Part shown: piece by piece, positions 1 through 39,962 of the stretch
Layout: every line of letters begins with the position of its first letter
How positions within the stretch are numbered: position 1 is the stretch's first letter
Notes under the pieces: generated by a model
What the model saw: only the letters and a program-made list of their open reading frames with translations
The model's database searches: none
What the model was told of the DNA's origin: nothing
Position numbers and translations under genes: made by a program
Virus record (IMG/VR): IMGVR_UViG_3300031452_000172
Coordinates: 1 to 39,962 of that record
DNA from: a virus
Taxonomy: Duplodnaviria > Caudoviricetes
Length of the DNA stretch: 39,962 nt
Direction: 5' to 3' (one strand)

Positions 1-1044
1 TCACGTTCCCTTTTTGGCCCCTGTGAGGTCGAGTTTGGTGACGACGGTTCGGGCCTTTTCCGAGGTGTCCGCACCCTCCGAATAGTGCTGCGCCATGACG
101 AGCGTTTTCTGCCCGAGGACGCGCCGGATGTCGTCGAGGTCGGCGCCGGCCTCGCGCAGCCGGGTACCGAGGGTGTGCCTGAGCCCGTGCATCGTCAGCC
201 CCGGTTCGACCATACCGGCTTCCTCGAGCTTGACGATCGCCTTGAAGAAAGTCGAGTTGAAGCCGCTCTCGGTCCAAGGGCGGCCGGCCAGGTTGGCGGC
301 GATCGTCACGGCGTCATGCCGCGGCGCCTGAGCCAGCACTTCCAACAGCTCGGGATGCATCGGGACCATGACGGGCACGTCGCGCTTGCTCGTGGTGACC
401 TGGATCATGCCGTCCCGCATCGCGGCCTTCGTGACCTTCAGCACGTCGCCCTTGCGGAGCCCGGTGAACATCGCCAGCGCGATCGGCACCTGCAGGTAGG
501 GCGCGGCGGCTGACAGCACCGTGCGGCTTTCCTGGCGCGTCCACGGCCGGTTCTGATGGGGCTTCGACCGATCGCGCTTCAGCCGCTTCACCCCGTCGGC
601 CGGGTTCCCCTTCATCCACCCCCGGTCCATGGCGTACTCAAACAGGATCGACATCGAGGTGACGACGTAGTTCGCCATCCATCGCCCGCGCTTATCGTAG
701 ATGCGTTCCTGCAGCCCGACCATGAAGGGCCGGTCGATATCGACGAGCGGCATGCCCTCGATGTTCGCGATGGCCTGGAAAGCCCGGTCGTAGCTGATTC
801 GCGTGGCTGGCCGGAGGTCGGCCCATGCCGGGCATTTCCGGTAAGCCTTGATCGTCATGCCGATCGTGCCGGGTGCGGGCTCCTTAGGCTTCTTCCCGGC
901 GTCCAGCTTCGCGATCTCGGCCAAGAACTCGGGCGTGCCGGGTTCCGACGTCAGCCGCGTGCCGGTCGCACGGTGATAGATGTACGTCCGGCCCGTTTTC
1001 GGATGCGTGTAGCGCTTCAGGCCCCTGATCCGGATGATGGTCAT
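1..1044 (-). CDS. int: Tyrosine recombinase / phage integrase
   Basis: Catalytic motifs TGLRKGD (R), HGLRHT (HxxR) and MAQHY (Y); N-terminal arm-binding-like segment. Confidence 0.95.
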   Translation of the reverse strand: MTIIRIRGLKRYTHPKTGRTYIYHRATGTRLTSEPGTPEFLAEIAKLDAGKKPKEPAPGTIGMTIKAYRKCPAWADLRPATRISYDRAFQAIANIEGMPLVDIDRPFMVGLQERIYDKRGRWMANYVVTSMSILFEYAMDRGWMKGNPADGVKRLKRDRSKPHQNRPWTRQESRTVLSAAAPYLQVPIALAMFTGLRKGDVLKVTKAAMRDGMIQVTTSKRDVPVMVPMHPELLEVLAQAPRHDAVTIAANLAGRPWTESGFNSTFFKAIVKLEEAGMVEPGLTMHGLRHTLGTRLREAGADLDDIRRVLGQKTLVMAQHYSEGADTSEKARTVVTKLDLTGAKKGT

Positions 1045-1268
1045 AGCCGGTCGAGCCAGGCCTGAGGCTGCGGCGGCATGGTGCCGTTCAACAGGTCGAT
1101 CCAGCGATCCAGGGCGCGGACGTCGTACCGCTCCAGCCGCTTGCCTTCGCCCATGGCGACCGCCTGGACGGGGCAGACGGCACTGAAGGTCGCGACGCTG
1201 ACGCCGCAGTAGGTCGCGGCTTCAGGTCGCGTCAGCAGCCTCGGCGTGATCGCGGCGGCTTGGCCCAT
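1041..1268 (-). CDS. Excisionase-like HTH protein
   Basis: 75 aa, PRLLTRPEAATYCGVS...RYDVRALDRWID; overlaps the integrase start. Confidence 0.8.
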   Translation of the reverse strand: MGQAAAITPRLLTRPEAATYCGVSVATFSAVCPVQAVAMGEGKRLERYDVRALDRWIDLLNGTMPPQPQAWLDRL

Positions 1269-1729
1269 CAGGGTCTAGCCCCTGCCTTCCACGCCAGATC
1301 AAGGAGTTGCTTCACGAGATGCAACTGTTGCTTTGATGGCTGCCAATAAATCGGCTCCTCCGTGTTTAACTTGACGCGGTAGTCCGAGATGAGGGCTTTT
1401 TGAGACGGACTAAGTTGGAGCTTATTGAGGAACACCGTAAGCCAATCGCGCTTCTGGAAACCACGAAGGTCGTCCCACTTTGGCTTTGTTCGGTAGAATG
1501 GTGGCGGATCTGGCGTCGGAGTGCGTGCGGTACGTTGCCTGCGGAGGGTTGACGGATCCGTCGATGTCCGAACCGCCGCCGCGAGATCGTGGAAGCTGAG
1601 GCCCTTCTCAGCGAGTGTGCGCTGCAGAGCTCGCGCTGCCGCCAATACTTCGCCGTCTTGAGGGCTGTCCAAGAGGCGGATCATCCGCTGGACACGTGGT
1701 AGGATTGTGCTGGGCAGCTCGGCGGTCAT
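1268..1729 (-). CDS. Phage hypothetical protein
   Basis: Translationally coupled to both neighbours; N-terminal LDSPQDGEVLAAARAL...LSFHDLA helical motif. Confidence 0.7.
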   Translation of the reverse strand: MTAELPSTILPRVQRMIRLLDSPQDGEVLAAARALQRTLAEKGLSFHDLAAAVRTSTDPSTLRRQRTARTPTPDPPPFYRTKPKWDDLRGFQKRDWLTVFLNKLQLSPSQKALISDYRVKLNTEEPIYWQPSKQQLHLVKQLLDLAWKAGARP

Positions 1730-2532
1730 CGGACCTCTTTCATGATCGAGATCGCCTCAAGATCGCGAAACAGGGCGTCGTCGATCCGTCTGTCGTTCCA
1801 ATCATTTTCGCGATGCAGACGATAGTGCTCCAGAATCTCCGGAATGGCGGTGAGCTGCATCTCGTGCTCGACGAGAGCGCGAACGATTTCCATGCGAGCT
1901 ACGGCAGCGTGGTCGAGGCCGTAATTTCCCAAGTAGGAGCCGTCCTGCCCCATCGCGTCTTCGAGGTCTTCATTCCGCCCTCGCCAGTAGGCCAGTTCGG
2001 CGCGCGCCTCGTCGAAGGTCCGCGGCATCGGATAGGCATTCTGCACGGCCGCGCGGAGGTCGGCCGGCGCCTTCTCAATATTGTAGAGACTATCCCAGCC
2101 CCTCAACTCCCGCGTCCAACGCTGATCCGGCGGCTTGCACGGCACGCGCCATGGTGCGACGGCCTCGAGGATCATCGCCTCGCGCTCGCAGGGCTCCTCG
2201 ACCGCCTTCAGGCTGCCGTCGCGCTCGATCAATGCGGCACGACGGGCATGCCAGGCCTTCAGCTTCTCCGCTCGTTCGGCACGCTGCCGTTCCATGTCCC
2301 CAGGGTTGTCGATCTCGGTGTGTTCGTCGAAGCCGGCGAACGGGTTATTCGGCGCAGCCTTCCGAGCCTTGTCATAGGCCAGGATGCGCAGGGCTCGGTC
2401 GAAGCCGCCGACCTCGGGCGTCAACAGTGCCTCGGCACGACGCCGGGCGTTGGCGCGCTCTGGCTCGAAGGTGGTGCTACCCATCAGGTCGACGAGCTTG
2501 GCGAACTTCTCGGGCAGGGTAGGGATAGTCAC
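1726..2532 (-). CDS. Phage hypothetical protein (DUF2786-like N-terminus)
   Basis: GTG start at 2532 overlaps the upstream stop; KLVDLMGSTTFEPERANARRRAEALL resembles DUF2786. Confidence 0.65.
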   Translation of the reverse strand: MTIPTLPEKFAKLVDLMGSTTFEPERANARRRAEALLTPEVGGFDRALRILAYDKARKAAPNNPFAGFDEHTEIDNPGDMERQRAERAEKLKAWHARRAALIERDGSLKAVEEPCEREAMILEAVAPWRVPCKPPDQRWTRELRGWDSLYNIEKAPADLRAAVQNAYPMPRTFDEARAELAYWRGRNEDLEDAMGQDGSYLGNYGLDHAAVARMEIVRALVEHEMQLTAIPEILEHYRLHRENDWNDRRIDDALFRDLEAISIMKEVR

Positions 2533-2744
2533 GTCCGCGCCTCCCCAGAGATCCTGGCGGCGACCTCGCGTCCCAGCGGGGTGACGTCGAACGAGGGTTC
2601 GCATCCTCCCTCATCGGCCGTGAGGACGTCGAGCGCCGCCAGCGTGCACGGGCTGCAGATCGCTGCAGTGCTGGCCTCGGTGATTACGAGCCTTGGGACG
2701 TCGTTTTGCGAGCGGCCGCAGAAGCTGCATCGGACGAGCGCCAT
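2529..2744 (-). CDS. Stand-alone ClpX C4-type zinc-finger protein
   Basis: CSFCGRSQNDVPRLV...AAICSPC matches the ClpX N-terminal zinc-binding motif. Confidence 0.85.
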   Translation of the reverse strand: MALVRCSFCGRSQNDVPRLVITEASTAAICSPCTLAALDVLTADEGGCEPSFDVTPLGREVAARISGEART

Positions 2745-3187
2745 TACATCGCCTCCCCGCTGGCCGGTCCGAACAGGTCGGGATGCCGTTCGATGGCGAG
2801 CTGCGCGGCAAGGGCCATCACGTCGGGCGCCATCTCGCGCGCCACGGTTAGGATGGCGCGGTCCTTCGTCTGACGAGCGAGGCGCCCCGCCTCAACGAGC
2901 GCCGCGTTCTTTGCTTCCTTCTCTCGACGGGCCAGGTCCGCGCGACGCTGCTGGAGGCGGGGCAACAGCAGCTTCTTCACGCGCAAGGCCATCTCGGCGC
3001 GGCGGCGCCAGTCCGCCGGCTGGTTCGACGAGTCTTTCGACACCCGCGCGAGCTGGTCCTCGATGCCGGGGATCGCCATTGTCAGCCGGTCGAGGGCGGT
3101 GTCGCATGCCTCCACCGTCGTGAGGCTGTCCAGGGTAACGCCCGGCTCCAGTTCCGGCGGGGCGCGATCGGGCAGGGCGCTCATCAT
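2744..3187 (-). CDS. Phage hypothetical coiled-coil protein
   Basis: 147 aa, helical, coupled to both neighbours. Confidence 0.7.
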   Translation of the reverse strand: MMSALPDRAPPELEPGVTLDSLTTVEACDTALDRLTMAIPGIEDQLARVSKDSSNQPADWRRRAEMALRVKKLLLPRLQQRRADLARREKEAKNAALVEAGRLARQTKDRAILTVAREMAPDVMALAAQLAIERHPDLFGPASGEAM

Positions 3188-4218
3188 CAGGCGACCCTGG
3201 TTTCGGGCTCGGGCTCGGGATCGCCGGTCCGCTCCGGCATCAACCCCAGCAGACCCAGCACGGCTGCGGCCCGACTCGACGGCGGCGGGCTATCGAGACC
3301 ATGGAAAGCGCCGGCGGGGTTGTCGAGCCAGATGCCGCCGACCGGATCCAGGCTTCGATGCGTCTCCCAATTCAGGAACCGGAATTCCATGTCGAGGAAC
3401 GTCCGGTAGCTTTCGACGATCTCGCGAGATGGAGTCATCGGCACCGGATCGGCGCAGACCGTCAAGGCCACCTCCACGATGTTTGAACAGGCTGCCGAAG
3501 CTGTTTCTGCCGTCCTGCGCGCCATCAGCATCCGGCCAAGGTCGACCATAATCGACAAGAGCATCGTCTCGCCGCCCGAATTGCTTGCCTGTTCGGCCAG
3601 TTCCTCCTGGATCCCTTCGATGCCCTGGTAGCAGCTCAGCGCCACCCCGACCTTGCTCAAGATCCCGTCCATGGTCAGCGCCGGCCGACCAATCATGTCG
3701 CGTCTGATAGTGGAGGCCGCTTCGGCGTCTGCCGTGACCTTGTTCCATGCCTCGGGAAACCCGGCCGCATTCAGGGCCGCTTGTCGGTCGGCTCTCCACT
3801 GATCGTAGGCGGCCACGATCTCGTCACGGCGGTGCTGGTGCTCCGGCCGTGAGTACCGGAATGTCCGCAGCTCTTCTAACTTCCGCTCGGCGGTGTACCC
3901 GTAGGGCTCGTCCAGGTTCTGATAGCCGCCGATCGATGCGGCGTCTGTCGCCTCCCTGAACCGCAGAGCGTCAGGGAGCGACACTTCGACGAAAGCGTCT
4001 TCCGCACGATTTAGAGCCTCAAACGACGCCTCGTGAACAGCGGCGAGGCGCTCGTGCTCGCTGGCGAGGTCGATGATCTCGGCGTCGGCGGCATTTGCTC
4101 GGGGGATGAATGGCGCGGTCACGACAGGTGCAAAACCGGGCGCGGTGCCAGTGGACGGTGAACTGCCGGTGAGCTGATGAACTCCGGACGCGGCTGTGGT
4201 ATCGGGATTGGTGATCAT
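3187..4218 (-). CDS. Phage hypothetical protein
   Basis: 343-aa ORF, GAGG RBS upstream, coupled to the next gene. Confidence 0.7.
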   Translation of the reverse strand: MITNPDTTAASGVHQLTGSSPSTGTAPGFAPVVTAPFIPRANAADAEIIDLASEHERLAAVHEASFEALNRAEDAFVEVSLPDALRFREATDAASIGGYQNLDEPYGYTAERKLEELRTFRYSRPEHQHRRDEIVAAYDQWRADRQAALNAAGFPEAWNKVTADAEAASTIRRDMIGRPALTMDGILSKVGVALSCYQGIEGIQEELAEQASNSGGETMLLSIMVDLGRMLMARRTAETASAACSNIVEVALTVCADPVPMTPSREIVESYRTFLDMEFRFLNWETHRSLDPVGGIWLDNPAGAFHGLDSPPPSSRAAAVLGLLGLMPERTGDPEPEPETRVA

Positions 4219-4250
4219 GAACGTTTCCTCGAAGGGGATGGGTGTGGTCA

Positions 4251-4287
4251 GGACCGCCGGCGATCTTTGCAGGAGGGCCGGCGGTCC
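4251..4287. promoter_or_regulatory. Intergenic inverted repeat (11-bp stem) in the early left operon
   Basis: GGACCGCCGGC (4251-4261) / GCCGGCGGTCC (4277-4287); no U-tract. Confidence 0.4.
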
Positions 4288-4305
4288 ACTTTGGAGAGGT
4301 CTGGC

Positions 4306-5052
4306 CTAGAGGCAGTCCTCGCGGTGGATGTTGAGTTCGAAGCCGGGCCGGCTGACCGCGAGGGCGAAGGCTTCGACGGCCGCCTTGGCCGCCAGTGCGC
4401 TGTGCATTTGGCCTCTGCGGCGGCGCTTCTTCAGGATTGCGTCGGCACTGATGTCGAAGGTGTAGGTCTCGATCTCGATCTCGCCGACGCCGCGGTATCT
4501 GAGCGCCTGAACCAGCGGCTTGGCTCGCCGGTGCCCCAGGTCAATCGTCGCAAATGTGCTGAAGCCCTCGCTACCAGCAGTCTGCCCGAAGACATCCTTG
4601 TAGGCTTCGCGACCTGCCGCAAGCGCCTCATCGATCAGTGGATCAAAAGCGTCTGCGGACAGCCATTTTTGGAACTGCTCCTCCTCAGCATCGATAAGCA
4701 CTGCCGCTTTCGCACTGAACGCTGGGTCGTCGAGTGGGTCGGCGTAGGCTTTGGACGGGAACGGAACCGCATCTGGCTCCGTCGGGAGCAGCGCCAGGTC
4801 GGGGCCCCGCGCGCCCTGCATCAGCCGCCGTGTCAGCAGGGCCGTTAAGGCCTGAAAGCCGTCCGCGGCATGCGCGATTTCACGTTGTTGGATAGCGATC
4901 GCGCTCTTGAGGTCGGCGACAGTACAGTGACCAAGGTCGCGCACGATCGTCGTCTTGATCTCCCCCTCGTCATTCATCGCCTCTGCTACGGCGAGCCCTC
5001 CGTGGAGATGTGAAAAATCGATGCTGGGAAGTAGGTCCGGTGTCGGGTTCAT
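4306..5052 (-). CDS. Phage hypothetical protein
   Basis: 248-aa ORF with AAGGA RBS, in the early left operon. Confidence 0.7.
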   Translation of the reverse strand: MNPTPDLLPSIDFSHLHGGLAVAEAMNDEGEIKTTIVRDLGHCTVADLKSAIAIQQREIAHAADGFQALTALLTRRLMQGARGPDLALLPTEPDAVPFPSKAYADPLDDPAFSAKAAVLIDAEEEQFQKWLSADAFDPLIDEALAAGREAYKDVFGQTAGSEGFSTFATIDLGHRRAKPLVQALRYRGVGEIEIETYTFDISADAILKKRRRRGQMHSALAAKAAVEAFALAVSRPGFELNIHREDCL

Positions 5053-5091
5053 GGCTGGTCCTTTGCTGATGGATTGCTGTTCGGCGGAGCG

Positions 5092-5442
5092 TCAGTTCAG
5101 CCGATCGGGCTCGGCGATGTGCAGCCGCAGAGCCTCGGCCTGTTCAATGCAGGCGCAAGGAATCGCGACGATGCGGACGTCGTGCCTCCTGCCGTGCTGG
5201 ATGATCTTTCGGAGGATCGGCATGCCTTTGCAGATCATCTTGTCGATGCCGGAGGGCTTGCTGAAGTCGAACCAGATCCCGAACACGATTTCGGCGTCGT
5301 CGACGATCTCCTGCACGGCGGCGAAGTCGGCGTATCCGGCCCGTCCGTCTCGGCTGGGGCTGTCCTTCAGTTGCTGACTGACGCCTTCGGCCAGAAGGGC
5401 AAGGCGACGATCGAAATCGTCGGTCTCATGCGGGTTCGGCAT
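5092..5442 (-). CDS. Phage hypothetical protein (116 aa)
   Basis: ATG at 5442 preceded by GGAG (MPNPHETDDFDRRL...). Confidence 0.6.
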   Translation of the reverse strand: MPNPHETDDFDRRLALLAEGVSQQLKDSPSRDGRAGYADFAAVQEIVDDAEIVFGIWFDFSKPSGIDKMICKGMPILRKIIQHGRRHDVRIVAIPCACIEQAEALRLHIAEPDRLN

Positions 5443-5764
5443 GGGGGTCTCCGTATTGGTGGGCAGAGGCTTGGTTGGAATGGCGACGGGCCATGACCTG
5501 GTCGACCGTCCACGCCATCCACCGGCAGCCCTCGGGCGTGCTGGCCACGGCCTCCCATCCTGCGATGTCATGAAGTTTTCCGTCGATGCTGACGAAGTGC
5601 CGCGTGCCCAAACCGCTATCGATTACGAGCCGGACACCATGCCGACCCGGCATGTCCTTGACCTCGACGGTGTCGGCGTCGTCGATAGCGTCGCGCAGGT
5701 CCTCGGAGCCGAGTTGGTACAGGGCGGTCGAGCCGGCGTACTGCGGCTCGTCGACGGCGGTCAC
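5426..5764 (-). CDS. Phage hypothetical protein
   Basis: 112 aa; GTG start overlaps the upstream stop. Confidence 0.6.
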   Translation of the reverse strand: MTAVDEPQYAGSTALYQLGSEDLRDAIDDADTVEVKDMPGRHGVRLVIDSGLGTRHFVSIDGKLHDIAGWEAVASTPEGCRWMAWTVDQVMARRHSNQASAHQYGDPHAEPA

Positions 5765-5919
5765 CGCTTCACCTCGGCGACATGCGTGTGGTGCGACACC
5801 GGATCGGGCGGCATCACGGTGACGTAGGCGACGATCCAGGTGGCCAGCACCAGGGTGAAGGCGAGCGCCGATCCGACGTGCTCGACGAGGCTCGGGTCAG
5901 GTTTGCGGACATGGAACAT
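5761..5919 (-). CDS. Small single-pass membrane protein (52 aa), absent from the ORF track
   Basis: MFHVRKPDPSLVEHVGSALAFTLVLATWIVAYVTVMPPDPVSHHTHVAEVKR; GGAG RBS; GTGA overlap with the next gene. Confidence 0.6.
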   Translation of the reverse strand: MFHVRKPDPSLVEHVGSALAFTLVLATWIVAYVTVMPPDPVSHHTHVAEVKR

Positions 5920-6172
5920 CGGTCGCGCTCCAGGTGGAGTTCGTGATGGGAAGGGCAGGGGTGGGGTCGAGCGATAGTTGGGTAATCAACCGTCGGGCGG
6001 CTTCATCAAAGCCGGGATGCCGGTCCAGCGAGCACTGCACGTCGAAGGTGCAAAACCCACCGCCACTGATTGTAGAACCCAACCGGCAGCGCTACGGTTG
6101 AAAAGTGGCCCGGCCGTCATCACACGGCCGAGCCGCGAAGCAACCAACCGCACGAACGATTGGAGACCTCGC

Positions 6173-6319
6173 ATGGGGGAAGTTCTGATATGCGCAACCC
6201 CGCCGAGAAAGCCGCCACCTGGAGACAAGCCGAGGGTCATCGGCGACTCATGGCCGCCGCGAGCGCCGCCGGCGCCGAAGGTGGAGAAGCCAGCAAAGCC
6301 TCCGAAGCCGGAAAAGTGA
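6173..6319 (+). CDS. Small Pro/Lys-rich peptide (48 aa)
   Basis: TGGAGA RBS; MGEVLICATPPRKPPPG...PAKPPKPEK; TGATG coupling to the next gene. Confidence 0.5.
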   Translation: MGEVLICATPPRKPPPGDKPRVIGDSWPPRAPPAPKVEKPAKPPKPEK

Positions 6320-6804
6320 TGGCCGACAGTCGCGCGGACGATACCGAGTTCAACATCGCAGTGGACGTGATCTACAACCGCAACCGCTCCGCTTGGCTGT
6401 TGTGGTGCCATCGCGCGCTGATGTTCGCCACCATCATGCTCGGCTCGGTCGCGGCAACCGACCTTGCGAACGCGAAGGTCTGTGCGGTGCTGGCTGCGGC
6501 CTGTGCCGCGTTCGATCTCGTCTTCGATCCCGCCACCACTGCTGCGGCGCACCGCGAGATCATCCGGCAACTGCACGAGATCGTCGCCGCCCTGCGCCGG
6601 GACAAGGGAAGTGAGGCAGCGGCCGACACGGCGGACAAGGCCTTGATGAACCTGAGCGCCACTGAGCCGGCGCCCTACAACATGCTTCGCGCCCTGGCAT
6701 ACAAGGAAGCCGTGAAGGCCCTTGGCCGCGACCCCGTTCACTGCGAAGACGTGCCGCTGTACCTGCGGCCGTTCGTGAACGTGCTGCGCTTCGAAGGCCG
6801 CTGA
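6319..6804 (+). CDS. Two-TM membrane protein, SLATT-like
   Basis: Two hydrophobic helices (ALMFATIMLGSVAA; VCAVLAAACAAFDLVF) followed by P...AAAHRE and a helical tail. Confidence 0.6.
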   Translation: MADSRADDTEFNIAVDVIYNRNRSAWLLWCHRALMFATIMLGSVAATDLANAKVCAVLAAACAAFDLVFDPATTAAAHREIIRQLHEIVAALRRDKGSEAAADTADKALMNLSATEPAPYNMLRALAYKEAVKALGRDPVHCEDVPLYLRPFVNVLRFEGR

Positions 6805-6916
6805 CTCGAACGCCAGCGGTCCACCCTGAGACGTGGTGCCGATCGCGGCTCGCTTGATGGTGGGCAGGCTGGGTTCTACGGGTGACATGACGGTGTCCAT
6901 CGCAACCGGCGATGTC

Positions 6917-6961
6917 CTAGGAAAGCACAGCTTGCCTTACGTTGGCAAGTTTTGATTTCCT
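6917..6961. promoter_or_regulatory. Two 17-bp operator-like sites (OL-like)
   Basis: GGAAAG-cacag-CTTGCC (6920-6936) and GGCAAG-ttttg-ATTTCC (6944-6960). Confidence 0.65.
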
Positions 6962-7641
6962 CGGTGTCGAATCAGCTCGTATTCGCGCACGACGGTGTCT
7001 GTCGTAACAAAGGAACTGAGCGGCCACTCTTCCTGAATGTCAGCTCTCAACCGCGACAAGATGACCCGTTCACTATCGATAAACAAAACACGCCGCACGA
7101 TCTTGTAGGAACGAAAGTCCGGCTTCGCTTCTTTTTTGAAATGTAGAACCGCATACTCCCCGGCTAACGGCCGTTTGTTTGGATCGACGTAAACTACGTC
7201 GTTGATCTCATACTTTGGACTGAGAGCAACAGTTGAGAAAAACATTGCATATAGACCTGGGTAGTCCTTAAAGAATTCAAATCGCCTTACATAAAAATAA
7301 GGCGCGTCGTTGTATATGTTATATACTCGCGCATCTTCGTCAGAAACATGGAACAACACAGGGAAATCAAAGACGCCAACTGGCCTATCTATGCCAGAGT
7401 TCGGCGACATTCCATAGTAGCTCTGCTGCTCTACTATCAGCGCACCGTGTGTCGCTAGATCTAAGTTCAGCTTGAGTATGGAAATGGCTTTTAGCAGGTT
7501 GTGAGTGGATGGCTCATTAACCCCTGCTTCCCATTGACCTACAGCAGCGCGTGTGACGCCTAGGCTTTTTGCTAGCTCCCACTGCTTCAGCCCCATACGA
7601 AGGCGAGCAGCTTTGATGGCATTTCCGAACGGCGTTGACAT
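6937..7641 (-). CDS. CI-like repressor (XRE HTH plus S24-like C-terminal domain)
   Basis: IKAARLRMGLKQWELAKSLGVTRAAVGQWEAG HTH; PKYEINDVVYVDP S24-like segment; divergent from cro; start may extend to 7698. Confidence 0.88.
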   Translation of the reverse strand: MSTPFGNAIKAARLRMGLKQWELAKSLGVTRAAVGQWEAGVNEPSTHNLLKAISILKLNLDLATHGALIVEQQSYYGMSPNSGIDRPVGVFDFPVLFHVSDEDARVYNIYNDAPYFYVRRFEFFKDYPGLYAMFFSTVALSPKYEINDVVYVDPNKRPLAGEYAVLHFKKEAKPDFRSYKIVRRVLFIDSERVILSRLRADIQEEWPLSSFVTTDTVVREYELIRHRGNQNLPT

Positions 7642-7672
7642 GGCGCTATGTGCTATCCCGGCTATCCCCGGT

Positions 7673-7694
7673 CTAGGAAAGTTTTGCTTGCCTT
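7673..7694. promoter_or_regulatory. 17-bp operator-like site between cI and cro (OR-like)
   Basis: CTAGGAAAGttttGCTTGCCTT is 18/22 identical to 6917-6938 and overlaps a TTGCCT -35-like hexamer upstream of cro. Confidence 0.65.
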
Positions 7695-7722
7695 TCAAGA
7701 TACCGCAGATTACCTGTTCGGC

Positions 7723-7971
7723 ATGGACGATATTCTCAAGTCAGCGATCAGGGATTGTGGTGGGTCTAAGCGGCTCGCGAAATCGCTTGGAATTAGCCAT
7801 CAAGCAATCGGCCAGTGGCAGCGATGTCCTCCGTTACGCGTTTTAGATCTAGAGCGGTTAAGCGGGACTTCGCGGCACATTCTGCGACCCGACATCTATC
7901 CCCCGACGCCGACTCCGACAGCCACTTTCCCGCATAGTGTAGAGGCCTTCGCGGAGCACTCCGCTCCATGA
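7723..7971 (+). CDS. Cro/YdaS-like HTH regulator
   Basis: GGSKRLAKSLGISHQAIGQW...SRHILRPDIY. Confidence 0.88.
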   Translation: MDDILKSAIRDCGGSKRLAKSLGISHQAIGQWQRCPPLRVLDLERLSGTSRHILRPDIYPPTPTPTATFPHSVEAFAEHSAP

Positions 7972-8063
7972 CACCTCTCTACACGGCCATATCGACGCTC
8001 CAGCCCGACTTAAGCCGGAAGCGCCGACATCCGGACGCCACCGCGCCCACAGGTAATGATCCC

Positions 8064-8492
8064 CTACGGCTCGAAACCGATCAGTCGGGCCATGCGAACA
8101 AACTCGCCTTTAGATACACGCCCTTTACCTGCGTGCGCGTCGAGAGCGCTACGAATCGTTTCGCTGAGCAGAGCTGTGCCGTTTGGATCTCTTGTGCCGA
8201 GAATGCGTCGTGTTTGCGCTGGCAAAGTAGCGGGATAGATAGCACCTCCCGACCGCTCGCCACTGATTACTCCCTCATCGTGCATGCGAAGCATCAAGTC
8301 GGAAGCCAGCTCCACCTCCTTGTCCTCGTAGCCTCCGAAGTCACCTTCGTTGAAATCAGCGTCGGTTTTCTCTCCAGGCGAAAAGGCGTGCGAGACGCTC
8401 AGAATATCCGCCGCCGGGTATTTTTGGTGCAACCGCATTATGAGACGCAGGCCGAAGCGGGCCCGCTGTTCAAGTCGCTCTTCATCGGTCAC
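8064..8492 (-). CDS. Hypothetical protein (antisense moron, 142 aa)
   Basis: AGGAGA RBS plus GTG at 8492; opposite strand to the early right operon. Confidence 0.6.
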   Translation of the reverse strand: MTDEERLEQRARFGLRLIMRLHQKYPAADILSVSHAFSPGEKTDADFNEGDFGGYEDKEVELASDLMLRMHDEGVISGERSGGAIYPATLPAQTRRILGTRDPNGTALLSETIRSALDAHAGKGRVSKGEFVRMARLIGFEP

Positions 8493-8570
8493 CGGGTTTC
8501 TCCTATTAGTCGTCCTCCGGACCTTGATGGTGAAACAGCCATTCGCGTTCCGCAAGAGCGCGGCCGGCAG

Positions 8571-8837
8571 TCAGCTCGGCGTAACGCGTCCATCGTCGAT
8601 ACGGCGCTCCGCTGTGGCGCATGCCCAGGCCTGCAGCGCGGCGTGCAAGGCGCTCATGGCCATGGCGATGATCTCGGCCTCGTCTTCCGCGTCGACCACC
8701 ATGATCTCCACCTCGGCGCTCGCGCTCGGCCCCTCCAGCGTGAAATCCACGGAGAAGATGTCGTCTTGGTGGTCGGCCTGATCCGCCTCGATCCGCTCCA
8801 GCTTGATCACGCCATAGGTCCAGTTCCCGTCCGCCAT
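8571..8837 (-). CDS. Small acidic hypothetical protein (88 aa)
   Basis: AGGGAGG RBS plus ATG at 8837; strong GC3 codon bias. Confidence 0.65.
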   Translation of the reverse strand: MADGNWTYGVIKLERIEADQADHQDDIFSVDFTLEGPSASAEVEIMVVDAEDEAEIIAMAMSALHAALQAWACATAERRIDDGRVTPS

Positions 8838-8985
8838 GGCGGCCTCCCTTCTGTCGTTCACTCATTCCCGGCATTGCCGGCGCACCTGGTCCCCACCTGT
8901 CGCGCCGGCCGCCGTTCCGTTCGCTCTTCGTGCTCCTCGCGTCAGCCCTTCGATGGAATCCACCATCACAAAAGGAGCGTCGCGA

Positions 8986-9408
8986 ATGCGCGACAAGTCG
9001 TCGTTCCACATCGTCTGGAGCAAGGGCGCCAAGGCCATGTCTGAAGTGATCGGGCTTGAGGTCCGCACGATATGCCGCCGCGCGGCCGAGCCGGTCCGAC
9101 CCGGGGAGAGCATCAAGACGCAACTCCGCCGGGCCTGGTCGAACCTGGAACGCCCACCGTTCTGGCGGCTGCGGAGCGGGTGGTACGGCGAGGGCGGCGG
9201 CTGGTCCGCCGCGGCCGTGGCCGATTTTCAGCGACGCTACCTCGCCATGGCGGAGCGCCACGCCAGGCGCGCCGCCGAGGCCCAAGCCATCGAACGAGCG
9301 AAGAGAGGTGGCCGAGGCCCCTCCGAAGCGGAGCAAGCCGTTGTCGAATACCGGACCTTGGTCGCCAGGATCGAAGCCATCGAGGCCGCCCTTCGCGTTC
9401 GGCCCTAG
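8986..9408 (+). CDS. CII-like phage regulatory protein
   Basis: AAGGAG RBS; lies between cro and the replication gene; GESIKTQLRRAW...WYGE motif. Confidence 0.5.
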   Translation: MRDKSSFHIVWSKGAKAMSEVIGLEVRTICRRAAEPVRPGESIKTQLRRAWSNLERPPFWRLRSGWYGEGGGWSAAAVADFQRRYLAMAERHARRAAEAQAIERAKRGGRGPSEAEQAVVEYRTLVARIEAIEAALRVRP

Positions 9409-9539
9409 GACATGGCTGGCGCTGCGGGTGATGAAATGGGCCGCGTGGCTGGCCCGCACGATCGCGCCTTGGGTTGTCCCGAAAGACGGGGGCACCCCGT
9501 GAGCCAGATCGTGCGCCTCGAATCGCGAGGTGGTGCCGC

Positions 9540-11900
9540 TTGAGCCTGGGGATCGATCCACAGCAAGGACGGGATGCCGCTTATGCGCGCGCCGCACTCG
9601 ACCGCGAGTGCGAGCGCGTGATCAGTGCTGGGCACGGACGAAACGAACAGCTGAACAAGTCGGGCTTCTCCCTTGGTCAGTTGATCGGCGGGGGTGTGCT
9701 GCAGCGGCACGAGGTCGAGCATCGGCTCTATACCGCCGCAGAAGCATCCGGATACGTCGCGAAGGATGGTCCGCTTGCGGCCAGATCCACCATTAAGAGC
9801 GGCATCGACAAGGGCGAGCGCGAGCCCCGCACTACGCCCGTCAACGGACTCAGGCCGGTCGTCCCGACACCCTCGATCAAAAAGCCTGCGCCGAAATTGT
9901 CGGACGTGCCGGTCCCGGACTGGACCGCGCCAGGCCAGGACGGCAAGCCCAAGTTCATCAGCTTCGGCAAACCCGAGCCGATGCGGTTCGACGACGAGTC
10001 GCGGCGGCACCTTTACATGCGGGACGGCGACGCGGTTCGGGTCAAGGTCAAGAACGCCGCCGGGGGGTTCGTCGACTGGTATCGCGTGCGGCGGCCCACC
10101 GACGGCGCGGTCGGGTGGCAGGCCCACAAGCCTGACGGCTACGTTCCGGTGCCGTACCTGCCGGCCGGGGCGCGCAACCCTTTCGCGATCGAGAGGCGGG
10201 GTGAAGTGCTGGTCTGGTCCGAAGGCGAGAAGGACGCCGACGCGCTACACGCACATGGGTTCCTGACCTTCACCTTCGGCGGGACGTCCGACGTGCCGGA
10301 CGTTTCAGGCTTGTTGGAGGGGCACTACGTCCTCATAGCGGCCGACAACGACGAGCCCGGGCAGAAGGCGGTCCCGCGCAAAGTCGAAGCGGCGTTGAAG
10401 GCCGAAGCCGCCTCGATCAAGGTGGTCCGCTTTCCCGAGTTGCCCACCGGTGGCGACGTCGCGGATTTTTTCGAGGGTGGCGGCTCGGCAGAAGATTTCC
10501 TCGAGCGGGCCGAGGCAATCGATCCCGGAACGTGGCGCGGGACCGCCGAGCCTGAGCCGCTCGACGACCTGGAGCAGCTGAACCGGGATTTCTGTGTCGT
10601 CCTCGACGGGGGCCGCTCCCGGGTACTCCACTTCGAAGAGCAGCGGCAGGAGAAGCACAAACGACAGGTCGCCAGCTTCCTGTCGTTCGAGGATTTCCGC
10701 AATTATCACATGAACCGCTTCGTCCAGGTGGGCGACAAGAAGATGCCGCTCGGCCACTGGTGGCTGCGCCACCCGGAGCGGCGGCAGTATCGCGGCCTGA
10801 CGTTCAAGCCGGGATCGGAACACGAGATCGACGGGCGCCTGAACCTGTGGCGCGGATGGGGAGTGCAGCCCAGGGCGGGCGATTGGTCGCGCATGAAGGC
10901 GCATATCCGCGAGGTCCTGGCCGACGGGAGCAGCGCATCGGCCACCTACATCATGAGGTGGATCGCCTGGACGGTTCAGCACCCGGCCGAGCGAGCGCAA
11001 GCGGCCTTGGTGTTCAAGGGAATGAAGGGCACAGGCAAGGGCACGCTGGGCAACGCCCTATGCCGGATCTTCGGCCAGCACGGCACTCACATCTCAACGG
11101 CCGAGCACTTGGCGGGCCGGTTCAACGGGCACCTTCGGGACGCCTGCTTCCTGTTCGCCGACGAAGCCTATTGGCCGGGCGACAAGGGAGCCGAGGGGTC
11201 GCTCAAGCGGCTGGTGACCGAGCCGGATCTCTTCATCGAGGCCAAGGGCAAGGACGGCATCACGGTGCCGAACATGCTGCACGTGATGATGGCGTCGAAC
11301 GACGACTGGGTGGTGCCGGCCGGCGAAGACGAGCGGCGCTATGCGGTGTTCGCGGTCAGCGACGCTCGTAAGCAGGAGGAAGCTTGGTTCGGACCGCTGA
11401 ACGCCGAGATGGAGAACAGCGGCTACGAGGCCATGCTGTTCGACCTCATCGGCCTTGAGCTCAGCGACTGGCACCCACGGCGGATCCTGCGGACCGAGGC
11501 TCTCCTGGAACAACAGAGCCGCGGCCTCAACGCCGAAGACGCTTGGTGGTGCGAGCTCCTGGAGAACGGTGTGCTTTGGGGTTCCGATCCGAAGCGGCCC
11601 GAGTGTGCTGTGTCGAATGGATGGGAGGAGGAAAGTGAGACCGTAACCAGCACCCGCGTGGTGAAGCGGAAGGGGCTCTATGACCAGGCGCGCGAACTGT
11701 CACCGCGGCTCAAGGGCTACAGCGACCACCTGTTGGCCACCACCCTGGTCAAGCACGGATGCACCAACAATCATCGAGTTCTCCGCCGTCGGGGATGGCA
11801 TTTCCCGGACTTGGCCGAAGCCCGCGCGGCCTGGCAGCTACGCTTCAGGGGGTGGCAGTGGCGCGATCCAGAACTCATCGAATGGCAAAAGGAACCCTGA
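9540..11900 (+). CDS. Primase-helicase (PriCT-like + Toprim + SF3/DUF5906-type helicase)
   Basis: GRNEQLNKSGFSLG (PriCT-like), EGEKDADAL and DNDEPG (Toprim), GMKGTGKGT (Walker A), LFADEA (Walker B); TTG start after GAGGTGG, ORF open from 9474. Confidence 0.88.
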   Translation: MSLGIDPQQGRDAAYARAALDRECERVISAGHGRNEQLNKSGFSLGQLIGGGVLQRHEVEHRLYTAAEASGYVAKDGPLAARSTIKSGIDKGEREPRTTPVNGLRPVVPTPSIKKPAPKLSDVPVPDWTAPGQDGKPKFISFGKPEPMRFDDESRRHLYMRDGDAVRVKVKNAAGGFVDWYRVRRPTDGAVGWQAHKPDGYVPVPYLPAGARNPFAIERRGEVLVWSEGEKDADALHAHGFLTFTFGGTSDVPDVSGLLEGHYVLIAADNDEPGQKAVPRKVEAALKAEAASIKVVRFPELPTGGDVADFFEGGGSAEDFLERAEAIDPGTWRGTAEPEPLDDLEQLNRDFCVVLDGGRSRVLHFEEQRQEKHKRQVASFLSFEDFRNYHMNRFVQVGDKKMPLGHWWLRHPERRQYRGLTFKPGSEHEIDGRLNLWRGWGVQPRAGDWSRMKAHIREVLADGSSASATYIMRWIAWTVQHPAERAQAALVFKGMKGTGKGTLGNALCRIFGQHGTHISTAEHLAGRFNGHLRDACFLFADEAYWPGDKGAEGSLKRLVTEPDLFIEAKGKDGITVPNMLHVMMASNDDWVVPAGEDERRYAVFAVSDARKQEEAWFGPLNAEMENSGYEAMLFDLIGLELSDWHPRRILRTEALLEQQSRGLNAEDAWWCELLENGVLWGSDPKRPECAVSNGWEEESETVTSTRVVKRKGLYDQARELSPRLKGYSDHLLATTLVKHGCTNNHRVLRRRGWHFPDLAEARAAWQLRFRGWQWRDPELIEWQKEP

Positions 11901-11968
11901 ATGTTCCGCTGTGTCACTTCCCCGCCCAAAGCGGCTCGCAGTAAACCACTGAAATTGCTCAAAATATC

Positions 11969-12151
11969 CGCTTGTGTCGCTTGTGACGCATGCGCGCGCA
12001 TGTTCGCCAGGGTTTTGCGCGGGCTTGCTGCCCTGAGTTTTTCAGGATGTTTCCCTTCTCTTTTACTTCTAAGAGACACAAGAGAAACAAGAGGAACAAG
12101 ACAGCGATTTCAAATAGTTGGACCGTTCCGCTTTTGGTTCGCTTGTGACGC
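11969..12151. repeat. Iteron-like 9-bp repeats; candidate replication origin
   Basis: CGCTTGTGT/CGCTTGTGACGC (11969-11989), AAGAGACAC-AAGAGAAAC-AAGAGGAAC (12071-12097) and CGCTTGTGACGC (12140-12151) around an AT-rich tract. Confidence 0.55.
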
Positions 12152-12169
12152 TCTGGCCAGGACAGCGGC

Positions 12170-12592
12170 ATGAGCGCGCCGATGCCCCGGGGCTTGAACC
12201 GCCAGCCCGACCTTGCCGGGCTGCCGCCGAACATCCTCTCGGCCCTCGCGGCGATCGCCCAAGATCTCAGGCATACGCCGCGCGACTGCTTCGTCGACCG
12301 GGCCGAACTCGTGCACTGGCTCAACCGCCTGGCGCGCCGCGTGGACGGCGTCGCCGCGATCCGGACGCCCATCGCCCCGCCAGCCGTCCGCAGGCCGCCC
12401 ACGGCCTCCGCAGCGCGGCCGCGTCCGGCATCGGCACGGTCCGAAGCCGAAGCCGTGTTCGGCAAGGCCAAGCCCACGAAGTCCCTCACCGCCCCCAGGA
12501 CGATCACCACCCGCAAGGGCCGGTCCGTCCGGGTCGAGACGCGCCGCAGCCGCTGGAAATCGCCGGCGCAAACCGAGCTGGAATTTGGATGA
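12170..12592 (+). CDS. Phage hypothetical protein
   Basis: 140 aa, AGGA RBS, ATGA overlap with the next gene. Confidence 0.55.
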   Translation: MSAPMPRGLNRQPDLAGLPPNILSALAAIAQDLRHTPRDCFVDRAELVHWLNRLARRVDGVAAIRTPIAPPAVRRPPTASAARPRPASARSEAEAVFGKAKPTKSLTAPRTITTRKGRSVRVETRRSRWKSPAQTELEFG

Positions 12593-13206
12593 GCACCACG
12601 AAGGCACCACCCGCCGACCCCACAGCGTTCCGGGCGTTCATGCAGGCCCGCAGGGGCGCGAAGGGCAAGAGGGCGCAACCGGAGCGGCCGGCACCGCTCG
12701 TCAAGCCCACCGACGAGCGGCTTGAGAAGAACGATCGGCCACGCAAGACGGACGGTGGGTTCTATCGTGCGCCGGCGCCGATCGAGCGGCTCCGCGACCA
12801 CCGCAAGTTGGACCCGCTGCCCCACGTCAACGAGGCCATGTTCCAGGCCGCGGGCAAGCTCTATTCCGTGTTCTATCTCGGCGGTCTCGGCGGTATCGCG
12901 GCTCAGGACCTCAGCCGATGCGTCGGTGGCGGCGATGGCGGTTCATGCGGGTTCCCGCGCAACGAGCGGGCCATGCACAACCGTCAGGTCTTTCGCGAGG
13001 CCGTCAGGATCATGGGGTGGCACGAAGCCTTCCCGCACCGCGGCGCGGCCCGGCTCGTCGTCGACGTAATCTGCTTCGACATGGCGATCCGCGACGCCTC
13101 CCGCATCCACATCCCGCTCGGCCGAACCGAGGTCAGTACCGCGGCCGGGATGGATCGTCTCCGCGAGGGCCTGTTCGCCCTGGCATCTCACTGGCGCCTG
13201 TTCTGA
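12589..13206 (+). CDS. Putative late-gene regulator / Q-like antiterminator (DUF6456-like)
   Basis: Occupies the Q position after replication; C-terminal LVVDVICFD...LREGLFALASHW resembles alphaproteobacterial phage DUF6456 proteins. Confidence 0.6.
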   Translation: MSTTKAPPADPTAFRAFMQARRGAKGKRAQPERPAPLVKPTDERLEKNDRPRKTDGGFYRAPAPIERLRDHRKLDPLPHVNEAMFQAAGKLYSVFYLGGLGGIAAQDLSRCVGGGDGGSCGFPRNERAMHNRQVFREAVRIMGWHEAFPHRGAARLVVDVICFDMAIRDASRIHIPLGRTEVSTAAGMDRLREGLFALASHWRLF

Positions 13207-13216
13207 GGAAACCACC

Positions 13217-13807
13217 GTGACTGAAAAAACTATAACGATCCCCGAAATCAACCTGCAGAGTATGGTCGTGTCGATCGTCGGCAGGACCCCGCTGCTCACC
13301 AACCGGTTCAGCGAAAAGTCGATTGAGCAAATCGAGGACAAGCAGCAGCACCGGGCCAAGGTCGCCAAGGAGGCGCGCAACCCAGAGGCCGAGTTCAGGG
13401 ACGCGGCGCACCTGATCTCCCCGGGCGTCTACGGGTTCCCTGCGGTCGGCATCAAGAAAGCACTTGTGGCGGCCGGCGGCCGTTTCGCCGACGAGAAGAT
13501 GACCCACCTACGGGGCGTCATCAACGTCATGGGCGACCTTATCCCGATCGTCGGCCCGGCACCGACCATGCGCAGCGACACGATCCGGCTGCAGGGGTCG
13601 AAAAGCAGCTTGGCCTATCGGCCGCAGTTCTCGCCGTGGGCCATGGACGTGCCGATCGTCTTCAACGCCGGGATCATCGGCCAGGCGCAGATCCTGAACC
13701 TGTTCCAGATCGCAGGTTTCTCCGTCGGCATCGGCGCGTGGCGTCCCGAATGCAACGGTACCTTTGGGCAATTCGCCCTCAACGAGTCGGCCGCCCTTGC
13801 GGCTTGA
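13217..13807 (+). CDS. Stand-alone RAMP/Cas7-like RNA-binding protein (Vipr-like)
   Basis: Beta1 VSIVGRTPLL, FPAVGIKKAL (Cas7 IPGSSxKGAL-like), YRPQFSPW, and C-terminal Gly-rich loop GIGAWRPECNGTFGQF; GAGG RBS. Confidence 0.78.
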   Translation: MTEKTITIPEINLQSMVVSIVGRTPLLTNRFSEKSIEQIEDKQQHRAKVAKEARNPEAEFRDAAHLISPGVYGFPAVGIKKALVAAGGRFADEKMTHLRGVINVMGDLIPIVGPAPTMRSDTIRLQGSKSSLAYRPQFSPWAMDVPIVFNAGIIGQAQILNLFQIAGFSVGIGAWRPECNGTFGQFALNESAALAA

Positions 13808-13811
13808 CGCA

Positions 13812-13874
13812 CCCTAAGCACAGTGGATCAACGAACAGCACGCCATCGCTCACCGTACCTATCCAAAGCACAGT
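13812..13874 (+). ncRNA. Pentameric (ASC-NN) array 1; candidate guide RNA
   Basis: 13 triplets at 5-nt spacing: CCC AGC AGT ATC CGA AGC GCC CGC ACC ACC TCC AGC AGT; begins 5 nt after the RAMP stop; strand inferred. Confidence 0.6.
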
Positions 13875-13903
13875 ATGATCCATGCTTGCGAGGGTTATCG
13901 TTA

Positions 13904-13966
13904 CACCTAGCTTCGCATAGCAAACCGGAGCCTGCCGGAGTCAACCGGATCGCACCACACCAAAGC
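13904..13966 (+). ncRNA. Pentameric (ASC-NN) array 2; candidate guide RNA
   Basis: 13 triplets at 5-nt spacing: CAC AGC CGC AGC ACC AGC GCC AGT ACC ATC ACC ACC AGC; strand inferred. Confidence 0.68.
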
Positions 13967-13988
13967 AAATAACTGGCATGGGTATTGG

Positions 13989-14774
13989 ATGATAGCGCTG
14001 ATAAGTCTTCGCGAATATTTCGCAGCGGCCGGCTCCTCCTTCACCAAGGAGGATGCCGAGGTCATCGGTCCCCATATCGAGACGCTAGCCGAAGAGGGCG
14101 ACGCCAGCGAGCGCCGGGTTGTCGATGTCGCGCGATCGTCGAATTCCCCGCTCCACACCTATTTCGATTGGAACGACGAGTCGGCAGCCGACCGGTTCCG
14201 GCTGCATCAGGCCGGCACGATGCTGCGCTCGATCCGTGTCAGGTTCATCGAGAACGACCGCCCGCGCACGGCTCCCGCCTACAGGATCGCCAGGACGCAG
14301 CCGAAGTCGGCCTTCACCCGCGGCCACAACGTGCTGCACGGGCAATCGGCCGCGGCCGTCACCAAGGCCAAAGACGCCTTCGACGAACTGACCGCCTGGC
14401 GCGCTCGCTACGCGCCCTTCGTCGCCATCTGGCAGGATTTCGCACAGACCTTCCGTGGGGTCGCGAATCAGATCGGGGAGGCCGAGGACATCGTGAACAC
14501 GGCCGGTCTCGACGACCGGACCGACCTCGCTTTGACCGAGTTGCAGGTGTGCCTGTCGGCTGTGAGCGCATGGCGTGAGAAGTACGCTGCGACCTCGAGC
14601 GAATGGGCATCGCTTAGCGAGCAGGCCGCGTTCATGCAGACGGCGATCGACGAAGCCATGCGCGTGTTCACCGACGTGCAGAAGGCGGCCGAGCGGCCGT
14701 GCCTGCGGTGTGGGAAGGCGTTTCAAAGCAGCGGGCAGGAAAACCGGTTGTGCGAGCGGTGCGGGACGAAGTAG
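13989..14774 (+). CDS. RAMP-associated protein with C-terminal Zn ribbon
   Basis: VVDVARSSNSPLHTYFDWNDESAADRFRLHQAG motif; CLRC-x13-CERC at the C-terminus. Confidence 0.75.
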   Translation: MIALISLREYFAAAGSSFTKEDAEVIGPHIETLAEEGDASERRVVDVARSSNSPLHTYFDWNDESAADRFRLHQAGTMLRSIRVRFIENDRPRTAPAYRIARTQPKSAFTRGHNVLHGQSAAAVTKAKDAFDELTAWRARYAPFVAIWQDFAQTFRGVANQIGEAEDIVNTAGLDDRTDLALTELQVCLSAVSAWREKYAATSSEWASLSEQAAFMQTAIDEAMRVFTDVQKAAERPCLRCGKAFQSSGQENRLCERCGTK

Positions 14775-14859
14775 ATACGAAAATCCGAGGGGCTTGATTT
14801 CCGCTCGCGGCCAAAGCGTATCTCGCGCTATGCCAAGCGGCAAGCATGGAGACCTAGAT

Positions 14860-15129
14860 ATGGCAAGTTACAATGCGGCGATAGGGACAATGATTGGAGC
14901 TAAATTCGATCCTGATCGAGCAAATGTGCGCCACTTCGAGGCCGCGTCTGACGATCATGCGACGGAAACGATGTGGCTTTGGGTTAGGACATTACCTTTG
15001 TTGTTGGTTCCTTCATCTCCTACTCACGTAAGACTAAGAGAAGTGGTTACGGCAACGGATCGGCGTCTAGTGAATACATGGCCACTTCCAGATCAGTCGG
15101 AAACTCAGACCGATGCCGACCGGACCTAA
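14860..15129 (+). CDS. Small hypothetical protein (89 aa, AT-richer moron)
   Basis: GGAGA RBS plus ATG at 14860; atypical codon usage. Confidence 0.5.
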   Translation: MASYNAAIGTMIGAKFDPDRANVRHFEAASDDHATETMWLWVRTLPLLLVPSSPTHVRLREVVTATDRRLVNTWPLPDQSETQTDADRT

Positions 15130-15160
15130 AGGCTAGAAGCACCCCGCCAACGTGACGCCG

Positions 15161-15190
15161 CTTGCATTTGGAAACGAGTTATGCCTCTAT
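15161..15190 (+). promoter_or_regulatory. Putative late (pR'-like) promoter
   Basis: CTTGCA-N17-CCTCTAT resembles alphaproteobacterial CTTG..-N17/18-CTATAT promoters. Confidence 0.45.
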
Positions 15191-15213
15191 GCAGGCAAGT
15201 TCAGGAATTCCGC

Positions 15214-15250
15214 ACGGCGCCGCGACCATCGCAGGCGCCGTTGTCGTTTC
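15214..15250 (+). terminator. Hairpin with weak U-tract just downstream of the putative late promoter (tR'-like)
   Basis: ACGGCGCC-GCGA-cca-TCGC-a-GGCGCCGT followed by TGTCGTTTC. Confidence 0.5.
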
Positions 15251-15258
15251 TGAGCTGA

Positions 15259-15316
15259 AGCAATGTCAAGCTCGGCCAGTCGAAGCGTCGTCTGGCGAAC
15301 CGAACCGGACCAAAGC
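15259..15316 (+). ncRNA. Pentameric (ASC-NN) array 3 in the leader of the sigma gene
   Basis: 12 triplets at 5-nt spacing: AGC TGT AGC GGC GTC AGC CGT GGC ACC ACC ACC AGC; ends in CCAAAGC as found at or near the end of arrays 1 and 2. Confidence 0.55.
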
Positions 15317-15334
15317 GTAAGCCGAGGCCAGCCG

Positions 15335-16201
15335 ATGACGGTACAAGCCAGCGTCGGTCATCTCCTGTTGAAAGCTGCGCACGACGCGCCGAAGCTCGAT
15401 GCCGAGGCCGAACGCGACCTCGTAGAGCGCTTCCACGAAGGTGACCGAGTCGCGCTCGGTCAGTTGATCATCGCCAACGTCAAGCTCGCGATCCGACGCG
15501 CCGCTGCACTGCGCGGCTACGGATTGCAGGCCGACGATCTGGTCCAGGAAGGCATCATCGGCCTGCTTGAGGCGGCATCCCGCTTCGACATCGACCAGGA
15601 GGTTAGATTTTCTACCTACGCGTTGTGGTGGATCCGGGCCACCACCATGGAATTCGTTCTCCGCAACTGGTCGATCGTCCGCACGTCTATGGATGGCGAT
15701 CAGAAGCGGATGTTCTTTCAACTCCGGCGCACGAAGGAACGCTTGTTGCGGGACCCCTCGACCGACCCGGCTTCGATCCGCGCGGCAATCGCATCGGCAC
15801 TCGGTGTCCCTGAGCGGGAGGTCGAGATCATGGAAGCCCGGCTCGGCGGCGATGTCTCGCTGAACGCACCCGCGTCATGGGACGAAGACGGAGAGGCTGA
15901 GATCGGCGACAGTCTCGCTGACGACGCTCCGCTTCCCGACACCATCGCATTCAGCATGATCGAGACCGACAGCAAGGAGATCGCGCTGCGCGACGCCATG
16001 AGCCAACTCGACGACAGGGAACGCCTCGTCGTGCAGGAACGCTGGCTTACCGACGACATCGCCCCGCTCGCGGCACTCGGCGAGTTCCTCGGCATCAGCG
16101 CCCAACGGGTAAAGCGCATAGAGATCGCGGCGATCGCCAAGCTGCAGGCCGGCGCTGCCGGTGTCTGGGCTGCAGAGAGCGCGGCAGGCCCCACGTACTG
16201 A
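15335..16201 (+). CDS. rpoH: RpoH (sigma-32)-family RNA polymerase sigma factor, phage-borne
   Basis: Region 2 DDLVQEGIIGLLEAASRFD...RFSTYALWWIRA, RNWSIVR, RpoH-box-like QKRMFFQLRR, region 4 LGISAQRVKRIE; ORF open from 15263 but the ATG at 15335 has a GAGG upstream. Confidence 0.88.
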   Translation: MTVQASVGHLLLKAAHDAPKLDAEAERDLVERFHEGDRVALGQLIIANVKLAIRRAAALRGYGLQADDLVQEGIIGLLEAASRFDIDQEVRFSTYALWWIRATTMEFVLRNWSIVRTSMDGDQKRMFFQLRRTKERLLRDPSTDPASIRAAIASALGVPEREVEIMEARLGGDVSLNAPASWDEDGEAEIGDSLADDAPLPDTIAFSMIETDSKEIALRDAMSQLDDRERLVVQERWLTDDIAPLAALGEFLGISAQRVKRIEIAAIAKLQAGAAGVWAAESAAGPTY

Positions 16202-16298
16202 TCAGTGCAGCGGCGCATAGGCCAAAGGAGGGTAACCTTCGCCTGTGGCAGAGCTGGCCTGAGGAGGGCATTGTCCAGGGGGATGTCTGTGAAACCCC

Positions 16299-16345
16299 GG
16301 GTCCTTCCTATGCACGCCATGGTTGCGGGTAACGCGCGACGTCGA
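16299..16345 (+). other. Putative cos site (cosQ plus cosN-like)
   Basis: GGGTCCT (identical to lambda cosQ) followed by GGTTGCG ending 22 nt later (lambda GGTTACG), immediately upstream of the small terminase gene. Confidence 0.55.
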
Positions 16346-16402
16346 TGCATTTCTAGGCTTGGATCTCCAGAACCCCATTACAAGTGACAGGTTACAAGCA
16401 AG

Positions 16403-17044
16403 GTGACAGGTTCCAAGACGCCGCAATTTCTCAGTCAGGCCGACTTCGCCCGACGCAGGAGCGTGTCGCGGAATGCGGTCTCGGTCTGGAAATCCAAGGG
16501 CTTGCTGGTCCTGAACGAGGACGGCAAGGTCGACGTTGAAGCGACCGAGTGGAAGCTCGACGATCGGCCGTTGGTTTACCGCGGCGGCATCACGCACCGC
16601 CCGATCCATGGGCCGGACCAGAACAACCACGATCCGAAAGACACCAAACCGCCAAAAGCGAAATCCGGTGAGTCGCTCCTGCCGACCGTGCCCGAGCCAT
16701 CCGATGACGGCGCGCCCGATCCCCTGGACTTCGATCTCAGCAACCCGAACCTTACGCAAGCCGAAGCGGTCCGGCGGAAGGAAAACTTCCTCGGCCTTCT
16801 CCGCAAGCACGAATACGAGGTGGCCAAGGGAGAATGGGCTCGGGTCGAGGACGTCGGCAAGGCGGTGGAGCGGGAATACTCCGTGGTTCGGGAACGACTG
16901 TTGGCGATCCCTGGAAAGCTTGCCGCGAAGCTGGTGGACCGCGATCGCGTCGAAATCGAACTGGCGCTGTTCGAGGAGATCAGCGAGGCCTTGAATGAAC
17001 TTCATGCCCCCGATGCGGACGATGGCGACGGGGGTGCCGCTTAG
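16403..17044 (+). CDS. Terminase small subunit (Nu1-like)
   Basis: N-terminal HTH LSQADFARRRSVSRNAVSVWK; C-terminal VRERLLAIPGKLA; directly precedes the large subunit. Confidence 0.85.
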   Translation: MTGSKTPQFLSQADFARRRSVSRNAVSVWKSKGLLVLNEDGKVDVEATEWKLDDRPLVYRGGITHRPIHGPDQNNHDPKDTKPPKAKSGESLLPTVPEPSDDGAPDPLDFDLSNPNLTQAEAVRRKENFLGLLRKHEYEVAKGEWARVEDVGKAVEREYSVVRERLLAIPGKLAAKLVDRDRVEIELALFEEISEALNELHAPDADDGDGGAA

Positions 17045-19058
17045 GGACAGGCTGCGGAAGGCCAGGTCGGCCCTCAAGCCGCCTACTCGGCTCAACCTCG
17101 TGCAGTGGGCGGATCGATATCGCTACGTCAGCCTGTCGTCGTCGCCGGGCAGGTGGAAGACCCGCACCCAACCCGTAGCCTACGGGCCGATGATGGCGGT
17201 GACCGAGTCCGATACGTCGAAGATCACGGTGATGGCCGGAACGCAGGTCGTGAAGAGCGAGCTGCTCAAGAACGTTGCTTATTTCTTCATCCACCAGGAG
17301 CCCTCACCCATCCTGTTCGTGCAGCCGAGCCAGGGTGCGGCCGCATCTTTCTCCAAGGAGCGGTTCACGCCCGACGTGCGGAAGATGCCCGAGCTTCAGG
17401 CCGTGATCGAGGCGCCGAAGTCACGGGACAGCGACAACACGATCACGCACAAGGAGTACGCGGGCGGCCCGCTCGACTTCGTCGGTGCGAACTCGCCGAC
17501 CGATTTGGCGTCGCGGCCGAAACGGGTCGTGCTGTGCGACGAGATTGACAAGTACCCGGTCAGCGCCGGCCCGGAAGGTGACCCGTTGACCCTCGCGGAG
17601 GAACGGGCGTCGACCTACGAGGACCTCGGCCTCGCCAAGTTCGTGCGGGCCTGTTCGCCGACGGAGAAGGGCAAGTCGCGGATCGGCCGTGAGTATGAGG
17701 CCAGCGATCAACGCCGCTGCTTCCTGGCCTGCCCGCATTGCGGTCATGAACAGGTTCTGACCTGGGCAAACGTGAAGTGGGAAAAGGTGCTCGAGGACGG
17801 CACCGTCACGGTGGACGTCCCGGCCGGTCAGCATGCACGCGAGCACCGTCCTGGAACGGCGTCGATCGCGTGCGAGGGATGTGGCGCGCTGTGGACGGAG
17901 CGGGAGAGGATCAGGGCGCTGGATGCGCTGGAGCACGCCTTGGACCATGGGTGGCGGCAGACGCGGCAGTTCTTCTGCTGTGATGAGCGACAGACCCCAT
18001 CGCAGTGGGATGAAGCAGGGCGGTCGCTCTGCCGGCTGTGCGGGGAGCGGTCGAGCTACGATGGCCACGCCGGCTTCGTCATCTCCAAGCTCTACTCGGC
18101 CCGCCACAAGCTGGCCAGGGTCGTCAAAGAGTTCCTGGATGCCGTCGGCGACCCGGAGCTGATGAAGAAGTTCACCAATACGGCCCTGGCGGAATTGTGG
18201 GAACCGGCAGGCATCGAGCGGATGGACGGGTCGGACCTGATCAACCGAGCCGAACCCTACGGCCCCGACGATCTCCCCAACGAAGTCCTGGTGGTTACCG
18301 GCTTCTGTGACGTCCAGGGCGACCGGCTTGAGGTGCAGTTGATCGGATGGGGTGCCGACGAGGAGTCGTGGCCCTTCCTGTACGAGGTCATCAACCTGGA
18401 TCCGGCTCAGCCGCAGGCGTGGAAAGATCTGAAGGAGCTTACCGCACGGACGTTCACCCGGACGGACGGCAGGATGATCCGGATCGCCGCTTTCGGCATC
18501 GACTATGGTGGCCACCACGGTTCCCAGGTGCTGTCGTTCTGCCGTCAGCAGCGGGGGCAGCGGATCTTCCCCTGTGTCGGCCGCTCCGGGAAGAAGCCGA
18601 TTTGGTCGTTGACGCCCTACAAGACAAAAACGGGTGAGAAGCTGTGGCCGGTCGGCGTGGATTCGGCAAAGGACGCCATCTATGCGCGGCTGAAAATCGA
18701 CCTGCCCGAGGAAGGCCGCCGCAAGCCGGGCTTCATTCACTTTCCGACCGCGGCCGCGTTCGGACCCGAGTATTTCGCTCAGCTGACATCGGAGCGCCGC
18801 GAGACACGCAAGCGGCTCGGGCAGAGCGTCACGGTGTGGGTGCTGCCAGGCGGCAAGCGCAACGAGGTTCTCGACACTTTCGTGGGCGCGCTGGCGGTGC
18901 GCCAATCGCTGCCGCGGCGGATCGAAGCCACGCTGGAGTATTCGGCCGCCCCGATCCCGGAAGAGCCGCGGGCCGTGGCCACGACACCTAAACCACAACC
19001 GCAGACGCAACAGCGTCCGGGCGGTTTCCTCGGCCGGCACAAAGGCTGGCTTCGATAA
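16995..19058 (+). CDS. Terminase large subunit (lambda GpA family)
   Basis: QWADRYR, AGTQVVKSE (variant Walker A), VVLCDEID, CPHCG, DVQGDRLE, RNEVLDT; true start may be about 17022. Confidence 0.95.
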   Translation: MNFMPPMRTMATGVPLRDRLRKARSALKPPTRLNLVQWADRYRYVSLSSSPGRWKTRTQPVAYGPMMAVTESDTSKITVMAGTQVVKSELLKNVAYFFIHQEPSPILFVQPSQGAAASFSKERFTPDVRKMPELQAVIEAPKSRDSDNTITHKEYAGGPLDFVGANSPTDLASRPKRVVLCDEIDKYPVSAGPEGDPLTLAEERASTYEDLGLAKFVRACSPTEKGKSRIGREYEASDQRRCFLACPHCGHEQVLTWANVKWEKVLEDGTVTVDVPAGQHAREHRPGTASIACEGCGALWTERERIRALDALEHALDHGWRQTRQFFCCDERQTPSQWDEAGRSLCRLCGERSSYDGHAGFVISKLYSARHKLARVVKEFLDAVGDPELMKKFTNTALAELWEPAGIERMDGSDLINRAEPYGPDDLPNEVLVVTGFCDVQGDRLEVQLIGWGADEESWPFLYEVINLDPAQPQAWKDLKELTARTFTRTDGRMIRIAAFGIDYGGHHGSQVLSFCRQQRGQRIFPCVGRSGKKPIWSLTPYKTKTGEKLWPVGVDSAKDAIYARLKIDLPEEGRRKPGFIHFPTAAAFGPEYFAQLTSERRETRKRLGQSVTVWVLPGGKRNEVLDTFVGALAVRQSLPRRIEATLEYSAAPIPEEPRAVATTPKPQPQTQQRPGGFLGRHKGWLR

Positions 19059-19060
19059 GG

Positions 19061-19543
19061 ATGACGTCTATGCCGAAACCTGCCGCGCCCGCGACCATCG
19101 AGAGCCTGCTTGAGAAGGGCGATGGCGTCCTCGTGAAGCGGGGAGGTGTCTGGACCTATCCGAACGCCCCGAACGACCGCAGTGGCACGAACCTCGTGAT
19201 GCCGGTCGAGTTCGTATCCGAAGCGGCCGTCCAGGAAGCCCTGACGAAGGGCGAGCTTGCTCCTACTGCGACCACCATGACTGGCGCCCCCATGTCGGTA
19301 ATGAAGAAGCCCGAGGGTGACGTTCCGGTCCGCATCCTCAACATGGCCCAAGCCGGATCGGTGGAAGCCGCGACGGAGATGCCGCTCAACTCACGGCCGA
19401 CCCATGATGCCGGGAAATCCGATGCGGCCGACGTGTTCGTGAATCCGAAAGGCGCCCCCGAGAAGCCGAAGACCATTGCGCCCGCGTCCGGCTCCCCCGT
19501 CGTCCCCGCCGTTCCAGCGGCGCCAGCGCCGAAGCCCTCGTGA
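19061..19543 (+). CDS. Hypothetical protein
   Basis: 160 aa directly after terminase; Pro/Ala-rich tail. Confidence 0.7.
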   Translation: MTSMPKPAAPATIESLLEKGDGVLVKRGGVWTYPNAPNDRSGTNLVMPVEFVSEAAVQEALTKGELAPTATTMTGAPMSVMKKPEGDVPVRILNMAQAGSVEAATEMPLNSRPTHDAGKSDAADVFVNPKGAPEKPKTIAPASGSPVVPAVPAAPAPKPS

Positions 19544-19716
19544 CGGATGTCATCTCGGTTCTGGTGACGCAGCCGCCGCTGCCACCTGCGACCTCCGGTG
19601 AGGGTCGCGAGATTCCTGTGACCCCTTACCCGAACCAAGACCCGGAACAGCGCTACGCCGAACCGAACTGGCGCTCGGAACCGACGAGCGAGTTGGACCC
19701 GCGAAAGGGGCGCTGA
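19540..19716 (+). CDS. Small hypothetical protein (58 aa), absent from the ORF track
   Basis: GTGA overlap upstream and TGATG overlap downstream; MTDVISVLVTQPPLPP...LDPRKGR. Confidence 0.5.
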   Translation: MTDVISVLVTQPPLPPATSGEGREIPVTPYPNQDPEQRYAEPNWRSEPTSELDPRKGR

Positions 19717-19907
19717 TGAACGAGCGTGAGATCCAGGTCGACTGCCTCAAGAAGGCGCTCGCCTCTGCTAGCTCCGAGCCGATTAAGGAGGCGCTGCGTC
19801 TCTACGACCTTCGGGCGGCCGAGCCCCGCGCCGACAGTCTTCGGGCACAGATGATGCGAACATCCGCGATCGGCGAGGTAGATCTGGCCACCAAGAAGAA
19901 CGACTAA
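19716..19907 (+). CDS. Small hypothetical protein
   Basis: 63 aa, coupled start. Confidence 0.55.
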   Translation: MNEREIQVDCLKKALASASSEPIKEALRLYDLRAAEPRADSLRAQMMRTSAIGEVDLATKKND

Positions 19908-19911
19908 CCCG

Positions 19912-20127
19912 ATGCCGACCCTCGCCGAGGTGCTGATCCTGCAATCGCAGATGGCTCAGATCCAGGCCATCATCGCCAGCGGTCTCACTCGCGGGTCCTA
20001 TGAAGGGAAAAGCACCGATTTTCGGTCGATGACGGAGCTTTACCGGATCCGCGACGATCTCGCGCGCCAGCTTGGGCTGACTGCGCCGGTTCGCCGGACT
20101 GTCGTCGCGTACAACGGCGGCTTTTGA
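19912..20127 (+). CDS. Head-tail joining protein (gpW-like)
   Basis: AIIASG...YEGKSTDFRSMTEL; immediately before the portal. Confidence 0.8.
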   Translation: MPTLAEVLILQSQMAQIQAIIASGLTRGSYEGKSTDFRSMTELYRIRDDLARQLGLTAPVRRTVVAYNGGF

Positions 20128-21668
20128 TGGCGCAATGGCTGGAGAAGACGATCGCGTGGGTGTCGCCTGAGTCGGCGCTGAAACGCGAGAATGCCCGCGT
20201 TCGTCTGGCCCGTGCGGCGCACGTCCGAGCGCTCTACGAAGGCGCCTCCTACTCTCGGCGGGCGCAGGGTTGGCGCGCCATGCTGACCGATGCGAATGCG
20301 GAAAACCGCATCGCCTTGGTCCGGTTGCGCAGCGTCTCTCGGGAACTGGTGCGTAACAACGCCTTCGCGACCCGTGGGAAGTCGACGATCGCCAACAACA
20401 CGGTCGGGGCCGGCATCACGCCCACGGTGCGGTCCGGGACCGACACTCGAACCAAAAAGGTCGGCGACCTGATCAAGGCTCATTTCGAGTCGACCGATAT
20501 CGATGCCGATGGCCGGCATAACATCTACGGGCTGCAGAGCCTGGCCATGGGGGCCATCGTCGAGACCGGCGAGGTGCTCATTCGCAAGCGCCTCAGGAGG
20601 TCGTCGGACGGCTATGTCCTGCCGTTTCAGATCCAGGTGCTTGAGGCCGACTATCTCGACACCAACGTCGAGGGCGATCTTGCCAACGGGAACTATGCGA
20701 TCCAGGGCGTCGAGTTCGACCTGACCGGAAAGCGGGTCGCTTACTACCTCTACGATCAGCACCCCGGTTCGCTGACCTATGGCGTCTCGACAGGCTATCG
20801 CGGCAACCGGGTGTCGGCCGACTTCGTGGCGCACGTCTACCGCATGGATCGGCCGGGGCAGGTGAGGGGAATCACGTGGTTTGCCCCCGTGATCGTCCGC
20901 CTGAAGGACTTCGCCGACTACACCGACGCGCAACTGCTCCGGCAGAAGATCGCGGCCTGCTTCGGTGCTTTCGTATCTACGGCGGACGGCAACGGCCCGA
21001 CGATCGACGGCGCCGGCAACCCACTGCCGGTTACCGCGACCGGAATCAACATCGAGACCCTTGAGCCGGGCGGCATTCAGTACACGCGGGAAGGGGAGAG
21101 TGTCACCTTCGCGACACCACCTCAGGTCATGGACTTCGGCCCTTACAGCAACGTGACGCTGCACGAGGTCGCAGCCGGTCTCGGTGTCACCTACGAATGC
21201 CTGACCACCGATCTGGCACAGGCCACCTACAGCGGCGGCCGCCTCGGTCATTTGGAGTTCGACCGCAACGTCGACGCCTGGCGCTGGAACATGCTGGTGC
21301 CCCAGATGCTCGACCCGGTCGAGCAATGGACCATCGACGCCGTCAACGTCGTCACGGGTTCGACGGAGCCGTTCGGCCTCGACTGGACGCCGCCGGAACG
21401 CATCCTGATCGACGTCGGGATGGAGAACGAGGCGTCGAAGGACGCCATCCGAAACGGTCTCTCGTCGCGTAGCGAGGAAGTCCGCAAGCGCGGATTGGAT
21501 CCTCTGCAACTCGACGCCGAGATCGCGTCCGACAATGCACGTGCCGACGAGTTCGGCCTCGTGTTCGACTCGGATCCCCGGGCCGTGTCGGGCCGTGGCG
21601 TTTCGCAGAAGCCCGATGGGTCGGGCGGTGGAACGAAGAAGAAGCTGGCGGCCGGCCGCCCGAACTGA
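20127..21668 (+). CDS. Portal protein, lambda family
   Basis: LRSVSRELVRNN, IQVLEADYL, RPGQVRGI, YSGGRLGHLEF. Confidence 0.95.
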   Translation: MAQWLEKTIAWVSPESALKRENARVRLARAAHVRALYEGASYSRRAQGWRAMLTDANAENRIALVRLRSVSRELVRNNAFATRGKSTIANNTVGAGITPTVRSGTDTRTKKVGDLIKAHFESTDIDADGRHNIYGLQSLAMGAIVETGEVLIRKRLRRSSDGYVLPFQIQVLEADYLDTNVEGDLANGNYAIQGVEFDLTGKRVAYYLYDQHPGSLTYGVSTGYRGNRVSADFVAHVYRMDRPGQVRGITWFAPVIVRLKDFADYTDAQLLRQKIAACFGAFVSTADGNGPTIDGAGNPLPVTATGINIETLEPGGIQYTREGESVTFATPPQVMDFGPYSNVTLHEVAAGLGVTYECLTTDLAQATYSGGRLGHLEFDRNVDAWRWNMLVPQMLDPVEQWTIDAVNVVTGSTEPFGLDWTPPERILIDVGMENEASKDAIRNGLSSRSEEVRKRGLDPLQLDAEIASDNARADEFGLVFDSDPRAVSGRGVSQKPDGSGGGTKKKLAAGRPN

Positions 21669-21691
21669 CCGCCCGAGGACAGGAACATCTG

Positions 21692-23839
21692 ATGTCGAAA
21701 GCGAAGCGAGCCGCTCGGCGGTCTGGCGTGGGGGACGTGCGCGCCCTGATGCAGGGCACGAACTCGCTCGTGCTCAATAACCAGTTGATGATCTATGGCG
21801 TGATCGATCCGACGATCGATCCCTACGGCGAGACCACCAGTGTCCGCGCTATCGACGTCATGGCGTCGCTCACCGAACTGGCGGACCAGGCCACTATCGT
21901 GGTCCGCATCAATTCTCCGGGCGGCTCGGTGATCGAAGGGCTGGCGATCTACAACGCCCTGAAGGCCTGGGGGAAGCCGATCGAGGTGCACGTCGACGCC
22001 ATGGCGGCTTCCGCGGCCTCGGTGATCGCCATGGCCGGCACCGAGATTGTTATGGCCGAGAACGCCTCGATCATGATCCACGACCCGTGGACGATCGCCA
22101 TGGGCGGTTCCGACGACATGCGAGATGCGGCCGACGAGATCGATCGTCAGAAGCAGATCATCCTCAACATCTACGTGCAGCGGACCGGCCAGGACCCCGC
22201 TGCGATCTCCGCGATGATGCAGGCCGAAACCTACATGTCGGCGTCCGACGCCGTGGCGCACGGCTTCGCCGACAGGATCGACCAACCTATGGCCGTCGCG
22301 GCCTGTGAGGCTCTCGACCCCAAGACACTGGCGCATCTCCTCGCGCTGGACACCCACCGGGCGCAGGCCCGCTCTTCCGCGGCGCAGCCCGCGAACGCAA
22401 AGGACAAATCGATGGCTACTCCCGCCGAAAGCGGTGCTACCGGCGGCAAGCGCCCTGCCGTGGTGATCAACGTGCCCGCCGCGCCGGCCCCGGCAGCCGA
22501 TCCGTCTCATGACCTTGCCGCGATCCGGGCCGAGGCGACCAAGGCCGAGCGCGACCGCGTGCACGGCATCTCCCATGCTGTCCGGGCCGCCAAGCTCGAG
22601 CACGCCTTCGCGGATGAGCTTATCCGCACCGGCGCCTCGGTGTCCGACGCCCATTCCAAGATCATCGACAAGTGGGCCGACGTGCAGAACAGCCGGGCCG
22701 ACAATCCGCCCGGCAGCCAGCGCCCGTCCGGTGCCGAGGTCGTCAAGGAAGGCGTCGACAAGTGGGCCGAGGGCGTGACTCAGGGCATCCTGATGCGGGC
22801 GGGCCTTGTGAAGGCCGACAGGTCCAACGAGTTCGTTGGCATGTCTCTCGCCGAGATGGCGCGATCCTCGCTCGATGTGCGCAACATCAGGTCGAGCGGC
22901 CTCAAAGCGGACATGATCGGCCGTGCCTTCACGGTCCGCAACGAGGGCCCTGGCTTCAGCTCCACGTCCGATTTCCCAAGCATCCTGCAGAACGTCGCCT
23001 ACAAGGCGATGATGAAGGGCTACACGGAGGTCGACGAGACCTTCGACCAGTGGACCGGGAAGGGGACGCTGCCCGATTTCCGCATCGGCTACCGCGTCGA
23101 CTCCGGCCTCTTCCCCAGCCTCGACAAGGTCGACGAGGGCGCAGAGTACAAATACGGGACCCTGACGGACAGCGGGACCCAGGTCGTGCTGGCGACCTAT
23201 GGCAAGATGTTCGCCATCACGCGGCAGGCAGTTATTAACGACGACCTGCACTACTTCAACAAGGTGCCGATGAAGATGGGCCGCGCCGCGAAGCGCACGA
23301 TCGGCAACCTCGTTTACGCGATCCTGAACACCAATCCCGTGATGCAGGACGGGCTGCCGCTTTTCGCTGCGGCTCACAACAACACGGCCGCGGCGGGGTC
23401 CGGTTCCGTGCCGAACGCACCTTCGATCGCGGCCGGCCGAGTTTCGATGGCGCGCCAGAAAGACGATCAAGGGCTGTCCACCGGCGTCGGCATCAAGCCG
23501 AAGTTCATCCTTGTGTCGCCCGAGATCTGGGATGTCACCAACACGACCCTGAGGGCCGAATACCTATCTGCCGATGCCGGCCTGCAGCCCAACTATGTGA
23601 ACAATGCCGCGACCCCGATCAGCGACAATCGCCTGAATGGTGGATCGTGGTTCCTCGCGGCGGACGCCGACCTCACCGATACGATCGAAGTCGACTACCT
23701 CGACGGCATCGAGGAGCCGTTCATGGATCAGAAGCAGGGCTGGGGTGTCGACGGAGCCGAGTTCAAGGTCCGCATCGACGTCGGCGTGAAGGCTCTGCAT
23801 TGGCGGGGACTGTATCGCAACCCCGGCGCCGGCAACTGA
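21692..23839 (+). CDS. ClpP-type prohead protease fused to major capsid protein
   Basis: INSPGGSV, MAASAASVIAMAG and IMIHDPW (S14 protease); STSDFPSIL, TYGKMFAITRQAVINDD and KVRIDVG (capsid). Confidence 0.93.
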   Translation: MSKAKRAARRSGVGDVRALMQGTNSLVLNNQLMIYGVIDPTIDPYGETTSVRAIDVMASLTELADQATIVVRINSPGGSVIEGLAIYNALKAWGKPIEVHVDAMAASAASVIAMAGTEIVMAENASIMIHDPWTIAMGGSDDMRDAADEIDRQKQIILNIYVQRTGQDPAAISAMMQAETYMSASDAVAHGFADRIDQPMAVAACEALDPKTLAHLLALDTHRAQARSSAAQPANAKDKSMATPAESGATGGKRPAVVINVPAAPAPAADPSHDLAAIRAEATKAERDRVHGISHAVRAAKLEHAFADELIRTGASVSDAHSKIIDKWADVQNSRADNPPGSQRPSGAEVVKEGVDKWAEGVTQGILMRAGLVKADRSNEFVGMSLAEMARSSLDVRNIRSSGLKADMIGRAFTVRNEGPGFSSTSDFPSILQNVAYKAMMKGYTEVDETFDQWTGKGTLPDFRIGYRVDSGLFPSLDKVDEGAEYKYGTLTDSGTQVVLATYGKMFAITRQAVINDDLHYFNKVPMKMGRAAKRTIGNLVYAILNTNPVMQDGLPLFAAAHNNTAAAGSGSVPNAPSIAAGRVSMARQKDDQGLSTGVGIKPKFILVSPEIWDVTNTTLRAEYLSADAGLQPNYVNNAATPISDNRLNGGSWFLAADADLTDTIEVDYLDGIEEPFMDQKQGWGVDGAEFKVRIDVGVKALHWRGLYRNPGAGN

Positions 23840-23901
23840 CGGCCGCGTGAAGCAGCGCGCCTCCGGGCGCGCGCCACTCCTCTTTTCCGAGAACCCTCAT
23901 C

Positions 23902-24234
23902 ATGCGCAACTTCATCCAACTGGGTGACACGCTCGACGTCGTCGCTCCGGCCAACGTCGTTTCCGGCCAGCTTGTCATCATCGGCAACCTTTCCGGCGTC
24001 GCCACCACGACGGCGATGGCCGGCATCACGTTCGCGCTCAAGACCACGGGGGTATTCGAGCTGGCGAAGGTCACCACCGAGGCCTGGACGGTGGGCACCA
24101 AGATCTATTGGGACGCCACCAACCTCGTCGCGACGATCGTGGCAGGCAGCAACACGCTGATCGGTCGGGCATCGGAGCCCAACGCCAATCCATCCTCGGT
24201 CGGCCGCGTGCTGCTGTCGCGCTTCGGGGTGTGA
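23902..24234 (+). CDS. Capsid cement/decoration protein (DUF2190-like)
   Basis: MRNFIQLGDTL...GVFELAK...GTKIYWD. Confidence 0.85.
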   Translation: MRNFIQLGDTLDVVAPANVVSGQLVIIGNLSGVATTTAMAGITFALKTTGVFELAKVTTEAWTVGTKIYWDATNLVATIVAGSNTLIGRASEPNANPSSVGRVLLSRFGV

Positions 24235-24560
24235 TCAACTTCGACAACCTCGTCGTCGCGCCCTTGATGAGCGTGTTCGGCGTGCCGATGGTCATCACGC
24301 CGGTGATCTCACAGCCGGGTGTCGCGCCATTCCTCGGCCGAGGTGTGTGGTCGATCAAGACGGTCGAGATCCCGCTTGAGAACGGCACGATCCTCTCGAC
24401 CTACGAGCCTCACCTTGGGATCCGGCTCGCCGACTACCCGATCCCGCTTCGGCAGGAGGACGCAGTCCTGGTCAACGGCACGAACTATCTCGTGTTCGAT
24501 ATCCAGCCGGACGGGCAGGGCGCAGCAGACCTTACGCTGAAGGACGCGGATCCCTCATGA
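24231..24560 (+). CDS. Head-tail joining (head closure) protein
   Basis: GTGA overlap; ends YLVFDIQPDGQGAADLTL; position after the capsid genes. Confidence 0.7.
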   Translation: MINFDNLVVAPLMSVFGVPMVITPVISQPGVAPFLGRGVWSIKTVEIPLENGTILSTYEPHLGIRLADYPIPLRQEDAVLVNGTNYLVFDIQPDGQGAADLTLKDADPS

Positions 24561-25102
24561 CCGTCGGCGCGCCCACCTTCTACCCGGCCGGGCCTATCGA
24601 GATCCGGGACGGCACCTTCGACCGCGTCAAGGTGATGACGGGCTTCGCCAATGTTTTCAAGCAGCGCGTGCTGCCGACCAAGGATGACCAGCTGCCGCTC
24701 GCCTGCGTCTGGCACGGTGGCGACCGGACCGAACCATGGGGCGACGCCAACGTGGGGCCGCCGTCGTTCGATCACACGCTGGCGATCGTCGTCGACATCA
24801 TAACGAAGGCGGCGAGCCAGAACGCGCTCGACGCGCCGATCGTCGACCTGGTGGAGCGGCTACGGGCGACGCTCCTGACCGATCTGACGTGGGTCAACCT
24901 GTTCGAAGCCTGCAGTCGGTGTGACGTCGCCTACACGTACCCGGGCGAGGGAAACTTCTTCTACGCCAAGGGCACGGTCACGTTCGAACTGACGTTCCGG
25001 TCCGAGTGGGAGCCCGTCATCCAGACCGACCTCACCGAGATAACCACCATCTATCCGCCCGCTGGACTGATTCAGACCATCGACCTGCAAGGCAACCCAT
25101 GA
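24557..25102 (+). CDS. Tail completion/terminator-like protein
   Basis: 181 aa, DQLPLACVW motif; neck position. Confidence 0.6.
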   Translation: MTVGAPTFYPAGPIEIRDGTFDRVKVMTGFANVFKQRVLPTKDDQLPLACVWHGGDRTEPWGDANVGPPSFDHTLAIVVDIITKAASQNALDAPIVDLVERLRATLLTDLTWVNLFEACSRCDVAYTYPGEGNFFYAKGTVTFELTFRSEWEPVIQTDLTEITTIYPPAGLIQTIDLQGNP

Positions 25103-25437
25103 CTACGATCGCCATCAAGCCGAATCCCGCCAAGCCGTCCGCCCTGGCCTTGAAGCATCCCGTGAGTGGGCCCCTCATCGACGCGCAAGGCAACGTCCCC
25201 GACGCGGGTCGCGAGTGGCTTTACGACGGGTTCACGTGCCGGATGCTGGTCGACCGTGCCGTGCTACGCGCGGACGATCCGATCTTCGCAGCGCCGAAGC
25301 ACGATGGCGCTTCCAAGGCGGTCGTCGATCCGCTGAAAGTCCCTGATCAGCCCGGCGTAGACGCTTCCCTGCAGCCCATGAAGCCCGTCGCGCCGATCCC
25401 CTCGGAAAGTTCGGTGAAGCCGTCCTCGGGCCGATAA
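25099..25437 (+). CDS. Small pre-sheath protein (DUF2635/Mu gp38-like)
   Basis: IKP...HPVSG...GREW...RMLVDRAV; canonical position before a Mu-like sheath. Confidence 0.6.
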   Translation: MTTIAIKPNPAKPSALALKHPVSGPLIDAQGNVPDAGREWLYDGFTCRMLVDRAVLRADDPIFAAPKHDGASKAVVDPLKVPDQPGVDASLQPMKPVAPIPSESSVKPSSGR

Positions 25438-25461
25438 GCCGCCCTATCACACCTTGTTCGC

Positions 25462-25485
25462 AAGGCGCCTCCGGGCGCCTTTTTT
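25462..25485 (+). terminator. Intrinsic terminator inside the late operon
   Basis: AAGGCGCC-TCCG-GGCGCCTT followed by TTTT. Confidence 0.75.
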
Positions 25486-25502
25486 GTTGCCCGGAGCCCT
25501 GA

Positions 25503-27296
25503 ATGTCCATCTCCACTTCCATTCCTCCGAACTGGAAACTGCCGCTTTTCTGGGCCGTCGTGGACGGATCTCAGGCCGGCAATCTGACCGAACAGCAGCC
25601 GGCTTGCCTGATTGGCCAAGCCTTCCTCGGCGGCGAGGCCACCGTGGCACCGAAGGCCGGAATGGTTGGCAACGGCACCATCGCGCTCGACGGCGCTGCG
25701 CCGACGCTGACCGGCAGTGTGATTGGCACCTACAAGGCCATCTTCACCTCGGCGACGGCCTTCAACGTGACGAGCCCGGCCAATACCGTTATCGGGACCG
25801 GCACGGTGGGTACGGCCTTCGCCAACCAGGTCAAGTTCACGATCGTGGCCGGAGCAACCCCCTTCGCGGTCGGCGACGAGTTCGACATCGCGGTGACGGC
25901 TACCCCGATCGGCGCGGCGGCCTACAGCGTCGCGATCCCGATCGGATCCACTGCCATCGCCAAACAGCAGTTCGGCGAAGGGTCGATGCTGGAGCGCATG
26001 GTCAACACGTTCCTGCAGGGTAACACTACGCAGGAGTTGTGGTGCCTGCCGGTCCCGCGTCCGATCGCCGGCACAAAGGCAACCGGCGCCCTCCAGATTG
26101 CGACGCCGCCCACCGGCTCTGGCGTCCTCTACGAATACATCGCGGGCCAGCGCGTTGCCGTGACGGTCTACTCGACCGATACCGCGGGGATTGTCGCCGC
26201 GAACCTTGCAGCGGCCATCAATGCCCTGAACACGCTGCCCGTGAAGGCCGCGGTCGACGGAACCGTAACCAGCAAGGTCAACCTGACCTGCCGCTGGCAC
26301 GGGCTCACCGGCAACGACATCACGCTGATCACGAACTACGGTGACCTCTACGCGGGCGAACAGCTGCCGGCCGGGTTGACCCTGACGACCTCTCCCATGT
26401 CGGGTGGTACCGGAAACCCCGATTTCACCGCCGCGATCTCCGCCATCCAGGCGAAGCAATTCTACAACTTCGGCATGCCCTACAGCGACACGGGTTCGCT
26501 CAGGACGTGGGATGCGGAGGTCGGGTTCGGCCCGACCGGCCGGTGGGCCTACACCCGTCAGCAGTACGGGTGGGTGTATAACTACTATCGAAACGACTAC
26601 GCGGACGCGCTGGTGTGGGGCCTCGCCGAGAACAGCCCCGTGATCAGCACCATGGCGCTTGAGCCCGCTGCTCCGAGTCCGGTGTGGGAGTTCACGGCCG
26701 GCTATTGTGCCCAAGGCGCGGCCGCGCTGCTCGACGATTCGGCCCGGCCCCTGCAGTCTCTTGAGATCCCCGGCTGCCTGCCCGCTTCTGTGGACCAGCG
26801 CTTCAGCCAGACCATGCTGAACAACCTTTGCAACTCCGGCTTTGCCGTGCAAGGGGTGGCCCCATCCGGCAACCCGGTGATCCTGCGGGAGTGCCTGCAG
26901 TACCAGTTCAACAGCTATGGGCAGGCCGACACGGCCTTCAACCTTCTGACGATCCTGTCGAACCTCGCCGAGCTGCTCTCGCGCATGAAGAGCCGCATTA
27001 CGTCGAAGTATCCTCGGCATAAGCTGGCGCCGGACGGCACGCGCTTCGGACCCGGTCAGAAGATCGTGACCCCGAAGGTCATCAAGGCCGAACTCGTGGC
27101 CGAGGCTCGGCTCGCCGAATACGACGGCCTGATGTCGAACGTGCAAGCGTTCATCGACAACCTCCTCGTCGAAATCGACACCACTAATCCGAACCGGCTT
27201 AACATCCTGTGGCCGCCTCAACTGATGGGCCAACTGCGCGACTTCGACGTCTTGGCACAGTTCCGTCTGCTCTATCCGACCATCAGTCTAACCTGA
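25503..27296 (+). CDS. Tail sheath protein (Mu gpL-like)
   Basis: IPPNWKLPLFW, FGEGSML, ARPLQSL, KYPRHKLAPDGTRFGPGQKIVTP. Confidence 0.95.
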   Translation: MSISTSIPPNWKLPLFWAVVDGSQAGNLTEQQPACLIGQAFLGGEATVAPKAGMVGNGTIALDGAAPTLTGSVIGTYKAIFTSATAFNVTSPANTVIGTGTVGTAFANQVKFTIVAGATPFAVGDEFDIAVTATPIGAAAYSVAIPIGSTAIAKQQFGEGSMLERMVNTFLQGNTTQELWCLPVPRPIAGTKATGALQIATPPTGSGVLYEYIAGQRVAVTVYSTDTAGIVAANLAAAINALNTLPVKAAVDGTVTSKVNLTCRWHGLTGNDITLITNYGDLYAGEQLPAGLTLTTSPMSGGTGNPDFTAAISAIQAKQFYNFGMPYSDTGSLRTWDAEVGFGPTGRWAYTRQQYGWVYNYYRNDYADALVWGLAENSPVISTMALEPAAPSPVWEFTAGYCAQGAAALLDDSARPLQSLEIPGCLPASVDQRFSQTMLNNLCNSGFAVQGVAPSGNPVILRECLQYQFNSYGQADTAFNLLTILSNLAELLSRMKSRITSKYPRHKLAPDGTRFGPGQKIVTPKVIKAELVAEARLAEYDGLMSNVQAFIDNLLVEIDTTNPNRLNILWPPQLMGQLRDFDVLAQFRLLYPTISLT

Positions 27297-27369
27297 TCGT
27301 TCGCCAACAAGCCTTCCGACCTCGGCGCCCGCGTGGCGCTCTTCTCGTTTCTGACATCAGGAGTTCGTC

Positions 27370-27729
27370 ATGGGGCAGCGCATCGGTGGCGTCCTCAACT
27401 TCAGCATCGACGGCACACAGTACGCCGCGCGAGGGTCATTCCAGGTCAGTCCGAACCGTGTGAAGCGCGAGGGCGTCGCCGGTCAGGACTACGTGCACGG
27501 CTACACCGAGATGCCGGTTGTGCCGGGTATCAAGGGCGACCTGTCCACCCGAGACGAGATCTCGCTGGTTCAGCTCGAATCGATCGTCGACTCGACGATC
27601 CAGGCCACCCTGGCCAACGGCAAGACTTACGTCCTGACGGAGGCTTGGACCAAATCGGCGTTCGAGGTCGACACGGCTGAGGGCAAGTTCAACGCCGAAT
27701 TCCAAGGCGTGACCTGCGAAGAAATCTAA
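27370..27729 (+). CDS. Tail tube protein (Mu gpM-like)
   Basis: REGVAGQDYVHGYTE, LANGKTYVL. Confidence 0.92.
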   Translation: MGQRIGGVLNFSIDGTQYAARGSFQVSPNRVKREGVAGQDYVHGYTEMPVVPGIKGDLSTRDEISLVQLESIVDSTIQATLANGKTYVLTEAWTKSAFEVDTAEGKFNAEFQGVTCEEI

Positions 27730-27755
27730 CCAGCCGGACGGCCTGAGGACAGCAC

Positions 27756-28103
27756 ATGACCGACGAGGCACCAGCTGCGCCGGCCGGCGCAGACGAGATC
27801 TCGGCTACGTTGAGCAAGCCGCTTCGCGTGTTCGACAAGGAACTCACCAAGCTGGTGTTCCGCGAGCCGACCGCGGAGGACATCGAGCGCTATGGGTTCC
27901 CGCTGATCCTCGACGATAGCGCCGACGATCCCATGACGGCCGACCCGACAAAGCCGAAGGCGCCGGACATTCGGTTCGACGCGAAATCCATGACGGCTCA
28001 CATCGCCGTGCTGTCCGGAACGCCCATCGTCAACATTCGCAAGCTGTCGGCCGGCGACTGGCTCCGCTGCGCCTACAAGGTCTCGGTTTTTTTTCTGCGC
28101 TGA
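27756..28103 (+). CDS. Tail assembly chaperone (Mu gp41-like)
   Basis: LVFREPTAEDI...IRKLSAGDW; between tube and tape measure. Confidence 0.88.
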   Translation: MTDEAPAAPAGADEISATLSKPLRVFDKELTKLVFREPTAEDIERYGFPLILDDSADDPMTADPTKPKAPDIRFDAKSMTAHIAVLSGTPIVNIRKLSAGDWLRCAYKVSVFFLR

Positions 28104-28264
28104 GCGGCGTCAAGGAACCCGCGCTCTTCGCCTACGAGCTGGCTCGCGAGTACAGGCAGGACCCCGACGTGTTTCTCCGCAAACCGCTGATGCAGTTGCT
28201 GCGCCACGTCGAGATGACCCACAAGCTCTATGAGATGGCGCGCAAGGCGCGTGGTGAGGACTGA
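28088..28264 (+). CDS. -1 frameshift extension of the tail assembly chaperone (gpGT-like)
   Basis: T8 run at 28087-28094; the -1 frame reads SALSGVKEPALFAYELAREYRQDPDVFLRKPL...RGED and its stop overlaps the tape measure ATG. Confidence 0.8.
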   Translation, partial: FFSALSGVKEPALFAYELAREYRQDPDVFLRKPLMQLLRHVEMTHKLYEMARKARGED

Positions 28265-31200
28265 TGTCGCAAGATGAAGTCCTGCGCCTCGTAGCGCGTG
28301 CGAAGGACGAAGCTTCCGGCCCGCTACGGAAGATCCGCGAGTCCCTGCGGGCCATGAAGGAAGGCAACGAGGGGCCGATCGCCGCTCGCAAAGCCTTCAC
28401 GGAATGGAACGAGTCGCTCAAAGTGACTCGCGAGCACATCGACAAGGTGCACGAGGCGTCGCGGCGCGGGCTCGAGCCCGCGCTCGACATGCTGAACCTG
28501 AAAACAGTGGCGGCCGCCAGCGGTGTCGGCCTCCTGGTGGAGGGCCTGAAGCACTTCGCCGAGCGCGGCGACGAATTGACGGGGTTCAGCAACAAGGTCC
28601 GCCTGTCGATCGAGACGGTGCGGGGATTCGACGGGATAGCAGAGAAGTTCCACGTCGATCCTGCCGAGCTGCGTCAAACCGAGATGACGCTTGTCGACTC
28701 GATGTATCGGGTCAGAAAGCACCGTGGCGAGTTCTACGCCTACCTGAAAGCGCAGCGTCCACAGGACGCTGCCGCGCTTGCCGCCACCCCCGACACCGAG
28801 GCCGGCAACGAACAGGCGCTCCGCATCTCGCTGCGCATGCTGGAAAAGATCAAGCAGGAACGCGGCGAGGCCACGGCCCGGATTTTCGCCAAGGAGAACT
28901 TCGGCAGCGACGCGCTGGTAGATCTCATCCGTGAGGGACTGCCCACGCTCGACGAGGCCATCGCAAAATACCGCGCTCTGTCCGGATCCTTCGACGCCAG
29001 CAAGGGCGAAGAATTCACCAAGGGGATGGCGGACCTCAAGGCCGCGGCAGAGGGGTTCGGCAATATCGCCGGCGCCGAGTTTCTGCCCAAGATCACCGAG
29101 GGCGTGAAGGAGCTGACGGAGTACGTCAGCGGCCACAAGCAGGAAATCGAGGACGGCCTCGTCACGACCGTCCATGACGTCGGCGAGGCTGCCCGTGTCG
29201 CGTGGCCCGCCATCAGCGGCGTTGCGACAGCCGCCAATACCGCCGCCACAGCGATGGGTGGGTGGGGGCACGTCCTCGAAGGCTACGCCGCTTTCAAGCT
29301 GGTCGGGTATGCCTTTGGTTTCAGCCGACTGGCATTCTCGGTTTTTGGCCTCGCCGGCGCCTTCCGGGCGCTCGGCAGGGCGCGTGCCGGCGTCCCCGAC
29401 CTGAAGACCGGCGAGCAGCCGAAAGCCATCGAGCCGCGGTCCTCCATCACTGGCCGCAAGCCAACCGGCCCAACGCCGGAGCCGGGGGCTCTGGCGAACG
29501 ACAACGCCGCGACGGCCTCGCCTGCGAACGACAACCCAGGCCCGAAAGCGCCGAGCGGCAAAACCGTTCTCGACGACGTCACCGACGGCGCGAAAAAGTT
29601 GGCTGCTGCCGGAGGAGGCTTCGCGGACGGGGCAGCGTCGCTCGGCACGGTTCTTATGCTGGGGCAGTGGGCCGCGAAGAGCGATATAGGTCTGCACCGA
29701 GACCTCACGCCCGAGTCACTCAGCAAGAACCCGTTAGGTCTCAAGCTGCCCGGCGAGCCCGGTTATGTGCCTGGGGCCGCGCTGCCGCCGCGGCCGGTTG
29801 CGCCACCGCCTGCACCGACGCAACCGGCCGACGAGTTTGGTCGCGATCCTGCCGTGATCGAGAGCCAGGCGAAGACCTTCAGCATCGAGCCGATCTCCGA
29901 AGTGTTCCGCAACGCCATGCGGCTTCTCAACCCGATCTCGGAAGCGCACGGCGAGGAACTGCCGCGTCGGCCGGTGTTTCATCTCGAAGACGATCGCGAG
30001 ACGCGCGCCCGAGCCGGCTTGGACCCTCTGCCTACGGGTGATCGAGATCTGAAAGCTTCGGTGGACGCCTTGAATGCCGCGCGGCGTTTGAGCCTGGTCG
30101 GCGAAGGTCGCGAAAGGCAGCAGCTGACACCTGCAACGGCGTCGGCCGTCGTCCCGCCGCCCGCCCCGTTGCCGCGTGACGGCATGATCGAGGAAGACCG
30201 CGCCACGCGTGCTCGCGCGTCGGATGCTGCCGAACTCGTGCCGTCCGCAACTGATGCGATCTTCACCCTTGGGTCGCTCGGCGACGAGGTGAAACGCCTG
30301 CATGGCACGTTGCGGGAGTTCGGAACCAAAACCAGCCAGAGCAATATCGTTCCGGCGTCGCTGAAAAGCGACCCTGGCGGGCTGTCGTCCACCTCCGCGG
30401 CGCAGGAGATCATCACCGACGGAACCTACGCGGGCGTGTTCAAGGCGCTCGTGGACTTCGCCAATCAGAACGCTCTCGGCAAGCAGGATGGCCGCAGCGT
30501 CGGTAACGGTGGCAATGGGGGCGGCGTCGTACCCGCGTCGTTCCACCCGGGCGGCTCTGCGGCCATCGGCTTCGGCGGTTCTGCCGCGGCTCTCAGCAAC
30601 GCTGGCGGTGAATTCCTCAACGGCCGCGGCGGAGCGGTCGGCTCCGGCGACGGCACGGCAACGACCGAGAGTGCGGGCGCGGATTTCACTGCCGGTATGA
30701 GGGCGCGCAACCTCGGCAACATCGGATATTTTGGGCAGCATGAGACTGGCTTGGTCGGTCCTTCCAACTCTCGCGACGTCGATCACTCGATCGCCATGTA
30801 CGCCACACAGGAAGACGGGATCCGGGCCGCAGCACGTCTCGCGTTGCGGAAATACGAGAGCGGCATGCGGAGCACTGCGTCGCTCATTGCCGGCCCCCAT
30901 GGCTGGACGCCAGGCTCGCTCGGCCCTGGCGCCTCGATCAATGTCGCCCACGCAATGGGGCTCACCAACCAGGACGACCTGCATCTCGATCAACCCGACC
31001 AGATGCGGAAGTTTCTGCACGGGTTGGCCGTTCAGGAGCATGGGGCATCGGGCGGCCGGTACTATTCAGATGCGATGATCGGCCGTGCCCTGTCCGGAAG
31101 CCAAGCCAGTCGCCCGGCCGGCGGGTTGGGTTCCGCTGGCAACGGCAACGCCGTCGGGATAGCCGAGGGCTTGCTTGGAGCGAACGGTCAACAGGCCGCT

Positions 31201-31797
31201 TCAGCTCTTCATTCGAAGATGACGCCCGGCGAGTGGTGTGCGGATTTCGTCAACGGCGTCTTGAAGGGTGCTGGAGGCAAGGGCGTCAACTCCTCCTTGG
31301 CCTCAACATTCCGAGACTGGGGAACCGAGGTCGCGAAGTCCTCGATCAAGCGCGGCGACGTGCTGGTGAAAAACCATCATGTTGGCATCGCAACGGGAGA
31401 GGTCGATGGCCAAGGCCGGGTCGGCATGGTGTCCGGCAACCACGGTCACCGCGTCGGTCATTCGTGGGAAGGCCTGGACAGCATCCTGGCCGCTCGACGC
31501 GCGGCCGTCACATCCGATGCCGCCGCCGCCGCTCAGTCGGCGGCCGATGCCGCGAGACAGGCCCGCGACGCCGCGACTCCGGCTCCCGATGCGGGCCTGC
31601 CGCGGCAGCCGGGCGAACTGACGCGACGCTCCAACGACGCGCAGACGATGAAGCACAAGGTCGAAGGCAATGGTGAGCTGTCCGTCAAGGTCGATGCCCC
31701 GCGCGGTACTCGTGTGGGCGCAAGCGGAGGCGGGCTGTTCAAGAAGGTCAGTCTCAACCGCGGCTACAGCATGACCCCGGCAAGCGAGACTGCCTGA
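28264..31797 (+). CDS. Tape measure protein with C-terminal lysozyme-like and CHAP/NlpC-like domains
   Basis: 1177 aa, helical Ala-rich N-half; RNLGNIGY...YATQEDGIRAA; WCADFVNGVL...GDVLVK..HVGI...SGN. Confidence 0.85.
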   Translation: MSQDEVLRLVARAKDEASGPLRKIRESLRAMKEGNEGPIAARKAFTEWNESLKVTREHIDKVHEASRRGLEPALDMLNLKTVAAASGVGLLVEGLKHFAERGDELTGFSNKVRLSIETVRGFDGIAEKFHVDPAELRQTEMTLVDSMYRVRKHRGEFYAYLKAQRPQDAAALAATPDTEAGNEQALRISLRMLEKIKQERGEATARIFAKENFGSDALVDLIREGLPTLDEAIAKYRALSGSFDASKGEEFTKGMADLKAAAEGFGNIAGAEFLPKITEGVKELTEYVSGHKQEIEDGLVTTVHDVGEAARVAWPAISGVATAANTAATAMGGWGHVLEGYAAFKLVGYAFGFSRLAFSVFGLAGAFRALGRARAGVPDLKTGEQPKAIEPRSSITGRKPTGPTPEPGALANDNAATASPANDNPGPKAPSGKTVLDDVTDGAKKLAAAGGGFADGAASLGTVLMLGQWAAKSDIGLHRDLTPESLSKNPLGLKLPGEPGYVPGAALPPRPVAPPPAPTQPADEFGRDPAVIESQAKTFSIEPISEVFRNAMRLLNPISEAHGEELPRRPVFHLEDDRETRARAGLDPLPTGDRDLKASVDALNAARRLSLVGEGRERQQLTPATASAVVPPPAPLPRDGMIEEDRATRARASDAAELVPSATDAIFTLGSLGDEVKRLHGTLREFGTKTSQSNIVPASLKSDPGGLSSTSAAQEIITDGTYAGVFKALVDFANQNALGKQDGRSVGNGGNGGGVVPASFHPGGSAAIGFGGSAAALSNAGGEFLNGRGGAVGSGDGTATTESAGADFTAGMRARNLGNIGYFGQHETGLVGPSNSRDVDHSIAMYATQEDGIRAAARLALRKYESGMRSTASLIAGPHGWTPGSLGPGASINVAHAMGLTNQDDLHLDQPDQMRKFLHGLAVQEHGASGGRYYSDAMIGRALSGSQASRPAGGLGSAGNGNAVGIAEGLLGANGQQAASALHSKMTPGEWCADFVNGVLKGAGGKGVNSSLASTFRDWGTEVAKSSIKRGDVLVKNHHVGIATGEVDGQGRVGMVSGNHGHRVGHSWEGLDSILAARRAAVTSDAAAAAQSAADAARQARDAATPAPDAGLPRQPGELTRRSNDAQTMKHKVEGNGELSVKVDAPRGTRVGASGGGLFKKVSLNRGYSMTPASETA

Positions 31798-31798
31798 G

Positions 31799-32437
31799 GT
31801 GGCGATGCCATTCCAGCCGTGGCGGGCCGCCCTGCAGCCGGCAAGCCTCGGTGGAGTTGGATTCCACGTGGAGGTCGGATCCCAGGCCAGTGGGCGCCGA
31901 ATTGCGCTGCACGAGTACCCTAAGCTCGACACGCCCTACGCCGAGGACATGGGCCGCAGGGCCCGCCGCTGGCCGACGACCGGCTACTGCATCGGTCCCT
32001 ATTACCTCCAAGATCGCGACGCCTTGACCGCAGTCCTGGAGGTCGAGGGTCCTTTCACTTTCGTGCACCCGTCTCTCGGCGAGAACCAGGTCGTCTGCGA
32101 AGGGTACTCGGTGACCGAGGTCCGCGAGAAAGGCGGCTTTTGCGTTTTCGAGATGCAGTTCGTCGAGGCCGGCGCAAGCCCCGACAACAGCGTCACCGAC
32201 GATACGCAGGCTCAGGCGACGAGCGCCGCGAACGACAGCAACGGCAATACGGCTTCGACCGTCGATGGCGGCCTCGCTTCTCAGGGCGGCATCGGCTCCG
32301 ACGCCGTCGCCTCGGCCGGAGCGAACGCCAACATCACGCCTGTGACGACGCCGACCGCCAGTCCGACCGACAGCTTCGGTGGCCCGTCGGCGCCGACGTC
32401 CTATCCTGGTGGCGTCGGCGGGATCGGATCGGCCTGA
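31799..32437 (+). CDS. DNA circularisation protein, N-terminal domain (Mu gpN-like)
   Basis: WRAALQPAS..GVGF, GRRIALHEYP, EDMGR, VHPSLG. Confidence 0.9.
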   Translation: MAMPFQPWRAALQPASLGGVGFHVEVGSQASGRRIALHEYPKLDTPYAEDMGRRARRWPTTGYCIGPYYLQDRDALTAVLEVEGPFTFVHPSLGENQVVCEGYSVTEVREKGGFCVFEMQFVEAGASPDNSVTDDTQAQATSAANDSNGNTASTVDGGLASQGGIGSDAVASAGANANITPVTTPTASPTDSFGGPSAPTSYPGGVGGIGSA

Positions 32438-33108
32438 TGACGCTCGACGATCTCAGCGAGGCTGTGGACGTCCTTCAGGCGGCTCTGACGGCGCTTCAGG
32501 CCGCCGTGCCGAGCCAGACCGGCCGAACGGGCGCCGACTTCAGATACCGCTGCGGCGACCTCCTCGCACAAGCGCCGACGCTACTCCAGACAGCCGCGCT
32601 CGGCACGCCGCTCCAGGCGTGCTTCGACGCCGCGGTCGCGAGCGGCGCCACGCTCAACGGCCTCGTCGCGCTGCGTTCGTCCGTGGTCGCCCTGACCCTC
32701 GCAGGGCAGTCCGCCATCTACGTCGCGGGCGGCTGCTACTGCCTGACGCTCGGGTCGGAGGCCAAGATCCTGGCGGCGACGACCTTCACGTCGAGCGGCG
32801 ATGCCCTGGCGGCTCTGGCCGTCTTCGGCGCGGCGATGGACGCCGCCCAGGAATGGACTGCCGACAATGGTCTGCCGGCCCTCTACCAGGGCCTGCTCGC
32901 GCTCGGCGCCGCGGTGAGCCGCGACCTGACGTCCCGCGCCGCGCCGCTGCCCCGACTGACGACCTACGCGTTCCCGCGGGGCACCACGTCCCACGTGCTG
33001 GCCTACCGCCTCTATGGCGACGCGAACCGCGCTGACGAGTTGCGGGCGGAGAACCACGTCATCCATCCCGCTTTCATGCCGGCTTCGGGGCGGGCGCTCA
33101 CGTCATGA
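32437..33108 (+). CDS. gpN-like C-terminal part encoded as a separate gene
   Basis: TGATG coupling; LAYRLYGDANRADELRAENHVIHPAFMP. Confidence 0.8.
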   Translation: MTLDDLSEAVDVLQAALTALQAAVPSQTGRTGADFRYRCGDLLAQAPTLLQTAALGTPLQACFDAAVASGATLNGLVALRSSVVALTLAGQSAIYVAGGCYCLTLGSEAKILAATTFTSSGDALAALAVFGAAMDAAQEWTADNGLPALYQGLLALGAAVSRDLTSRAAPLPRLTTYAFPRGTTSHVLAYRLYGDANRADELRAENHVIHPAFMPASGRALTS

Positions 33109-33701
33109 TCGACTTCGACCTTCGCGAGTTCGAACGCGCCGCGCGCCGCGTGGATGCCTACGCCGACCAGGTGCCGTTTACGCTTGCACAGGCACTGAAC
33201 GATGCCGCCGAGATCGCCCGCAAGGAGATCATCGATAAGACATGGCCCGAACACATGCGGGTCCGCAACGCGCGCTTCATGGCAGCGGCCCTGACGTCCA
33301 AAGGCGAGCGCGCCACCAAGCGCCGGCTTCAGGTGGCGGTCTACGATAAGCTCGGCCGAGCCAGTCTCACACTGCACGAGCAAGGCGGGACGAAGTCTCC
33401 GCGCGGGTCTGCCATCGCGGTGCCCAGCGCTGAGCTTCAGGGACGGCGGAGCGGCAAGGGTGTGCCAAAGGGCCTCCGGCCGGCCGCGCTGGCGAACAGC
33501 TTCCGCAAGGGCGATGCAGTCTATCAACGAACCGGCAAGGGAAAAAGCAAGGGCCTGAAGCTCATGTACGTTCTGAAGCCGTCCACCTCGATCCCGGCTC
33601 AGGTTCCGTTTCACGCCGACTTCGAACGGGTAATGCGGCGCGAGGTGCATCGGTCTTTCGGACCTCGTCTCGCCGCCGCGATGACGACCCGGCGCAAGTA
33701 G
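33105..33701 (+). CDS. Basic neck/minor tail protein (lambda gpZ-like)
   Basis: DQVPFTLAQALNDAA...HEQGGTK; Arg/Lys-rich. Confidence 0.55.
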   Translation: MIDFDLREFERAARRVDAYADQVPFTLAQALNDAAEIARKEIIDKTWPEHMRVRNARFMAAALTSKGERATKRRLQVAVYDKLGRASLTLHEQGGTKSPRGSAIAVPSAELQGRRSGKGVPKGLRPAALANSFRKGDAVYQRTGKGKSKGLKLMYVLKPSTSIPAQVPFHADFERVMRREVHRSFGPRLAAAMTTRRK

Positions 33702-33709
33702 GAGCGACG

Positions 33710-34894
33710 ATGCCGAAAACCGCCGAGATCGCCGTCCTCAGCGTGAACGGCACCAAGTTCTCGGCCTGGACGGATTTCTGGGTGCGCCGCGACTACATGG
33801 GAGTGGCATCCACCTTTCAGTTTTCCGCGACCGAGGCGATCGACGCCAACACCCAATTTCAGAACTGGCGGATCCAGCCAGGGGACCAGTGCACGATAAC
33901 GCTGGCGGGCATCCTGGCCTTGACCGGCCACATCGACGTCCGTCAGGGGTCCTACAACAAGAACGAGCATGGGGTCCTGTTCGCCGGGCGCAGCAATACG
34001 GCCGACGCTGTCGACTCCTCGGCGAACGTGAAAGGGAGCCAGTTCAAGGGGTACACGTTTCAACAGATCGCTTCGGCCATCCTCCAGCCTGCAGGTGTAA
34101 ACCTGACGATCTCCGGCAGTCCGCCGGGCCTCGACCAACCCTTCGATAACTTTTCGATCCGTCTCGGCGAGACCGCCTTCATGGCCGTGGAGCGGCTCGC
34201 GCGACTTCGCAATCTGCGTCTGACCGACGACGCGAACGGCAACATGGTCGCGTCCTACTCGGGTAGCAATCAGGCCAGCGGCGCGCAGCTCGTCGAGGGC
34301 AGAAACATCCTTCAGGCCAGGGCGACGATCGACGTCAGCAACTCCTACCGCGACACGAACGTCCGGGCACAGGGGCAGGGGAGCGACAGCAGCTTCGCCA
34401 CGAACGATGTCTCGGCAAGATCGACGAATTCGAACGTCCGGGCGACCCGGAGCAAGATCATCCTCCTCGAGGAGCCGGGCTCTGCTCAGGATGTCCAGCA
34501 GCGCGTCGAGCACGAGCTGGCTTTCCAGGGTACGGCCGAGATCGATTGCTCCATCGTGGTCCAGGGGTGGCAGGCAAGCGACGGCGAGTTGTGGGACGTC
34601 AACAAGACGTACACGGTCAATTCGCCCATGCTCGACCTCAATCGGGCACTGAAGTCAAAATCGGTGGTCTATGCTCAAAACGAGGCGGGCACGATCACCA
34701 CCATCGAACTCTGCACGCCGGAGAGCCTGACCGGTAAGGCCGATATCACCTCGCCCGGCGCCGGGGCGGGGCAGGGCGGATCCGGCGATAGCACCTATTC
34801 CAACGACGTGCCGCCGGGTAGCCCGACTGTTGACCCGCCGAGCTGGCAAGGTGGTTTCGATAGTTCTGGCCAGGGAGGATCGCCCATTGCGTAG
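33710..34894 (+). CDS. Baseplate hub protein (Mu gp44/gpP-like)
   Basis: FAGRSNTADAVDSS, GETAFMAVERLAR, LVEGRNIL, VQGWQASDGELW. Confidence 0.9.
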   Translation: MPKTAEIAVLSVNGTKFSAWTDFWVRRDYMGVASTFQFSATEAIDANTQFQNWRIQPGDQCTITLAGILALTGHIDVRQGSYNKNEHGVLFAGRSNTADAVDSSANVKGSQFKGYTFQQIASAILQPAGVNLTISGSPPGLDQPFDNFSIRLGETAFMAVERLARLRNLRLTDDANGNMVASYSGSNQASGAQLVEGRNILQARATIDVSNSYRDTNVRAQGQGSDSSFATNDVSARSTNSNVRATRSKIILLEEPGSAQDVQQRVEHELAFQGTAEIDCSIVVQGWQASDGELWDVNKTYTVNSPMLDLNRALKSKSVVYAQNEAGTITTIELCTPESLTGKADITSPGAGAGQGGSGDSTYSNDVPPGSPTVDPPSWQGGFDSSGQGGSPIA

Positions 34895-35447
34895 CAACAC
34901 CCGTGATTCGGCGACCGGCGTATCCGTCTCAATCTCGCGAGCTCGCTTCATGGCGGCCGACGACACCAAGATGATGCAGGAAGCCCAGGTCCAGGTCTTC
35001 CACGACGAGGTGCATGACGGGATCGAGAGATGGCAGGCCTACGGCCATAGCGCGGTCCCCCTCCCGCCCGATCCGAACAGCCCAAAGTCGGCCGAAGCCA
35101 TCGTCGCCTACCTCGGCGGCAGCCGCTCCCATCCCGTCGTACTCGGCGTGGATGACCGCCGGCACCGGCCGAAAAACGGCAAGCCGGGCGAAGTGCTGCT
35201 CTACGACGATCAAGGCCAACAGGTTTACCTGACCCGGAACGGCATCGTTATCACGGGCGGCGGATCGAAGCTGCCGGTCACGGTCGTGGTGAACAACACC
35301 AAGGTCGTGGTGGCGGACAAGAAGATCACCATCGATCCTGACGATGGCGGCCAGGTTATCCTTGGCGGCGACGGCAAGCGGGGCAGCTACGCACCTGTGC
35401 AGACGACGGCCGGGCCATCCACGTCAGTGATCGCACGGTATGCGTGA
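34887..35447 (+). CDS. Baseplate spike protein (Mu gp45-like)
   Basis: GGAGG RBS plus TTG; GGSRSHPVVLGVDDRRHRP...GEVLLYDDQG. Confidence 0.9.
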   Translation: MRSNTRDSATGVSVSISRARFMAADDTKMMQEAQVQVFHDEVHDGIERWQAYGHSAVPLPPDPNSPKSAEAIVAYLGGSRSHPVVLGVDDRRHRPKNGKPGEVLLYDDQGQQVYLTRNGIVITGGGSKLPVTVVVNNTKVVVADKKITIDPDDGGQVILGGDGKRGSYAPVQTTAGPSTSVIARYA

Positions 35448-35948
35448 TCAGTACGGATCACGATTCCCTGGCTGGTTCTCTTCGATTGGAGGGCAAGCGT
35501 TCTTAATAACGAAAAGGACATCGTTGACGATACCGTCAGGGCGCGACGGTCGATCAATCGCCAAGTGTTTGAAGCACAATCCTGAGCCATTTGTTTCTTT
35601 GAAGCAGATAGGTGCCTTTCCGTTTCCGTAAAAGACAACTTGAGCACCATAGATCTGGTAACCTCCTGTCAGATTATGAAAATCAATGGTGTATTGTCGG
35701 CTTGTAACACTCTGACCGGCAGCTATGCTGTAGACGCAATCGGCGTCCTTCCAAGCTTTGAGACGATAACGTTCCAAGAGAGCTGAGTCGGCGGATTGAA
35801 TGTCTATCGTCCCGCCTTGCTGCAGGTATGCTGCGAGGGTGATTGTCGCCGCAGTCATCAGCTTGCGGCCCATGTCTTCCTGTTGCGCCCACGTCGGCCC
35901 AGCGCCCATCAGCGCGCCAACCGCAACTGCCATCAGAACACGTTGCAT
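35448..35948 (-). CDS. Exported protein moron (166 aa, signal peptide)
   Basis: GGAGG RBS; MQRVLMAVAVGALMGAGPTWA followed by QQ; 4 Cys; AT-richer; antisense within the baseplate genes. Confidence 0.75.
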   Translation of the reverse strand: MQRVLMAVAVGALMGAGPTWAQQEDMGRKLMTAATITLAAYLQQGGTIDIQSADSALLERYRLKAWKDADCVYSIAAGQSVTSRQYTIDFHNLTGGYQIYGAQVVFYGNGKAPICFKETNGSGLCFKHLAIDRPSRPDGIVNDVLFVIKNACPPIEENQPGNRDPY

Positions 35949-36047
35949 CGCAGCCTCCCGAGGCGCTAAGCCTGCCACCGTTTTCTTGAAAATGGAAACG
36001 GGATCGGGTATCCGGTAGGCAGTTCCCGAACTGCATCCAACAATTCG

Positions 36048-36070
36048 AAGCCGTCCCTTTGGGCGGCTTT
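36048..36070 (+). terminator. Terminator-like hairpin between the moron and gp46
   Basis: AAGCCGTCC-CTTT-GGGCGGCTTT. Confidence 0.5.
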
Positions 36071-36124
36071 CGCGTTTCAGGACCGCCACATGCCGCATGC
36101 CTCAGCCAGACGGGGTCTCGGCTG

Positions 36125-36622
36125 ATGTCCGGTATCATCATCTCGCAAACCTTCACGGCGCCGTTCGTAGTCCGGCTCGGATGGATGTTCGGCACGGTCG
36201 ACGGCGATCCTCAGGACCATCGCCTCGCCAACGCGGTGATCATCGCCTTGAATACTGACCGACGCGCGCTGCCCGACGACAAGCTACCGCAACTGAACAG
36301 CACCGATCTCCGCGGCTGGTGGGGCGACACGGACGCGGCCAGGATCTGGGGTGGTTGGCCGATCGGCACGCGGTTTTGGCTGCTAAGCCGGGTCGCCATC
36401 ACGGACAGCAATGCGCGCGAAGGCGCCACGATTGAGCGGGCCAGGCGATACCTCCGCGAGGCGCTCGATCCTTTCGTGACGGCCAAGATCGCCACGAAAT
36501 ACGACCTCGACCTTCAACAAGTTGGGCGCGACCGCATCTCAGGCAAGCTCACGATCTACCGCGGGCCGAAGTCGGCAATCGCGCTGCAATTTGCCGATCT
36601 CTGGCGCGACTTCGGGGGCTGA
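36125..36622 (+). CDS. Baseplate protein (Mu gp46-like)
   Basis: AVIIALNTDRRA, RGWWGD, IGTRFWLLSR, ARRYLREAL. Confidence 0.92.
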   Translation: MSGIIISQTFTAPFVVRLGWMFGTVDGDPQDHRLANAVIIALNTDRRALPDDKLPQLNSTDLRGWWGDTDAARIWGGWPIGTRFWLLSRVAITDSNAREGATIERARRYLREALDPFVTAKIATKYDLDLQQVGRDRISGKLTIYRGPKSAIALQFADLWRDFGG

Positions 36623-36628
36623 TCCGGC

Positions 36629-37723
36629 ATGCCTTGGTCGACCCCGACGCTCCTCTCGGTGCGGCAGCAGAACCGCGACTACATCGCGGCTAAGCTCGGT
36701 GTCGCGATCCTGCCCAACGGCGAGGTCCGAGTCCTCGCTGACGCAAACGGCGGCAACGCCCACTTGAACCTCCAGTACCTCGATTGGCAGGCGCTGCAGT
36801 ACCTGCCCGACACGGCGGAACAGCAGTTCCTCGACAAGTGGGCGACGATCTACCTGGTCAACGCCAACGGTAGCCGCGGGCGTAAGTCGGCGACTTTCGC
36901 GGCCGGCGCAGCCACCATCAACGGCATGCCGGGCACGGTCTTTCCGGCCGGTTCGCAGCTGCTCTACGGCAACGTCGGTTTCGAGACGACGGCGGCCGTC
37001 ACAATTGGACCGGGGATCACGCCAGTTTCGATCCGGGCGCTCGATGCGGGCGCGGTGGGCAACCTCGCGCCTGGTGCAACCCTCGCCATCGCGGTTGCGG
37101 TCGCGGGTGTCTTCGGGACCGGCGGCGCTACTGTCGTCTCTCTGACCGGCGGCGCCGATGAAGAGACCGACGACGAACTTCGCGTCCGTGTCCTACAACG
37201 GATCCGCCAACCGCCGATGGGAGGCGATGCCGACGACTACGTGGCTTGGGCACTGGAGGTTGCCGGCGTAACACGCGCCTGGTGCTCGCCGCTTGAGATG
37301 GGGCTTGGCACCGTCACGGTGCGCTTCATGTGCGACGATCTCCGCGCGGGGCAGGGGGGCTTCCCGCTTCCCGTCGACGTCGCGGCCGTGCAGGCCTACC
37401 TCAACAGCGTCCGTCCGGTCACGGCCGACGTCTTCGCGCTCGCACCGCTCGCACAGCCGGTCAGTTTCTCGGTTAAGGCCCTCGCGGGTGATTCGCTCGC
37501 GCTCCGGGGGGCTATCGCGGTCCGGGTCGCCGCCATGCTGGCCCGGAAGGCAGCACCGGCGTCGCAGATCAACGGAATAGGCATTCCGGCCGTAAACATC
37601 CCGTCGGCCTGGGTCAACGACGCGATCTATGCGGCCGTGGGTGGCGTATCCTACGACCTCGTCATGACCGACGCCATCATGGCCAACGCAGGTAGCCTCG
37701 CGGTCCTCGGGTCCATCGGTTGA
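36629..37723 (+). CDS. Baseplate J-like protein (Mu gp47)
   Basis: LPDTAE..FLDKWA, GGADEETDDELRVR, DYVAWALEVAGVTRAW. Confidence 0.95.
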   Translation: MPWSTPTLLSVRQQNRDYIAAKLGVAILPNGEVRVLADANGGNAHLNLQYLDWQALQYLPDTAEQQFLDKWATIYLVNANGSRGRKSATFAAGAATINGMPGTVFPAGSQLLYGNVGFETTAAVTIGPGITPVSIRALDAGAVGNLAPGATLAIAVAVAGVFGTGGATVVSLTGGADEETDDELRVRVLQRIRQPPMGGDADDYVAWALEVAGVTRAWCSPLEMGLGTVTVRFMCDDLRAGQGGFPLPVDVAAVQAYLNSVRPVTADVFALAPLAQPVSFSVKALAGDSLALRGAIAVRVAAMLARKAAPASQINGIGIPAVNIPSAWVNDAIYAAVGGVSYDLVMTDAIMANAGSLAVLGSIG

Positions 37724-38349
37724 TGGTCGACACCTGGGTCCAGCGAACCGCGCCGGAATTCGCGCAGGTCATCGCGGATGATCTGCCGACGGGCACCGCT
37801 TGGCCGCGTGACGTCGACGGCGAGTTGATGACTTGGTGCGACGGGAACGCACAGATCTGGGGCGATGTCGCGGCCCGCGCGGCCGCGCTGCTTACGGTCG
37901 AGAGCGACCCCCGTTTTACCTACGAAATGCTGCCGGACTGGGAGCGGGCTTTCGGCCTGCCCGATCCCTGTGTCAAGCGCACGCTGACGCTACCGGAACG
38001 CCGTCAGGCCCTGGTAAACAAGCTGACCACGCTCGGCGGGCAGTCTCGCGCCTTCTTCATCGGGGTCGCAGCCTCGCTGGGCTATACAATTACAATCCGC
38101 GAGTTTCAGCCCTTTCAGTTCGGCCTGTCATCATTCGGTGGCTCGCGCGGCAAATTCTTCCTCCCCAACTCGCGTTTTTATTGGCGGGTCACTGTAACGG
38201 GGCCGCGTCTCACGCGCTTCAACTTCAGCACGTCGAGTTTTGGCCGAGACAGCTTCCTAGAAATCATCAAGGCCGTCGACCTGCAGTGCGTCTTCACGCG
38301 CTGGAAGCCGGCCCACACCGTCGTCCTCTTCAACTATCTCGGGGTCTGA
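37723..38349 (+). CDS. Baseplate wedge protein (Mu gp48/YmfQ, DUF2313-like)
   Basis: LPTGTAWPR, EMLPDWERAFGLPD, GGQSRAFFI, KPAHT. Confidence 0.92.
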   Translation: MVDTWVQRTAPEFAQVIADDLPTGTAWPRDVDGELMTWCDGNAQIWGDVAARAAALLTVESDPRFTYEMLPDWERAFGLPDPCVKRTLTLPERRQALVNKLTTLGGQSRAFFIGVAASLGYTITIREFQPFQFGLSSFGGSRGKFFLPNSRFYWRVTVTGPRLTRFNFSTSSFGRDSFLEIIKAVDLQCVFTRWKPAHTVVLFNYLGV

Positions 38350-38352
38350 GCC

Positions 38353-39546
38353 TTGCAACTGCATTATCCACTCAATCCCACTACGGGCGTCGAGGACCAG
38401 ACGCAGCTCCCATGGACGAACGGCGTTCCACAGACTGGGCAGGAAGGCTCCTATCCGCCTTTCGCGCTCTGCACCGAACCGATGTACGAGATCGTCAATG
38501 TGCTCGTGCAGGCCGGCATCATTCCATCGTCGTCGGACCCCTACCAACTCACCCGTGCCATCCGCGGCGGGCAGCTCGATTTTGCGGTGGCGACGGGCAC
38601 GCTCGATGCAATCGTCGCGACCGTTGGCCTCGCCCACCTTGCCCTAAGGGCGGGTTTGCCTTTCACCGTGACGGTGCCGGGAGGTGTGGCGAATTCGACC
38701 ACCACTCCAACGCTGACCATTACTGGTCCGGGTGGGGCAGGCCCGGTGACAGGGCCGATTCGCAAGACGACGGGTGCCAATGTCGCCATCGGCGACCTGC
38801 CCCCCAACGCGTTCCTGACGTTCCGTTCGGACGGAGTAGGCTTCCGCCTGCTTTCGGTGGTACTCGCGTCCGACGTTCTTGCATTGATTCAAAGCAGTCC
38901 CGCAATCCAGTCGGCAATCGGCGTCATCGGTCGGTCGCAGGTCTTCACGGCATCGGGAACCTTCAACCCTCCCGCCGGCGTGACGCAAGTCGAAGTCGAA
39001 CTCATCGGCGGCGGCGCCGCTGGCGGTGCTTCGAGTAACACTACGGCGGGCGGTGGCATCCTCGGAAACCCCGGCGGCGGAGGTGGTGGTGGCGGCTACT
39101 GCTACGGACGCATCAATCTCACCTCTTCGGGAGGCGTCCCGGTCACGATCGGAGCCGGGGGCCTCGCGACGGCAAACGCTGGCGGGGGCAACGGTGGCTT
39201 ATCTTCGTTCAGCAGTTATTGTTCTGCCGGAGGTGGCTTTGGCGGTCCCTTCGGGTCAGGAACCATCGCCTTCGGTGGCGCGGGCGGTGCCGCAACAGGC
39301 GGCTTGCTCAATCTACCCGGTGGGCAAGGCGGCGCGTCCGGCACCAATTCATCGACCGTCACGAACAGCAACCTCTACGTGATCTTCGCACGTGGTGGTC
39401 AGGCCCCGCGCGGCCTCGGCTCGATCGACCTCTGCAACACGGGTGGTGCGGGCGTCGGGTACGGCAACGGCGGCTCGGGCGCGTCGGGCGGCTCCGGTCT
39501 CGCGGGCGGCAACGGCGCGCCCGGTATCTGCATCGTGAGGTGGTGA
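38353..39546 (+). CDS. Tail fibre protein with Gly-rich C-terminal domain
   Basis: EIVNVLVQAGI...QLTRAI N-terminal anchor; FTASGTFNPPAGVT..VELIGGG...GAPGICIVRW. Confidence 0.85.
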   Translation: MQLHYPLNPTTGVEDQTQLPWTNGVPQTGQEGSYPPFALCTEPMYEIVNVLVQAGIIPSSSDPYQLTRAIRGGQLDFAVATGTLDAIVATVGLAHLALRAGLPFTVTVPGGVANSTTTPTLTITGPGGAGPVTGPIRKTTGANVAIGDLPPNAFLTFRSDGVGFRLLSVVLASDVLALIQSSPAIQSAIGVIGRSQVFTASGTFNPPAGVTQVEVELIGGGAAGGASSNTTAGGGILGNPGGGGGGGGYCYGRINLTSSGGVPVTIGAGGLATANAGGGNGGLSSFSSYCSAGGGFGGPFGSGTIAFGGAGGAATGGLLNLPGGQGGASGTNSSTVTNSNLYVIFARGGQAPRGLGSIDLCNTGGAGVGYGNGGSGASGGSGLAGGNGAPGICIVRW

Positions 39547-39551
39547 GCACT

Positions 39552-39962
39552 ATGGCCGACACTAATCCTATCGCGTTCCGATACGTCGACGGCATCGTGG
39601 TCGAGTTGATCGCCCCGCATCCGGACGGATTCTCCCTCGAAGAATGTTTTCCGGCCGAGCTTGGCGTCCTGCCGATTCCGGCTGGCGCCTCGCCCGCATT
39701 GGGCATGACGTGGGACGGCAAAGTCTTCGGGCCGATCCCGCCTGCGCCTCCGCAGGTTCCCGCACCCCGCTCCGCCACGGTCAGCGCGCTCCTTGACGCC
39801 CTGTCGACCGCGCAGCGCGCAACGATCACGCCCGATCACATGAGTCGATTGGTGGCCCGCGCCGCAGTCGGAGACGTCGTGGTGACCGATCCCAAGGTCA
39901 AGCGCGCCGCTGATGATCTGAGCATCGCGCCGGACGCGTGGTTCACGCTGGCGGGCGTATGA
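39552..39962 (+). CDS. Tail-fibre-associated (assembly-like) protein
   Basis: 136 aa after the fibre gene; VDGIVVELI...GMTWDGKVF.P motif. Confidence 0.6.
   Translation: MADTNPIAFRYVDGIVVELIAPHPDGFSLEECFPAELGVLPIPAGASPALGMTWDGKVFGPIPPAPPQVPAPRSATVSALLDALSTAQRATITPDHMSRLVARAAVGDVVVTDPKVKRAADDLSIAPDAWFTLAGV

Follow-up and report, generated by a model that had tools for sequence, protein, structure and literature searches.

Which RNA-guided system is represented by a solo RAMP gene that lies in a prophage and is followed by arrays of pentamers, which scaffold do its guides carry, and at what might they be aimed? The window analysed here, 39,962 bases in length, is the whole of a viral record classed as a provirus (completeness 76% by CheckV), and its gene content is that of a prophage: integrase, CI-like repressor, primase, sigma-32-like factor, terminase, portal, head and contractile tail. 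The best sequencing-run holders of the locus were rock metagenomes, and no RNA runs were found among the listed runs holding it. An earlier note on this DNA had described the locus as free of cas1, cas2, cas3, cas10 and CRISPR. This stood for cas1, which was not found in the record at its 76% completeness, and for the repeat-spacer array, none being seen and no regularly spaced repeat family occurring among the 20 of 30 families listed; cas2, cas3 and cas10 did not appear among the ORFs covered by a general scan. The coordinates 13217-13807 and 13989-14774, given in the note for ORFs of 196 and 261 aa, were confirmed. The features of the locus are as follows:

12589..13206, + strand, upstream gene with a weak DUF6456 match (E 3.5e-4, under the curated cut-off)
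13217..13807, + strand, vipr, solo RAMP of 196 aa with a GTG start (phrog_4652, E 7e-19)
13812..13876, + strand, array A, 13 triplet/NN units; candidate target, a PF11681 virion gene in rival prophages
13877..13908, + strand, A-B linker of 32 nt
13909..13968, + strand, array B, 12 units
13989..14774, + strand, accessory (vap-position) gene of 261 aa with a phrog_15946 N-terminal domain and a C4 Zn ribbon
14860..15129, + strand, 89-aa ORF, part of a swappable cassette that lies between vap and C
15198..15256, + strand, long hairpin directly 5' of array C (z -5.1 on the + strand, -2.1 on the - strand)
15259..15318, + strand, array C, 12 units; candidate target, a tail-fibre gene (phrog_11303) in rival prophages
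15338..16201, + strand, sigma-32-like factor gene, start inferred by alignment with L005 and L007; context

The upstream gene is likely co-transcribed with vipr, because its stop lies 10 nt before vipr; it is listed as a context gene, which does not imply membership in the system. The 89-aa ORF, missing in L005 and swapped for other sequence in further contigs, is probably not part of the VIPR system. It stands behind a sigma-70-like promoter in the cassette 14784-15155, which is flanked by two segments recurring in other contexts in four runs. The phage-borne sigma-32-like gene (15338-16201) follows array C directly; L005 has an extra array (L005:6702-6756) downstream of this gene, with no counterpart in the window.

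The RAMP layout claimed for the 196-aa protein is borne out by its translation, which contains the motifs GRTPLL, PAVGIKKAL and GIGAWRP..GTFGQF. The structural check proposed in the note gave an AlphaFold model (pLDDT 82.6) which, among the Foldseek matches listed, hit class 1 CRISPR effector chains throughout, with chains of the Csm3/Cmr/Cas7 type among them (VIA best Z 11.0, rmsd 3.9, 154 aligned). The protein shares the RRM core, thumb and G-loop fold with the Cas7-group RAMPs (Csm3, Cmr4/6, Cas7-11) but is 8-21% identical to them, and its locus differs from theirs in having neither cas1 nor a repeat-spacer array and in a gapped reading with a step of 5 nt. The protein matched neither a Pfam nor an NCBIfam family. 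Its sole sequence match in the PDB was SUSP1 Vipr (36pp_D, E 1.4e-4, residues 127-187, the G-loop region), and this match and the fold mark the solo RAMP as a Vipr homologue; a profile search yielded 4,464 representatives at E<=0.001. The phage VIPR systems to which the note refers are indeed in print (10.64898/2026.04.26.720920; 10.64898/2026.04.26.720927), and period-5 arrays were found next to homologues of the gene as well. We regard the membership of the locus in the VIPR family as nearly certain.

The best 12-unit stretches of arrays A and B have a column information of 3.32 and 3.70 bits, respectively, which was reached in 0/1000 dinucleotide shuffles (shuffle mean about 1.45). Similarly, 0/1000 shuffles reached the score of array C, a region picked after it had been seen. 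Two arrays of 13 pentamers each had been reported: A does have 13 units, B has 12 (13 if a poor last unit is counted) and the third array, C, had been missed. Over the 37 units on the + strand, position 1 is A in 25, C in 5, G in 5 and T in 2, position 2 is G in 21, C in 13 and T in 3, and position 3 is C in 31, T in 5 and A in one. The consensus triplet on the vipr strand is A-(G/C)-C, followed by NN, and not the GGY that the note had in mind, since exact GGY units make up 2/37 on the + strand and 11/37 on the - strand. The NN of guides A, B and C are unrelated to one another. The linker 13877..13908 contains no ribozyme, tRNA-like element or stable fold, the linkers between arrays fold no better than shuffles, and no promoter or terminator match was found at the arrays; Rfam at gathering score gave 0 matches in 10 sources and ARAGORN 0 in 7 sources. 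Sequence like that of the hairpin 15198..15256 is also present in L005 and L007, and the hairpin is a possible processing site for array C. On the 3' side of C there is no conserved sequence on the + strand, divergence beginning straight after C in L007, X8 and X9.

The broad marks of VIPR are present: a Vipr-homologous single-domain RAMP, a non-CRISPR proviral setting, an adjacent accessory gene, and 13, 12 and 12 pentamers with a fixed related triplet and with NN that vary between guides and relatives. As in the published systems (10.64898/2026.04.26.720920), a solo RAMP of about 20 kDa and one accessory gene occur in a provirus with arrays in the range of 9-16 pentamers and without a CRISPR array, and the candidate targets belong to other prophages, the wobble base being the one skipped. 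The scaffold is different, A-(G/C)-C here and GGY there. The alternative repeats NNNGG, YNNNG and NNNNG of VIPR all keep G2 (10.64898/2026.04.26.720920), whereas position 2 is G in 21/37 units here. As far as the accessible part of 10.64898/2026.04.26.720927 describes the type II VIPR of SUSP1 and P. fulva, our locus shares the equivalents of R138, W178 and R179 with it but has N and A in place of H17 and D177, no Vap1 homologue (tested on a SUSP1-like phage), and nothing like the conserved, structured 3' tail of 40 nt, an invariant feature of type II. The locus is VIPR in the broad sense and not canonical type II. VIPR itself and non-canonical triplets are already in print: 21 clusters with other triplets (GAC, CAC, WGT, TGH) beside Vipr-like folds are reported in the accessible part of 10.64898/2026.10.21.760802, and the clade of the window may be among them. 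That part does not give AGC/ACC, a triplet-residue link, targets or spacers. In the accessible parts of the VIPR texts we found neither a residue-to-scaffold link nor tRNA-like spacers, and their figures or supplementary data may already place the clade.

Owing to the self-complementarity of R-S-Y, the two strands share one NN register; the strand that is read needed a separate argument, and either strand predicts the same target duplexes. No near-perfect target site for A, B or C was found in the collections searched. The exact targets of C (20 bases) and B (18 bases) were found 0 times in IMG/VR, and the two IMG/VR matches of a relaxed C pattern were rejected, both being unrelated low-GC sequence. 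With 3 mismatches allowed, C, B and A matched 0, 1 and 0 of 31 Lichenihabitans-genus genomes, and their reversed controls matched 1, 0 and 1; the single match of B (L260) lies in a gene that is presumably serralysin-like, and was discarded. So were 7 C-core matches in 401 family genomes, whose genes did not look like phage genes, and L264 at 21/24, which is near a rough chance estimate. Self-targeting was also rejected: the best matches in the window had 16-17 NN matches (skips 0-2), equal to controls, no self-match exceeded 17, and the window's own tail fibre is without the target motif.

The 15-base core of C occurs in about 340 stretches of IMG/VR, of which 120 were listed, none with more than 5/8 on the window flanks, and 10 of these 120 belong to one tail-fibre family. 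Among the 31 Lichenihabitans-genus genomes, a profile of this family detected one member, whose sequence is in register both with C (18/24) and with the longer guide of L005 (27/36). Among 7 family genomes with a tail-fibre homologue, L272 scored 20/24 with C, a value that is partly circular because the tail-fibre family was first chosen through C's own core; the other five homologues scored 14-17 of 24. The match of C in L272 is in frame in the tail-fibre gene, with a 1-nt skip. The 18-unit version of C in L005 scored 27/36 in both L271 and L272, and its flanks, unused in selection, gave 14/20 (L271) and 12/20 (L272), against a maximum of 13 in 105 core-matching null sites. The four flank units of the window's own guide C gave 5/8, which 8/105 null sites reached.

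We then have the scan of 16 clade guides over 274 kb around the tail-fibre prophages, regions which were chosen without use of A. The best 1-skip match of A, 20/26 and in frame, is in a PF11681 gene after DUF3383 (L291), a position inferred to be that of the tail tube. A score of 20 was reached in 7/1000 shuffles, skips of 0, 2 and 3 gave 16-17, and the other three PF11681 homologues gave 17, 15 and 10 of 26; no PF11681 homologue was found in the 31 Lichenihabitans-genus genomes. The match of 77% is below the 80% cut-off of 10.64898/2026.04.26.720920. The scores of guide B and of 12 guides from related loci did not exceed the range of their 12 shuffles by more than one. In a search of 201 genomes (control 0), B had one in-frame match of 21/24, L294 (G007:C6:661052-661080), which may be due to chance. 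We take the gene concerned to be RHS/YD-repeat-like. For the gapped DNA target mentioned in the note there are candidates in the case of A and C, as in-frame 1-nt-skip matches in other prophages, and nothing firm in that of B.

The matches of A and C are suggestive. The prophages concerned are of the DUF3383-tail type from Beijerinckiaceae, and the window's own tail differs in kind from theirs. The family matched by C also occurs in Salmonella SEN34, and both families occur in Klebsiella Mulock. On balance we favour tail genes as the targets of guides A and C, and not more strongly than this because the matched genes are distant relatives of any true target. The main alternative is a VIPR system with the same A-(G/C)-C scaffold whose tail-gene matches are due to chance, the real targets (a satellite, a repressor region, a host gene or other VIPR loci) being outside the collections. 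Matches of 77-83%, the partly circular choice of the family for C, the testing of 16 guides and the lack of a result for B are all in agreement with chance. We nevertheless consider it unlikely: the matches of A and C are both in frame, both have the skip on the wobble base and both fall into one class of tail module, that of A came from regions selected independently of it, and unit 4 of the guide, which is CA in the window and GC in L005, varies in parallel with a Gln/Ala difference among members of the target family.

The strand of the guides was examined by a strand-symmetric array scan over 116 Vipr loci. This count excludes L025 and L043, which lacked a G-loop match, the 120 pattern loci, and 22 loci that were duplicates, near-duplicates or non-informative. 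The loci were compared by the residue at the position of SUSP1 D177. Arrays were present in 88/96 Asp/Glu loci, of which 80 had been retrieved by a pattern requiring Asp/Glu, and 88/88 had a sense G1 of at least 0.6, that is, GGY on the vipr strand. Ala/Cys loci had an array in 13/16 cases, with A1 exceeding G1 in 12/13, and the Ser loci were mixed, L033 and L034 being mostly GGC and L035 AAC-like (AAC/NN arrays). A quick tree of 56 of the 116 rows (all 20 non-Asp/Glu and 36/96 Asp/Glu) showed 4 changes of the residue state. Residue and scaffold agreed in 3 independent pairs (sign test p=0.25), a number with which the link cannot reach significance.

In the accessible part of the SUSP1 study, H17 and D177 read G1, and R138 and W178 read G2 (10.64898/2026.04.26.720927). 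An alignment through the SUSP1-like phage ESCO56, too gappy in mid-protein to map K33, K82 and K88, places N29 and A174 at the H17 and D177 positions and shows that R138, W178 and R179 are retained as R135, W175 and R176. All of the 120 closest proteins have N at the first site, and the second is A in 108, S in 7, C in 4 and G in one. Asn may be able to read adenine. Read in the sense direction, G at position 2, found in 70% of the 267 units of 21 clade arrays, is kept together with its contact R135/W175, and G1 is lost together with H17/D177; the C at position 2 in 13/37 window units, despite the retained R135, counts against this reading. The comparison suggests that the loss of the G1-reading His/Asp pair accompanies the change of G1 to A.

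The competing explanation of the scaffold is that of antisense G-(G/C)-Y/NN guides transcribed from their own promoters, i.e. a degenerate canonical VIPR in which the hairpin 15198-15256 is the 3' tail. On the minus strand, G1 is found in 31/37 units and exact GGY in the 11 mentioned above, the sole conserved hairpin lies 5' of C on the + strand and so in the place of a 3' tail on the - strand, and nothing is conserved 3' of C on the + strand. We judge this explanation improbable, since an antisense GGY array was scored in only 1/96 canonical (Asp/Glu) loci, where it resembles a sense array in a shifted phase, since the better fold of the hairpin is that of the plus strand, and since antisense guides would have G1 although H17/D177 are gone and lack G2 although R138/W178 are retained. 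Moreover, hammerhead and T-loop elements of close relatives are sense-polar. The nearest His/Asp lineage, L013/L014 (59% identity), is sister to the clade of the window; its GGY arrays are in sense orientation and are interrupted by a hammerhead, likewise sense (E 3.6e-4, slightly below gathering). Together with the 116-locus scan and the sense elements of L008 (see below), this hammerhead speaks for guides of the sense A-(G/C)-C/NN type, and the arrays are very probably of this A-S-C/NN form. An 'AA' near the array end was rejected as a strand marker: it occurs in the last three units of 18/21 clade arrays, and canonical arrays do not have the same bias (64/335 last, 108 first). At L014:1131-1194 a type II hammerhead lies between the sense GGY arrays, followed by a second hammerhead-like motif.

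That the arrays are decaying remnants beside a protein no longer guided by RNA, as might be supposed because D177A abolishes silencing by SUSP1 Vipr (accessible part of 10.64898/2026.04.26.720927) and because the scaffolds here are more degenerate than the canonical ones, is very improbable in view of N29, invariant in 74/74 aligned proteins, of 21 regular-length arrays in 7/7 clade loci, of the NN of C, conserved over its triplets, and of the cassette turnover in the run X5 contig.

Relatives of the locus support the programmability of the arrays. The closest named relative of the Vipr protein is encoded by a Lichenihabitans MAG (82%). In L007, whose Vipr is 97% identical, three arrays unrelated to A and B of the window lie between the two genes, and in the run X5 contig 13808-14046 is swapped for 307 other letters between alignable flanks. 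Array C differs from that of L007 at 9/36 triplet and 1/24 NN positions (Fisher p=0.04) and from that of L005 at 9/36 and 3/24 positions, the latter not significantly (p=0.33); the X8 contig over array C is not an independent comparison because it repeats the changes of L007. Such conservation of NN is as would be expected of a guide under selection.

The partner encoded by 13989-14774 consists of a phrog_15946 domain (34-144), a helical middle and a phrog_13335 C4 Zn ribbon (214-260), the cysteines of which (C238/C241/C255/C258) are invariant in 25/25 aligned homologues. The Zn-ribbon partner named in the note is thus real, and it is not the Vap1 of SUSP1: comparison with the vap1-position gene of ESCO56 gave an hhalign probability of 0.2, i.e. 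no homology. Its N-terminal domain also occurs in the gene beside vipr at the canonical-GGY loci L037 and L039. The partner of L002 ends in a Trans_reg_C winged helix in place of the Zn ribbon, which suggests that the C-terminal domain is an interchangeable DNA-binding add-on. The model of the partner (pTM 0.30) had no Foldseek match at E<=0.001, and an Atlas search returned unnamed viral clusters only.

By analogy with SUSP1, the locus might function as follows. The arrays are likely transcribed on the vipr strand and processed into three guides, each some 60 nt long, along which Vipr would polymerise as a filament with one subunit per A-(G/C)-C-NN unit. The NN pairs would read double-stranded DNA in a triplex with a one-base skip, probably helped in DNA engagement by the Zn-ribbon partner, and transcription of the tail genes of competing prophages would be blocked. 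Taken as a whole, the reading of the locus as a VIPR-family RNA-guided silencer of rival tail genes with an A-(G/C)-C scaffold is probable. The interpretation in the note is supported, with three amendments: a scaffold other than GGY, a third guide, and a partner other than the Vap1 of SUSP1. We put forward more tentatively, as a possibility, that the His17/Asp177 positions set the scaffold that is loaded, that the clade forms an orthogonal channel immune to GGY decoys and aims at conserved myovirus tail genes, and that in some members tRNA-processing enzymes of the host cut the guides at mini-tRNA spacers.

For an RNA-guided system described only recently, this would amount to a rule of protein-RNA specificity that is open to direct test: a substitution that inactivates SUSP1 Vipr occurs here naturally, together with a changed scaffold. 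Should the rule hold, orthogonal Vipr/guide pairs could be employed in parallel, and the switch of scaffold would plausibly serve to evade guide hijacking; the satellite solo vrRNAs are GGY decoy guides, according to the accessible part of 10.64898/2026.10.15.759431. The candidate targets would carry the 1-nt-skip code to a non-GGY system, with tail genes as a target class.

Staggered arrays, hammerheads and single guides have already been described as guide-processing routes of VIPR, and the tRNA-like spacers of the relative L008 would be a further one. L008 (Ga0134125_10007930; Vipr 73%) has three sense mini-tRNA-like spacers between A-scaffold guides (L008:3812-3851, 3933-3972 and 4039-4078), each with a 7-bp acceptor stem, a 9-nt linker and a 5-bp stem (T-arm) with a TTCRACT loop. 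Pairing is found in 36/36 cells and 8/12 pairs are changed on both sides, as scored on the same three sequences from which the structure was derived. Spacers of this kind, which both ARAGORN and Rfam miss, were confined to L008 among about 117 loci screened and would suit processing by RNase P/Z. Downstream of the same VIPR locus, L008:5514-5573 is a truncated tRNA without a T-arm (Rfam 35.2 bits).

Other relatives show further array forms. L002, L003, L004 and L025, in which Vipr likewise has N/A, contain very degenerate N-(G/C)-(A/C)/NN arrays between vipr and vap, with Y3 often A and with 3-7 guides each, parted by a repeated A/T-rich linker. The distant Vipr locus L046 (G076:C1) carries Arg in place of Asp177; its CGC/NN arrays are long, lie in sense orientation and are interrupted by hairpins, one of them with a UUCG loop.

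Follow-up and report, generated by a model that had tools for sequence, protein, structure and literature searches.

Three arrays of five-base units in the genome of a temperate phage are probably the guides of a phage VIPR system, in which A-(G/C)-C has replaced GGY as the fixed triplet, together with the loss of two residues of the guide-binding protein Vipr that bind the first guanine (G1). Natural recoding of a known system likely gave rise to this variant locus. The window (the whole virus record, 39,962 nucleotides) encodes an integrase, a CI-like repressor, a primase, a terminase, and head and contractile-tail genes, and the virus is therefore a temperate myophage. The nearest named relatives of its Vipr protein are in Lichenihabitans records, which makes an alphaproteobacterium of that family the probable host.

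VIPR is a recently described system of programmable, PAM-free DNA binding. Its guides are built of GGY triplets and variable dinucleotides (NN), one target base is skipped on the wobble base, and rival phages are repressed (10.64898/2026.04.26.720920). In phage SUSP1, according to the available part of the text of 10.64898/2026.04.26.720927, Vipr contacts G1 through H17 and D177 and G2 through R138 and W178, the pocket for the third base (Y3) excludes purines, and the D177A substitution abolishes silencing. GGY>AGY is among the perturbations reported to abolish SUSP1 silencing (10.64898/2026.04.26.720920).

The product of the 196-aa gene at 13217..13807 (+ strand) is a Vipr homolog, predicted to be a RAMP/Cas7-like guide-binding protein from its sequence match, its structural model, and residue mapping. 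Its sole sequence match in the PDB (177,635 solved sequences) is SUSP1 Vipr (36pp_D, E 1.4e-4). The model (pLDDT 81) matches Cmr/Csm3/Cas7 folds in Foldseek, with Z up to 10.9 against Cmr/Csm3/Cas7 chains (rmsd 3.8, 153 aligned), and its glycine-rich loop GFSVGIGAWRP aligns to that of SUSP1; together these results place it among single-RRM RAMP Vipr proteins. Residue mapping puts N29 and A174 at the SUSP1 H17 and D177 positions, so the canonical G1-binding pair is absent, and R135, W175, and R176, the counterparts of SUSP1 R138, W178, and R179, are kept. Among the matches listed, close homologs have Asn at the H17 position in 120 of 120 cases, and A, S, C, or G at the D177 position in 108, 7, 4, and 1. 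SUSP1 K82, which is needed for repression, aligns with Gly in a poorly aligned region. Because D177A and GGY>AGY each abolish SUSP1 silencing, activity of the window system presumably needs compensation.

An accessory (vap) gene beside vipr, one of the marks of VIPR, is present as a putative 261-aa gene at 13989..14774 (+ strand), with homologs in 40 of 66 Vipr loci (the window counted); its product has no similarity to SUSP1 Vap1. Pfam and NCBIfam gave a name to neither Vipr nor Vap. Arrays 1 (13812..13874) and 2 (13904..13966) are intergenic between these two genes, each with 13 triplets in 5-nt steps, and array 3 (15259..15316) has 12 triplets; each is predicted to yield one guide RNA from the + strand. 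Array 3 lies directly upstream of a phage-borne RpoH-like sigma factor gene (15335-16201; its match is below curated cut-offs), an arrangement that is the same in two related loci, L012 and L016.

The initial annotation described these arrays from hand counts over 38 units, and a recount by script returned every figure exactly. Triplet position 1 is A in 25 units, position 2 is G or C in 34 (G 21, C 13), and position 3 is a pyrimidine in 37 (C 32). Both NN lists, for arrays 1 and 2, stand as written, and these arrays are in different phase and separated by a 29-nt linker (13875..13903). The periodicity also held against shuffled controls; a motif-free score as high was reached by 2 of 2000 dinucleotide shuffles for array 1 and by 0 of 2000 for each of arrays 2 and 3. 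The commonest sense triplets are AGC (11) and ACC (9), 14 different triplets occur among the 38 units, and exact GGY accounts for only 2, so the arrays are not canonical GGY arrays on the sense strand. With 12-13 units of fixed triplet and variable NN, each array falls within the 9-16 five-base units of VIPR. A genome-wide autocorrelation scan ranked array 2 first and placed array 3 among the top windows. The second-highest period-5 autocorrelation is in an AT-richer stretch at 8131-8210, where only a weak 7-unit run on the minus strand was called and no array of the A-S-C kind was found near 8140.

The same grammar extends to the clade. Across 22 hand-checked arrays from eight loci (264 units), the sense triplet is A in 65% at the first position, G in 69% (181 units) or C in 23% at the second, and C in 80% or T in 16% (a pyrimidine in 252 units) at the third, with column entropies of 1.48, 1.22, and 0.92 bits for the triplet vs. 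1.97 and 1.91 bits for NN. The last NN is A-rich in clade arrays (A in 19 of 22, then A in 15 of 22) and often followed by AGA, which echoes the GGCaa-GGCag ends of canonical VIPR arrays; a scoring matrix was used to place the array ends, which biases the terminal triplet. It had been proposed that each guide carries about 24 nt of information in its NN. The NN do carry it, but the last NN (AA) is mostly scaffold-like, and about 20-22 nt are informative. The proposed comparison of NN and triplet variability cuts both ways, since NN are more variable than triplets across different guides and less variable between orthologous guides.

Few other RNA or transcription signals were detected around the arrays. 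The linker folds no better than shuffles (z -0.06), and the same holds for the three stretches downstream of the arrays; a short 3' end motif of about 5 nt is all that is shared with relatives. Rfam gave 0 matches in the window, a scan for terminators of the window found none, and a promoter scan returned one promoter-like site (14847-14874) vs. 0.5 expected.

Comparison of Vipr loci links the repeat to the residues that contact it. The survey drew 60 loci from three collections and added five named phages, SUSP1 among them, so that 66 were searched with the window; 10 near-duplicates were dropped and 56 were scanned with a motif-free array caller, which called 37 and left 19 below threshold. 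A first version of the caller was too noisy, and the counts are from a tightened version. Of the loci in which an array was called, all 26 that have D or E at the D177 position are G-first on the vipr-sense strand, SUSP1 included. The median G1 fraction is 0.94 in this group (n=26) vs. 0.11 in loci with A, S, or C (n=11), where some array calls are out of phase. The Mann-Whitney p of 2e-6 for G1 fraction by D177 residue is inflated, with only three changes on the tree, two of them on long branches; the covariation evidence is a few evolutionary events, not 37 loci. Six short rows were left out of the Vipr tree. There the 11 rows of the window clade group together (support 100/99), and the sister group (96/99) is an H/D lineage with sense-strand GGY in its downstream arrays.

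Divergent triplets occur elsewhere among the surveyed loci. Distant Vipr lineages with A or S at D177 (L007, L008, L009, and L011) have sense-strand arrays of AGC or of mixed GGC/AGC, which suggests that the A-first switch arose more than once. Three loci that keep His and the acidic residue (L032, L048, and L055) have other triplets, namely GTT/GTC, in which G2 is relaxed, and GGA, in which Y3 is relaxed. An Asn/Ala subclade (L002:5604-6100, L003:5601-6150, L004:5601-6070, and L054:210-470) has looser arrays, often A-G-A or N-G-C, that are punctuated by a repeated ATGAAAAGTTT motif.

The initial annotation left two options for the strand, a GGY-type RNA read antisense or a sense-strand subtype that recognizes A-S-C. 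Transcription from the minus strand, with a GGY-like G-(C/G)-T scaffold, is unlikely. Antisense position 1 is G in 32 of 38 window units and in 210 of 264 clade units, exact GGY is found in 11 of 38 antisense triplets vs. 2 of 38 sense triplets, and the target matches described below fit either strand, because either DNA strand can be bound. Yet the minus strand is less GGY-like than had been implied; position 2 is mostly C (21 of 38), and position 3 is a purine in 7 of 38 window units and 64 of 264 clade units, although the SUSP1 pocket excludes purines. An antisense RNA would also mean that all arrays are inverted compared with those of the sister lineage and of the 26 canonical loci, place the conserved end motif at the 5' end, and need the reverse of what the protein has done, which is to lose the G1 contacts and keep the G2 contacts. 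The sense-strand reading, in which the strand is inferred, is much better supported, because relatives carry their GGY arrays on the vipr-sense strand and because the loss of G1 contacts and retention of G2 contacts match the loss of G1 from the repeat; the 3' end motif adds to this.

If the arrays are guides, their NN should match targets once the skipped base is allowed for, as the initial annotation proposed to examine with gapped patterns. With a one-base skip, nine NN (18 bases) of array 2 matched seven IMG/VR contigs; in the four contigs with frames read, the match is in one gene family and in frame, and every skip falls on codon position 3. The gene is annotated as a baseplate wedge subunit (baseplate J/gp47) in two contigs, and its named relatives are Methylobacterium prophage proteins. 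The full guide matches 21 of 24 bases in six contigs and 20 of 24 in one (20-21 of 22 without the terminal AA), and the L016 allele of array 2 matches all of its first 16 bases in five of the seven. The three columns that were not part of the search give p 0.053 for the window allele, and two such columns give p 0.005 for that of L016. Chance is expected to yield about one IMG/VR contig per 18-base gapped pattern; reversing the NN order gave one contig with 0 of 6 extra bases matched, and a two-base skip gave none. A control without a skip was run on fetched genomes only. Of 24 clade guides compared with four target phage records, array 2 and the L016 ortholog of it alone scored above shuffles; against four small records, array 3 orthologs and, marginally, two other guides did so too.

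One phage with a predicted array 2 target (L086:1190-3030; G279:C1, about 60190-62030) itself encodes a VIPR, in which His/Glu occupy the G1-contact positions and the array is staggered, each guide ending GGCaa-GGCag. For none of the eight parsed guides of this phage does the match to the window exceed shuffles. The distal tail-fibre region of the window itself (38863-39048 and 39039 onward) is 46-66% identical to that of the phages with predicted array 2 targets, which hints at a shared host or at module exchange.

A scan with 16 bases of array 3 returned 15 contigs. In one of these (L106), the match is in frame within the N-terminal domain of a tail fibre; the window guide matches 20 of 24 bases, tied with one out-of-phase sequence, and the L012 guide matches 26 of 34, the next best being 23. 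Compared with 150 tail-fibre homologs, the window guide encodes the commonest residue at 9 of 12 columns. The unsearched tail-fibre columns give p 0.0002 for the window guide and likewise for that of L012, or about 0.003 after allowing for 15 candidates. The domain is present in 4 of 301 Lichenihabitans-family genomes, where array 3 matches 20, 17, 15, and 14 of 24 bases. When array 3 was searched with its terminal AA, two contigs holding one sequence were found with the skip off the wobble base, and matches in 3 of 251 genomes were judged to be chance. Array 1 had no target in 31 genomes, in the contigs, or in 381 genomes, and its eight contigs at 16 bases extend to 19 of 24 at most and were also judged to be chance.

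By computation, two of the three guides thus match targets over at least 80% of NN bases (21 of 24 and 20 of 24) with the skip on codon position 3, as in VIPR, and within the window no self site exceeds 15 of 22-24 bases under a one-base skip. No perfect full-length target was found for any array. It is very unlikely that these are real VIPR guides whose tail-gene matches are accidental, with the true targets or skip rule being different (host genes or decoys). One random match per 18-base pattern is about what is expected, and array 2 also matches host genes at 2-3 mismatches (19-20 of 22) in 17 of 401 genomes, none of them in a baseplate gene; ten of these matches presumably resemble serralysin-type proteases. 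The zero count of the backwards-read control in that scan carries no support, as this control is not codon-like. Array 1 is without a target, the baseplate gene did not turn up in any of 31 genomes sampled from the Lichenihabitans genus, and array 2 matched just once there, in a host gene. Against chance, two different guides both match phage tail genes in frame, codon position 3 being the skipped base, the controls with reversed order and a two-base skip do not extend or do not match, and allele differences between guides follow target families (F/Y for array 2, Q/A for array 3, and six extra units in L012).

In pooled comparisons of orthologous guides, NN differ at 1 of 38 positions vs. 23 of 57 for triplets (Fisher p 2e-5). 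L016 array 3 is identical to that of the window at 22 of 22 NN bases and differs at 9 of 33 triplet bases, and the third downstream array of L016 shares 15 of 16 NN bases with window array 2 and differs at 14 of 24 triplet bases. In L012 (82% protein identity), 19 of 22 NN bases of array 3 are kept. Array 3 of L016 contains an in-frame stop, so the NN identity is not due to coding constraint. Alignment of L016 with the window covers both flanks (96% and 85%) but fails across the array region; L015 has the same sequence as the window and is uninformative. By these comparisons, the NN are under selection, and the proposal that NN carry the information is borne out by their conservation and by the gapped matches with the skip on codon position 3. 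In L012, array 3 (5993-6080) has 18 units, in which six extra NN continue the tail-fibre motif, and a fourth array (6937-6984) follows the sigma gene.

A system that is inactive or decaying, with Vipr killed by the change of D177 to A and the triplets drifting, would account for the loose triplets (14 kinds in 38 units), the lack of a perfect target, and the fact that D177A abolishes SUSP1 silencing. This is a highly improbable account, as vipr has a dN/dS of about 0.03 vs. L016 and 0.09 vs. L012, the Asn and small-residue state is found in 120 of 120 homologs among the matches listed, NN are held while triplets drift, and arrays differ between near-identical vipr genes. Array 3 does overlap the longest possible start of the sigma-factor frame, but the shuffle tests, the intergenic position of arrays 1 and 2, and the stop-bearing L016 array 3 with its identical NN leave almost no probability that the periodicity is chance or a by-product of coding.

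For guides of a recoded VIPR, the mode of action would be analogous to that of SUSP1. The three guide RNAs are likely transcribed from the same strand as vipr, and one Vipr subunit would bind each 5-nt unit, polymerizing on the sense-strand guide with the triplet buried and NN presented. The first-base pocket may not demand G and may prefer A (65%), while the second position would take G or C and the pyrimidine pocket would be kept. NN would pair with double-stranded DNA, with every third target base skipped, and the bound filament would silence transcription of tail genes of rival phages. Array 2 would direct it to the baseplate-wedge gene and array 3 to the tail-fibre gene of rival phages or prophages, with the wobble base skipped.

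As far as the available text on SUSP1 goes, the window system resembles its type II VIPR in having a RAMP-fold protein of about 200 aa, a phage-borne vipr with an accessory gene, 9-16 five-base units of fixed triplet and variable NN, arrays on the vipr-sense strand (here inferred), a one-base skip on the wobble base, predicted targets in rival phages, and no self target. It differs in its A-(G/C)-C triplet, in the change of H17/D177 to N/A, and in an accessory gene that is unrelated to Vap1 and placed after the arrays. SUSP1 guides have a structured tail of about 40 nt, and none was found downstream of the window arrays by comparison of folds with shuffles. The predicted targets are structural tail genes, whereas those of SUSP1 VIPR are a satellite recombinase or lysogeny regulators. 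Class 1 CRISPR systems share the RAMP backbone (Cas7/Csm3/Cmr) in fold and filament logic; unlike theirs, the window guide is gapped rather than contiguous, and no CRISPR array or other cas genes were seen in the locus.

VIPR itself and G1-relaxed repeats are already known in print (YNNNG and WGT/NN). Alternative vrRNA repeats NNNGG, YNNNG, and NNNNG are named in the methods of 10.64898/2026.04.26.720920, and its text links no protein residue or target to them. YNNNG is a G1-relaxed form that fits most window units (N-G-Y), but the window favours A at position 1 and has C at position 2 in roughly one quarter to one third of units. Non-canonical VIPR-like 5-mer arrays (GAC/NN, CAC/NN, WGT/NN, and TGH/NN) are given in the available text of 10.64898/2026.10.21.760802, which likewise places divergent triplets beside Vipr-like folds; WGT/NN resembles the arrays of relatives such as L017. 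AGC, WGC, and NGC are absent from that text as far as available, as are residue covariation and targets. The H17/D177-repeat covariation and the targets described here are new with respect to the available VIPR preprint texts, whose figures (such as Fig. S10 of 10.64898/2026.10.21.760802) or data may include the clade, and it may be among the 667 systems of 10.64898/2026.04.26.720920 (Figs. S16-S17, data S4).

Non-GGY repeats are therefore listed in print, in the texts compared, without an explanation, and the tie between the repeat change and two residues that contact the lost base offers a direct two-by-two test of scaffold reading. The results suggest that the one-base skip rule survives a change of scaffold, and NN that stay fixed while triplets drift are a simple way to find guides under selection. 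Window Vipr and its A-first guides are a candidate orthogonal protein-guide pair. Solo vrRNAs redirect a rival's Vipr, according to the available text of 10.64898/2026.10.15.759431, which led to a more tentative idea: the window may have a naturally orthogonal VIPR, in which the change of His/Asp to Asn/Ala lets A-first guides be loaded and rival GGY systems cannot load or redirect them. We hold this to be possible but doubtful, and it fits with a predicted target phage carrying its own His/Glu VIPR. If it is true, D177A and GGY->AGY, each lethal to SUSP1 VIPR, would rescue each other, and the switch would have arisen more than once as an escape from guide hijacking of the kind described for solo vrRNAs.
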